NCBI GenBank assembly: GCA_951406725.2
Contig: OX597830.1
Location: forward strand, 6,014,001-6,078,000
Reading direction: 5' to 3'
Length of the DNA: 64,000 nucleotides
DNA from: Octopus vulgaris
Lineage: Eukaryota
Positions within the stretch are counted from its first letter, which is position 1. Each line of letters starts with the position of its first letter. The position numbers and the translations under genes were made by a program. The notes under the pieces are model-generated. The model had not been told where the DNA came from and made no database searches. It was given only the letters and a program-made list of their open reading frames with translations. Below, in pieces: positions 1-64,000 of the stretch.

Positions 1-151
1 GGGATCGAACTCAGTACTTCTTTTTTACTAGCATGGTACTTATTCTATCAGTCTCTTAAATTACGGAGACGTAAAAACACAAATACCAGTTGTTAGGCAG
101 TAAGGTGGTAGCAAACACCGATAGAAAAACACACACACGTCTTTATATATA

Positions 152-214
<63 letters not shown>

Positions 215-398
215 GGGTTTGTATTATTGTGTATAGAGGGATAAATATTATTCAAATGAATTCCAACTCGGTTTTTTGTTTTATTTATATTCTTTTTAAC
301 ATTAATATAGAATATAGAATATATAGTATAAATAACATGTAGTAAAATGAAATGAAGTATTGATTGTCTTTTAAGACAATCGTTACTTTATTTCATTT

Positions 399-447
<49 letters not shown>

Positions 448-665
448 TGTACTTGTTTCAGTCATTTGACTGAGGCCATGCTGGAGCACCGCCTTTAGAG
501 TGGTGAAAGAGTACAGCAGGGATCACCACCTCCTGCCGGAGCCTCGTGGAGCTTTTAGGTGTTTTTTTCGCTCAATAAACACACACAACGCCCGGTCTGG
601 GAATCGAAACCGCGATCCTCCGACCGCAAGTCCGCTGCCCTAACCACTAGGCCATTGCGCCTCCA
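448..665 (-). mobile_element. tRNA-derived SINE, group A head joined to a group C-type 3' tail
   Basis: Minus strand reads GGAGGCGCAATGGCCTAGTGGTTAGGGCAGCGGAC...GGTTTCGATTCCCAGACCGGGCG (A and B boxes), matching 2275-2440. It then runs directly into AAAGGCGGTGCTCCAGCATGGCC..CAGTCAAATGACTGAAACAAGTA, the tail shared with the group C copies. Confidence 0.85.
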
Positions 666-794
666 ATATATATATAATATATATATTATTTATACTATGT
701 GTTCTATATTCTACATTAATATTATAAAGGATATAAATAAAACAAAAAACAGAGTTGGAATTTCTTTGAATAATATATATATATATATATATAC

Positions 795-945
795 ACGACG
801 GGCTTCTTTCAGTTTCCCTCTGCCAAATCCACTCACAAGCCTGTGGTTCGCTCGGGGCTTCAGTAGAACACATTAGCCCACGACAACACGCAATAAGACT
901 GAAGCCGAACCATGTCATTGGCAAGCAAAGTTGGCCTCGCCTGCA
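795..945 (-). mobile_element. SINE group C, 5' half, diverged
   Basis: ACGACGGGCTTCTTTCAGTTTCC...AAATCCACTCACAAG matches 59243-59290. Confidence 0.75.
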
Positions 946-1685
946 CCTCTACCTACATACACATTGTATATGTAGACACAAACTTAGACACAGTGACACG
1001 CCATATCATTATCTATCAAGCTATCCTCTAAAATACATTCACGCCTCTATCATTTTCTCACCACTAAGTATAATTGCAATTTGACACGCTGCTGTGTTCA
1101 GGTTTGTATTTCTCCAATGAAGTCTGAAGCTTTAATAGACTATTTCAGTTTTATTATGAAACAATTGCTCATCTAAGCAGGCCGCTTATAACCGACCGAC
1201 TAATCAGTAATAAGCGATCGATCGATGGCATCGTGCCAGCTTTCAAACGATAATGAAGCAATCGCCAAACTGATAAACTATTACCAACAACGCTCAATAT
1301 ACATTATATATACGCTATATATATTCTATCTACACTATATAGGTTTGCATTGCACGTAACTAATATTGGCAGCTCCAAAAAGGTAGTATATTATTCATAA
1401 ATTTAGGATGGAGTAAATGTTTAAGGATTTGCTACGCTGGAATAAGGTGACATCTGTTTCGACCTCAAAGGTCAGGTCATCCTATTCAATTGTGATTGCC
1501 AAATTTCGTGAATGATTGTTTTAATCTATTCCATTAGAATCCATTATTTTCTACATCAGTATATCCGGTTCGTACGTATGGGAGTCCGTGTGTAGTTAAT
1601 ATTTATATGTGTGCATATATATATATACACACACACACACACACGGACACATATATACAGATATGTATATATATTTATACAGATA

Positions 1686-1731
<46 letters not shown>

Positions 1732-2274
1732 CCATGTTTGTGTGTGCGTGTTTGTGTCTGTGTCTGTGTTTTGAAGATGATCGTATGTAGGTGTCTTTGC
1801 AGATTATATTTAAGTGGTTCATATTTCTGTATTTGTCGTGGTGCTAATAGAAACGAACGCAGAAAATGCCGTAATATAACCACTACTGTTAATGGCAACG
1901 TCCATTCTCAAAGATTCGAACACAGTATACGAGACGAGGTAAGATGCTTCGGTAAATATACATAGCTGTTAGTATTCCGGTGGCTACGTCTTTCTTGGCG
2001 TTCAACGTTGTATCAAGTTGAACCAGTTCCCTCTCAATTCGCGTGTTACTGAACTGTGTGACTAAGAAGTCCGCTTGGAAATCTTGTGGTTTTCTGTTCA
2101 GATCCATGCAAAGCACCCTCACCAAGAGTCCTCTAATACAAATCCTGGCAGACAAGTTCGTTGCACGTAAATTTTGTAGGTGGAAACTATGCGGAAGCCC
2201 GTCAAATATATATATAAATGATTGATATGTATATAGATGTTGTTTGTGTGTCTACATACATATATAAGCATACA

Positions 2275-2660
2275 GTGGAGGCGCAATGGCCCAGTGGTTA
2301 GGGCAGCGGACTCGCGGTCATAGGATCGCAGTTTCGATTCCTAGACCGGGCGTTGTGAGTGTTTATTGAGCGAAAACACCTAAAAAGCTCAACGAGGCTC
2401 CGGCAGGGGATGGTGGTGATCCCTGCTGTACTCTTCACCACAACTTTCTCTCGCTCTTACTTCCTGTTTCTGTTGTACCTGTATTTCAAGGGGCCGGCCT
2501 TGTCACTCTCTGTGTCATGCTGAATATCCCCGAGAACTACGTTAAGGATGCACGTGTCTGTGGGGTGCTCAGCCACTTACACGTTAATTTCACGAGCGGG
2601 CTGTTCCGTTGATTCGGATCAACCGGAACCTTCATCGTCGAAACCGACGGAGTGCTTCCA
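2275..2660 (+). mobile_element. tRNA-derived SINE, group A, apparently full length
   Basis: Pol III A box TGGCCCAGTGG (2287-2297) and B box GTTTCGATTCC (2331-2341) in a tRNA-like head. Homologous heads occur at 448-665, 8680-8983 and 40051-40337. Confidence 0.9.
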
Positions 2661-2799
2661 TCCATACAAGCATACATATAAATACTAATAAAATATATAT
2701 ACAAACATATATCTATCTACTTATCTATCTTTGTCTATATATATATATATATGCTGCTGAGACTCCCTTCGGTTATGACTGACTGAGCTATGCGCCTTC

Positions 2800-2861
<62 letters not shown>

Positions 2862-3355
2862 GGTGTTTATGTAGTTCCTTCGTGTGGCCTTTCCTTCATT
2901 CTCACTTTCCCTCCTCTTTTACCTCACTCTGTCCCTTTCCTTTCATTTTCTCTCTTTCTTATTCCTACCGTTAGGCTTCACTCCATACACGCCAGCTTAA
3001 TTTAATTCGTCCTTAGTCGAAAGACACCTGTTGTTTTTGTATTTGTAATTGTGTAACATTTCTCCGTTTTTTTTTTTTCCATTCTTGTTTTCGTATACAT
3101 TCGCTTGCTTTCTTGCAAGGAGTCTAGTGGACTTATTTTAGATTTTCTTGGGGCAAGCCAGATTGGAACAGTCTCGAGTGTAACCGGCCGAAACTGCAAA
3201 GACGATCTGGAATTCGACTGAAGATAGGTAGCTCCGAATGGCCTATCCTTGTTTTTTTCCTGTCCTTTTTTTACATCGTCTAACTGTCCAGATGTTTTGT
3301 TGTCACCTGTTACGTTCATGTTCCAGTTTTTGTATTCTTTTTCATATATATATTC

Positions 3356-3429
<74 letters not shown>

Positions 3430-3464
3430 CTGTGTCTGTGTGTGTTTATCTAATATATACATAT

Positions 3465-3800
3465 ATACTTTTATTCTTTTACTTGTTTCAGTCATTTGAC
3501 TGTAACCATGCTGGAGCACCGCCTTTAGTCGAAAAAATCGACACCGGGACTTATTCTTTGTAAGCCTAGTTCTTATTCAATCGGTCTCTTTTGCCACACC
3601 GCTTACTTACAGTGACGTAAACACACCAGCATCGGTTGTCAAGCGATGTTGGGACGACAAACATACATACATAAACATATAGACTCATACATAAATATAT
3701 ACATATATACGGCGGGCTTCTTTCAGTTTCCGTCTCCCAAATCCACTCACAAGGCATTGGTCGGCTCGCGGCTATAGTAAAAGACACTTGCTTCACGTAA
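3465..3800 (-). mobile_element. SINE group C, 5'-truncated
   Basis: Collinear with 59011-59330 (ACTTGTTTCAGTCATTTGACTG...AAATCCACTCACAAGG...GACACTTGC). Confidence 0.85.
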
Positions 3801-3886
3801 CCACGTGATCTATAGTCACACCTGTGTGAGTATATATTTTTATATCCTTACACATACATATATTTATGTAAATATATGCATATATA

Positions 3887-3937
<51 letters not shown>

Positions 3938-4029
3938 ATAATAATGCAATACAAATAAAACATCTCGCCCGATTCACAAAAAAATATTTTCCACTAAATA
4001 TTGGTGCCTTGTTGTACCATTTATCTACT

Positions 4030-4090
<61 letters not shown>

Positions 4091-4821
4091 GATATACGTA
4101 TATACATATATTGTCTGGTTACTTATTAGGCTATTGGTCTCCCGCTCACAGTTTTGTGAATTATAATTCACAGCGCGAGGCATCTCACCGATTCACAAAA
4201 AATTCCGCACTTTCAACATTCTGGATAGGCACCTGATTTATCGACCCCGGTAAGATGAATGAGGAAGTTGTTCGGATGGGTCTTGAACTCAGAACGGCTA
4301 GATTCGGAACAAATAATTCCAGATAATCTATCCAACCACCTAAAGGGCCTGTTACTTCACGGCCTTGAAACAAAGTAGCAATCCTTAATTGTAAAGTAGT
4401 TCCTCTCCTGAGACCGGTGAAGCTTAATTACGTCTGTTTGCTTTTTATATCTCTTGACACCAGAGGCGATATGAAATATAAAATGTTAAACAACCCCGTT
4501 ATGAACACCGGCAGCTGTCTAATATTTTATTAATTCGTTTAGGCGAGACTGTGTTAATGTCGGAGAGAAAATCCAAATTTAATTTCCTGATTAATTAACG
4601 TTTTCTAAATTGGGATGCAGTTTAACTGTGTCATTAATTAAACGGATAGCAGATAAAATAAACCTGCCTCTAAAGAAAGAATGTGGATTATCGAAAATAA
4701 AACTTCGGTGTTAAAACATTATTCCCTTCACATCAATGTGTTGCGTGGTACATACCAAAATTTTAATGTATTCAAAGTCCAAATACTCGGTTTCTTACGA
4801 AATTGGGGAAGGTGCAGATTC

Positions 4822-4978
4822 ACGCGTGGCTGTGTGATAGGAAATTTATTTCCCAACCAAATACTTCCAGGTTCAGTCCCACTGCGTGGTGCGTTGGATG
4901 TGTTCTTCTATAGTCCCGAGCCGACCAAAACCTTGTGAGTTGATTTAGTATGCAGAAACTGAAAGAAGCCAGTTGTAT
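4822..4978 (+). mobile_element. SINE group C, 5' half
   Basis: GTGGCTGTGTGATAG...GGTTCAGTCCCACTGCGTGG...CCGACCAAAACCTTGTGAGT...AAACTGAAAGAAGCC matches the reverse complement of 59247-59400. Confidence 0.8.
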
Positions 4979-5218
4979 ATATTTAGTTTTTGGTATAACA
5001 AAATATGAACTCCTATCGGAATTTACATACCATGGACAAGAAGCCTCTTCACCCATTCTATACAACACATTCTTTGGATATTGGAAGGGCAACTTTAACA
5101 TTCAAAATATATATTTATTCTCATATTTCCCTTTATACTTCTTGTATCTCTCCCTTTCAAGAATAAATACTTATATGATGAACTCTACTATTTCCTTTTA
5201 ACGAAATACTCTCATATC

Positions 5219-5266
5219 GTCTCTGATGGTGGGATAATTTTTATATACCTGAAACAGCTGTAAGGC
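5219..5266 (+). ncRNA. minimal type I hammerhead ribozyme-like motif (degenerate), probable Penelope-like pLTR remnant
   Basis: GTCT-CTGATGG-(imperfect stem II)-GAAA-CAGCTG-TA-AGGC. Stem I is GUCU/AGGC, stem III is the palindrome ACAGCUGU, and the cleavage triplet is GUA. Core position A9 is mutated to G. Confidence 0.55.
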
Positions 5267-5448
5267 TAACTTTCATTTCATACATGTCCTAGAAATATCA
5301 TATTGTTATATCATTTTATTTAACATATATTTATATGTATGTATGTATGTAAATTTGAAGTCACAAAGGAATAAAAACATCTTCTGACGTAAATGTAATG
5401 TAGACATGATTGAGTGCTTTTGTATCAACCTGTAGCTACACTGGAGAT

Positions 5449-5482
<34 letters not shown>

Positions 5483-5840
5483 AGTGTGTGTGTGTTAGTA
5501 CCCTGTCTTCCAGTGTCGCTTGACAACTATTGTTGGTTTCTTTATACTTCCGATGACTATAGCAATAAAAGGATAAAAGATATTCGTGTCTTGTTGATGG
5601 TGTATATGGCGTCAGTTGTTGATTAAACATGATGTATATACAGCGTAAAGGAGATGCAATCTCGCGCAAATCGAATGTGATTTAAAACAAACTTAGAACC
5701 AACTTTTGAGGAAGCAGCGTGCTGCACGTGATATAATATCGCATCTAATGAGACATGAGGAAAGCTTCTAACAATACAGAAAGATTAAACAACCTTTATA
5801 TTTCGGGCGCAAACATCTATGAATGAAACAAATGCGCCGC

Positions 5841-6024
5841 TACGTAGACACCGCCATTTTGAATAGCCGGATGTGCAGCGACACTGTTTTAGTCTGGTGT
5901 TTGTTCTAGTAGCAGCATACTTATAAATGATGGGGTTGTTAGGGAGCTGCCACTCCTACGACACGCACCGGGCTAAAACGGAATCACAACTCATCCGGCT
6001 ATTCATAATGGCAGGATCTACGCA
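5841..6024. mobile_element. foldback / MITE-like element with ~80-bp imperfect inverted arms
   Basis: Left arm TACGTAGACACCGCCATTTTGAATAGCCGGATG vs reverse complement of the right arm TGCGTAGATCCTGCCATTATGAATAGCCGGATG. Similarity continues inward (GTTTTAGtCtGGTG / GTTTTAGcCcGGTG). Confidence 0.7.
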
Positions 6025-6659
6025 GACATATACATCTTTGACTGTATCATTGAGAAGATCAGCCTTTCCACCCGAAATATAAAGTGTATTTTTACCTTCA
6101 TATATTGTTAGAGGCTATCCTCTTTTCTCATTTCATTTATAATTCCACTCCTGTTCTGCAATGTTTCGAGTGAACTCCGAAGATCTCCTTACGTAATGTG
6201 TTAAAACATTCAACATAACATGCATTCAGCGTGACTACACCCCATGTGAAATAGCCAACGTATTATAGACTGAACTTGTTACAGCCACCATAATATACAC
6301 CCAAGGTGGCCCTACACAAACATAATACACATTCAATGTACTATAGACACAATGTGCTGTTACATCCTTATAAATTACATCCAAACTCTACATCAAACGT
6401 TATAAAAATCCAACGCGATGCTCAATCAAGGAGGTAGACACCGTTTCCATAAATTACGTTACAATTTGAAAAATTCAGGAAAAAATGATTTTACCGCAGT
6501 TGCACCATTTGCAACCAAAAGTTATTTTCCAAGAAGATGGCCCAGCGCCCCACAAAAAATCTTTGTCAAACCGGTGGGTTGGAAAAGGTGGTCCAGTCTA
6601 GGTATTTTATGAACACCGTGGATATTCTAATTCTCATTAGTTTAATAATTCTTCCTAAG

Positions 6660-6840
6660 TTTGGAGCAAGGCGAGCAATTTTTAGTTGGGAGGGGTAAGC
6701 CGATTACACCGACCCCAGTTCTCACCAGGTTCTTATTTTGTAAACCCCGAAAGGATGAAAGGCAAAGTCGACTGCGACAGTATTTGAACTCGTAGCGTAA
6801 AGAGCTGGGAAAATGCCGCTAAGCACTTTGGCCGGTTCTT
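6660..6840 (-). mobile_element. SINE group B
   Basis: CCCCGAAAGGATGAAAGGCAAAGTCGAC...TTTGAACTC is the reverse complement of the group B core. Confidence 0.8.
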
Positions 6841-7184
6841 CGCTTTTCATCAACTTAATAATGGATGTCGGTTACAATTACCGACCACGTGATTTCAATT
6901 GTTTCATCAAAGAAACTATGATGTTCATTGAAGTGGCTTGTATGTGGCTGAGTATTTCAAAGACACATAAATCCTGACTGAAATTCTCAGTGAGACAGCT
7001 TAACAAGTTTAGAAGTTTGTAACAATTCTAGTCACAATTCTAGCTAACAATCCTAGTCACCGTCCAAATAACGTCAGCCATTCTCCATATTAAATGGACA
7101 GAAGACTTCATATAATTGACTTATGCCTTCTCCACAACTGCTGGCTTTGTATCAAAATCTGAATTTATTATACAAGAAAGAATC

Positions 7185-7395
7185 AGGCGGTGAGCTGGCA
7201 GAATTGTTATAATGGCGGACAAAATGCTTAGCAACATTTCGTCCGTCTTTACGCTCGGAGTTCAAATTCCGCCGAGGTCAACTTGCCTTTCATCCTTTCG
7301 GGAACGATAAAAAAAGTACCAGTTGTGTGCTGGCGCCGTTGTAATCGACCTACCCCCACCCTGAAATTGTTGGCCTTGTGCCAAAATCTGAAATC
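7185..7395 (+). mobile_element. SINE group B
   Basis: GGCGGTGAGCTGGCAGAA...GAGTTCAAATTCCGCCGAGGTC..TTGCCTTTCATCCTTTCGGG..GATAAAA..AGTACCAG. Confidence 0.85.
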
Positions 7396-8064
7396 CTCAT
7401 ATATGAAGTGACAATCTTCAACAGAGAATCGAACGTTGGTGCCGCACTTTTAACACTTCGGTTAGCTTATTATCACGCAACATGAGATTACAAGCTCAGT
7501 AAAAAAGGGGGGAAAAAAAGGAAAGGAAAATTGTTCTTGCTTTATAATTTTAATTAAACATTTCTCAGTGTTAGTGTGTTTCATGATGTGTTACTTAATG
7601 AGATCCTAATCATTCTAATGGTTATTTTATATCGCTAATCTATCCAAACCTTGTGTCATAATGCCGAGAAAGATTCAATGCTATCATATATGTATATTTT
7701 CACCCACAATAAGAGGCTATTTGCGGTGTAATTTCAAGTGGAAATTTTCGTGTTTCCTCTTCTAATCACTAACGTTTTAATGAATAATGATTTACATTCT
7801 CAGGGGTAAAGTTTGTGTGGGAGCAATTAAGAGAGTTTCTAGCTTCGACGAGATAATCGGTGTGAATACACGATTTGCTCTGTTCAATACTACTTAAATA
7901 TAATTTATTTTATTTGCCGTTGGAATAGCAGAATCTCAAATTATGTATGTGAATGAGTGTGTGTATGTATGTGTGTGTGTGAATGTGTGTGTGTGTGTGT
8001 GTGTTTGACGCATGCATATAAAACACGTAAGCATATAATATATGTGCTTATGCGTATTCATGTA

Positions 8065-8121
<57 letters not shown>

Positions 8122-8679
8122 ATGTATGTATATATATTTTTTCTATCTATTTACCTACATACATATATATATATATATACAAAGAGAGAGAGAGAGAGAG
8201 GCAGACAGAGACAGAGATAGATAAACACACATACATGCATAAATACGTACATACATATATGTGTGTGTGTATGTGTGTGCGCGAGCGTGCGTCTCTGTGT
8301 GTCACTGTAATTATACATGGCTGTATGTAAGCGTGTGTGCCGTGTTGCAACTGATTGTTGACAAGACGTTAATACTACATACATAAATGAAATTTGATAA
8401 CAACCCCCAATCCCCCCAACCCCGCTGAAACCTGAAAATCATTTAATGAAAACATTAATTAAGAGCTTTTCAGAACAGAAAATGAAGACAAATATATTGG
8501 TTTTACGAGTTCACATTAAATTAGTGCGTTTATCATTGACAGTTGTTTCTGAAATTCCTTGGATTTTTCGGGATAAAAGGAAGAATACGTTTACGTATTT
8601 TGTACCCAAAAAGCTTTAAGCCACCCAAAACCTGATGGAATTTAACACACAACTAAAATGGTGCTGATATGTTGAATGT

Positions 8680-8983
8680 AGATTGTTTGTTCCTTCTCGA
8701 GCCATGCCTGGCTCATCAGGGCCGGTTTCCCGGTTTCCTTGGTGTATAGGTTCCCCACCTGGACGGGACGCCGGTCCGTCGCAGGTGAGCTGCAAGTTGC
8801 AGGAGGAAAGAGTGAGAGAAAGCTCTGACGAAAGAGTCAGCAGAAGTTTCGCCATTACCTTCTGCCGGAGCCGCGTGGAGCTTAAGTGTTTCGCTCATAA
8901 ACACACACGTCGCCCGGTCTGAGATTCGAACTCGCGATCTCTCGACCGCGAGTCCGCTTCTCTAACCACTAGGCCATGTGCCT
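8680..8983 (-). mobile_element. tRNA-derived SINE, group A-like head with a V-domain-like 3' half
   Basis: Minus strand TGGCCTAGTGGTTAGAGAAGCGGACTCGCGG...GAGTTCGAATCTC, then CCTGCGACGGACCGGCGTCCCGTCCAGG...GAAACCGGG...CTGATGAGCC. The second half resembles the V-SINE domain as I recall it (not aligned). Confidence 0.75.
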
Positions 8984-9361
8984 AGTAGATGCAATGAATC
9001 AGTGTTAAATGTCTTGTGTTTGCTTTACAACCGAAGCGCTACGCAATGAAACTTACAGATATAACAAACACTTAATGAATAACTTGCATTCAGGAAAACA
9101 ATGAAACCAAGACATAAAACAAAATACACGAAATTCGCTGTAAACAATATATAAGATACGATACCTATCGTGTTGTGTATATAAAGCGTATTGTGTGAAT
9201 CAAGTGTATATAAACTATTGAATAAATAGATGATTAGGTGGAAAGAGAGACGAGGACAAAAGTACATTGCAAAAAAATATAAGATAACGCTATCAGTAAA
9301 CAATACATGAACTGAAATTTAAAATGTGTTCAACCACAATAAGCGAATATAAGGGGGGAGA

Positions 9362-9557
9362 GTAGGCGGGAACAGCATTATGGGCAAAATGCTCAGCGGT
9401 TTTTCGTTTGTCTTTAAGTTCTGAATTCAAATCCCACCGAGGTCGGCTTTACCTTTCATTACTTTGTGGGTCGATAAAATAAGTACTAGTTGAACATTGA
9501 AGTCTATGGAATCGATTTGCCCCACCTCCCACCAAAGTTTCAGGCTTTGTGCCAAAA
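9362..9557 (+). mobile_element. SINE group B, diverged
   Basis: GAGGTCGGCTTTACCTTTCAT..TTTGTGGGTCGATAAAATAAGTAC core. Confidence 0.7.
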
Positions 9558-9677
9558 TCGATAACAACAAGCTACTTATGACAAATGTGATTGATAGATT
9601 TAACTTGAAAGCTATAAAGCTATAAACGACTACAATGAAGAAAAACATAGATATATACACACATGCACTTATATTCA

Positions 9678-9712
<35 letters not shown>

Positions 9713-10529
9713 GTGCATATGCATGCCTATACATTTAGACACGCTTATATATCAACATGTAAATGAAAGTGAATGACATTCTTATACATGTGTAAACAAA
9801 TACAATCATTTACGCAAGCAAAACGTCTGAGTTTTTTTTAGTCGTGATGTTTTCTACACGCCACAGAAGCTATGAAACCGCGATGAGATTTTACGTATGT
9901 TTCTTGCAGAAACGGATGCATTGAAGAATTAAATGAGACGGCTTCAGCAGATAGGGTTTCCTCTTTCTCTAATACTCATAACTGATTCAATCTCTTATAG
10001 AGGGTTTAAAGTTTGGGCCTTTATACGATTTTTCATGAAATATTAAAGTGTGTATTAGCTGCCAGTTGTATGCTTTTTGTAAAATGTTCGATTTTGTAAT
10101 ATTATGTCGAAATAAATAGATAAGTTGGTAGCATCGTACTCTCAAACTGCTCGCTGATAATCCTATTGATGATAAAGAACAAGAATTAGGGATTACAATT
10201 ATCTGCAGCCCAGCATGCTTGTTATGAATTCTCCTTTCAGAAGTCAAAGATTGCTAATAGTTTAGGACATAGAAGGGATCCGTATGTTATACGCGTGTCA
10301 ATTAATTTGGTTGCGTTAGAAAACGCTATTGTCTGTGTTAAATTACAAAGGTGGGGAAACAAATTGTTAACTGCATTTCTTTGGCTCATTTCGAATCATC
10401 TGTAAAGTTTAGAAATTTGGTTGCGAGAAGCGCTATGAATATGATCCGGCACTGAGAAAATTCTATAAGACTGAACTTTACCTTTAGCTCGGTTGCCTGC
10501 TCTGGTGCATTCACCTGAAACTAGGGTAA

Positions 10530-10750
10530 CTATCTATCTATCCGCTCAGTCGAAGTCGACTCTCGGTTACTCGTTGGATCAGTATCCTCCATTCAGTTCT
10601 ATCCGGGGCAGCTTCTTTCAGATTAGCTATGTCCATTCCGGTATCACTCATGATGGTGTCCAGCCAGCGGGTTCCTGGTCGGCCTCTTCCTCTCTTGCCA
10701 CTGACCATTCCGAGCATGATGTCCTTCTCCGGGGATTTTCTCCGCATAAT
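10530..10750 (-). pseudogene. RTE-clade (BovB-like) LINE, extreme 3' end
   Basis: MRRKSPEKDIMLGMVSGKRGRGRPGTRWLD...AAPDRTEWR..IQRVTESRLRL matches the RTE ORF C-terminal pattern (EK.IMLG...GKR.RGRP..RWLD...DR..WR). It is followed by a short (GATA)n tail. Confidence 0.85.
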
Positions 10751-11179
10751 ATGTTTTCTTTATTTGGGTAACTAGATAAAAAAAAATTACTCGTATCTTT
10801 CGATTACACAGCCTTACACACATCAATACTAAAGAATGACCATAAATTAATACGGAACAATTACACACATATATTCACCATCAACGACGCATATAAAAAT
10901 CAGACTCAGAGACAAATATTGATATTCCGAGACGTGATAGTGCTGGGTAAGATGAGTGCCAATCGATGGACAAGACGGAAAGCGGGGAGAGTTGAAGGCC
11001 AATGACGGTAAGGAATTACAGCTCTTATTTGCACACTTTTTTAACATCGTCCATCTTTGTCTGTCTGTCTGTCTCTGTCTCTCTGTATATTCACACACAG
11101 ACATACGACATACACACACAATGAAACACAAACACACGCCCATACGTATGTACATCTACACATATCCATCTAAGTATAA

Positions 11180-11218
<39 letters not shown>

Positions 11219-11723
11219 ATTATGCATACCTACACACACACCCATATATATATATATATACATATAAGCTTGAATGTATGTATATTCGGTTATGTATCGC
11301 CGCCAGTATTTTTTGAATGGATACAATGAAAAACTAACCTCAAACCAGAAATAAAGTAAAAAAAAAACAAAAAGATTCTCCTCCGATAATTCAAGATCCA
11401 TCTCCTTACCTCCTCCTCCCTTCATACAAATCACGAGATTTCTCAAAGACGTAAGAGAGACAATTTCCAAAACACTCTGATTCGATGTTTTGTTCTTTCT
11501 CAGAATTGTTTCTTTTTCTTTTCACAAATAAATAATTCATCAATATCGATTGCCAATTCTATTATTGTAATAGAAAGTTATGATGATGATGCTGATGATA
11601 ATGGTGATGTTGATGATGATGGCGATGTTGTTGTTGATAATGATGATGAGGATGATGAGGAGGAGGAGGAGGAGGAGGACGATGTCGATAGTGATAACGA
11701 TGATGTGTTCCCTAATGATAATG

Positions 11724-11789
<66 letters not shown>

Positions 11790-11790
<1 letters not shown>

Positions 11791-11928
11791 TAAAAAAAAC
11801 ACCAAAAAAACCCAAATATATGGCACACTAGGCATAACAACAACGTGAACTTCCAACCTGTTGTCTCTTGAGGTCTCTGGGTGAGACTTGGAGCCAACTT
11901 GTACAGACATAAACAAAAGTCAAACATA

Positions 11929-11930
<2 letters not shown>
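11790..11930 (+). mobile_element. 3' UTR-only copy of the R4/Dong-like family at 16831-18203
   Basis: AACTTCCAACCTGTTGTCTCTTGAGGTCTCTGGGTGAGACTTGGAGCCAACTTGTACAGACATAAA..AAAAGTCAAACATAGA is near-identical to 18120-18203. (TAA)n flanks both sides. Confidence 0.9.
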
Positions 11931-11964
<34 letters not shown>

Positions 11965-12004
11965 TAATAATAATAATAATAATAATTATGATAGTGATCT
12001 TTCT

Positions 12005-12208
12005 ACGCTAGGCACAAGGCCCGAAATGTTTGAGGAGGCCAGTCGATTAGATCGTCCCCAGTACGCAACTGGTACTTAATTAATCTACCTCTGAAAGGAT
12101 GAAAGGCAAAGTCGACATCGGCGGAATATGAACTCAGAACATGGCGAAGGGCAAAATACCACTAAGCATTTCACCCAGCGTGCTAACGATTCTGTCCCCT
12201 CACTGCCA
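12005..12208 (-). mobile_element. SINE group B
   Basis: GAAAGGATGAAAGGCAAAGTCGACATCGGCGGAATATGAACTCAGAAC...GTGCTAACGATTCTG. Confidence 0.8.
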
Positions 12209-12348
12209 CAAGAAGAAGAAGAAGGAGGAGAAGAAGAAGAAGAAGAAGAAGAAGAAGGAGAAGAAGGAGAAGAAGGAGGAGGAGACGGAGGAGAAGAAGA
12301 ATGAGGAGGAGGAGGAGGAGAAGAAGGAAAAGGAAAAGAAGAAGAAGA
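12209..12348. repeat. (GAA/GAG)n purine microsatellite
   Basis: Direct reading of the sequence. Confidence 0.95.
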
Positions 12349-12349
12349 G

Positions 12350-13480
12350 ACAATATCATTTACACTGCCCACGACCTTTACACAGCCTCAAGTTGCGAGA
12401 AAGAAAAGTTGCAGGTTACGCCCCCTGCCGGTGCTATTGGTGGCCGATTGCCTGGTCTCCAGACTTGGTTGAGGTTCCTCTGGAAACCACTTTAAAAGTC
12501 TTTTGGAGGGTATTGTATAAGGGGTTCCCACATCCTAGGGGAAGACCTCCCGATTTTTTTCGTAAGTTGCTTGCGGCATACGCTCTAACAACAGCTCCTC
12601 TGGCACTTTAGCATCGCTGGTGCAGTGTATTGCTCAATATCTTTAGGTCGAGCTATGGAGGGCCATTGAATCTTTGTTTACTTTCCTCACCAGCCCAAAA
12701 TTTGGAGTCTGTGAATTCATTAGCTCTTCAGAAGTTTTTTCTTTCGGGCGAAGTTTGGTTGTCCTAGTGGTGGCAGCGTTTGTTGTGTTGACGGTTGTGG
12801 AGTTGGTGGGGTTGTTGTCTGTGTGATGTGTTTGTTGTGTGCGCATTTCCTGTGTTGTCCAACGTGTGAGTTGGTGTCAGGCCGGATGTTTTCCTCTTGC
12901 ACTTTCTTTATAATTTTTTAGGCTTTTGTAGTTCCTCCTCATCTTCACTTAGAGATGTGTAGGAATCAGAACCCGTGTGTATGTCGTCCTTTTCGATAGG
13001 GATGGGCGTGTGCTTGTGTTTGTGTGGGTGTCTATGTGTGAGTGTACGTTTGAGAGAATAGGTGAAGGAGATCTGGGTTGATGGAATCCCTGGGTGTTGA
13101 CGTTCTTGTCAATGTTTGTGGTAACGCTGCTGGTGGGACTCTGTTGGGATTGCTGCTAATACCACTACTGCTGCTGCTTCTGGTTCTGATACTGCACGTT
13201 TCCCCCTTATTGCAGTTCCTTCCCTCTCTGATGGAGCCGCCTCTGTGGTTTTGCCATGACATGCTGTTGTTGCCCCACTCTTTTGTACCCCTGCAGATGA
13301 TGTTGTTGTGGAAATGGCTGTGACCCCAGCGATGGGATTCTCCTTTCTTGGTTTTCGTTTTGTGGGCAGAACGCCTTTAGAAGATCTGTCTTGCCATAGA
13401 TATGGCATCTCGGACGTGTGTCCTCCATAATCACTCTCAGCTCATACCCATTCTATAGGGAGAACAAGTCAGGGATTGCG
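12350..13480 (-). pseudogene. decayed retroelement ORF1/gag-like region with a CCHC zinc-knuckle relic
   Basis: Minus strand AIPDLFSL*NGYELRVIMEDTRPRCHIYGKTDLLKAFCP fits a degenerate C-x2-C-x4-H-x4-C knuckle (2 of 4 ligands lost). It is followed by T/P/Q/K-rich low-complexity coding-like sequence that is GC-richer than the flanks, and ends at (TTC)n. Confidence 0.55.
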
Positions 13481-13897
13481 CCTCCACAATATAGAATATA
13501 CATATACATGAAAAGGAAAATTACCGAGAGACAAAAAATAAAAAGATTACACCAATTAATTAAATTAATTAATTAATTGCCGCATCAAATTGTGTGCACG
13601 TGACTTTCACCTTCTTCCCGCTTCACTGTTATACCGATATTTCATTCTAAAGAGCTCCTCAAATATTAAAGATGTGTCGGGTGAGCAAGAAAAGGGCATA
13701 TGTCTCAGTGACGTTTTGTATACATTTGTTGGTAACGAAACATAAACGCCTTTATTTCCCTGGGACGCTCCACATATTAAGAGGCCATCTTGTCGCATCT
13801 TTTTCGTCCTGGGGTCGACTTGTTAGAATAAAGTCGTTGCTACAAGGCCGCAGTCAAATGATTGAAACAAGTAAAAGAGTAATAAAAGAGTAAAAGA

Positions 13898-13957
<60 letters not shown>

Positions 13958-13980
13958 ATATATGTGTGTGTGTGTGTGTA

Positions 13981-14152
13981 TACAAGACGGGTTTCTTTCA
14001 GTTTCCGTCGCCCAAATCCACTCACAAGTACTTGGCCGGCCCGATGCTTCAGTAGAACCCACTTTTCCAAGGTGCCACGCAGTTTGAACCTGCGAACCTG
14101 GAAGCGTGCGTTTGGGAAGCAAACTTCTTACCACACAGCCACGCTTGCGCCT
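13981..14152 (-). mobile_element. SINE group C, 5' half (a group C 3' tail lies on the + strand at 13810-13900)
   Basis: GACGGGTTTCTTTCAGTTTCCGTC...CCAAGGTGCCACGCAG...CTTACCACACAGCCAC. Confidence 0.8.
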
Positions 14153-15039
14153 ATAAAATTAAAATACATGACTTATCGGTTAGTCATTGCATGCATGTAT
14201 TTTTAAGGTAAAACATTCTTAGTCACGCTTCACATAATTCTGCAAAATTACAGTCGTCTGCATGTGTTTTGTCGTAGCTAGTTTATGCGTTGCTTTGGCA
14301 ACAGAAGCAAAATTGCCGCTCTCAAAAATATATTTGTTTACAAATATACGTGGTATGCGTGTCTAAATGTCGCCATCAGCATCGGTGTCGTTGCCATTGT
14401 CGACGTTTCTATTACTAAAGGTGTCACCTACTTTCTCTGAATACATCAATAATGGCCAGAAAATACTTTCTCTTATTGAATTGTACGTGTTTTTACATCG
14501 AATTATCTTCATTTTCTTTCTTCGGTTTCTCAAACTTGTTCTACTCAGTTGTACTTTTTGGCTGTATTGTTGTTGTTGCTGTTGTTGTTGATGTCGTTGT
14601 TGTTGTTGGTGTTGTTGTTCTTGTTGTTGTTGTTACAGAGGTGAAGTTTAGAATTTGTTTTCAAACGGGAAACAGAAAAATAAATTTGTTTCAATGAAAC
14701 ATTTCTTAAAGTCTTCCACAGGCTGTAGAAATAATTCGCTTGCGAAATCATTAGAGGAGAAATAATTAGTAATGCGACAATAATAGAAAGAAATCAACGA
14801 GACACGTAAAACGAAAACTTGCTAAGGCAGGGGACAACAGTAACATCAACCATGACAACAACAACAACAACAACAATACTCCTTTTTGATATAGGCACAA
14901 GGCCTGAAATTTTAGGGAAGGGGACTAGTCGTTTACATCCACCCCAGTGTTTTATTGGTACTTAATCTATTTGATCCTGAAATGATGAAAGGCAAAGTTG
15001 ACCTAGGCGGAATAAATAATAATGATGATAATAATAATG

Positions 15040-15105
<66 letters not shown>

Positions 15106-15106
<1 letters not shown>

Positions 15107-16640
15107 GGAAAAGAGGAAAACTAGTTAAGAGTAGCAACATTACACTACATAAAACCAATAAAATAAAAGAATTAGACCAAAGCCAAAACTTACAAATACT
15201 TAGGAATCCATGAACTAGATAAGACACAACACATACAAATGAAAGAGAAAATAATAAAAGAGTATTATAGACGAGTTAGATCAATACTAAAAACAGAGCT
15301 CAATGCTAAAAACAAGATAATAGGTATTAACACTTTAGCTGTCCCAGTTATAAGTTACAGCTACAATATCCTTAACTGGACACTAAGCGAACTGACCAAA
15401 ATAGATTGGAAAACAAGAAAAATAATGACAGGATCTAGGATGCATCACCCAAAATCTGACATAGAAAGACTATATATACAACGCATAGAAAGTGGTAGAG
15501 GCCTTATACAGCTAAATAACTACTATAAAATAACCACCATAGGACTGCAATAATATCTACTTCAGAAGGAAGGAAAACTGATAAAAATAGCGGCAAAACA
15601 CGAGCAAAACAAAAAAATGTTCTCAGTATTTAAGGAAGCTGACAAATACAAACAAGAAATCATACCACCTAACAAATATAAAGAAGAAAAAGAAGAAGAA
15701 GAAGAAACAACAAAAGCTATAAAACAAATGAAATCCAAACTAAAAGTAGAACAGCAACGAACCATGATAAAACGATGGCAAGAAAAGCCTCTTCATGGTA
15801 AATACTGGACTAAACTAAATGCAAAAGAAATAGACAAAGAAAAATCCCAGCAATGGTTGAGAAGCTCAGGACTCAAAGCAGAAACAGAGGGATTTTTAAT
15901 TGCAGCACAAGACCAAAGCCTCCCCACCAGAAATTACCAAAAACATGTAATGAAAAGAAATATTACAAGTAACTGCAGAATATGTGGAGATGGACAAGAA
16001 ACAATAAATCATATTATCTCTGGCTGCCCAGTCCTGGCTAAGAAGGAATATATTCACAGACATGACAGAGTTGGAACCTACATACACTGGAAGCTAAGCC
16101 AACATTATGGAATAACAACAGAAAAAAGATGGTATAGGCACACACCAGAAAAGGTCACAGAAAACGAGAAAGCAACCATACTCTGGGATATGCCGATACA
16201 CACAGATAGAGAAACTAAGGCCAACAGACCAGATATAGTTGTCAGAGATCATGGAGAAAAAAATGCTTTCTAATTGATGTATCAATACCAGCAGATGACA
16301 ACGTGTCTCTAAAAGAAATGGAGAAACTCTCAAAATACAAAGACCTGGAAATAGAGGTAACTAGAATGTGGAACCTGAAAACAGAAACAATTCCTATCAT
16401 AGTAGGTGCATTAGGCATGATAAAAAAATATTCAGACAAATACATAACAAAAACACCAGGACTTACAAACACATATAACATACAGAAAATTGCACTACTA
16501 GGCACTGCACACATCCTACGCAGAACACTTTCCATACAATAACCATCAGAGCATCACAACAAATCCCAGCACATACCCAACGCACACAGAGCTGCGCTCG
16601 GTAGTGAAGTGAAAGCACGCTATAAAAATAAAACTACTGA
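15106..16640 (+). mobile_element. 5'-truncated R4/Dong-like non-LTR retrotransposon (family 1): RT end, thumb, CCHC finger, restriction-like endonuclease
   Basis: Motifs YKYLG, HPKSDIERLY..R..GRGL, CRICGDGQETINHIISGC (CCHC), HRHD, RPDIVV, KLSKYKDL, IPIIVGALG and IQKIALLGTAHILRRTL. Interrupted by frameshifts and a stop. Flanked by (TAA)n on both sides. Confidence 0.93.
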
Positions 16641-16646
16641 ATAATG

Positions 16647-16691
<45 letters not shown>

Positions 16692-16709
16692 GTAATAATA
16701 ATAAGTAAT

Positions 16710-16743
<34 letters not shown>

Positions 16744-16830
16744 GTAATAATAGTAATAATAATAATGATAATAATAATAAAAGTAATAATAATAATAATA
16801 GTAATAATAATAATTATTATTATTATTATT

Positions 16831-18203
16831 ACTGGTCAATTACTGAAATATGTCAGCTCGACAGAAAAATAAGGAAACTGTTGACAATGCATAGAATGCA
16901 CCACCCCAGGGCAGATACAGAACGACTCTATCTGCCAAGAAAAGAGGGAGGCCGTGGTCTTTTGCAACTGGCAATAACAATGAAGATTGCTACAATTGGC
17001 CTAGACACCTATCTGAAAAACTCTGAGGACTGGATGTTAAAACTTGTCTCAAAACATGAAAACAAGAAAGCATCATACTCAGTCAGAAAACAGGCAAAGG
17101 AATATCTAAGTGAATTCCGAATACAACCAATTTCGGAATTAGAGATAGATATACAAGAAACAAGCACAGAAAAAGCTAGGCGCATGAAAGCCTGCGCCAA
17201 AAATGCGGCCTTAGATATTCTGAATAATAAATGGCAAGAAAAACCTCTCTATGGCAAATACCCAAAGAGAGCGAACAATGCAGATATCGACAAAGCCCCT
17301 GACCCATCAATGGCTAATGGCCTCTGGCTTAAAATCTGAAACAGAGGGGTTTATCATAGCAGCTTAAGATCAATGCCTACCAACAAGAAACTACCAGGCC
17401 AACATATTAAAGAACGGCAGTAGCCCAACATGTCGTGTATGCCGACAAGAAAATGAAACCATTGACCATGTTGTCTCCAAATGCAGTCTTCTAGCGCCTA
17501 CAGAGTACCTCAGTAGGCATGATAGAGCTGCACAATATATTCACAATTTGCAAAAACCTGGATTTGCCCCATGAAAAAAACTGGTGGGAACACAATCCAC
17601 CTCCTGTGCTTGAAAATGACCACATCTCACTCCTCTGGAACTTCACCATTCAAACTGACAGGACGATAGATGCAAATAGGCCAGACATTATATTGAAAGA
17701 CTTCAGACAAAGAACATGCCTCCTCATTGATATGACTGTCCCAATCGATATAAACGTATCTGTCAAGACCTACCAAAAACTGAGCAAATATAAAGATCTT
17801 GAAATAGAAATCAGCAAAATGTGGAAGCTGAAGACTGTCTCAGTGACGTTTTGTATACATTTGGGAATGATAGCGAAAGGGACTGATTGCTACCTAACTC
17901 AGATACCAGGAAACCCCAATATGGCAGAAATTCAAAAGATAGTGCTCATGGGAACTGCTCATATCCTACGCAAAATACTCTCTATGTAATCCCAAGGTTT
18001 AAAACAAACTTTTATTTATTTATTTTTTTTTTTATTTTTTTTTTTTTTATTTATTTTTTTATGTATTAGACATTCACTAGTACAACACCAACAAAAAAAA
18101 AAACAAATATATGGCACAGAACTTCCAACCTGTTGTCTCTTGAGGTCTCTGGGTGAGACTTGGAGCCAACTTGTACAGACATAAAGCAAAAGTCAAACAT
18201 AGA
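16831..18203 (+). mobile_element. 5'-truncated R4/Dong-like non-LTR retrotransposon (family 2)
   Basis: HHPRADTERLYLPRKEGGRGLLQL, WQEKPLYGKY, CRVCRQENETIDHVVSKC, RHD, RPDIILKD, KLSKYKDLEIEI and IQKIVLMGTAHILRKIL*. The 3' UTR ends in (TAA)n. Confidence 0.93.
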
Positions 18204-18500
<297 letters not shown>

Positions 18501-18501
18501 T

Positions 18502-18740
18502 AGTAACAGCACGGCTTGGGAAGAGTATGAGAAGGCAGAAAGTGGAATATAAAGGAAATTGGAATAGAGTGCCCAGTAGAACTGTTACAAAAGGTTTGCC
18601 TGTTTGGCACGGCCAGAATAATCAGGAAAGCATTAGATATTTAAAAAGAATGGATAGCATAGTACCACTGGCTGCAGGTAGAAAGCCTGCTATACATTCA
18701 AGACTCCAGGAGCTCGAAGAAAACATGTGATAGAGAGAAA
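18502..18740 (+). mobile_element. extreme 3' end of a third R4/Dong-like family
   Basis: A frame not shown in the ORF track, 18549-18644, reads IKEIGIECPVELLQKVCLFGTARIIRKALDI*. This is the same LQK..L.GTA.I.RK.L C-terminal motif as the other copies. (TAA)n flanks both sides. Confidence 0.8.
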
Positions 18741-18882
<142 letters not shown>

Positions 18883-18889
18883 GGATTCA

Positions 18890-19300
18890 AATTTTGACAC
18901 AAGGCCAACAATTTCTGGGGAGAGATTAAGTCGATTACATCGACCCGGTGGCTCAACTGGAAGTTATTTTATCGACCCCGACAAAATGAAACGCACGGCC
19001 GACATTGGTGGAATTTGAATTAAGAACGTCAAGTTGGAAGAAATACTGGTGGGCACTTTTACCAGCTTGGTGTAGCAATACTGATTATAATGCAAAGTGT
19101 GGAGAGCAGGCAGAAACTTTGGCAAGCCGGACAAAATGTCTGGTGGCATTTCGTCCGTCTTTACATTCAAATTCCGACTAAGTTGACTTTGCCTTTCATC
19201 CTTACTGGGTCGACAAAATAAGTACCAGTTGAACACTGGGCTAGATGTGATTGAATTATCCCCGCTCTGGATTTGCCAGCCTTGCACTAAAATTTGAAAA
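18890..19300. mobile_element. divergent pair of SINE group B copies (minus, then plus)
   Basis: TTATCGACCCCGACAAAATGAAA..GAATTTGAA at 18970-19020 and GACTTTGCCTTTCATCC..GGGTCGACAAAATAAGTACCAG at 19185-19229. Confidence 0.75.
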
Positions 19301-19344
19301 CATTGTTAATAAGGATTTTCTTTTTTTATATAATAAAAAGGTAA

Positions 19345-19572
19345 AGTAAATTTCTTTCCCGAGTCATAAGGATTCGTAAGGCCGTTCCCTCGATTTCTGT
19401 GGCGGATATATATTCCCCACGTGGACGGAACCCTGGGCCGTCGCAGGATTAACTCAATTTCGCCAACTGAGTGGACTGGAACAGCGTGAAAGAAAGTGTT
19501 CCGGTCCAGGAATCGCAACCACAATCTTACGATTGCGAACCCAGCACTTTAATCACTACACCACGCGCCTCA
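19345..19572 (-). mobile_element. tRNA-derived SINE with a V-domain-like 3' half, diverged
   Basis: Minus strand GAGGCGCGTGGTGTAGTG...GGTTGCGATTCCTGGACCGG head, then CCTGCGACGG..CCGTCCACGTGGGGAA, similar to 8680-8800. Confidence 0.65.
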
Positions 19573-20562
19573 AATATAATTGCTTGAGATTAAACGATGA
19601 TGAAGATGCTGCTGCTGTGGGTGATGATGATGATGATGACAACGACGACGACAATGTTGATGATGATGATGAGGATGATGATGATGATGATGGTATACAC
19701 GATTCTAATGCTGATGGTTATTACAAAGAAGTGGTTCATCTACAATAATTGGAAATGAGGTGTGCGTGTAAAGACGGTTGAAACAATGCATTTCAAATAT
19801 ATTTTATGAATCCAAGGTTGGATCAAAAATTAATTTGAGAAATTATTTTATAATTGAAATAATTTCATTTGCGTCGGTTTCAAATTAAATTTAGAAAAAG
19901 GGTGTGGAAATGTCGGCATTATGTAGAGACTGGCTTTCAGTTTGTATTAAATGACAACGAAATAGCAACTAAAATACACAATTGCTGTCTTTTGGTAATT
20001 GCTGAAACATGGGATTATTATTTGCAGAGAATGACACGAAAAGGTGGAGCCAGAGAAGAGTGCCTCTAGGATGCGTAGTTCTAAACAATTATTTTCTGAA
20101 ATAAAATCCCTGCTGAGTTAATTCTGCATATCAAAATTGCTGCGAATCTATCAAGAATTTACAGATCCGAAAGCAAGGCAACACAAGTAAAATATACACA
20201 CATTTACACACATACACAAACACGCACATACACACACAAACACACACACACACATATACACACACAGAGGCATACACACTCGCACACCTTTACAAACAAA
20301 CAGGTACGTACATACACACGCACACATATACACACGCGCACATAATTTAAATAGCTCTGAGGAAGCTACGAAATGTAGTACGAGCGCTCAGTCCTAAGTG
20401 CAATGATTCTTGTAGCAGAAACACAATGAATGTCTTACGTAACGTTTGTCCTTTAATTATTCATTGACCTTTTTAATCACTGATACTTCACCATTGACCA
20501 TAAGTAAGTTGAGTTCTAGCAATGGGTTATTAGTGTTACTTGGCAGAAGCCGAATCCTAAAA

Positions 20563-20700
20563 AGTGGTTGTGTTGCAAAACTTTTACTTCCCACCCACAT
20601 GGACTCGGACTCAGTTTTACTGAATCGCATCTTGGGCAAGTATTCTCTACTATAGTCACAGGCCGACCAAAGTCTTGTGAGTAGACGTAAACTGAAAGGA
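20563..20700 (+). mobile_element. SINE group C, 5' half, diverged
   Basis: CATCTTGGGCAAGTATTCTCTACTATAGTCACAGGCCGACCAAAGTCTTGTGAGT. Confidence 0.7.
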
Positions 20701-20876
20701 GCACCGCTCCTTGATGATGAAGGACCTTGCTCGAAACGTCAAAACACTCACTTTTTACCGAGCCTAAAACTGATACTTTCCGTGTGCCTATCCTCTTGTT
20801 ATTTTGTCACTTTTAATGTTCGAGTGTTCGATTCGAATCCTCTCTCTCTCTCTCTCTCTCCCCATATCTCTCCCCA

Positions 20877-20925
<49 letters not shown>

Positions 20926-21160
20926 GTCTATCTTTCTATCTATCTATCTGTCTGTATGTCTGTCTATCTATCTATCTATCTATCTCTATACACACACACA
21001 CACATATATATATTTTTCTTTACTGCCTACAAGGGACTAAACATAGAGGGGAAAAACAAGGACAGACAAAGGGATTAAATCGATTACATTGACCCCAGTG
21101 CGAAACTGTTACTTTATTTATCGACCCCTAAATGATGAAAGGCAAAGACGACCTATATAT

Positions 21161-21257
<97 letters not shown>

Positions 21258-21669
21258 TTAGTAGAGCATACAGTATAGCGAATACACAAAACCCCACTTA
21301 TTGATCTCTTATCCAGTATAGTGCTGAATACCAAATATGTGTTCTTACTCCAAACTATGATCCCAGCCTATTGGTATTTGTTGAGGGTAGCTCCCTTCAC
21401 TCCTTCGTTACATTTCTTTGGCTTTCCATGAAATTATATCATCATATCTCCTACTTTGTCACTCTCATTTTCCTTTCTAAGCGGAATGTGTAAAGGTCAT
21501 TGGGAGTTTGGGAGACAAATAAAATATCTGTCTTCGGTAGTATTAGTTGATTCGATTTCACAAACCTTTTCATCATAATCATCGGAGATTTTTCGGTCCC
21601 ATCAAAGAATGTATTTTCTCGTTTATGCAAATGAGTGACGTGTATTATACTCTATAAGTATCACTCGTG

Positions 21670-21900
21670 AGGCGCCGAGCTGGCAGAAACGTTAGCACGT
21701 CGGGCGAAATGCTTAGCGATAATTCGTCTGCCGTTACGTTCTGAGTTCAAATTCCGCTGAGGTCGACTTTGCCTTCCATCCTTTCGGGGTCGATAAATAA
21801 AGTACTAGTTACGCACTGGGGTTGATGTAATCGACTTAATCCGTTTGTCTGTCCTTGTTTGTCCCCTCTATGTTTAGCCCCTTGTGGGTAATAAAAAAAT
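21670..21900 (+). mobile_element. SINE group B, full-length long-tail variant (Meta-domain-like core)
   Basis: GGCGCCGAGCTGGCAGAAACGTTAGCAC...GAGTTCAAATTCC (B box)...GACTTTGCCTTCCATCCTTTCGGGGTCGATAAATAAAGTAC. The core resembles the MetaSINE/Sauria-type domain as I recall it. Many copies occur in this window. Confidence 0.88.
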
Positions 21901-22347
21901 ATATAAGTATCACTCGGCCGGCATATCTTAGCTTAGAGTAAGAACTCATATTCGTTATTTAGGATTATCCAGATGATCATTAAGTGGGTTAGACTTCGCT
22001 ATACCTCTTGTTGAGTACACAAGCCAGTATGTTGTGTACAGTATTTTCCCGATCTTTTTCTTTCATTCAGTTGATTTCTCAACCGGCCTCTATCCGCCAT
22101 ATTTACTTGTAAACTGTGACCGTAACGTACCCTCAGCTGCCGCTTTGTGCCATTGAAAAGGTAAGGTCTAGCTGACCGGAGGCTGGCTCTGCCATTCATC
22201 GTTTCGGAGTCGAAAAAAATAAGTACCAGCTGAACACTGGGGTCAATCGGGTTAATGCTATCGAATTTTCCATCTCGCAAAATCGTTGGCATTGTACCAA
22301 AATAAGAGTTGTTGCTGTTATTATTATAATCATCATTATTATTATTA

Positions 22348-22412
<65 letters not shown>

Positions 22413-23122
22413 TCTATAAAAAGTGAAAATTTAATGACATTTTCTCTGGGAAGGAGGAAAAACTTAAAATGTTTAAAATATTTCTATTTGCATACGAATG
22501 CATATGAAAAGTCCATGAAAGTCAAATATCTCAAAATACATACATAAATATATACATACATACATACATACATACATACATACATAATACATTCATACAT
22601 ACATTCATACATTCATACATACGTACATTTGTATGCATATATATATACCCATACACGCACACATACGTACACACACATACACACATATACACTTATGTAG
22701 ATATGTAAATATGCGTGTTTATATGTACGTGTGCATGTATCTATTATGTATGTATGTATAATACATGAACAGCTTAGCTTGTTGAATAAAAGAAGATTTT
22801 TGCAAATTCTGTATTTTTAATGTTTTATTACATTTTTTTTAAAAATTTCCTTCTACAACCGATAGCTTTATACTATTCTTTCTATCTCTCCCACCCCGAA
22901 AGCATCGCGATGAGACAGTTTCTATTAACTTGAATCAAGCCATGCATAACAATATATTACCCTTTACATAAATATACATTAAGAGGTGAATATACTGCCT
23001 GGCATTGATGACTGGTAGAACCGCAGATATTCCTGCAGTGAAGAAATATCGAAAACCATACAAGAAAAAATATTGCATATATATTTAAACATACACATTT
23101 ATAGACATACATACATATTCAT

Positions 23123-23154
<32 letters not shown>

Positions 23155-23850
23155 CACATATATACATGAATACATACATACATATATATCACATATATAC
23201 ATGAATACATACATACATACATGCATGCACACATACATGCATACGTGCATATGTGCATGTGAAGATTATACTGCATAAAAAATATATAAAGAAACCCACA
23301 TTGGATAATGGTATTAGGATATGGAAAATATCAAAGAATTTTACTGCATATCTCTTCTTCTTCTTCTTCTTCTTCTTCTGTTATTATTATTATTATTATC
23401 AGCAGCAGCATTATCATAATTATTTTCATCTTATAATTCTTTTTTTCATTTCTTCTTCTTCTTCTTCTTCTTCTTCTTCTTCTTCTTCTTCTTCTTCTTC
23501 TTCTTCTTCCTCCTCCTCTTCTTCTTGTTCTTCTTCCTTTTCTTCTTCTTGTTCTTCTTTGCCTTCTATTTCTGCTTCTTTTCTACGACTGTAGAAATTT
23601 AAACATATTCAAATAATGGCGGAGATCTTGTAGAAGTTTGTATTTCAAATTCAATTCTCTTTAGATTTGTACTTCGATTATTCTGTGAAAAAACCAAAAG
23701 CTAGAAAAAAGAAAGAAATGTTAAAGTGAAAAAAAAAATAGAAAAAGGGTACAGGAAAAAACTAATTCAAAATATATAACTTACCCACAACCACGACCAC
23801 CACCAAAGGAAATAAGAAATGCTAAAATAAGAATAATGATATATTAGTAA

Positions 23851-23898
<48 letters not shown>

Positions 23899-23906
23899 TA
23901 CGTATG

Positions 23907-23939
<33 letters not shown>

Positions 23940-23959
23940 ACGCATATATATATATATAC

Positions 23960-24002
<43 letters not shown>

Positions 24003-24714
24003 TATATTCATATATATACACGCATATATGTGCGTATATATATTTATTCATATATGTAATGCATGCATGTATGTATGTATGCAACATTATTGAAGGAATC
24101 GATCAGGCGCTCGACTTTGGTTCTGAGAAGCATGCGTTATAAACTCACAACAAGATGTGAAATATTAGCTTGGAAAATAATACTGAAATCTCTTTGTTTT
24201 GCTCATACACCCCTCTCCCAAAACACAAACAAAATGTCAATAGCTGTGATCGTTTATACTTGAATGTATCAATACTAATGTATAGTGGATGTTTATCATC
24301 TAAACTACAGGGGGATATATTGACAAATAATGTATTGTAGATGTTTAGGAGATGAACTACGGGAGAAGAAAAATATAAAATAAAGAATTGACAAATTAAC
24401 TACTATGAGATTTGACAGCAGAAGGCAGACAGATAAGACAAAATACTATAATGCATTTTATCCACTTTTTATGGTTCCACGCCGTCTCAACCATTCACTA
24501 AGAAATCGAAGCAATGAGGAACATTCGTGATGTCTTAAACGGAGAGAAACTGCAACCAAAACTTGTTTTAATCCTGTTCTATTGATTGGAAAAAGAAGGG
24601 AATATTGAGTAATCTAGTCCATACAATTCATCTTCAAACAAAATCGGGATGGTTATGGTTAGAACTCTTTTATAGTCGGTCCGTATGTTCAGGTTTGAGC
24701 GACAGATGCATTAC

Positions 24715-24872
24715 AGCATCAATATCAGCCGTTCAAGAATTTGGACCTGGAGATCTCCATTTCCAGCGACTTCGAGGGCCACCTCCCAGTGGTGTCGGGC
24801 GTCAACGAAGAGCCCTCGACTACAACAAGACGATCAAAGTTTTTTTCCCAAGGTCTGGGGTCTCCCGCCCCT
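24715..24872 (-). pseudogene. possible highly decayed RTE (Rex3/Expander-like) 3' end
   Basis: Fragments across frameshifts: GRPQT / WEKNFDRL / WEVALEVAGN. Weak resemblance only. Confidence 0.3.
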
Positions 24873-25583
24873 AAGCCCTAGACCATCACCTAATCACCCT
24901 TACCCGTCTTGTTGCTTAACAACAATAACAGCGTCAATATAAAAAAACTGAACAACAGCAATCAAATATTAAACAAATTTTTTTAAAATTTTACTATTTG
25001 GTAATATTTTAGAATATGATTTATATCCATAACCAAGGTTCATTCTTATTTGAGATTTAATGATTTGTGAATTTCAGGAATTCTATCCAAATCTCATTCA
25101 CCGCCATACATACATTTGAGAAAGACTTGGTTACAGTCTAGTCATTGGCGATGGGACAGAACACAAGATATCAACACCCACTTCCAGATAGTACATAGTG
25201 TTGAATACGATGTCAAACCTGAATTATCTACCGATGAATGACGGGAGATACGTTGCTGTAAAAAAGGGACAGATGTTGTTTTTTCAAATATATGCCACAG
25301 AGACATTTTGTTTAAGAGTACTAAAATAAGAAGAATAAAAACAAGAACATGAAGTGGTGTTAAACTGGGTGTTATAAAATAGGAGCCGATATAAAGGCAT
25401 CTAAATGTTTTCTTTTATTGCTAGAAACTGAAACGAAACTTACTTCAGACCACGTTTTATTATTTCGAAGAAGGAATTAATTTTGAGATGATGGTTGGAA
25501 TGGTCATGGGGAGAACTAGAGAGGGAAGAGAAAAAGTTGTTTTTGTTGAGAGAGAAATAAAAGGAGATAGAGTATGTGTCAAG

Positions 25584-25660
<77 letters not shown>

Positions 25661-25824
25661 GCAGTGTTGTCGCCATAGTAACTAACAAGTTTTAATTTCA
25701 TATACCCGGGATTTTAAGTGTCTGTACCCATAAATCTACACAGATAAAAAAACAGTATTTTACTATATAACAATATAGATACTTATTTTGGGGTTGTTTT
25801 GTGAGTGTATTTCTGTGTGTATTT

Positions 25825-25857
<33 letters not shown>

Positions 25858-26889
25858 CTGTGTCTGCGTGCCATTGTATGTCTTTCAACACAGAAACAAC
25901 GCTACACAGACTTTACAAAAAGACCTTTATGATAATTACACGTTGTTGTTGTTACTGTTGTTGTTGTCGAGACAGAAATTGGGCGAAAAATAGAAAGAGT
26001 GTGTGAAAGATAGAATAAACATTTGCTTCAGGAAGACAATATGGTTGTTACTGAGACAGAAATAGTGAGAGAGAGAGATAGGTGGGAGAGAATCAGGGAG
26101 AGAGTGTGAAAGTTAGATAGATATGTAGTGTTGTCACCATAGTATCTGAAGAAATTTTACTGTATGACAGTCAACTATTAACAAATATTTTTACCGATAG
26201 CGTTGCGACAAGTAAAAAAAGAGTATGTATTAAAACTAAGTTGGAATGTTCAAGTTAAGAACGCTTTGACAGTAAGTCTATTTGTTCTGCTCTAAGCTGA
26301 AAATGAATAAGAACACCAACACCAAAGTCAACTGATTTAGCTTTTGTCTCAACAAAAAGACAATAAGGTTAATATTAGAGATATTTTTGGTAGTTTCTAA
26401 ATTGCATGGACAAAACTTATACCTCTTTAAAAGATGTACATACTTCTGTGGAGTGTAGGAAGTTTGAGTAACTCTGCAGGAATTCATAAACACAATTTCC
26501 CGAGCAAAAATTCAAAGAAGGGTGACTTTTTTCCCACATGTCTATTCTTATTGATCAGAAATACATTTCTTGCATGAATTTTCCTTTGCTGTGATTCTAA
26601 ATAGTTTTGTTTTAGCTATGGACCAGATAATCGAAGTGAAGTTTCCCAGATTCCACATCAAGGCTTTCGTTTGTTTTACTCGAGTGCACAGCTCACACCA
26701 TGCTGATCTGATGGAAAATATAACACAAGAAATCAATCAATATCTATTCGCCACCAATTATGTTCGATTGGTTTATTGCCTACGCAGAGCGGGGTGGGGG
26801 ATAATTTTACAGAACGTCCAACCAAATTGAAGATAATTTTCTAATGAGTTCCTTTATGTTATTCTATAGCAATATCTCTCTATAGAAGA

Positions 26890-27865
26890 TGGTGAGCCTA
26901 CACAATGGTTAGTACGCCGGGCAAGCTGTTTAGCAGCAATCCGTTAGTGTATACGTCCTGAGTTCAAATTTCGTCGAGGTCGACTTTGCCCTTCAACAAT
27001 TGGGGCTTAATGAATTAAGTACCAGTTGATCGCTGGGTTTCGTGTAATCGACTTGCCACCGCCTCCAAAATTGTACGTCTTGTGTTAACATTTCAAACCA
27101 TTATTACTATTTAGGTGGTGTGGTGGAAGAATGTTTAACACGCCGGACAAAATGTTTGCGGTATTTATTCGTCTTTACGTTCTGAGTTCAAATTCTCCCG
27201 GTGTCCAATTTGCCTTTCATCGTTTCGAAGTCAATAAAATAGGTACCAGTCATATACTGGGGTCAATGTAATCGACTTGTCCCCTCCTATGAACTTGCTG
27301 GCCTTATACCAAAACATGAAACCATTATGCTTTTCTACTCTAGGCACAAGGCTCGAAATTTTGGGGGAGGGTGTAGTCGATTAGATCGACCCCAGTACGC
27401 AACTGGTACTTAATTTATCAACCCCGAAAGGATGAAAGGCAAAGTCAACCTCGGCGTAATTTGAACTCAGAATATAAAGACATACGGTATTCCGCTAAGC
27501 ATTTTGCACGGCGTGCCAACGTTTCGTATTTCTTTATAGCCCACAAGGGGCTAAACATAGGGGGGACAAACAAGGAGAGACAAAGGGATTAAGTCGATTA
27601 CATCGACCACAGTGCTAACGTTTCTGCCAGCTCGCCACCATAAAAATATAAACATTTTTTTCTTTATTGCCCACATAGGGACAAACAAGGGATTAGTCAA
27701 ATGCATCGACCCCAGTGCGTAACTGGTACTCATTTAATCAACCACCCCGAAAGGATGAAAGGCAAAGTCGACATCGGCGGAATTTGAGCTAAGAACGTAA
27801 CAGCAGACGAAATACTGCTATACATTTCGTCCGGCGTGCTAACGTTTCTTCCAGCTCGCCGCCTT
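26890..27865. mobile_element. cluster of five SINE group B copies (+,+,-,-,-)
   Basis: Repeated GAGTTCAAATT..GAGGTCGACTTTGCC core and its reverse complement GAAAGGATGAAAGGCAAAGTC. Confidence 0.85.
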
Positions 27866-28191
27866 CACAATATAAATATTAATGGGGAAAGACACGCGGA
27901 CGAGTTCTGCTGCTGCTGTTGTTGTTTTTATTATTGCTGTTGTTGCTGCTGTTATTGTTCAATCCAAGGACGGACTTAATAAGAAATTGCATAACCAAGA
28001 CAATGCAACACACCCTCTCGGGGTGTGACCTTCAAGGACTTTCATCCTTCATAAAAATTCTAGCAGTTATATCTACGTCTGCTACTTATCGCTATCTATT
28101 TTTCGATGCACTGCGTTATGGAACGTAAGCAAAGTGTTTTAAATGTGGTGAGAACAAGAACATAAAAACAAACAAGAATTCAGACATAGAA

Positions 28192-28247
<56 letters not shown>

Positions 28248-28688
28248 TTATTCATATTTACTTACGCACGCATATGTTCATACATATATACATACAGTCA
28301 TGATAATTGCCTCATTTTGTCAGATGAAGGCTGCCGCACAATTAGCCTGATCTGATTTACAAAACGGAAATTAGATGAATAGTGAGACGTTATTGGATTT
28401 AATGAACAAAAGTTTTTACATTTCTACTAGTCAGTCACCAAAGGGAGTTCGAGTGACAGGCGTCGCAACATACTATTTTGACTGCAAGTTTTACGTCAGA
28501 GATTCACCTGCCTCCCCCAAGGCTTTGTCAGAAATGATGGGAACCTCATTTTCACTAGGGGAATCTATTTAACCCAAATTGAGGACCTCTGACTGTCTAT
28601 TCCAGGTCAGGATGGATCTTTGAGAAATGATATTTAGGGAGTAACAGTTCGCTCGTCACAACTCTAGGCCCGTGAGCTGGAACCACAT

Positions 28689-28747
<59 letters not shown>

Positions 28748-28751
28748 TATA

Positions 28752-28971
28752 TTCTTTTATTCTTTTATTTGTTTCACTCGTTTGACTGTGGCCATGCTGA
28801 ATCACCGCCTTTTAGTCTAATAATTTGACCCAAGGACTTATTCTTTATAAGCCTAGAACTTATCCTATCAGTCTCTTTTGCGGAACCGCTAAGTTAGGAG
28901 GACGTAAACACACCAACATCGGTAGTCAAGCGATGGTGGGAGACAAACACACAAACATATACAGACACACA

Positions 28972-29018
<47 letters not shown>

Positions 29019-29195
29019 TTGTATATACACACGACAGTCTTATTTCAGTTTCCGTCTATCAAATCCACTTACAATGCTTTTGGTCAGCTCGAGGCTATAG
29101 TAGAAGACACTTACCCAAGGTACCACACAGTGGGACCGAACCCGGAACTATATGGTTGCTAAGCAAGCTACTTTCCACACAGCCACTCCTGCGCC
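28752..29195 (-). mobile_element. SINE group C, full length
   Basis: Collinear with 58978-59408, including the internal (TA)n tract. Confidence 0.88.
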
Positions 29196-29442
29196 CTTAA
29201 CGGGTGGCGCCGTCCACCTTAATATATCCCCACGGTCCCCCTCGCCAATTACTGGCCTGTACGGGTGTTGAGACTCGGCCCTGTAGCTGCTGGTTTCGGT
29301 CACCCAAAGTAGGGGCCTCGATGCGTGGCCAACTTGTAGGACGGATACAGCAGTTTGCTACATGCATAAAAAGAATGTACTGAGATGAAGATCATAATGG
29401 TCAACTACCCCACTGATATGTATATGTCCTAGACGAAATACC

Positions 29443-29673
29443 TATTTCTTTATTACCCACAAGGGGATAAACACAGAGAGGACAAACAAGGACAGACAAA
29501 CGGATTAAATCGATTATATCGACCCCAGTACGTATTGGTCCTTAATTTATCGACCCCGAAAGGATGAAAGGCAAAGTGGACCTCGGCGGAATTTGAACTC
29601 AGAGCGTAACGGCAGACGAAATACCGCTAAGCATTTCGCCCGGCGTGCTAACGTTTCTGCCAGCTCACCGCCT
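29443..29673 (-). mobile_element. SINE group B, long-tail variant
   Basis: Close match to the reverse complement of 21670-21900. Confidence 0.88.
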
Positions 29674-29677
29674 TGTT

Positions 29678-29925
29678 GATCCGAAGAAATTAACGTGCAA
29701 GTGTGTGAGCACACCACAGACACGCGTACCCTTAGATACTGTGTGACACAGAATGTGGGAATGCTGGCCCTTTATAATAAGGTTACCACTCACTTTGCTA
29801 GCTGAGTGGAGTGGAGCAATTTGAAATAAAGTGTCATGCTGGAGGACACAACGCGGTGCCGTTATCGAACTCACGACCTCACGACCGTCAACTGAATACC
29901 GTAACCACTAAGGCACGCGCCTCCA
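29678..29925 (-). mobile_element. tRNA-derived SINE sharing its 3' region with the 2275-2660 copy
   Basis: Head GTGGAGGCGCGTGCCTTAGTGGTTACGG..GAGTTCGATA. 29690-29733 matches the reverse complement of 2544-2592. Confidence 0.7.
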
Positions 29926-30287
29926 CACTACAAGAACAACAGCACGAAGACTCATTAAACATACACTTTTGCACGCAATGCGTTATGTTACACGTATCAT
30001 ACACAGATCATGCAATTCCTTTCAACGTCTCTCTCTTATATCACTCTATATCCTGCTTCCTGAACACTTCCACAAATATTTACAATATTCGGGTTGAGAA
30101 TATTTCCTGAACCAAAGCAGATGTTACTTTCAGTTTCAAAGTGAACATTCTTCGCATTCAATTCATTCAGATTTTATCATTCATCATTCGAAGAGAACCT
30201 CTAAAATTATGCATGAGAACAAGACTAATCTATGACGGCGGTCACTAAGTAGGATGACATTCTTACTTAGAAACGTACAACCTGGCG

Positions 30288-30350
<63 letters not shown>

Positions 30351-30558
30351 GCGGTATTATTATAAGCATGCCATAACGACAATATATATAATACCTTGTC
30401 AAATAGTCTCGTAAGTTATCGTATATATATATACACACATATATATATATGTATGTGTATGTGTATATATATGTATATATATATATATATGTATTTATAT
30501 ACGCATGTGTACACACACTCACAATATACATATATTTCTAAATATATCTGCGTGTTCG

Positions 30559-30592
<34 letters not shown>

Positions 30593-30633
30593 GGTGTGTA
30601 TCCGTATATATCTACATATGTATACATATTTCA

Positions 30634-30707
<74 letters not shown>

Positions 30708-33700
30708 GTATACATATTTCAATATATATATATATATTTGTATGTACGTATGTATGTATGTATGTATGCATGTGCTGTATGCTTCATGTGTTTGGACGTG
30801 CATGTAATTAAGATTCTCTGTGCATTCGTGTGTTTGTGAGAGTGTGTGATGGGTGAGTGCGTCCACTGTAGTAAGAAAACACGCTGTCATGCAGATTCCG
30901 AAATAAACTTGAAAAACCTTTTACTTACATGACAATACAAGAATAGAAATAATCTGAGAGCTTTGGAGAGGGAGAGAGAGTGTGAAACAGAGAGAGAGAG
31001 AGCGGGGGGGAGAAAGAGAGAGAGAGACGGAGAGAGGGGAGAAGTGAATGAGTATGAGGGAGGGGTGAAGTGTAGGCGAGAGCGAGGAAAATATGTAGCT
31101 GGTGCTTTTGCGTGCATCCGTACATATATCTGTGTGTGTTTATGTTCGTGTGACTATGCGTGCGTGTTCTTACGAATATGCGTGTGTTTGCGTGACTATG
31201 TGGGTGATGTGTGCATACAGCAAGAACACAAGAATAAATACCAAACCAAACAGAAAAAATATTATCTAAGAATGAATGAGGCACAGACGAAACAATATAT
31301 TTTACTTGCCAGTTTTCAATTGGCATTTAATTACTTGCTTAAGATAATAATCAGCATAACTGATAAGAAGCAGTATGTAGTTAGAATAACACTTCTGTCT
31401 CTTTAATATTACAATGCAATCCAGTTTTTACAATCTTACGACTTCTTTCAGAGGCTATCTCCAACGTCAGAACGATCGCTAAGTTTTCCTTTATCTTAAG
31501 TATTCTCAAGTGTCTCTACGAGCTTCCTGCTAAGAAATGAAGATTAGCTTTACATCTTAACATCTCATATATAATCGGAAAATAGTTGTGTTGTTTATTA
31601 TAATTTTTTTTCTTGCGGGAAGGGTTTTTTCTATTTTTTTAAATATATTTTCGTTTCCATATTGCTATTATATAGAATATTAATAAAGTAGCAACTATCG
31701 AGCAACTAGTATAATCTCGATGAAGTCCCGATGCTTTCTGCTAAAAATAAATAGCAGTAAATATTCCTCAGCCTTTCCAGTCTTTTTCGATAAATAAAAG
31801 TAAAAAAACAACACCATAAAAATTGATAATATATTCAAGGATACAACAGAGGGGGTGGTCACAAATGGATTAATTTCGATCACATATATAGTGAAGTCAT
31901 AGGGCGAGAAAAAATTGACCACGAACTAACAAGAAAATTTTTTACCTGGTACCATAGTCAACGAGAGACTCTCACTGTGCTGGTACAAGCTGCAAGAAAT
32001 AATCGCCTCATATTCCTCAGATCATATTCTTTGACTTTAAAAATGAACGATAGATTCCATAAAGTAGCCACAGATATATAAGTAAGTGAGGATGGCCACG
32101 GATGGAAAACTCTTTTGGATCACCATCGATCAGTGATGAAACATCAACTGTGAATCCTAATGGCCGTTTTATTTAAAATTTTTATTGATTTTTTCATTTT
32201 CTTTACTAACAATAGCATGGCCATTGGGAGAGGCACGAACGTTACAGCTTCACAGTTCCTCTATCTTCCAAACAGGCATAAACATTAAAACCCACAATAT
32301 CTGTATATTGAAATGGTACTGGAATTTCTAGAAACATTGTAGAGATATAACAGCAGTAATGTTGAAGAATGTGTCCGGTGGTCATCGATAATTCGATTTC
32401 TGCTCTATTGTATTCGAATCAATTTTAACGAATTAATTCTGCTATTTAATGTAAAGTCCCCGACATAGTATGTGGACTGTGTCAAAGATGGCTATTTTAG
32501 ATGCTTAATCTAGAGAAAGGGCAGTGCCTGTAATTTTTGTAGGGCGTCCAATGTTGGTGAACCAGATGTCGCTAATGTCCTTTTTAAACTGTTACAGACT
32601 ACTACAGGAAAAACGTTGGCAGAAAGAAGATACTTGCGGTACGATGTTCAAAGAAGGAATAACTGCGCTTAATGTGGTAGGGTTGATTTCACCAACTAGG
32701 TGAAATATTAGTGGGACGAATGGATCGCAGGATTCCCGAGTGAAGACCAACTACTTCCAAGAAACCGAGGCCATTATAGTTACATGACAAAAGACAGAAA
32801 GAGGAGACAGCACATCAGGGGGCCAGAAACTGGAGCGTACCTGTTAGTGATTTAATAGGAAACAGATTTTCTCTGGGTGCAGTCCAGGATATCTGTCCGT
32901 GATTCATTTAAGGCCATCAGACAATCGATCATTTTATCTAATAATGTGAGCAACGATATGTTTTGTTTTCTAAAGGGTAGCGATAGGATATTGTAAAAGA
33001 CTTTCTGTAAAATGGCCGAAAACTTAAGAAGTTTGCTTTCGCAACCAAAGTATCTCGAGCTGAAATCCAGCTTCATGGTACCTTAGGTACGGAGCATGTC
33101 CCCAAAAGTACACTGCATGGCACCAGTGGGCAGAAAATTTTCTAAGTTTATCTTAGCCTATTTACAATGGCCTCCAGTCTTCAAATAACGTTTCAGCGAA
33201 AGTAGGAATTTGTTACAAGCCCATACATCTGAAGAGCTTGTAAAGAGATAATTCACTTATAGAGCCAACGGCACCATCTTGAAACTGTACGAGAAATACC
33301 TGAAGGGAACATGTGTCTAAGGAAGAGTGGATTACGTACACGATCGGTGTGTCAAACAACTAAATTCGTATTGCTGAAATTGGCGGAGGACTTCATCCAT
33401 AACACTAAGATTGATATAATTAAATGTGAAACAGTACAAACTTATTGAGTGTTGAAACAAATCTATAAGATGTTCAATAGATTATAATTACCTATGAATG
33501 GCTTTTTGCTGTAAGGACGACTTCATATTGATTTCTTTTTCTAAGACAAAGCAGAGACGATTTGTTACTTCGGAATCGATAATAACGTATCAATCAAATA
33601 CCTGATTTCGATCATTATTTCATCTTTCTCGGAGTTGTCTGTAGTTGACAAAATTATTTCTCATAATATTATAGGAAAGAACAAAAACAAAGAAAGTATA

Positions 33701-34021
33701 TTGTAAGGTGACAAGACAGTTTCTGACCAGTTAATGTTGACTTCGTCAGGGATCGTTCGCCAACACAAACATATTTTATTTCCTAATATTTTATTTCGGC
33801 GTTAAGGTGGTGAGCTGGCAGAATGGTAAGCACGCCGGACGAGTGGTATTTCGTCTGTCTTTACGTACTTCTTCTGCTGCTGCTGCTGCATTTCTGTTGC
33901 TGTCATAGTAAACAAATTCATAAGACTTCGCTTACAAGGGTGCAACTGAGAGAAACGTCATCTATCTCTTCATCGCCCTCTCACAAAAAAAATTATTATA
34001 ATAATGATAATGATAATGATA

Positions 34022-34086
<65 letters not shown>

Positions 34087-34520
34087 ATAAAAAGACACAA
34101 AGTATGTATGGCAAAACGAAATGTGAGCGAACAAAATTTTGTCATTTTTAATTAATATCAAATGTTAGGAGTGAAGACAAAATGGCGACTGACAGAGAGA
34201 TGTATGCATGTGAGTATACATACATTTATGTGTGTGTGTGTATGTATAACAAATAAATATATGCATATATATATCGATATATATATATATATACATATAT
34301 GTATGTATATATATACATATATATATATACATATATGTATGTATATACATATATATATATATGCATACATATATATATACACACATATATGTACACACAT
34401 GTAAAAATGTGCATGTATAAGTAAGTACGTATTTTCTTGCCTAATTTTCTATCTATCTGTCTGTCTATTTCTTTCTCTCTTTTGTCGCTCTCGCTTGTTC
34501 TGCGTGTGTGTGTGTGCGTT

Positions 34521-34559
<39 letters not shown>

Positions 34560-35358
34560 GTATGTATTTATGTATGTTTATATGTATGTATGCATCTATT
34601 AACATATATATATTAACATGTATACACAGAGGCGCGAAATGATGATGATGATGATGCTCGAATGGGAAAGGCTAGAGAGAAAGGAATAGAGAGAAAGTGG
34701 GAGGAAGAGAAGAATAGAGAAAGTGCTGTAATGACTAACAAACCAATAATACATTTCTTATATTGTCTTTAAAGTAATGCTCCAGCTTTCACGGATTTTT
34801 TCGCGAAGAAAATGAACAACCATCGACTGGGAAAAATAAATAAACGCCAAAGACTGACTGATTGAGCGAAAAACTTAAAATCCCATTCCAGTTAACGTCG
34901 GTTCGTGATTTTAATTTTTTTGTTTCTTTGCCTTGCTTGCTTCCATGTTATTCCCGGTAGCTGAACTTCCCAGCATGAGGTTAATTATGAATGGAACAAA
35001 TGAAGTAAATTTCCGAAGACTAAGATAGAAATATGAGCAAGGACTCTCACGAGAAGTAATTTTATCAATTTATCATTTTATCACGCGATGTTGATAATAC
35101 CGGAATGGATTCGCGCACGCGCGTCGGATTCCGGCTGGCCAAATAATTATCGGCATTTCATTTGTGAACCATTTTCTCTCTATCCATTCTCTCAACTTCT
35201 TTTTCTCCTCTTACTCCCGTGTCAATCTGAAACATTCTCTGCCCACTCTCGTCTCTCACTCTCTCGCTCTCCCTCTGCCTCTCACTCTCTCAGTAAGTAA
35301 ATATATATATATATAATACATGCACACACATGCGCATATATATATACATACATGTATG

Positions 35359-35520
<162 letters not shown>

Positions 35521-35633
35521 TTGATTAATGCATAAATGAATTCCAGTGCAATCGAGTATTTATAAGCATTAATATGCAGGCATGCAGATAAGTATACATG
35601 TATTTATACTTACATACACAGACAGAAACACAG

Positions 35634-35669
<36 letters not shown>

Positions 35670-36491
35670 GTATGTATATATATATGTGTGTGTGTGTGTA
35701 TTTGTATAAATATACGTATGTATGTATGTATGTATGTATGTATGTATATAAATATATATATATACACATGCATGGAAATGTATACACATGAACGCGTGCA
35801 CCCACACATAGGCATACAAACATACATTTATAAATCTATAAATCTACTCAAGAACTTAAATGCACATATATGCATGAGCTTGTACTCACAGGCTACAGCA
35901 AATATATATTTATATATATATACATACACACATATATGCATGTAAGTATAAATATATATGTGAAAGTATATGCGCATATATATATACGTTGATAATAATG
36001 CATAGACACGCAATTATAAACAAACTCATTTATATGACAAGATAAATATATATATATGTGCATATATATATATACATGTGTGTGTATGTGCGTGTGTGTG
36101 TGTGGATGTGCGTATATCTACAGGAGTTCAATTATATTTACGAAGTGGAAAAAAAGAATCCCCATGCCAAAATATATACAAATACGGCCTATACATATGA
36201 GATATTTAAAACAAATACGAGACAAAAAAGTCAACAATACTTTACTGAGGTTACTGACCTTTGTAATCGCATAAAATATTATTACTTGTCAATCTAAATA
36301 CAAACAAAAACAAGCCAAGAATAAAACGGAAAGACGACTAAATCAAAATGGAGGAAAGCGTAACTCCATTACCATGTTAGTCACAAACAAAAAAAAACTC
36401 CAGAGATGCCAACGTTAAAAAAAGTTATAAGCTATATTTCCTAGTTACAATAAATGATTTGTTTAGGAAGGCGTTTATCCACACTATTAAA

Positions 36492-36535
<44 letters not shown>

Positions 36536-36694
36536 CACACACATATATATGTGTATATATATATACATATTATATATAAACATACATATGTATGTTTGTA
36601 TATATATGTATGTATATATATATATATACGTATATATTATATACATATATATATATAGCGTGTATATATATATGTATATATATTTATATATCTG

Positions 36695-36749
<55 letters not shown>

Positions 36750-37223
36750 AGGCATGTATACGTACTCACTAACACACACACACACACACACAACGCACAC
36801 GGAATTATAACCAATACAGGCATAATCTGGCTATTCTTCGCTTGGCAAAGTTCCTCACCATTACAGAATAAATTCGTATTAAAATGCCGATTCTTCGTCA
36901 TTTAACGTCGTAAACATGTGAATGTGGTGTCTGTCTGTGTGTGTGTGTCTGTGTGTGTGTGTGTAGACCCTGCGCGCGCGCGTGCGTTCATGAATTTGAT
37001 ATATTGTTAGGAATTGAAGACATATCAAGGCAACATAAATTACAGGCGACTCTATACCTCACTGATATATGTATGTCTTTAAGACTTGATGTCTGTACGT
37101 GCAATGTCGCTAATATATGTCTGTCTGTCTCTCTCTCTCTCTTGGTCATTGTCCTTCTCCCTGTATCCCTCTCTTTCTTTCTCTCGTCTCTCTCACTCCC
37201 CACAAAAGCACACACACATTTAC

Positions 37224-37316
<93 letters not shown>

Positions 37317-37466
37317 ACACATATATATTTAAGTAGGTGAATGAATTATTCTATGTTTATCGTCAGCATGGAAAATTCGTTTAACCGAAACCTGGGTAGC
37401 AAATTCACGTCAGAAAACAATACATACATACATATACATACACATATACATATACATACATACATA

Positions 37467-37506
<40 letters not shown>

Positions 37507-37605
37507 CGTCGAGAGTAAAGGAATTTTGTTAACATCTTCGTTCGACTCCATTCTTTCATTTATTCATATATATATATATATGTATATATAAATATATATA
37601 TATAT

Positions 37606-37664
<59 letters not shown>

Positions 37665-38567
37665 TCTATATATATATATGTGTGTGTGTGTATGTATGTA
37701 TACACGTATATATACATATCATGCATATTTGTACTAATGTGCAAATATATGAATACAGGCATATATATGTATATACATATGTTTTTGCAAAGTGAGTTTT
37801 GTAAATTTTCTTCACTGTAGCTAAAAGTGTGCATAGATATCTATGCATTTCTAACTAATCATTCTTGTGCAAAAACAGTCTTTCATATAAACTCCATCTT
37901 AATAGTTCGTATATGAACGGGTAAAAAGAAGCTGGGACAATCATGCCACTCCTGCGAAAGCGAGCAGAAATATTGACAATCTCAGAATCATTGGGTGTTT
38001 CTTCGGCTATAATAAGGTAAAATAAACAAACTTACATAACCTCTGTTGGTTTCGAATCTGAAATATCTCGATGCGCTGAGAACATCTAAACTATTCGACT
38101 GTGGAACAATACATATGTATAGCTATCTATACAAAACCAATATTAGAAGTGCGTAGATAGTTGTAGATATTTATCTTTTATTACAATATTATTTCACTTC
38201 ACTTAATAGAGACAGTAATAAGAAAAAATATTAGCATATACTTGCAAGCCCCTTTAAATACAATCATAACACTATTGAAAAACAGACACTTTACGCCTCT
38301 GTGCATATATTTAATAAATACACACACACAACATACACATATGTATATATATATATATATACACACACATAGAGACACAAACACACATACATATATACGT
38401 GTGTGTGTGTGTGTATGTGTGTGCATGTCTGTGTGTGTACAGGTGTGTTGTACTATGAATTATGTATAGAAAAACACTGATACGTTACATACACACACAT
38501 ATCAACATATATATGTTATACATAGTTACACAGATAAATAGATATAGAAGTCTTACAGATGTGTATA

Positions 38568-38605
<38 letters not shown>

Positions 38606-39295
38606 TATATAAGTATATATGCATATATATGCGCATATCTATTTGTCTACCTATCTATCTATCTATCTATCTATCGACATTTATAACTTTATCTCTCTCT
38701 CTATGTATATATGTATAAATGTATGTATATATATGTATGTATAAGTATGTATATATGTATGTATGTATATATAGAGAGATATGTTTTTATGTATGTGTGT
38801 ATAAGCGTAAATGTAAGTATGTGCATGCATATATGTAAGTATATATATGTATGTATATATGTATAAGCGTAAAAGTCTCATCCAATAAAGACATTTATTG
38901 TTTTGCTTTCGCTGTTATTCATTCAATGTGTATAATGTTCTCTTCCTGAAACATTGGACATAAAATACTTTAGAATATATTAGAAAACTAAACGATCATA
39001 ATACGGAATTTAACTTAAATAAGGGACATTTGCGTAGATCTGTCCACAGACACACGCACGCATACATACACGCACACAAAACATACTCACAAACGCATAC
39101 AAACAAGCAAACACACAGATATACGTCTGTATGTATATATTTATAGTCAAAAAGAAAATAATATAATGTCACGGAGAGGTGACGGATGAATTGATAGGGT
39201 GTATTAGTAGTTTCACGCTAAGAGGAAAAGAAACATGAATTATATACATACATGCTTGCACACACACACACTCAAACTCAAATACACACATATAT

Positions 39296-39334
<39 letters not shown>

Positions 39335-39338
39335 GCTG

Positions 39339-39688
39339 GAATTTACAAAATAACAGAAGACGAAGACTGGTGTATAAACAACGAACAGGTGTATTAGTTT
39401 AACGCTCGGATATATAAGAAAGTCTTTTACGTTTCGAGCCTATGCTCATCAACAAAAAAGAACACGAGAAAATAAACAGAGTGAGAAGGAAAAAATATTT
39501 TGCGGCTAATCCTTGCATATCTCTTTGTTTATTTTTCGATATAATTTCATTTTCTTTCTCTCAATACTTTCTGTTGAAGTGCGTAGGTTCGAAATGTCAA
39601 ATACCTTTCAATTGTACCCGAGCGTTAAACTAATACACCTGCTTCTTGTTCCTTCATCTTTCTTCGTCATGTGTTTTCTGTAAACTTG

Positions 39689-39690
<2 letters not shown>
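39339..39690. mobile_element. foldback element made of two inverted Penelope-like pLTR fragments, each with a hammerhead-like relic
   Basis: Left arm CAGGTGTATTAGTTTAACGCTCGG...CTTTTACGTTTCGAGCCTATGCTCATCAACA is the reverse complement of the right arm CTGTTGAAGTGCGTAGGTTCGAAATGTCAAA...CCGAGCGTTAAACTAATACACCTG. (TA)n flanks both sides. Confidence 0.7.
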
Positions 39691-39747
<57 letters not shown>

Positions 39748-39906
39748 AATTGAGATAGGTGTTGTAAGTGCAACCCTCCATGGCATAACATATATCCAAT
39801 ATACTGCTAGTAAAGCACCGAACAAAGTTAATACATAAATGTTAAGAATTGCGATGCAATTAATTCATTTACTGTATTATATGGGCAAAGTGTATTTCTT
39901 ATTTTG

Positions 39907-39955
<49 letters not shown>

Positions 39956-39987
39956 ATGTATGTATGTATGTATGTATGTATGTATCC

Positions 39988-40023
<36 letters not shown>

Positions 40024-40050
40024 GTGTTATGCGTGTGTGTGTGCGTGTGT

Positions 40051-40336
40051 GTGGAGCAATGGCCCAATGTTTAGGTCAGCGGACTCGCGGTCGTAGGATC
40101 GCCTTTTCGATTCCCAGACCTGGCATTGTGAGTGTTTGTTGAGCGAAAATACCTAAAGCTTCACGAGGCTCCGGCAGTGGGGTGGACGATCCCTGCTGTA
40201 CACTTTCGCCACAACTTTCTCTCACACTTTCTTCTGTTGGCCTGCTCGCTTAGCGTCATTTGGAGGCTGAAACGATGCGAAGCGCAATGTGACCAGCGAT
40301 GTGTAGCAACATCTGATAACCTGGTCGGTCACGGTG

Positions 40337-40337
<1 letters not shown>
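40051..40337 (+). mobile_element. SINE group A
   Basis: GTGGAGCAATGGCCCAATGTTTAGGTCAGCGGACTCGCGGTCGTAGGATCGCCTTTTCGATTCCCAGACC matches the 2275 head; the 3' part differs. Confidence 0.85.
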
Positions 40338-40389
<52 letters not shown>

Positions 40390-41020
40390 GAGAGAGAGAG
40401 GGAGGGAGAGACAGACAGACAGAGAGCTGGGAGGGATAATTAATGATAATCAGGTTCAGAGACGACAATGTAATTTAGGGAAAAACTCACAGAGACACAC
40501 AAAGGACGCTGACATGCTTAAGCCAATATAAGTTTTCGAGACGATATCATCAGAATTCCCATACCTCTCAGCTAGTAACCGCGTGTTGTTCGAATGAGTC
40601 CCATCAAAGTTGCTTGAATCCACTTCACTTTTATGAATCGATTAAAATTGTTTTTTGTCTATTTTTCATGACTATTACAAAGTTGAAAACGAGAAAGTAG
40701 TCTCAAACTACAAATATTTTTTATTCCCATAAGACTATATACAAAGACCTCAAGAATTGATTACACACCTTTTTCATCCCTCTCTTTCTATCTTTCCATC
40801 TCATATTGGTTTCTCACACTTCTATTGTGTTATTGAAATGTGCCATGAAGTGTAAATCAAGTTTCTCAACCTGTCAAATTTTCTTCGTTTTTGGTGTTGA
40901 TGAAATAAGGGCAGATTGCGTTTTTCACTGTTGTTGTTTACCTCTTGTCAATACTTATATATCAGGCCTGTCAGCATCAAACGCACTCCAAGCAAGGCCC
41001 TCCAACATATATATATATAT

Positions 41021-41114
<94 letters not shown>

Positions 41115-41701
41115 ATAGGTAGATAGATAGATATATATATATATACACAAACACATAAACATATCTGTGGGTGGACGTCCATATTTATCTATATTTGCAT
41201 ATGTGTAAGCTTGTGTGTATATATATATATATGTTTGTGTACTAATCTGTTCTGTGACTCATAATGCAGCATTGTAATTATCCAAATAAAAAAATATATA
41301 TTTAAATTTTCTGGTTCAGCTCCTAGTAAAAAGTAGTTTTTTTATAACTAAACGTATTTATACTAGAGTATAGTGTGACCGACTGTCTAATAATACCCCA
41401 CCTTCAGGAGACTCCAAGTTCATGCCACTTTCTTTATGATCAAGTAAATCCATGCGTTTTGAGTGAATTTATATAGAGCAGACACTTCATAGAAATCCGT
41501 CGTACGGTTATAACTCTGATTTCAAAGGAACACTATTGTCTCATAACTTGTCATGCAGTTTCTGCCATGCCAGAGAAATAACTCAAGAATACTTGTATCC
41601 ATTAAATACTCAGCCACTTGCAAGGGAATTAAGGTGTGGTTTATTTATTTACTTGAACAAATCTTCGACGTCGAACGACGTAGTTTCACTATCTCTCCAG
41701 C

Positions 41702-41890
41702 CCCACCACCACCACCACCACCACCACTACCATTATCACCACAACCACCACTAATACTGGTATTACCATCACCCCACCACCAGTACCATTACTATTGTCA
41801 CCATCAACACCACAACCACCACCATAACTACAATCACCACCACAACCTCCACAACAACCACCACCACCACTACCACCACAACCACCACCA
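41702..41890. repeat. (CAC/CAA)n imperfect trinucleotide repeat
   Basis: Direct reading of the sequence. Confidence 0.9.
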
Positions 41891-43711
41891 AAACGTTATT
41901 GCACCGGGGCCAAATAATTTGTGAGTGAGTAGAATACATGAAGTTCCAAAATGATCGCTTGTGAAATTAATCTTTTCATTGAACTCAAGAATTTCAATGA
42001 CATCTCGCGATGATGCATAAATAATTTCCATATTCACGGCACCGTCTTAGAGTTATCTAATGTCAAACTAATGCATTGTTTAAATGTGAAAACCCCAGGG
42101 ACCGGATGAGATTTACATGCATCTACCTCATTTATTCACTGTTCTAATATTAATATATTCAAATTGTTTGAAACAATATAATTTATTTCGGATTATGCAT
42201 TAAAACTAAACTGAATTTCGTATGGCTTTGAAAGAGACCCTTATTAAACCCCTGAGAGATGAAAGCACGTTAGATAGTTCCTAGATCTCATCTTAATATA
42301 TAGAATCCCTGAAGTAAATACTTTCAACAATCTAAATATTTGTTTCGCTTCTTGACCACATTGCTTGTCTATTTATGAATAGTTTAATACATCTTAATGA
42401 TATCTACCTGAGACGTATAAAGGTGTACGTTTCAATACTGATATAAATATCAGGGCTTATTATATCATAATTATGATATATATACCGGGGTTTATTACAT
42501 CATACAGTTAATAAAATACTCATGTCATTAGGTTGACTGATGCACTGGTTGAGGTATATCACACAGTAGATATTTTCGTTAATCAAAGAAGAAAAACCCA
42601 ATTGGTATTAGAATTACCTTGAAATTTGTAGAAAGATTTCAGGGTAACAATGGATATGTTAGGTCCCGCTTTGCAAAAAAGTAAATACTTTTTTGATTGA
42701 AGCGCGTTTCTGTCCTGAAAAAATAGTCGGGAATAAGTGTTTGTTACAAGTTTCGAATTGTTCAAGCGAAGTTAATGAAGAATTTACAGATAAAAGGTTA
42801 TTGTCTTCTCCTCATAGTTGATGCTCCAGATATGACCATGTAAAAACTTGTAATTCTTTTCTACTCTAGACACAAGGCTCGAAAGTTTGGGGGAGGGGCC
42901 AGTACACAACTGGTAATTAATTTATCGATCAGTGTTTGAATATTGCAGCAGAGAGGTATCCTTAGATGCAATCTTAGTTTCATCGAAAATTTACAGTAAA
43001 AACAAGAGAACATACTCGTGCACACACACACACACACATTCACTTCTACCCCCCTCTCTCTCTCTTTAGAGCCTTGCACACGTTAACGTATGATACGCTT
43101 TCGGCTCAAATTCTGTCGATGACAAATTCGCCATACTGCTTATTAAGGTCGATAAAATAAATTATCAGTCAAGTGCTGGGTTCGATCTAATTATCCTCTT
43201 AAATATCGTAGATATAAACCCAATTATAAGTAGGTACACATACAGAAATCCGCATGTGAAAGCAAACAGAAGCACATACAAAAGCACACACACACACACA
43301 CAGACAGACACACACATATATATACACAATACACATCGAATAATTCAAAAATGTCTCCCAGCAATATGATTTGTCATCGATCTCCTTAATTAAATCATTT
43401 ACAACAACAAAAACAATAACTTATTCAATAACCTATAAACATGAACCGACATTAAGTGCAATTCACAATAATTTCTTTATGTGTAAATGTAGGATGGTGC
43501 TTCTCCTTCTTTGATCATGTAGCTATTTTCTTCTGATTCCTCAAATGGAATCATGCATCAACAAAGCACCATCGCTGCCAATGATTCCTCTTCAACTTGT
43601 TATCTTCTTTCATTGATTCATTTCGTACACGTTTAGGTATTGCCACTCACTTTATAACATCTATTTCTGTGTATTTGTGAATGTATACACACACACACAC
43701 ACATGCGCGCA

Positions 43712-43772
<61 letters not shown>

Positions 43773-43847
43773 GTATGTATATATATATATGTATATATAT
43801 ACATGTACATATATATGTGTACACACACATACATATATATATATATG

Positions 43848-43895
<48 letters not shown>

Positions 43896-44699
43896 TATAT
43901 GCACACACGCCCATATATATAAGGGAGAGAAAAAAAGAGTGAGTGAAAGAGATTTTTTGTTCTGTATGTACGTGTATGATTAGTATGGATGATTAGTACA
44001 TCAATATATTTATTTTCGATATATTCGTCCCCATTTTGTTCAGTTCGTATTTGTAAAACTTTAGTTTTCAAAAGAACATATTTTCAAGAGAATACTTTAC
44101 TATTTTATCACCAATCAATAATACTTTGTTATTAATGAAACACTCTCAAAAGATAAATAATAGAGATATTACTAATAGATAATCTTAAGGCACTCGGTAC
44201 AGCCGCCCTTCAGCCAAAGTCAGATCATTTTAAGTTTATTAAATCTGCAGCCGATAAACCATTGGAAAGACACGTGCTTCACTTGCTAACAAGTATAAAG
44301 AGTGCTTGGCATTTTAATGAGTTTTCCATGTAACAGCATTGTAGGGTGTGAAAGTCTACGGTAGAGATTTTTAAACTTCTTTACGGCTGCTCAACTATTT
44401 AGCAAGTTCAAAATCCATACGTTCCACGTTGCATGTGGGGAAGCCTAATAGCTCGCACTAGCATCGTTTAATGGGTGTGTCTCTCTATACGCAGTTTGAC
44501 TATAGATAAAAATTGTTCCAGATATGACCACCATGTATCATTTTTTCAAACGGTTTATCTAAATTTGCATTATTCAAGATGCCTTATCGTTCTCTAATTG
44601 CAATAGTATAAAATTTGAAGCCTGTTTGGATATTATTTCTAGCATGTTGAGATATCACAGCAGAAACTTAACCATTTCATTATTGAATGAAAGAATATT

Positions 44700-45289
44700 T
44701 TCTACTCTAAGCACAAGGCCCGAAATTTTGGAGGAGGTGATCAGTCGATTAGATAAACCTCAGTACGCAACTGGTGCTTAATTTATCGACTCCGAAAGGA
44801 TGAAAGGCAAAGTCGATCTCGGCGGAATTTGAACTCTAAACGTAAAAACGGACGAAATACCGCTTAGCATTTCACTCAGTGTGCTAACGATTCTTATTTC
44901 TTTATTGCCCACAAGGGGCTAGACATAGAGGGGACAAACAAGGACAGACAAAGGGATTAAGTCGACTACATCGACCCCAGTGCGTAACTGGTACTTAATA
45001 TATCGACCCCGAAAGGATGAATTTGAACTCAGAACATAGTGGGAGACAAAAAATACCTATTTCTTTACTACCCACAAGGGGCTAAACACAGAGAGGACAA
45101 ACAAGGATAGACAAACGGATTAAGTCTATTATATTGACCCAGTGCGTAAGTGGTACTTATTTAATTGACCCTGAAAGGATGATAGGCAAAGTGGACCTCG
45201 GCGGAATTTGAACTCAGAACGTAACGGCAGACGAAATACCGCAAGGCATTTCGCTCGGCGTGCTAACGATTGTGCCAGCTCGCCGCCTT
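44700..45289 (-). mobile_element. three nested/tandem SINE group B copies
   Basis: The core repeats three times, with junctions at about 44893 and 45057. Confidence 0.88.
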
Positions 45290-46397
45290 ACCAAATGAAA
45301 GAAACCTTAGCATGCCGGGTAAGATGCTTATACACCATAGAAAGTAGGTAACTGGCCGTATGAGGCCCAGGACTCGAAGACGAATGCGCAGTGGAATTCC
45401 TACCGTGATTACTTATATATAATGAAATAGAATGAAATATGAGAAATAAACGTTATCGATCATTTTCCTACGAGTTTCATATTAAAAGTGATGTAGAAAG
45501 AGCGAATGGTATGATTTACTTAGAAACGTTGGACGAAATAAATTTTAGCGTATAATACTCCTAGTTGTAGTTGTTAATTTAGAAAGGCTCCCTTCGAGAA
45601 ATTTGAACCCTAATAGGAAATAAGGAATAGCAAGTTTATTCCTGTTTTGCTCTCATAGAGATAAATCACTCTTCGGCATGACAGGGCATTGATTAATCCT
45701 CATTTTCATTTCGGAATATTGAAGAATTTTGCCAAAGTTCTTTGCAGTAGATTAAACGGTCAATATTGTTAACACTTGAGAAAAGGAATCTGCGAAAGGA
45801 AATCAAAATCGAGAACAGCAAAAGCAGAAGCTATATATACAACAACAACAGCAAAATACAATATCTACTACTACTACTACTACAGCAACAACGACGAGAA
45901 GGAAATTCAACTGCAAGGAAATTAAATGAATAGGAGTGGAAATGTGTTTATATTTTTTTATTTTCAAAGACAAGCAGATGCTTTTTATTTTTACGAACAT
46001 TGAAAGGGTTAAAACAACCCCTACCAACCGAAAAACTGTTTACTCCCAGATTATAAATGGTATATTTGTATACGAAATTAATTCACGTGTAACACACGTT
46101 CCAATTGTACTCTTAACTTCATCAATAAATTACGAATTTCGCCGACTTTCACATAGATGTTGTATATTTGTTAGTAACAGTATCGTGTTACTTGCACTTA
46201 TAGGAATACACACACACTCATACACACACACACATACATACATACATACATACATACACATATAAATACATATACATATACGTCATACTCACACGCTTCA
46301 TAAAGTATATAGAAAGATACATACACACTCACGTACAAACGCACACGAAGGTACACATGTTTAGAGATTAATATTTATAATGTTATGTATCTACCTA

Positions 46398-46435
<38 letters not shown>

Positions 46436-47174
46436 CATACATATATATATATATACTCATACATACATATATATATATATGTGTACATACACATATATTC
46501 ATGCATCTATACAAGTATATAAATCGTTTGTATAGCTATGTATATGACTATATGTGCATGTGTGTGTATGTACGTGTATGTATATCTATTTATATATACG
46601 TACATACATCTGTATCTGACGATGAATATATATCTATATGGGATGTGCATATGTATATACACACATATACATAATTATACATTCTAATTCACACAGCCAC
46701 ATGCACATACATGCTTAAATACGTATGTGTTTCTGCATATGAATATGTTAACAAGTTGTTCCTATGTGTGAATATCTACACAAAATATTCTTTCCTTATT
46801 TTTATCACCTGTTACAAAGTTTTACTATACTTTCATGCTTCCATAAAATTATATTAGCATTCTCGTATTCAATTAGATTTGCGATGGAAATCCTCTCGCT
46901 CATTCAATAGCGAGGTTGAGATAAAAAAGAACAAAACAAACAACATTCCTAGCTTATTGGTAAGAAGAAAATATTAATAATATTGCAATGGATAAAATGT
47001 ATTTAAAAATCCAATAATTAAATCGTGTAAGGCTGAACTGAGTCACGTATATGAATAATGAATTAGTGTGAAACTACGCTTTCTTTGTTTTAGTTGCTAT
47101 TGTCTTCACTTGCCCGGTGAGTGTTCAGAAATAAATACACACACATGCATGCATTCAGCCAAATATATATCTAT

Positions 47175-47223
<49 letters not shown>

Positions 47224-47562
47224 ACATGTGTATGTAAGTGTGTGTGTGTGTGTATATATATATACACACACACATGTACATAAATATATATCCATCCATA
47301 TATATATATATGTGTGTATGTATATATATATATATATATATATACATTCATATATGTATGTGTGTGTGTGTGTGTGTTTGTGTATTGTGTGTGTGTGTGT
47401 GTGTTTTATGTATGTATTTATATATGCGTAATATAAGCGTAATTTCAAAATATATTTTAGCGGAAAATTTACCTTATTTGGAACTCAATAAGTTGGTTGA
47501 AGTGCAACGATAAGTTTGTTACATCAAATATCGAGTCTCCTCTCAGTGCCACACACAAACAC

Positions 47563-47638
<76 letters not shown>

Positions 47639-47642
47639 GTAC

Positions 47643-47745
47643 ATACCGACGGGCTTCTTTCAGTTTCCGTCTAACAAATCCACTGACAAGGCTCTGGTCG
47701 GCCCGTGGCTATAGTAGAAGACACTTGCCCAAGATGCCACGCAGT
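47643..47745 (-). mobile_element. SINE group C fragment
   Basis: CGACGGGCTTCTTTCAGTTTCCGTC...GACACTTGCCCAAGATGCCACGCAG. Confidence 0.8.
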
Positions 47746-47810
47746 TGAAAAAAATCTCTATGAGAGATGAAAATAATAACTATACTGAGAAATACTGTTT
47801 TTCACTACTT

Positions 47811-48238
47811 CATCATGGCTGTACCGTAGGAACCGACGTTATCTAACCCCAGGAGGAGGCCCCCTCCAGCTGGTTATCGATACAAACTGCGCCCTATATA
47901 TTTTGTAAACAGTACAGTCACTACTTACATCTGTTATAAGGATTTCCTAACCGGCTACTTTGGTTGACCAGTGACTAGTTGTCGCTTACTTTTCTATATA
48001 TTGCGAGCTGGAACGAAATACTGCTATCGCGGGCAGACGGGTCTCCACCTCTGAGGATGAGCAGAAATACCTCGAAACCGGGCGATCTAGTGGTCCCATC
48101 GTTGTCTTTAGAATATATTCCGGGTTCACTTTCTTGCTTTCGGATGCACATTACATCGATAACCAGCTAAAGGAGATGTCTTCCTAAGGTTAAAAAATGC
48201 TAATAACGTCGCTTCCTACGGAACAGCTATGGCGATAA
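47811..48238 (+). mobile_element. foldback element with ~32-bp inverted arms and an internal hammerhead-like core
   Basis: CATCATGGCTGTACCGTAGGAACCGACGTTAT (47811-47842) vs ATAACGTCGCTTCCTACGGAACAGCTATGGCG (about 48204-48235). Internal CTGAGGA-T-GAG..CTC-GAAA-CCGG at 48051-48081. Confidence 0.6.
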
Positions 48239-49021
48239 ACGTTACTTATAGATATTTACGTATAAACTTATTAATGTTTGCCTTTATGTTCAGTAATAAC
48301 ACAAACAATTTTACATTAATGACTTGTAGATACACGGTAGTTCCTTGTGCAACAACCGTAATATAATAGAAAGTATATAAAATGTTTTTATATTACGTTC
48401 TACTGCATTGGAAATGCGCTTTACATCACAAAGATAACATTAACAAGCGATGTAATAGCACTGCTGACACAGTAGAACATTGTAGGGACTTATTAAAAAC
48501 GTTTAATATATTTTATAGTATATTATGGTGGCAGAAAGAAATACTGTGTCCCAACAAGCAACAAGTCATTAACATTTGTGTACCAGCATCCAGGAATGCG
48601 TTTAATGTATAAAATTGGTTTATCCAGTAACGTTACCCCACTGAATTTAGTGGCTATTTCGGTAATGTATTCGTGAATTATGAAAGTGTTAGCTGGGTGA
48701 AGTAGCAAAACTCACAAAATATGGCATAGATGCCCATTAACGTTTTTTTCATCTTCTAACTCATTGTTTGTATACATTTGATGGACGTCGTAACAAAAAA
48801 CTGCTGAAAAAAGTTTCTACAAAATATCTGTAGAGATAACTTTAACAAGTGAATTCTACATTAATTTGGGGGAGTACTTTAAACTTTTGTAGAATGTAAA
48901 TTTATCATTTTTTTAGGCATGAATATTGTTGACGGTGACTTCGAAGTTTTGGCCAGCTAAATCCTCGTTGGACTGCAATGCATTAGAGTTAGTCTTGCAT
49001 TTATATAGTTAAATTCGTCTT

Positions 49022-49115
49022 TGGGTGTGTGGTTTTTAGGGTGATAATTAGGTTTTCACGGTTTCCATAGCAACCATAAAAATCTAATTACTGCCTCACT
49101 GAAACCCTGACACCC
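49022..49115. mobile_element. small imperfect palindrome (MITE-like)
   Basis: TGGGTGT..GGTTT..AG..TAATTAGGTTTTCACGGTT vs AACCATAAAAATCTAATTA..CTGAAACC..ACACCCA. Confidence 0.5.
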
Positions 49116-49142
49116 ATAGAAGATAATTTTCACTCATCAGAG

Positions 49143-49199
<57 letters not shown>

Positions 49200-49317
49200 A
49201 TATAAAGGCAATATTAACTTAAACAATGTCTTAGCCGTCCAACGATGGTTTAGTTGGCCGAAACTTCGAATCGATGTCATCGCCAGCAAAATTCTTGTCT
49301 TGAGGGTCATATATGTT

Positions 49318-49370
<53 letters not shown>

Positions 49371-49409
49371 GTATATGTATATGCATGTATGTATTTATAT
49401 ATATATATA

Positions 49410-49839
49410 TATTATTAGTTATCGGTAAGCTAATATGACAGCCCAGAAATATAGGACGAATGCTGCCGTTGATTAGCTCCAAGAGGCCATCGCCTCTAGC
49501 TAGCTATGTTTCACACGAATCTGTGTCCATTATAACCTTCGAACAGACGCCCAGTACCGATGCCTGCTGGGTTCGGCTGCTCTACATTGATAAGGTGCAA
49601 ATACCATGAAACTAGTCTACAGATGCCTGACCAGCAAGGGGAAGTGCTGACCACTCCTGTTCGAAGGTTGTAATAGACACAGGTTCGTTTGTCACATAGC
49701 TAGCTACAAGCGATGGCTTCTTGGAGCTAATCAACGGCAGCATTCGTCCTATACTTCTGGACTGCCAAGTTAGCTTGGCGATAACTATTAATATGCAGTA
49801 CCGCTGCCGTAGTCTCCTTTAGAGAGACTTAGAAATATT
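49410..49839 (+). mobile_element. Penelope-like pLTR-type foldback element with a U3-A8 hammerhead-like core in the loop
   Basis: Inverted arms 49410-49546 and 49657-49794 (~137 bp). The loop contains TTGATAA-GGTG CAAA TACC-AT-GAAA-CTAG-TC (49587-49617). The one-sided tail 49795-49839 ends in the hairpin AGTCTC/GAGACT. Inserted in (TA)n and homologous to 58414-58735. Confidence 0.75.
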
Positions 49840-49840
49840 A

Positions 49841-49871
<31 letters not shown>

Positions 49872-50779
49872 CACACACACATAGATATCTAGACATGTAT
49901 ATATAAACACATATAGATGCATGCTTTGATACGTTAGTATATGAAAGCACACATGGACTCATATGACCACAAATATATGAAAATATTCTTAGTATATATG
50001 GTAAGTATAACTGTCTCCGTATATCTATGCATGTTTAATCAACATAAACTCACACACGCATACACTAAGAAATGTAGGTGTGTCTATATATACACGCCTG
50101 CATTCAATTCAATGCGCATGAATTTAATATAAATGAAAATTATAAAAATCTTTCTTGATCCAAGTACGTAGGTGTATTGTTTAAACGCACGAACACTCAC
50201 ACGCATCACACAGATTCGTATACACACTCACACATGTATAAATACATTTACATATGCATATACACTGATATGCGTATGCATCTACTTAAATACGTATTCA
50301 TATGAAGACAGAGGCAATGCATAAATATATAATTCTTTACACCAGCAAATACAGAGGAATATTTCAGCTTTTGGAGCTTCAACCCAAAATTTAATTCAAA
50401 TTCCGTTTGTAGTTACATTTTTTAAAAAATTCCATTTCATCATTTCTCTTTGAAGCATTCCAATAGCTGTCGGAAATACTTACTCTGGAAAACGCCTCCA
50501 AATTTTCGCGATAAGCAATTTTTATAGAGCTTTGTTTTATGCATTTATAATAATAATAATAACCAAAATGAAAATCATACTACTGATAATATGAGGAACA
50601 AAGATAATAGCAGTGTCGCCCTCATTATCAAGATCAACATTATTGTCATTATCAGTGTCAGGTGTGGTGATATATCTTTATCAATGTTGTCATTATCATT
50701 TTCGTTATTATATTTACTATGGTTTGGCTCAGCTTCGGTTTTGTTCTTGATGGTATTTATGTGGGTATCGGGCTACTAC

Positions 50780-51340
50780 CTGTAACCTTAATTACCCACA
50801 AGTTCTCAGCTGTTTTTCAAGTACTTAGAACCCCACTGATAATCCGGAATAAGAATATAAGAGATCTATTGACCTCTATTTCTGACTCCAAAAACACTAG
50901 CATTGGAGTATCTGCACGCTGTACTTTGAAAAACAGCAGCAAGAGAGGTAAGTCCTGTTCATTGTGCAACAACATTATTCAAGTGAATTCCATCAGAAAT
51001 CATAACAGAAAAGTTATGATTTATACAGAAGGGACATGTAGAGATTCCCGCAGCAGAATGCACGAAACACAAATTTATTTTGGTTGTACAACAGAACAAT
51101 TAAACAAAACGTTTAATGGGCACATATTCGACGGCAGGCGCAATAACAGTAGTTCGACAGAACTTGCAGAACATTTCGTTTCAAACGGCTGCAATTTTGA
51201 GAAAATGACTAGAAAGTGCTTATTCTCAGAAAATATTCTGAATCTGCTTCACTTTCACTTCTCAGAATGCATGAGGAGAAATATTTTTGCAGGTGATTGA
51301 CATCACGCCCTGGAGGAATGGATAAAATGACAGGAGAATA
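50780..51340 (+). pseudogene. Penelope-like element GIY-YIG endonuclease remnant (Neptune-type linker)
   Basis: PLIIRNKNIRDLL linker, CxxC (CSLC), IYFGCTTEQLNKTFNGH (YxG..T..L..R..H motif) and LAEHF. A C-terminal P-G-G-M-D lies in another frame. A CTGATGA relic lies downstream at 51459. Confidence 0.75.
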
Positions 51341-51674
51341 TCATCAAATTTTCGCAAAACTATTTAATTGAATATTCTTCTTTTTTCCTTTCCTTTTTTC
51401 TTTCTCGCTTTTTTTCTGTCTTTTTCTTTTCGCCTGTTATGAAATTGAAACTTAAAAACTGATGATGTCATTCCATCAACGTGTGGACGCTGCTTGCTCT
51501 TGTTCATACTTTAGATTTGAATTTCTATAATTTGAATTTTGATCACTTTTTATTTCGAACTCGACAAATACAGGATTGCTGTCAAAATATCGTACAACCA
51601 GTAAACTATCTAGAGCAATCGCAATGCACTCTTCGTCTTGTCTACTATTATTACTATCATCATTGTTATTATTA

Positions 51675-52395
51675 CGAAAGATTCTCGGATAGATCTTAAT
51701 TACCAGTAATTCTTTACTTGAAAGCAGGCAATAACAAATCACTAAAGGTTTCAAATAGTGCCTTCCCCTGTGACTCAGAGACAATACTCTCCTTAGAATG
51801 CAAGCTGTACCCAACTATGCTTTCTTCTGGTTCACTTTCAGCCTGACAGCAGCCTCAATATTCTTAATATGTTTTTCAAAGCCCTTGAAACTGCGTCCAA
51901 TGCTCCAATTACCATCACTATCACCATTACTTTCCTCATGTCCCATAACTTTCCTATCTCATCCCACAGTGGCTGGTATTCCTCAATATTTTCTGTTTCC
52001 TTACATTTTACCCTCGAATCGCCTGGTATTGCAGCATCTATTATCTTCTTTTTCATCTTTATGGATGAGTACGCTGTCTGGTTGTCTCGTCTCTATGACT
52101 TGGTCACACTGCATGTTAAAATCCGAGTATTTTGTAATATTCGTTTTCCATTATTCCCTCTGGCTTGTGTTCACACCATTGTTCCGCTCTCTCGAGGTTT
52201 GCTTTACTGCACAATAGCCAGTGGACATATCTGACCACATTGTCGTGTCTCTTTTTGTATTCGCGTTGTGCGAGCTTACAGTACTCGCTAACAATATGGC
52301 TTATACTTTCTCCCTTTTCAGAGCACATCCTACTTTGTAGCATGTCAGTGCTTTTATCAATGTGATATTCGGAGTAGTTTGATCTGTGTCTCTTG
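51675..52395 (-). mobile_element. truncated R4/Dong-like element (family 4)
   Basis: RMCSEKGESISHIVSE (CCHC relic), KRHDNV, IIDAAIPGD, VIGAL and LGTACILRRVL. The 3' end runs into (AAT)n on the minus strand. Confidence 0.85.
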
Positions 52396-52399
52396 CAAT

Positions 52400-52942
52400 C
52401 AGCTGTTCCGAGCAGTGCTGTTTTCTACAAGTGCTCCACCTTTATTGCAGCCCCTATTTGTTCCACGTACTTCTCGAGATTTTTGTTCACTTCGACAATT
52501 ATTGTTACTATTGCTACCTTTTTCATCGACCACAACTGCTTAACTTCCCAAGCTAACCTATAATATCTCTCGACTTTTCTTTCTTCCTTACCGTATATCT
52601 TGCTGTCCGCGGGGCATGCTATATCTATGATCCAGCATAGTTTGCTTTCTTTCTCAGCTAAGACTATGTCCGGCTTCCTATTCTCAATCTCATGGTAGCA
52701 CTGTATCATAAAATCCCATAGGATCTTCGTATCTCTATTTTAGATGTTGCCTTCAGATTTGTGGTCGTACCAATTTTTTGCTCTGTCAAGTCCATACTTT
52801 TTGCAAAGTGTCCAGTGGACAAACCTGGCTATATTGTCGTGGCGTCTCTTATATTCCTTCTGGGCTAGTGGCGTACATTGGCTAGTAATATGCCATACAG
52901 TTTCACCGTTTTTTCCACAGATTCCGCACTTATCACTTTCTT
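52400..52942 (-). mobile_element. truncated R4/Dong-like element (family 5), lacking the 3' UTR
   Basis: CGICGKNGETVWHITSQC (CCHC), RRHDNIAR, ILWDF, KPDIV, IIDIACP and HL*KTALLGTA. Same family as 63098-63660. Preceded by (AAT)n(AAG)n. Confidence 0.9.
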
Positions 52943-52945
52943 CTT

Positions 52946-53050
<105 letters not shown>

Positions 53051-53232
53051 GATCGAGAGAGCAGCGCATGACACTGGGGTAAATTATATGAAGCCCAGTA
53101 CACTCATCATGACTACCTGTCTAATAAGGGTACACTAGGCACATGCACCACAAACATGTGTGCGAGAGGGTGAGCTGATACCGCGTGAACTTTCAAGTGT
53201 GACCCGGTTGGAATTTTCATCAGGTTGAGTAA
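53051..53232. mobile_element. unclassified short insert between (TTA)n arrays, possibly the 3' UTR of another TAA-targeted retroelement
   Basis: ~180 bp of complex sequence bracketed by TTA repeats, like the 3'-UTR-only copy at 11790. No coding motif seen. Confidence 0.35.
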
Positions 53233-53282
53233 TACTATTTTTATCATTATTATATTATGAATAATAATAACAGTAATAAATA

Positions 53283-53323
<41 letters not shown>

Positions 53324-53945
53324 GATCATGAGTATTTGTTTCTATTATTGTCACCTTCCTTTGCAAACCGTAAGTTTTGAATTCGCAAAATTTACATTTT
53401 CAATTACTAAGGTCCTTTAATATCGAATGATATTGAAAAATGCCGTATTGAAGATGCAGTAAATCTTTGTCAAATGCCTGATTTCGTTTAACTTTTGGAT
53501 CTTACAAAAATTTATTTTTAAAAATAATTTTCAATAAATTCCACCATAAAAGATTCAATTGAAATATATGAATGGCAATTGAAACGTTTTCATCGGGCGT
53601 ATATTGATATAATATATATACTATATATATATATATATATATATATGCAGATATATATTTGCATTTTTCAATGTGTGTAAATATAATTGTGCTTGCGTGT
53701 GTGTCTCTCTTCCTCTCACTCTCAAGCAATTCATCTATCTATCTATCTATCTATCTATCTATTTGTATGTATATATATATTTATATATAATTTTGTGCGT
53801 GCCTCTGTGCACGCGCGCGCGTGTGTGTATGTATGTTTGTGTCTGTGAGTGCCTGTGTCTACTTGGACGTATATAGATATACGTTTTAATATACATGCAT
53901 ATAAATATCTACCTATCTTCTTCTATCTTTCCCTCTCGCTTTCTT

Positions 53946-54230
<285 letters not shown>

Positions 54231-54257
54231 ATATATATTTATATACTCTCTTTTACT

Positions 54258-54657
54258 ATTTTACTTGTTTCAGTCATCTGACTGTGTCCATGCTTGAGCA
54301 CCGCCTTTAATCGAGCAAATCAACCCTAGGACTTATTCTTTGTAAGCCTAGTACTTATTCTATCCGCTTCTTTTGCCGAACCGCTAATTTACGGGAACGT
54401 AAACACACCAGCATCTGTGGTCAAGTGATGTTGAGAGGACAAACACAGACATATAAACATATACACATTCATATATATATACATATACATATATACGACG
54501 AGCTTCTTTCAGTTTTCGTCAGGTAAATCCACTCACAAGGCTTTGGTCGGCCCGAGGCTATAGTAGAAGATACTTGCGCAAGGTGTCACGCAGTGGGACT
54601 GAATCCGGAGTCACGGCGTCGTTAAGCAAGCTACTTGCCCCACAGCCACTCCTACGC
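54258..54657 (-). mobile_element. SINE group C, full length
   Basis: Collinear with 58978-59408. Confidence 0.88.
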
Positions 54658-54766
54658 TTATATATATATATGTGTGTGTGTGTGTTCGTGTGTGTGCGGG
54701 GGGGTGTATGTGTGTGTGTATGTATGTATATGGAAAAACATCTTATAATAAATCTCTCTCTCTGTA

Positions 54767-54818
<52 letters not shown>

Positions 54819-54834
54819 CACATATATATAAACG

Positions 54835-55450
54835 ATGAGCATGCTCTTGATTGAGCTGTGGCTCTGCCGTGCCTTCTTTTGGCCGTGGGGATGAAGGCTT
54901 CTTCCATTGTGACGACTCCTGCTTCATCTCAGGGTCGTGCCTGTAGATATAACTCTTCTTACTCGTGATGATCCTCGACATGAAGTAGGATCATCAGCGG
55001 CACGCTGACGGAGATCTTGACACTCTGACGCGATGTCCTTTCTGCTCAGTGGTCAGCGAGCGCGTGACAAACAGGGCAGAGACACGCCGCTATTCTATTC
55101 ATACGTCAAGATTTCCTGCATTGACCCATACGACAAACGAACATTATCAGCGCAATGTTGTTGATTGTCCACCGACGATCTGCCCGCACAGGTTCACGAA
55201 TTTTCACATTTCTGCAGGTTTTCTTGATCGCTCAACGTCTTCCGAGGACTTTCTCCCGCTTTTGAAGTGTCCGTGGGCACTCAAAACACTACGCATGACC
55301 TGTTGCCTTGTCGCTGAATATTTTTCAAAGCATGCCCAATGTCTCTGTAGCGGACGTCCCAGCTTAACGCCAAAGTTCCCGTTGGTTCTTTCTACCAACT
55401 TCCTGTCCCTGGCAAAATCGCAGACGACAGCATACACGTGATCACAATAT
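54835..55450 (-). pseudogene. mariner transposase N-terminal remnant
   Basis: FGVKLGR..., HFKSGRKSSEDVERSRKP (HTH region / RSGRP motif) and SRIITS....IYRHDPEMKQESSQWKKPSSPRPK (region of the first catalytic D). Confidence 0.85.
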
Positions 55451-55566
55451 TACTAATTTCACAACTTGTGCAGGAAGCACAGCAATGTAATTCAGCGCAG
55501 GGCCTTATGTAGGCCATTACTAGCTCTCACTGCGCACACAACAATGAACTGCTACGTGTTGGCGCG

Positions 55567-55602
<36 letters not shown>

Positions 55603-55604
<2 letters not shown>

Positions 55605-55950
55605 TCTTTTACTTGTTTCAGTCATTTTGACTGCGGCCATGCTGGAGTCAAATCGACCCCAGGACTTATTCTTTGTAAGCCCAGTACTTATTCTAAGTGA
55701 CGGGGACGCAAACACACCAGCATCGGTTGTCAAGCAATGCTAGGGGGACAAACACAGACACACAAATACACACATACACATTTATATATACATATATACG
55801 ACAGGCTTCTTTCAGTTTCCGTTTACCAAATCCACTCACAAGGCATTGGCCGGCCCGAGGCTATAGCAGAAGACACTTGCCCAAGATGCTACGCAGTGGG
55901 ACTGAACCCGGAACCATGTGGTTGGTTAGCAAGCTACTTACCACACCGCC
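55603..55950 (-). mobile_element. SINE group C
   Basis: Collinear with 59011-59395, with internal deletions. Confidence 0.88.
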
Positions 55951-56813
55951 ACATATATATATATATATATATATATATGAAGGTATATATGTATAATTGA
56001 AGCTAAAATCGAAACACTGTATTTCCTATGTAGCTATTTTTCTAAATTTTCCTGTAGAACATTTTGCGACGTAAAATTTTAATATAATTTTTTTACCTTT
56101 AATTTCAATCATAAAATTGCGAATTCGAAAATTTAAAAATCTTTCTGATTTTTGCTACCTGCAGTACAAATATGCAGAATATTTTTCTAATCTCATTATT
56201 TTAAATTGTCTCCTTTCACTTCAAATCAGCTAAGTCCTTATCTCTGTACATTCAGTCTCGTGTGTATCAGGAATTATTAAACAATCAAATTGTATTTCAA
56301 AGTAATCGATCTCATATTCAAGTGTTTCAAACATCCGTGTTGTTTCCACGCGTTTAATCGATTCGATTATTATTACTATCATCATCCTCATCATCATTGT
56401 CATCATCATTATTATTGCTGCATTTGAGGCTCTTGTCATATCTCACTTGCAATTTGTGTTTTTGCTTATTCCATCAGGAACTAACTTATTTTTTCAAACC
56501 CATCTAGAGTTAAAGGAAAACATGCGGAATCAAATTAATGGTGGTTTCTGTCAGGAAGGTTTCAGGAGCGAATCAAATCCGGTAAGTTACTGTAAATAAT
56601 TTTAAATGCAGATTGTTTGAGATTCAGAAATGTTCCCCAGTGACAGAAATTCATGGTGTACTATATTATTTAATTTCAGTTTATTTCGCATTACCAATTC
56701 TTCTTTTCCAGTAGTAATTCTGGTTTTCGCGTGGCTTAATAATTGTCGCGTTTGGCTTACGATCATAAATTGTGTTGTTTGTTTTAATGGCACGGATATA
56801 TACATATGCATTA

Positions 56814-57013
56814 AGGCGGTGAGCTGGCAGAAACGCTAGCACTCTGGCCAAAATGACTAGGGGTATTTATTACTTCTGAGTTCAAATTACGCCGAGGTCG
56901 ACTCTGCCTTTGATCCTTTCCGAGTCGATATATTTAGTACCAGCTGCGTACTGTGGTCGATCTAATCGAATGGCCCCCTCCCCCCAAATGTTGGGCCTTG
57001 TACCGAGAATAGA
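56814..57013 (+). mobile_element. SINE group B
   Basis: GGCGGTGAGCTGGCAGAAACGCTAGCAC...GAGTTCAAATTACGCCGAGGTCGACTCTGCCTTTGATCCTTTCCGAGTCGATA. Confidence 0.8.
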
Positions 57014-57109
57014 AAAGGACATATATATATATGCACCCACATTTGAATCGTTGGCGATTAATTTTTTTTCTCCGTCTTCCTTTTGTATTGGACTTTCCCC
57101 TGTTTCCTG

Positions 57110-57142
57110 TTTCCGAAGAAGAGCTTAGCTCGAAACGTAAAA
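57110..57142 (+). ncRNA. minimal hammerhead-like motif (U4C variant) in a Penelope-like pLTR remnant
   Basis: TTT-CCGAAGA-A-GAGC TTA GCTC-GAAA-CG-TA-AAA. The downstream GAGC...CTAATAC motif is shared with 20760 and 39620. Confidence 0.55.
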
Positions 57143-58318
57143 GCACCTTTCTTTGCTTCCTTGAGCCTCTGCTAATACTTTACATGTTCCATGTCCTGGC
57201 TTTGCTGTTTTTACTTTTGTGTTTGTTCTCTTTTTTTTCTGGATATCGAAAATATATGAGAAATATCTTTACAATGTTATTTTAGCCATAGCGAGGTTTG
57301 AAACACTTCAATATTTTGGAAATAAAGTCGATATCTTTTCAGAAGTTAATGAAAGAAATTTCCTGCTTCACTGAAATTAGATTTTCTTCAGCTGTTATGT
57401 AACTTTTTGGTTCTGTTTACGCTTTGTTTACGTCTTTTATTGGTTTTCGCTTGTGTTTTGGTGTATTTAATCGCATTATAGAGATTCATAGAACATTTCT
57501 GTTCGTTGATAGAATAAGTTATGGGGTTAAGCAATTTTAAATCATACAGTATATAAATAGTTGTAGTGTAACGTGGGCAGATTGCCGATGTATGATGAAT
57601 AAGGCGAAGAATAGGATACATATATGTATGTGTTTGTGTGTATGTATTACATATATATATACACACACATAGATGCATACATACATACACACGCATATAA
57701 ATATATACATATACATATAAGGAGTTAGATACATACACAAACAGACAAATAACGAAACAATCTGTATTTACGCATATTAACCATTATAACCAAGTACATC
57801 CCAAACCGACCGCACACATTCACTCACACGCAACATATATTAAAACCATGTATTAAATAATACCATTAAATGCGTTTCTCAATGCCTCAGGTCTTGTATT
57901 GTTTACTAGGTTCTAGATGAATCATCTATGTCATATAATTCTGAGACATTGTTTCGTAAACAATCTTACGAAACGATACACTGAGAGTATAAAAGAAGAA
58001 TATTATCATGTGGATGTTTATTTCTTTTGGTGCAGTTTGTTTGTAACGCATTTGAAATTGCTTTTAGATAGAACCAGGGAAATCATTTATAGAAATAACT
58101 TTCTAAAATGCTTATAGATGCATTTATACCTAATTCTATATATCTGTACCCGCAGATACATACATTAAATGCACGCTTGCTTATAAATGTATATATGAAT
58201 ATATATTATTCATACATTCATACGAAATATATTTATACACACACATACACACACACACATATATATAATTGGATGTATGTCTCTATCTATCTATCTATAT
58301 TTATACATATATATATAT

Positions 58319-58386
<68 letters not shown>

Positions 58387-58413
58387 ATATATATATATAT
58401 ATATAAATATAAA

Positions 58414-58728
58414 AATTACTAAGTCTCTCTAAAAGAGAACAACGGCAGCGTTCCCGGAAAATATTAGTTATCGCCATACTAATATGGCATTCTTATAAAA
58501 ATAAGAATAAAGCTGACCGCTTATTAGCTCCATGAGGCCATCGCCTTAAGTTAGCTATTTGATACACAAACTGTATCCATATAACCTTTGAACAAGGGAG
58601 GTCAGTCGCTCCACACTACTTGGCCGGCAGCTACATACGCGTTTCGGGGTATTGCCCCTTTTCAATGCTAATAAGCGGTCAGCTTTATTCTTATTTTTAT
58701 AAGAATGCCATATTAGTATGGCGATAAC

Positions 58729-58735
<7 letters not shown>
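58414..58735 (-). mobile_element. Penelope-like pLTR-type foldback element with perfect 69-bp arms and a U3-A8 hammerhead core
   Basis: Arms 58460-58528 and 58667-58735 are exact reverse complements. Minus strand 58668-58633 reads GCA-TTGAAAA-GGGG CAATA CCCC-GAAA-CGCG-TA-TGT. One-sided tail 58414-58459. (TA)n flanks both sides. Confidence 0.8.
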
Positions 58736-58826
<91 letters not shown>

Positions 58827-58830
58827 TACT

Positions 58831-58861
<31 letters not shown>

Positions 58862-58880
58862 ACATTTATACTTATATATA

Positions 58881-58917
<37 letters not shown>

Positions 58918-58977
58918 ACACGCATAGAAATGTATACATATGTATATATACACATAGAAATTTATACATATGTATAT

Positions 58978-59408
58978 ACTCTTTTACTCTTTTACTCTTT
59001 TACTCTTTTACTCTTTTACTTGTTTCAGTCATTTGACTACGGCCATGCTGGAGCACCGCCTTTAATCGAGCAACTCGACCCCGGGACTTATTCTTTTGTA
59101 AGCCCAGTACTTATTCTATCAGTCTCTTTTGCCGAACCGCTAAGTAACGGGGACATAAATACACCAGCATCGGTTGTCAAGCAATGCTAGGGGGACAAAC
59201 ACAGACACACAAACACACACACGCATATATATATACATATATACGACGGGCTTCTTTCAGTTTCCGTCTACCAAATCCACTCACAAGGCTTTGGTCGGCC
59301 CGAGGCTATAGTAGAAGACACTTGCCCAAGGTGCCACGCAGTGGGACTGAACCCGGAACCATGTGGTTGGTAAACAAGCTACTTACCACACAGCCACTCC
59401 TGCGCCTA
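58978..59408 (-). mobile_element. SINE group C, best-preserved copy (tRNA head + CORE-like domain)
   Basis: Minus strand AGGCGCAGGAGTGGCTGTGTGGTAAG (A box)...GGGTTCAGTCCC (B box)...ACCTTGGGCAAGTGTCTTC (CORE-like), with a (TAAAAGAG)n tail. Confidence 0.9.
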
Positions 59409-59455
59409 TATATATATACACACATATATACGTACAAAAATACAAAACATAGATA

Positions 59456-60660
59456 TTAGGTCATCAAGTATGAAATTTTTAGAAAGGAAAAAAGTTTTAT
59501 AAATGTTTTATAAATACAAGGAATAGTTTTATTCATCAAAGTATGCACCCATATTGTCAATACACTTTTGCCATTTCAACGGAAGCTTGTCCAGCCGGGA
59601 ACTGTAAAATCCTAGCAATCTAGAGTCAATAAAATCTTAGAAGGCCTCTTTTACAGTATCGTCGGAATTAAAATTTTTCCCATCAAAAAGTTATCCAAAT
59701 TCTGGAGAAAGTGGTAGCCAGTGGGGGCAAGATCAGGTGAGTATGATGGATGATTGAGAACTTCCAACTCCAACTCCAACTGCTGTAGTTTCGCCAATGT
59801 CACTTTTGTGATGTATGGTCTGGCATTGTCTTGCAATAAAATAGAAGTGGATCTGTTGACTAATCTAAGCTGGGTTTTTTCCTATGTGTCTGCATCATTT
59901 GGTCCAGTTGGCTGCAGTATACTTTGGCCGTGATTGATGAGCCAGGTTTAATGAAATCATAATGAATCACAACAGCGCTAGACCACCAAACACACACCAT
60001 CAGATTCTTTTGACGAATTTTGCTTTTGGACTGTGCTTTGGTGGCTCGTCTTTGCTCAACCATTGTGCAGAACGTTTACGGTTGTTGTATTGGATCCATT
60101 TATTATTACATGTTACAATTTGATTAAAAAATGATTCACTTTTGTGACGAGAAAGTAGCATAATGCAGGCTTCCAAAAGTTGCTGTTTCTGATTTTCCTT
60201 GAGTTCATGTGGAAACCACTTATCCAACTTTTTCACTTTACCGATTTGAACTATGTGAGTCAATATTGTTTTCATGCTGTTTCTGGTCGACCGCGTTGCT
60301 CATCTGTGAAGCGAAAGTTACAGAACGAAATTTTGCCAACCAATTTGATACTGTCTGCTGTGTAATAACATTAGAATGAAATACTTCATTAATATTCTGA
60401 GCTGTGTGGGTTTGCTGTATTTCCAAGAAAGAACTCATATTTCAAAACTGTACGAATTTCCTACTTATCCATCTCTAAACAAAAATAGCAAAAAACGACT
60501 TATAAATATTTTATAAAGCTCAAAATGAATTAGAATAAAGAAATAAATGTATCTGCTTTTTAACTAAAAATAAAGATTCTCAAAATATAATAATGGCGAA
60601 AATGAGCAGCTGTCAAAGTTTACCATGTACCTTACTAAACATTTCCTACTGACAACCTAA
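59456..60660 (-). mobile_element. near full-length decayed mariner transposon (Hsmar1/SETMAR-like transposase)
   Basis: TA-flanked imperfect TIRs (TTAGGTCATCAAGTATGAAAT / TTAGGTTGTCAGTAGGAAAT). ATG at 60472, stop at 59529-59531. Motifs WFPHEL (WVPHEL), IVTC, MVCVWWS, QDNARP and HPSYSPDLAPT. Several frameshifts and stops. Confidence 0.92.
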
Positions 60661-62918
60661 TACATATATCGCTGTAATAATGAAGTCAAACAAGATAGCA
60701 ATAGTTTGAAGTCATTCAATATGCACGCTTCGGGTTTGCATAATATATAAGAGGAGAGGCTTTCATTGCGTAAACCTTCTCCTGTTATGCGTTAACTGAT
60801 GAAGGTTTACAGTTTACGTAGTGCATGCATTTTCTATTATATATTACGCAAACCAGCAACCGATGTATCACATGATTTCAAAATATTACTATGTGCTTTT
60901 AATTCATTCTTATAACTTATACTGTTCGATCCGCTTGCAAACTATCCGGTCTTCTTTTCACTTATGCGGATACTCTAACAATGATTTGGAGCAGTTTATT
61001 TGACACTAGTTGAAAGCTCTTAGGATAAGGCAAATTATATGTGAGTGTATGTGTTAAGCTATTAAAGCTGGCGCACATTCAAATGCATGAATATAGACGC
61101 AAATACAAGGATTATAATTTTATGGTTAAGAGTTCCGTTTTGTAAACACGTGACTCCGTGATCAATGTCACTACTTGTAAGCTTGCAAGAGTTTTATGCT
61201 GCAGCTTCGGTTTTACTACAGCCCTGTAACTTCAACATGGCCAACGGCAGATGTAATAAGCATATATACAAATATACATCTCAAACCCTTGATTTTATTT
61301 CTCTTTAAACTATAACGGGTCCCTTGCGTTATTATTTTAATAATCTTCCTACAACCTGTTCCTATCTTTATTAAATTATGTAAAACTTCTATTTACAGTA
61401 GAATCGCAATGAAAATATTGAATCCCCGCCCACCGAAAAAAAGAAGTTTTAGTGGAGTTATCTGTACTCGAAAGGTTAATCTGTTTGTACCATGCTGTGA
61501 TTGGAAGACGCATAATATATATAAGGCTTTAGATTCAGTCATTCTCTTGGCAAGAACATTACAGATATAAACGTAGATTATTTTCTAAAATTCCCATTCC
61601 AGAGATGATACCAAAATTTTAATTAAAGTTCGATAAATATCGAGAAAGACCGAAAATAATCAGATCATCACAATTCAGACATCATCGGTTCCCTTGTATT
61701 CATAATTTTAGTATGTTTCAGAAAATATATGCATCTTTGCTTCAAAATAATGTTCAATACTATGAACATAGATTTATATTTACATATACGCACATGCATA
61801 TACAGAGTAGGCCAAAAGACACGAGGTTATTTAATGTTTAATAATTTTTTTTACTTTTCGGTTTAGATTTACAGCACCCCCGTATTACATGCATACATAC
61901 ATACATGGCTTTTCCAGCCAGTGTCAAACTTTGCATTTACCTTGAAATAGTGAATTCGAAAACTTTCAAAGAAAATATTGGAAGCCAAGAGAGAACGTGA
62001 TTAGTTTGCAGTAACCATCCGAAACTGATCGAGATGTTCTCGGGTTCCTCTAAGGGGGAAAAATAAATGATTTAACCGTAGTTCTCATAAGACTGTGAAA
62101 CAGAACATGTCTTTATTATGCGATTGTTTCCAGCTTTGACATAAATCTTGCCACTGAACAGAGTTGGTTAATTAATATCATTAAACGCAGTATGTAAGAG
62201 GTACGTTTTTTATTGACCCTGGGTGGGGACAAGTAACACTACTGTGGAATTTGAATCCCTCCAACTAAAAAAAAATCGAAACGAATCGCAAAACAATTCG
62301 TCCGATGTTCTAACAATTCAACCAATCTTAGCCAGGGTTTACATTCCTAATTTTGTCAACAAAGCTTCCCTCAAACGACCATTCGTGTTAAGGCGTTATG
62401 GTTTTCACGTGTATCTCATCGTCTAGTGTGAATAAATTCAGTTTATGCAGTTGGTATTATAAACTTCGAGAGACTAGCGTACTATCCAGTTAATATTTAC
62501 TTCTCATCCATTTAATATTATATAAACGAAGAAGAAACGTTTGGCTGGCTTTCGGATACTGACGATTAGTTCTAGGGTTAGCTTCATTAAATTTACGGTT
62601 AATTAGCGTCTTTAATGCATAATGCATGTATTTATTTTGTTAGATAATTGTTTAGTCAGCGCTAATTACATACCCAATTCGAAAGATATTAATGATGCAC
62701 TCTTCCATTATCCTTTCCTCTTGAGAGGCTCAAGCGATATGAGATTGCTTCGCAATAATGGTTAATTTGTAATTAATGCTTAACTGACAGAAAAAAAAAT
62801 TACGATACTTACACCACTACTATTACAAGTTGTACTGCTACTACTATCACTGCTGCTGCTACTGCTACTGTCAGTACTACTTCTAGTATTTATGATAATG
62901 ATGAGGATGAGGATGATA

Positions 62919-62954
<36 letters not shown>

Positions 62955-62977
62955 CCACCACCGCCACCACCAACAGC

Positions 62978-63010
<33 letters not shown>

Positions 63011-63013
63011 AAC

Positions 63014-63097
<84 letters not shown>

Positions 63098-63098
<1 letters not shown>

Positions 63099-63660
63099 CA
63101 CGACAATATAGCCAGGCTTGTCCACTGGACACTTTGCAACAAGTGTGGACTTGACAGAGCAAAAAATCGGTACGACCACAAACCTGAAGGCGTCATCCAA
63201 AATAGAAATGCAAAGATTCTATGGGATTTTATGATTCAGTGCGACCATGAGATGGAGAATAGGAAGCCAGACATAGTCTTAGCTGAGAAAGAAAACAAAC
63301 TATGCTGGATCATAGACATAGCATGCTCAGCTGAAAACAAGATATGCGGTAAGGAAGAAAGGAAAGTCGAGAGATATGACAGGTTAGCCTTAGAAGTTAA
63401 GCAGTTGTGGTCGATGAAAAAAGGTAGCAGTAGTACCAATAATTGTCGGAGCCCTGGGATCAGTGAGTAAAAATGTCGGGAAGCACGTTGAACAAATAGG
63501 GGTTGCAATAAGGGTGGAGCACTTGTAGAAAACTGCACTGTTTGGAACCGCTCGAATATTCTGTAAAGTGCTAGAAAAATAAGAGGCGTTACCTCAGTTC
63601 ACTGGTAGTGAACAGCTGACACCGTAGTATATCTCCAGCGTTAGAAGATGTGCAAAGGCA
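63098..63660 (+). mobile_element. 5'-truncated R4/Dong-like element (family 5)
   Basis: HDNIARLVHW, ILWDF, KPDIVL and IIDIAC, then after a frameshift VPIIVGALG...HL*KTALFGTARIF. (AAT)n upstream, (TAA/TAG)n downstream. Confidence 0.9.
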
Positions 63661-63673
63661 ATAATAGTAGTAA

Positions 63674-63738
<65 letters not shown>

Positions 63739-64000
63739 AAAAATATTTTCTACTATAAGCACAAGGCGTGAAATTTCGGGGATGGGACTAGTCGATCACA
63801 TCGACACCAGTACTCCACTGGTACTTAATTTATAACCCCGAACATGCTCGCCTTGTGCCAAAATTTGAAACCCGTTATTATTCTACTTTTCGCACAGCAT
63901 TTGATTTAGGCGATGTAATGTGAAATGAGTTGGCACATTTAATTTCAAGCATTTTTCTAAGTATTCTAGCGGTTCCAAGGAATATTGTTTTGTGTTTTTG

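Follow-up and report, generated by a model that had tools for sequence, protein, structure and literature searches.

The element at positions 49409-49832 of the window (the whole 64-kb stretch of Octopus vulgaris DNA that was analyzed), called copy A below, probably arose when the terminal repeat (pLTR) of an endonuclease-positive (EN+) Penelope-like retroelement (PLE) was inserted in 5'-truncated form. The accessible parts of the published accounts describe PLE insertions as carrying an inverted 5'-truncated copy, a one-sided tail of 30-40 bp and (TA)n targets (Arkhipova et al., 2013, PMC3846280; Craig et al., 2021, PMC8557442). Copy A resembles these EN+ insertion units in its head-to-head inverted, 5'-truncated copy, its one-sided tail within that size range and its microsatellite (TA)n target, and its family may share their occasional head-to-tail joints. 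An adjacent inverted copy with a variable breakpoint is present in both family members found in the window (copy A and a relative, copy B) and at 10 joints listed from public contigs. The tail stands at one end only, with 38 bp in copy A and 40 bp in copy B, and the hammerhead motif of PLE terminal repeats is matched by a descriptor in 2 of 2 copies, against 0.1 matches expected per window. The anatomy and the U3-A8 hammerhead core have already been published for PLEs, and the system of copy A is not new. The PLE reading is weakened because no reverse transcriptase/endonuclease (RT/EN) ORF is linked to the copies, Rfam hammerhead models give no score and a text search for motifs finds no match in the Naiad/Hydra consensus set.

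Anatomy of copy A and its relative in the window

Copy A is bounded on both sides by (TA)n tracts, a (TA)n/(TATG)n tract on the left (49315-49409) and, on the right, a short AT-rich run followed by a (TA)n tract (49833-49867). No target-site duplication is readable at these flanks. The inverted arm (49409-49546, minus strand) is a 5'-truncated, tail-less copy of 49657-49794 that is identical to it at 121 of 138 positions and mismatched at 17; the initial annotation had been right about inverted arms, and its estimate of ~137 bp becomes 138 bp on measurement. The direct copy (49547-49832, plus strand) is a pLTR-like unit containing the hammerhead, the hairpins and the 38-bp tail (49795-49832, plus strand), which is absent from the inverted copy. 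Between the two lies an inversion-junction segment (49536-49546, plus strand), 11 bp complementary to 49657-49667. Loose contig ends indicate that the direct unit reaches further 5' in other family members than the 49547 start of copy A. Sequence resembling 49536-49546 is found upstream in these relatives (loose ends before 49558 and 49561), so this segment may represent junction microhomology and also form the base of a long, rod-like helix I.

Copy A is an old, decayed copy that has lost ~6% per arm and would be inert, and no open frame runs through it. Its arms differ at 49670, 49718 and 49769, all of which are common family polymorphisms; because all three are transitions, these positions fit decay of one sequence and descent from two templates equally well.

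Copy B (58419-58735, minus strand) follows the same plan, with a direct unit at 58668-58419, a core at 58665-58636 and the tail described above. Its inverted arm (58667-58735) is identical to 58460-58528 at 69 of 69 positions, and the 5' strand of its helix I is cut off. The homology between copy A and 58414-58735 proposed in the initial annotation is confirmed at 73% identity over 259 columns (E 9e-33), the two copies lying in opposite orientation. Copy B is the younger of the two and belongs to a different subfamily. The 64-kb window contains no third copy. An ATG-started frame of 19 codons runs through the tail of copy B (58480-58419, minus strand) within a 37-residue open stretch and could either mark where the ORF of the parent element begins or be a chance occurrence. 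At this place copy A reads TTG and shows a gap of 1 nt, which hints weakly at a non-autonomous A-type. Peptide words of the copy B frame are absent from a text search of the accessible PMC8557442 supplement.

Predicted hammerhead and 3' hairpin domain

The sequence at 49587-49617 (plus strand) forms the predicted core of a minimal type I hammerhead of the U3-A8 variant. It consists of UUGAUAA at 49587, GAAA at 49608, the palindrome ACUAGU at 49611-49616 and GUC at 49615-49617, with predicted cleavage after C49617; the U3-A8 core, GAAA, palindrome and GUC triplet of the initial annotation are thus all present. Positions 3 and 8 pair, helix II abuts GAAA, helix III is palindromic and the cleavage site is of the UH type. 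A minimal-hammerhead descriptor applied to both strands of the 64-kb window matches only copies A and B, with a background of 0.1 matches per shuffled window (palindrome of at least 6, 30 shuffles). Rfam hammerhead models match neither copy at E values up to 10, and Rfam matches across the whole window are restricted to low-complexity sequence among the 150 of 270 matches listed.

The helix II register first proposed (GGUG/UACC) was rejected, as it places 2 nt between helix II and GAAA. In the preferred register, G49594 is unpaired and the three pairs G49595-U49607, U49596-A49606 and G49597-C49605 abut GAAA, so copy A has no extra nucleotides and the two reported before GAAA vanish. The accessible part of PMC4209133 lists an unpaired nucleotide at this point among the traits of PLE minimal hammerheads. 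Most of the family carries G49596 and C49606 (88-95%), which makes the U-A pair of copy A a minority form. The initial annotation had also called stem I decayed in this copy, and indeed only 3 of 5 core-proximal pairs remain, the helix being broken at A49619. The family seldom has this defect (G makes up 97.5-98.9% of depth at this position), and its majority letters leave helix I largely paired. An extended helix I enclosing the core is predicted at 49547-49667 (plus strand); the z score of -2.98 obtained for 49533-49672 includes a contribution from arm-to-arm pairing.

The palindrome is maintained despite change, reading ACUAGU in copy A and ACGCGU in copy B. In the contigs, T>A and A>T at 49613/14 occur at matching shares (35/33% in run X1 and 28/27% in run X4, unphased). 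Its retention fits dimer formation via helix III. Copies A and B both continue past the cut site on its upstream side, and 49618 is not a starting point in any of the 10 listed joints. Copies that reach upstream of the cut site point to an uncleaved template RNA, in line with in vitro work in which uncleaved RNA is the main PLE template (accessible part of PMC11167929).

Comparable hammerheads are described in the available parts of Cervera and De la Pena (2014, PMC4209133), where Schistosoma PLEs carry a minimal U3-A8 hammerhead in which helix III is palindromic and a nucleotide bulges out ahead of helix II. With the minimal type I hammerheads of metazoan PLEs, among them the U3-A8 variant of Schistosoma Cercyon, the copy A/B family shares the U3-A8 core, the unpaired nucleotide ahead of helix II, a palindromic helix III that implies dimers, mostly solo copies and opposite-strand pairs. 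It differs in helix II, which has 3-4 bp rather than 7-8 bp and a basal G-U pair in most of the depth, and in its predicted long helix I rod. Hydra-1_Obim, in the accessible PMC8557442 supplement, has a hammerhead with a C3 core and a sequence other than that of copy A.

A multi-hairpin domain is predicted 3' of the hammerhead at 49734-49829 (plus strand). It comprises a closing stem that pairs the body with the tail (49734-41/49803-10), hairpins at 49746-62 and 49763-80, and a terminal hairpin at 49811-29. The last 104 nt fold alike in copies A and B (z -3.57 and -2.95), and only 0/200 and 1/200 shuffles fold as well. The opposite strands of the domain give z scores of -4.20 and -4.07; since both strands fold about equally well, folding does not choose between them. 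RNAalifold run on both copies predicts 53 pairs, 8 of which are changed on both sides. Two copies alone have no covariation power, and these two-sided changes were checked against a table of family letters covering 40 of 88 places. Three of the eight depend on rare family letters (49596/606, 49709/718 and 49768/775), and one is doubtful, as it sits in a 2-bp stem. The other four (49678/691, 49746/762, 49749/759 and 49769/774) are consistent with subfamily differences; for three of these pairs, the support consists of having no variant row among the places listed and of loose-end sequences.

Both hairpin pairs named in the initial annotation lie where it had placed them. Its claim that the arm hairpins keep pairing while changing sequence stands for the four changes above and fails for its lead example, GCCAAG/CTTGGC. 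Position A49768 is T in 99.4-99.9% of family depth (X1, X4 and X7) and T also in the sister arm of copy A, so that pairing is a private change and not selected covariation. The accompanying proposal of selection on a 3' multi-hairpin structure accordingly loses that example and keeps the common fold of copies that are 73% alike, along with the four surviving changes. On these predictions, the multi-hairpin domain that both copies conserve 3' of the ribozyme probably reflects a real structure. It brackets the tail, and a role in RT recognition is plausible by analogy with in vitro work on another PLE (accessible part of PMC11167929). A literature search returned no paper describing the family of copy A or a conserved set of hairpins at the tail of a PLE, which is not proof of absence.

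Family copies in public contigs and the search for an encoding parent

Contigs of four public runs (X1, X4, X7 and X18, with organism codes A, C, D and A; 4 of 24) were compared with 49545-49836 at 80% likeness, which aligned 2291, 2730, 1928 and 104 contig records, respectively; X18 may be an RNA run. Expressed as a ratio to the median depth of the eight long contigs listed per run, the depth at the tail comes to ~12,000, 9,600 and 51,000 for the three large runs, and around 49580 the depth is lower than at the tail by a factor of 11-42. Depth is not copy number, and the divergence of copy A lowers 5' mapping, so part of the 5' fall is a mapping effect. The copy number is therefore put only very roughly at 10^4 (about 1-5 x 10^4), the firm part being that it is very high and more so at the 3' end.

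Of the 15 joints listed out of 27, 10 connect opposite strands; no two of these share the same pair of points, and the arms that they imply measure 18-138 bp. Two tail-to-head joints are also among those listed (49833>49553 and 49836>49559), each in one X4 contig and each returning ~280 nt. In 5 of the 10 listed inversion joints the direct piece starts at 49649-49659, where the predicted helix I rod has its 3' base; truncation may favor this point, or the cluster may reflect alignments that break off at a divergent spot. Junction microhomology at the 10 listed joints is 2-4 nt within +/-2, like that at random positions when measured against this decayed reference, and fold-back priming is thus not generally supported. 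The 24 of 526 loose ends listed include, for each of the four runs, ends at 49793/4 that continue into AT-rich sequence, which makes the tail-less end a fixed family feature. They also include ends before 49558 (X1, 9 contigs) and before 49561 (X18, 1 contig, at least 255 letters), which indicate that the family continues upstream. The contig comparison lists no stacked ends, a feature that contigs would not reveal. The conserved family motif has no match in metagenome and viral contigs, a degenerate hammerhead pattern finds no viral loci, and the phage collection gives no match. Four metagenome loci matching the degenerate pattern share nothing beyond it and were taken as chance.

No RT/EN ORF linked to the copy A/B family is present in the window. 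A text search of the accessible PMC8557442 supplement, in which line breaks can hide motifs, finds no motif match in the published Naiad and Hydra entries, those from octopus included; in these two respects the family differs from the EN+ units cited above. PLEs make up 6.83% of an Octopus vulgaris assembly, in 190 families, according to the accessible part of PMC13282606, and the copy A/B family may already be catalogued among them.

A decayed GIY-YIG endonuclease region lies 1 kb downstream of copy A (50800-51237, plus strand, and 51459) and derives from a PLE with a C-terminal EN. Its translation matches a 508-aa RT + GIY-YIG protein at E 3e-13; a word-index protein search returned nothing, and an exhaustive search returned 26 relatives. 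A CxxC motif just upstream of the EN makes the remnant look Neptune-like, a label that is inferred. The remnant shows that C-terminal GIY-YIG PLEs exist in this genome. A CUGAUGA box without a following GAAA occurs ~160 bp past the stop of its frame, and its 3' side has no similarity to the copy A/B family.

Other repeats in the window include non-LTR retrotransposon ORF fragments at 15176-17989 (plus strand, with zf-RVT at 15554-16270), 52116-52841 (minus strand) and 63099-63470 (plus strand). The pieces at 52.5 and 63.1 kb form an inverted pair (323 nt, 91%) and are presumably R4/Dong-type C-termini, from their appearance. Several SINE-like families are also present, many of their copies adjoining microsatellites (e.g. 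3450-3790, 54200-54660 and 59020-59410); one of them begins with a motif that we take to be that of octopus SINEs.

Proposed mechanism, rival readings and significance

The proposed mechanism draws on a reconstituted anole PLE, Poseidon_Ac (PAc), as described in the accessible part of Frangieh et al. (2024, PMC11167929). The PAc protein, a predicted dimer, nicks AT-rich DNA on both strands, and reverse transcription starts at two sites flanking the tail; the hammerhead needs protein and is dispensable for insertion. Copy A is like PAc in having a hammerhead upstream of a structured region and tail and in its AT-rich target, and its tail would lie between the two RT start sites. In PAc the ORF starts inside the hammerhead, the core is C3-G8 and the distance from hammerhead to tail is shorter, whereas copy A lacks such a frame and has ~215 nt between the two. 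By this analogy, a PLE RT/GIY-YIG protein would nick both strands of AT-rich DNA at the octopus target, and reverse transcription would start at two sites flanking the tail, here ~49832 and 49794. Both cDNAs would stop early, leaving them 5'-truncated, and would join head to head into arms of variable length. Alternatively, one cDNA and a fold-back second strand could be joined head to head; such self-priming suits the 11-bp junction of copy A. The palindromic helix III might let two RNAs form an active hammerhead as a dimer, and the 3' hairpins are the candidate site of protein binding and initiation.

Readings outside the PLEs have to account for the same anatomy. Long inverted arms in TA context would be natural if the element were a DNA transposon of the MITE or foldback kind, bounded by terminal inverted repeats (TIRs), and its hammerhead were incidental. 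Such an origin is highly improbable for copy A, given arms of 138 and 69 bp in the window copies and a similar spread at the further joints, a tail that lies on one side only and outside the arms, an arm that duplicates internal sequence, and a hammerhead palindrome that is maintained under change. A symmetric TIR MITE, the outcome against which the initial annotation had set its own reading, was looked for, and instead breakpoints vary and the tail is one-sided. With variable inversion points, this tail and the two head-to-tail joints, the family is not a fixed-TIR MITE. Very unlikely, too, is a non-autonomous Helitron-like element with hairpins acting on single-stranded DNA, for which we take HINE/Helentron-type families to be the candidates. 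The subterminal inverted repeat, the 3' hairpin near an AT-rich end and the comparable folding of both strands would suit it, but such an element would not be expected to have a hammerhead core or head-to-head inversions at variable points. G-U-type variation at 49709/49718 (G 99.8% and T 91% in X7) and 49594/49607, a weak and unphased signal, suits sense RNA. It is also unlikely, if less so, that selection had no part in the hairpins and that chance, together with the correction of quasi-palindromes at the DNA level, produced them in decayed copies. Three of the eight two-sided changes do fall on rare letters, and A49768 perfects the palindrome in one arm only. Against this origin stand the shared multi-stem fold that shuffled sequences so seldom equal, and two changed pairs within one hairpin whose A-type form is also found in X7 loose ends.

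A sub-case of the PLE reading differs in the template RNA. Copy A would belong to a dedicated non-autonomous element of ~0.3-0.6 kb, either a SINE-like unit or a retrozyme derived from a PLE, that makes a transcript of its own, possibly circular, and is moved in trans by PLE protein. We consider this possible but doubtful. The very high copy number and the lack of an ORF in copy A favor it, as do the tail-to-head joints with their short return, the contrast between the ATG frame of copy B and the altered start in copy A, as if the A-type had lost its ORF start, and the proposal in the accessible part of bioRxiv 10.64898/2026.07.22.740005 that animal retrozymes are PLE derivatives. Yet only two such joints are among those listed, copies A and B are solo inverted pairs rather than tandem arrays and both start upstream of the cut site, the long X18 contig suggests that the unit may be longer, and an open frame of 19 codons is common by chance. 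Animal non-LTR retrozymes, as described in the available parts of PMC7229834 and the same preprint, resemble the family in a non-coding unit of ~300 nt, a type I hammerhead and some tail-to-head joints. They occur in tandem arrays, in contrast to the dispersed inverted pairs and the minimal, non-canonical core of copies A and B, and the 64-kb window holds no tandem array of hammerhead-bearing monomers.

A fuller version of the PLE reading, which we regard as somewhat unlikely, treats the A-type as a stand-alone non-autonomous PLE parasite with ~10^4 copies in several related species. Its 3' four-stem RNA domain would pair the tail onto the body and position both RT start sites, while its palindromic hammerhead would pair two RNAs, so that a dimeric RT would write one cDNA per target end. 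If true, the stand-alone parasite would explain the head-to-head insertion of PLEs and give a defined RNA signal.

For genome annotation, hairpin-shaped PLE stumps of the kind seen here are easily mistaken for MITEs. With thousands of copies in several subfamilies, the family could supply enough sequences to test properly for covariation in the RNA structure that surrounds the PLE tail. The same copies could serve to test whether the two insertion arms stem from one or two RNA templates. Both the RNA structure of the tail and the number of arm templates are open points of the PLE mechanism in the accessible parts of PMC3846280 and PMC11167929.

What the first reader, a model, noticed from the sequence alone, without database searches (positions are those of the whole stretch)
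58414..58735. Foldback mini-element carrying a hammerhead ribozyme with a compensatory U3-A8 core
Seen: perfect 69-bp inverted arms enclose, on the minus strand, GCA-UUGAAAA-GGGG(CAAUA)CCCC-GAAA-CGCG-UA-UGU. This is a minimal type I hammerhead topology with a palindromic stem III (ACGCGU) and a GUA cleavage triplet. The core differs from CUGANGA at exactly positions 3 and 8. Established: C3 and G8 form a tertiary Watson-Crick pair, so U3-A8 preserves it. Also established: Penelope-like element pLTRs carry minimal hammerheads with palindromic stem III that are thought to act as dimers, and they often show an inverted partial pLTR plus a one-sided tail. Inference: this is a young, non-coding, ribozyme-bearing retroelement associated with (TA)n, which a standard CUGANGA search would miss. 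Caveat: stem I has only 3 bp.
Basis: partly seen in the sequence, partly recalled or inferred. Interest (0 to 1): 0.85.

Follow-up and report, generated by a model that had tools for sequence, protein, structure and literature searches.

The report
Broken copy of a ribozyme retrozyme
This is a shortened, folded-back copy of a young 363-base repeat that carries a predicted self-cutting hammerhead RNA with an unusual U3-A8 core, and the family's insertions have the same two-ended signature as the genome's Penelope-like retrotransposon, which likely spreads them.

Summary
58401-58735 is a 5'-truncated, two-armed insertion of a young 363-nt tandem family (892 exact copies of its 30-nt ribozyme core), i.e. 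a non-LTR retrozyme. The family hammerhead is canonical type I (6-bp stem I plus extension, GUC). The 3-bp stem I and GUA triplet are damage private to this copy. U3-A8 is the family state (97 of 99 copies) and the commonest core genome-wide (3855 pattern hits against 1982 C3-G8, 423 C3.A8, 309 U3.G8); it is already published as a natural variant. Two things appear new. (1) Two-armed insertions have one end at u~175 and one at u~238 (10 of 14 in a position-ordered sample, none with two like ends), mostly in (TA)n. A young Neptune/Nematis-type Penelope-like element in the genome follows the same rule (7 of 7) and also has a U3-A8 ribozyme, which points to Penelope-like enzymes as the mobiliser. 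(2) A sister lineage switched from U3-A8 to C3-G8 and amplified a mismatched C3.A8 subfamily. Cleavage, circular RNA and the exact partner are untested.

The parts
58401..58668 (-). Long arm: 268 nt of the 363-nt unit (u331 through the cleavage site to about u235), ending at the family's 'A' end in a (TA)n/(TCTA)n tract
   Evidence: 99% identical to the family unit (L001)
58667..58735 (+). Short inverted arm: 69 nt (u108-u176), ending at the family's 'B' end in (TA)n
   Evidence: 100% identical to the unit; perfect inverted match to 58460-58528
58667..58668 (.). Junction of the two arms, 2-nt overlap; removes the 5' half of stem I
58401..58459 (-). One-sided tail, the segment between the B and A ends (about 63 nt in intact copies)
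58460..58528 (-). Part of the long arm that overlaps the short arm in unit coordinates (the left 'inverted repeat')
58659..58665 (-). Hammerhead core positions 3-9 with U3 and A8
   Evidence: sequence; U3-A8 in 97 of 99 family copies
58646..58658 (-). Stem II (4 bp) with 5-nt loop
58636..58645 (-). GAAA, palindromic stem III and N17; N17 is A here and C in the family; predicted cleavage between 58636 and 58635
58630..58635 (-). 3' strand of stem I; only 3 of its 6 partners remain in this copy
58736..58978 (.). (TA)n target tract abutting the B end
49414..49850 (.). Second, older insertion of a sister subfamily (F2), same two-armed anatomy, decayed U3-A8 hammerhead at 49568-49636 (+)

Best explanation
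The locus is a 5'-truncated, two-armed insertion of a young 363-nt tandem repeat family with a canonical-type hammerhead motif (a non-LTR retrozyme), likely copied from RNA and inserted by a Penelope-like element's enzymes. Inferred cycle: a tandem array is transcribed; the U3-A8 hammerheads cut, probably as dimers through the palindromic stem III, releasing unit-length RNA that is likely circularised. A Penelope-like GIY-YIG endonuclease nicks both strands of a (TA)n target. Each free 3' end primes reverse transcription at one of two fixed sites on the RNA (u~175 and u~238), each cDNA runs a variable distance, often more than one unit, and the two are joined through a few bases of microhomology. 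This gives outward-pointing arms, inverted repeats where the arms overlap, and a one-sided tail. Shown: family, tandem unit, ribozyme anatomy, end rule, target bias, same end rule in a co-resident PLE. Inferred: cleavage, circle, two-strand priming, identity of the partner. This copy holds less than one unit and lost half of stem I, so it is probably dead.
For: Head-to-tail 363-nt arrays and 99-100% identical copies on many contigs; 892 exact core copies, control 0. Stem I 6 bp in 93 of 99 copies. Compensatory changes in stems I, II and the extension across subfamilies, 96.2% of cells paired against 89.9% shuffled. Stem III is a palindrome in four different sequences across families. The unit folds at z -6.56. 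End rule: 10 of 14 two-armed insertions A+B in the position-ordered sample, 4 with an odd or masked end, 0 with like ends; 19 of 21 in the query-selected sample; 18 of 20 in lineage F3; 7 of 11 in F2. 63 of 75 outward ends abut (TA)n. 23 of 33 junctions overlap by 1-6 nt. Units within an insertion differ by 0.64% (same arm) and 1.07% (opposite arms) against 2.46% between insertions; 146 variants are shared by all copies of an insertion, 11 by only some. The genome has a young PLE (RT, CxxC linker, GIY-YIG) with a U3-A8 minimal hammerhead, two 3' ends about 30 nt apart, (TA)n targets, and A+B ends in 7 of 7 divergent two-armed insertions. In vitro a PLE cleaves and extends both strands and starts at two internal RNA sites that define the tail (PMC11167929).
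Against: No sequence homology between the retrozyme units and the sampled PLE pseudo-LTRs, so the partner is not identified; only 150 of 6136 GIY-YIG candidates were scored. Tail lengths differ (63, 47 and about 30 nt). Exceptions to the end rule: one A+A insertion (L020), one compound F2 locus with B at both outer ends (L060), one PLE locus with two B ends meeting (L200). Homogeneity within an insertion also fits a linear multimer from an already homogeneous array. In the anole PLE, ribozyme mutants still insert in vitro, and a C3.A8 subfamily amplified here, so cleavage may not be required. The covariation count uses related sequences, and 18 of its 20 rows were picked from descriptor hits. 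The junction overlaps are BLAST end overlaps with no chance control.
Confidence: 0.78

Rival explanations
1. Same retrozyme and same Penelope-like mobiliser, but the template is an uncut linear multimeric transcript and the ribozyme is dispensable for insertion, acting only in RNA processing or stability.
For: Ribozyme mutants do not affect insertion by the anole PLE in vitro (PMC11167929). A C3.A8 subfamily made at least 8 insertions including a trimer. 11 variants are shared by only some units of an insertion.
Against: Paired cores outnumber mismatched ones about 12 to 1 after subtracting controls. Stems and the palindrome are kept by compensatory change. Private variants run through 5-6 units of one insertion (L064).
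Confidence: 0.13
2. The copies are truncated pseudo-LTRs of an autonomous PLE that was not sampled, not a self-standing retrozyme.
For: Identical insertion anatomy to the PLE; retrozymes related to pLTRs in Xenopus (bioRxiv 10.64898/2026.07.22.740005).
Against: The 44 F1 insertions consist almost wholly of the 363-nt unit, repeated up to 5.5 times; the sampled PLE pLTRs are unrelated in sequence and carry minimal, not canonical, ribozymes.
Confidence: 0.05
3. A fixed foldback or MITE-like mini-element with 69-bp terminal inverted repeats and a minimal hammerhead, or a satellite spread at the DNA level.
For: Perfect inverted arms at this locus; tandem arrays.
Against: Arm lengths and junctions differ in every insertion while the two outer ends are fixed; 10 of the 45 scored insertions have a single arm; the family ribozyme is canonical.
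Confidence: 0.03

Closest known systems
Metazoan non-LTR retrozymes (Cervera and de la Pena 2020, PMC7229834; Li et al., bioRxiv 10.64898/2026.07.22.740005)
   Same: Non-coding tandem unit of 150-450 bp (350-390 in mussel), one canonical type I hammerhead per unit, weak palindromic stem III, highly structured unit, GC under 50%, co-resident PLEs.
   Different: U3-A8 is the majority core. Two fixed insertion ends, inverted arms and a tail; the words 'inverted' and 'tail' are absent or appear only in references in those papers. Circular RNA and cleavage not shown here.
Penelope-like elements, Neptune/Nematis type (Craig et al. 2021, PMC8557442; Frangieh et al. 2024, PMC11167929)
   Same: Partial tandems, inverted 5'-truncated arm, tail at one end only, (TA)n preference, hammerhead upstream of two start sites.
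   Different: No ORF; canonical rather than minimal ribozyme; tail 47-63 nt against 30-40; no pLTR homology found.
Natural U3-A8 hammerhead variants (Perreault et al. 2011, PMC3088659; Schistosoma PLE minimal hammerheads, PMC4209133)
   Same: Same covariation at positions 3 and 8; about 1,300 hits reported in Schistosoma.
   Different: Here in canonical ribozymes of young tandem retrozymes, with both states and a mismatched state inside one lineage.
Non-autonomous Chlamys elements such as MRC1 (PMC8557442)
   Same: Non-autonomous PLE passengers with head-to-tail multicopy insertions.
   Different: Those share 3' sequence with their autonomous partner, and their clade lacks canonical hammerheads.

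Membership tests
Non-LTR retrozyme | Short non-coding unit in head-to-tail tandem copies, dispersed | tested here: met
   363-nt arrays on many contigs
Non-LTR retrozyme | One canonical type I hammerhead per unit | tested here: met
   6-bp stem I in 93 of 99 copies, extension, 4-bp stem II, GUC; core is U3-A8
Non-LTR retrozyme | Highly self-paired unit RNA | tested here: met
   z -6.56, 0 of 100 shuffles as stable (folded as linear)
Non-LTR retrozyme | Self-cleavage in vitro | not testable with these tools
   needs a bench assay
Non-LTR retrozyme | Expressed as unit-length circular RNA | tested here: inconclusive
   only contigs of runs not on record as RNA were available
Non-LTR retrozyme | Target-site duplications longer than 4 bp where readable | tested here: inconclusive
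   unreadable in (TA)n; candidates of about 9-13 bp at 5 F3 loci, overlapping element ends
Penelope-like element (autonomous) | RT plus GIY-YIG ORF | tested here: not met
   mapped insertions consist of the 363-nt unit; works like a PLE passenger, is not a PLE
Penelope-like element (autonomous) | Inverted 5'-truncated arm and tail at one end only | tested here: met
Penelope-like element (autonomous) | Sequence homology to a pLTR | tested here: not met
   no hit of four retrozyme references to the pLTRs in 46 GIY-YIG loci; two loci held separate retrozyme pieces; sampling incomplete
Minimal PLE hammerhead | Short stem I, long stem II, no loop1-loop2 architecture | tested here: not met
   family has 6+3-bp stem I and 4-bp stem II; the minimal form is found instead in the PLE pLTR
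Rfam hammerhead families | Score above gathering threshold | tested here: not met
   no hammerhead hit at E up to 10 in 57500-59700; none at gathering in L023, L109, L184

The most novel reading that the evidence does not exclude
Retrozyme circles are inserted by a Penelope-like RT/endonuclease dimer that primes both target strands at two different fixed sites of the same circular RNA, so every two-armed insertion is a direct record of PLE two-strand priming. The genome also preserves a natural compensatory walk in a ribozyme active site, U3-A8 to C3.A8 to C3-G8, whose mismatched intermediate still cleaved well enough to retrotranspose.
Probability: 0.4. Interest if true: 0.72.

Novelty: new variant of a known kind. 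Interest (0 to 1): 0.5.

Why it matters
Which enzyme moves animal retrozymes is an open question: a 2020 review says they show no motif that identifies the partner (PMC7761336), and the 2026 preprint argues for PLEs from co-occurrence and pLTR phylogeny. Insertion anatomy is an independent, mechanistic line of evidence, and a 363-nt RNA with two mapped start sites is a small substrate for testing how PLE tails and inverted arms form. The three natural core states in one lineage give ready-made variants for measuring how much cleavage a retrozyme needs. Practically, a CUGANGA-only search would miss about two thirds of the hammerhead-like sites counted in this genome.

Tried and rejected
Rfam: no hammerhead family hit, only microsatellite noise. 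Expression: no RNA holder listed; 14 runs are guessed to be RNA. Contigs of four of them cover the unit and one spans the cleavage site, but contigs cannot show strand, ends or circularity; not used as evidence. A covariance model could not be run on the whole genome; in the window it finds only the two copies it was built with plus three weak hits. Search for a PLE whose pLTR matches the retrozyme: none in 46 GIY-YIG loci. No RT ORF recognised by eye among the longest open frames of 50 hammerhead-pattern loci. Some pattern hits are chance, e.g. L136-L138 lack stem II. Order of C3.A8 and C3-G8: a first tree of 200-nt segments that included the core positions showed a ladder (21 of 159 rows dropped as unrelated, the rest clustered to 51), but with positions 3 and 8 masked the two states form an unresolved polytomy, so 'intermediate' is not shown; CpG decay of a C3-G8 master fits as well. 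No earlier findings of this scan. No tRNA genes in the window. The Lunse et al. 2017 paper was not held. Supplements were not read; those of PMC7229834 and PMC4209133 and the closed bioRxiv ones could list this family or U3-A8 retrozymes.

Full report
Observation. The inverted arms are exact: 58460-58528 and 58667-58735, 69 bp. The minus strand carries the hammerhead motif as described, core at 58665-58659. A relaxed descriptor finds this one site in the window; 100 dinucleotide shuffles give a mean of 0.01 hits and none with a palindromic stem III. Rfam does not report it.

The real unit. The loci are head-to-tail arrays of a 363-nt unit, here F1, numbered from the base after the cleavage site. 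The 30-nt core occurs 892 times exactly, reversed control 0. The window locus is two pieces of that unit: u331 to about u235 on the minus strand (58668-58401) and u108-u176 on the plus strand (58667-58735). The inverted repeat is simply where the two pieces overlap in unit coordinates.

The ribozyme. In 44 distinct insertions, 99 hammerhead copies were scored: 97 U3-A8, 1 C3.A8, 1 misregistered by a stem II deletion; N17 is C in 98 and A only in the window copy; stem I has 6 bp in 93. Nineteen of these insertions were found with a pattern that contains U3 and A8, so that count is partly circular. The family fold has a 6-bp stem I, an internal loop and 3 more pairs (-19.0 kcal/mol), whereas the window copy folds otherwise because the junction removed half of stem I. 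Across 20 copies from several subfamilies, 96.2% of cells pair against 89.9% in shuffles, with 22 two-sided changes against 7.7; the rows are related and 18 were picked from descriptor hits. Stem III is a palindrome in four different sequences across families, which fits dimer cleavage as described for such ribozymes (PMC4209133, parts 1-2 of the text).

U3-A8 genome-wide. The same loose pattern with each core state gave matches/reversed control: U3-A8 3855/186, C3-G8 1982/294, C3.A8 423/110, U3.G8 309/160. Paired states dominate about 12 to 1 after subtracting controls; copies are not independent events. U3-A8 in nature is published: Perreault et al. 2011 (passages) and about 1,300 minimal ribozymes in Schistosoma PLEs. 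So the core variant alone is not new.

A switch inside one lineage. A sister retrozyme F3 (359-nt unit) holds all states: among the first 100 of 310 pattern hits, 66 U3-A8, 23 C3-G8, 10 C3.A8, 1 U3.G8 (counted from the listing). In a tree of 35 insertions with positions 3 and 8 masked, the C3 forms nest inside a ladder of U3-A8 subfamilies (100/99) and the 8 C3.A8 insertions group together (93/91), one being a trimer and two carrying C3.A8 in both arms. The mismatch was therefore inherited through retrotransposition. Whether it is the intermediate towards C3-G8 or a later CpG decay is unresolved; the root is only the midpoint plus one long-branch copy.

Insertion anatomy. Both arms point outward and stop at one of two fixed sites, B (u~175) and A (u~238). 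In the position-ordered sample (19 insertions on contig C1), 14 are two-armed: 10 A+B, 4 with one odd or masked end, none A+A or B+B; 5 are one-armed. In the query-selected sample (26, one shared with the other set), 21 are two-armed: 19 A+B, 1 A+A, 1 odd. F3 gives 18 of 20 A+B with ends at u181 and u228, and the older F2 gives 7 of 11, with 3 odd and one compound locus. 63 of 75 F1 and 33 of 52 F3 outward ends abut (TA)n. 23 of 33 junctions overlap by 1-6 nt, 2 by 12-14, 2 by none, and 6 have gaps. In 43 insertions, units within one insertion are more alike (0.64% same arm, 1.07% opposite arms) than between insertions (2.46%), and 146 variants are shared by all covering copies against 11 by some and 156 by one. 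Both arms therefore copy one template type, as expected of a circle or a homogeneous multimer.

The likely mobiliser. A GIY-YIG search scored 150 of 6136 candidates and was dominated by a young family with an intact 781-aa ORF: RT, a CxxC linker and GIY-YIG, the layout of Neptune/Nematis PLEs (PMC8557442, passages), preceded by a 479-aa ORF. Its pseudo-LTR has a minimal hammerhead with U3-A8 and a palindromic stem III, followed by two 3' ends about 30 nt apart in (TA)n. Six of 32 loci and one have divergent arms; all 7 are A+B. One further locus has two B ends meeting head-on. Craig et al. describe the tail as often present at one end only, and Frangieh et al. show that a PLE protein cuts and extends both strands and starts at two internal sites that define the tail (parts 1-2 of the text). 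No sequence homology links the retrozyme to this pLTR, so this family is a candidate, not a proven partner.

Comparison and novelty. The family meets the testable criteria of non-LTR retrozymes (PMC7229834, parts 2-3 and passages). That paper and the 2026 preprint (parts 1 and 3 and passages) propose PLEs as mobilisers without describing tails or inverted arms in their main text. Paper searches for retrozyme or hammerhead with octopus, cephalopod or squid, for U3-A8 and for Penelope with twin priming found no description of this family, of the A+B rule in retrozymes, or of an amplified C3.A8 core. An octopus repeat annotation does not mention ribozymes (passages); a squid genome paper lists 235 Rfam hammerhead hits (passages). 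The library lacks many subscription papers and supplements were not read.

Verdict. A real, young retrozyme family; the flagged copy is a damaged insertion. Known kind, new variant. The interest lies in the family-level end rule and the core switch, not in the U3-A8 pair itself. Interest 0.5.

Noticed in passing
window 49414-49850: Older insertion of sister subfamily F2 (361-nt unit), two-armed with B and A ends, U3-A8 core, decayed stems; 2437 first-look candidates in the genome.
   Followed up: yes
L184:1664-4009, L187:581-2020, L189: Young Neptune/Nematis-type PLE, 4.7-kb unit, many intact 781-aa RT-GIY-YIG ORFs, with an overlapping upstream 479-aa ORF that has no Pfam match above cut-off (possible frameshift), and a U3-A8 minimal hammerhead in the pLTR.
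   Followed up: partly
L141-L146, L219, L220: Amplified retrozyme subfamily with a mismatched C3.A8 core, including a tandem trimer.
   Followed up: yes
L091-L093, L097, L112, L113, L115, L122: A further, older C3-G8 retrozyme-like family (F4) with a bulged stem II; L122 (U3-A8) links it distantly to F1/F2.
   Followed up: partly
L058:2243-2295 and L123:1480-1550: Another old U3-A8 hammerhead-like repeat with a palindromic stem III, unrelated to F1-F4 by BLAST.
   Followed up: no
window 59009-59407 and 55602-55952: Two copies, about 90% identical, of a SINE-like repeat that follows (TA)n tracts; one lies 270 bp from the finding.
   Followed up: no
L200:1255-3569: Two PLE arms meeting 3' end to 3' end at a TA site, the opposite geometry to the usual two-armed insertions.
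   Followed up: no
G000:C4:162031812-162032306: 154-nt tandem repeat with a U3.G8 hammerhead-like motif in four units (listing).
   Followed up: no
tails of F1, F2, F3 and the PLE: Each tail holds a small CTC...GAG hairpin upstream of the A end; seen by eye, no control run.
   Followed up: no
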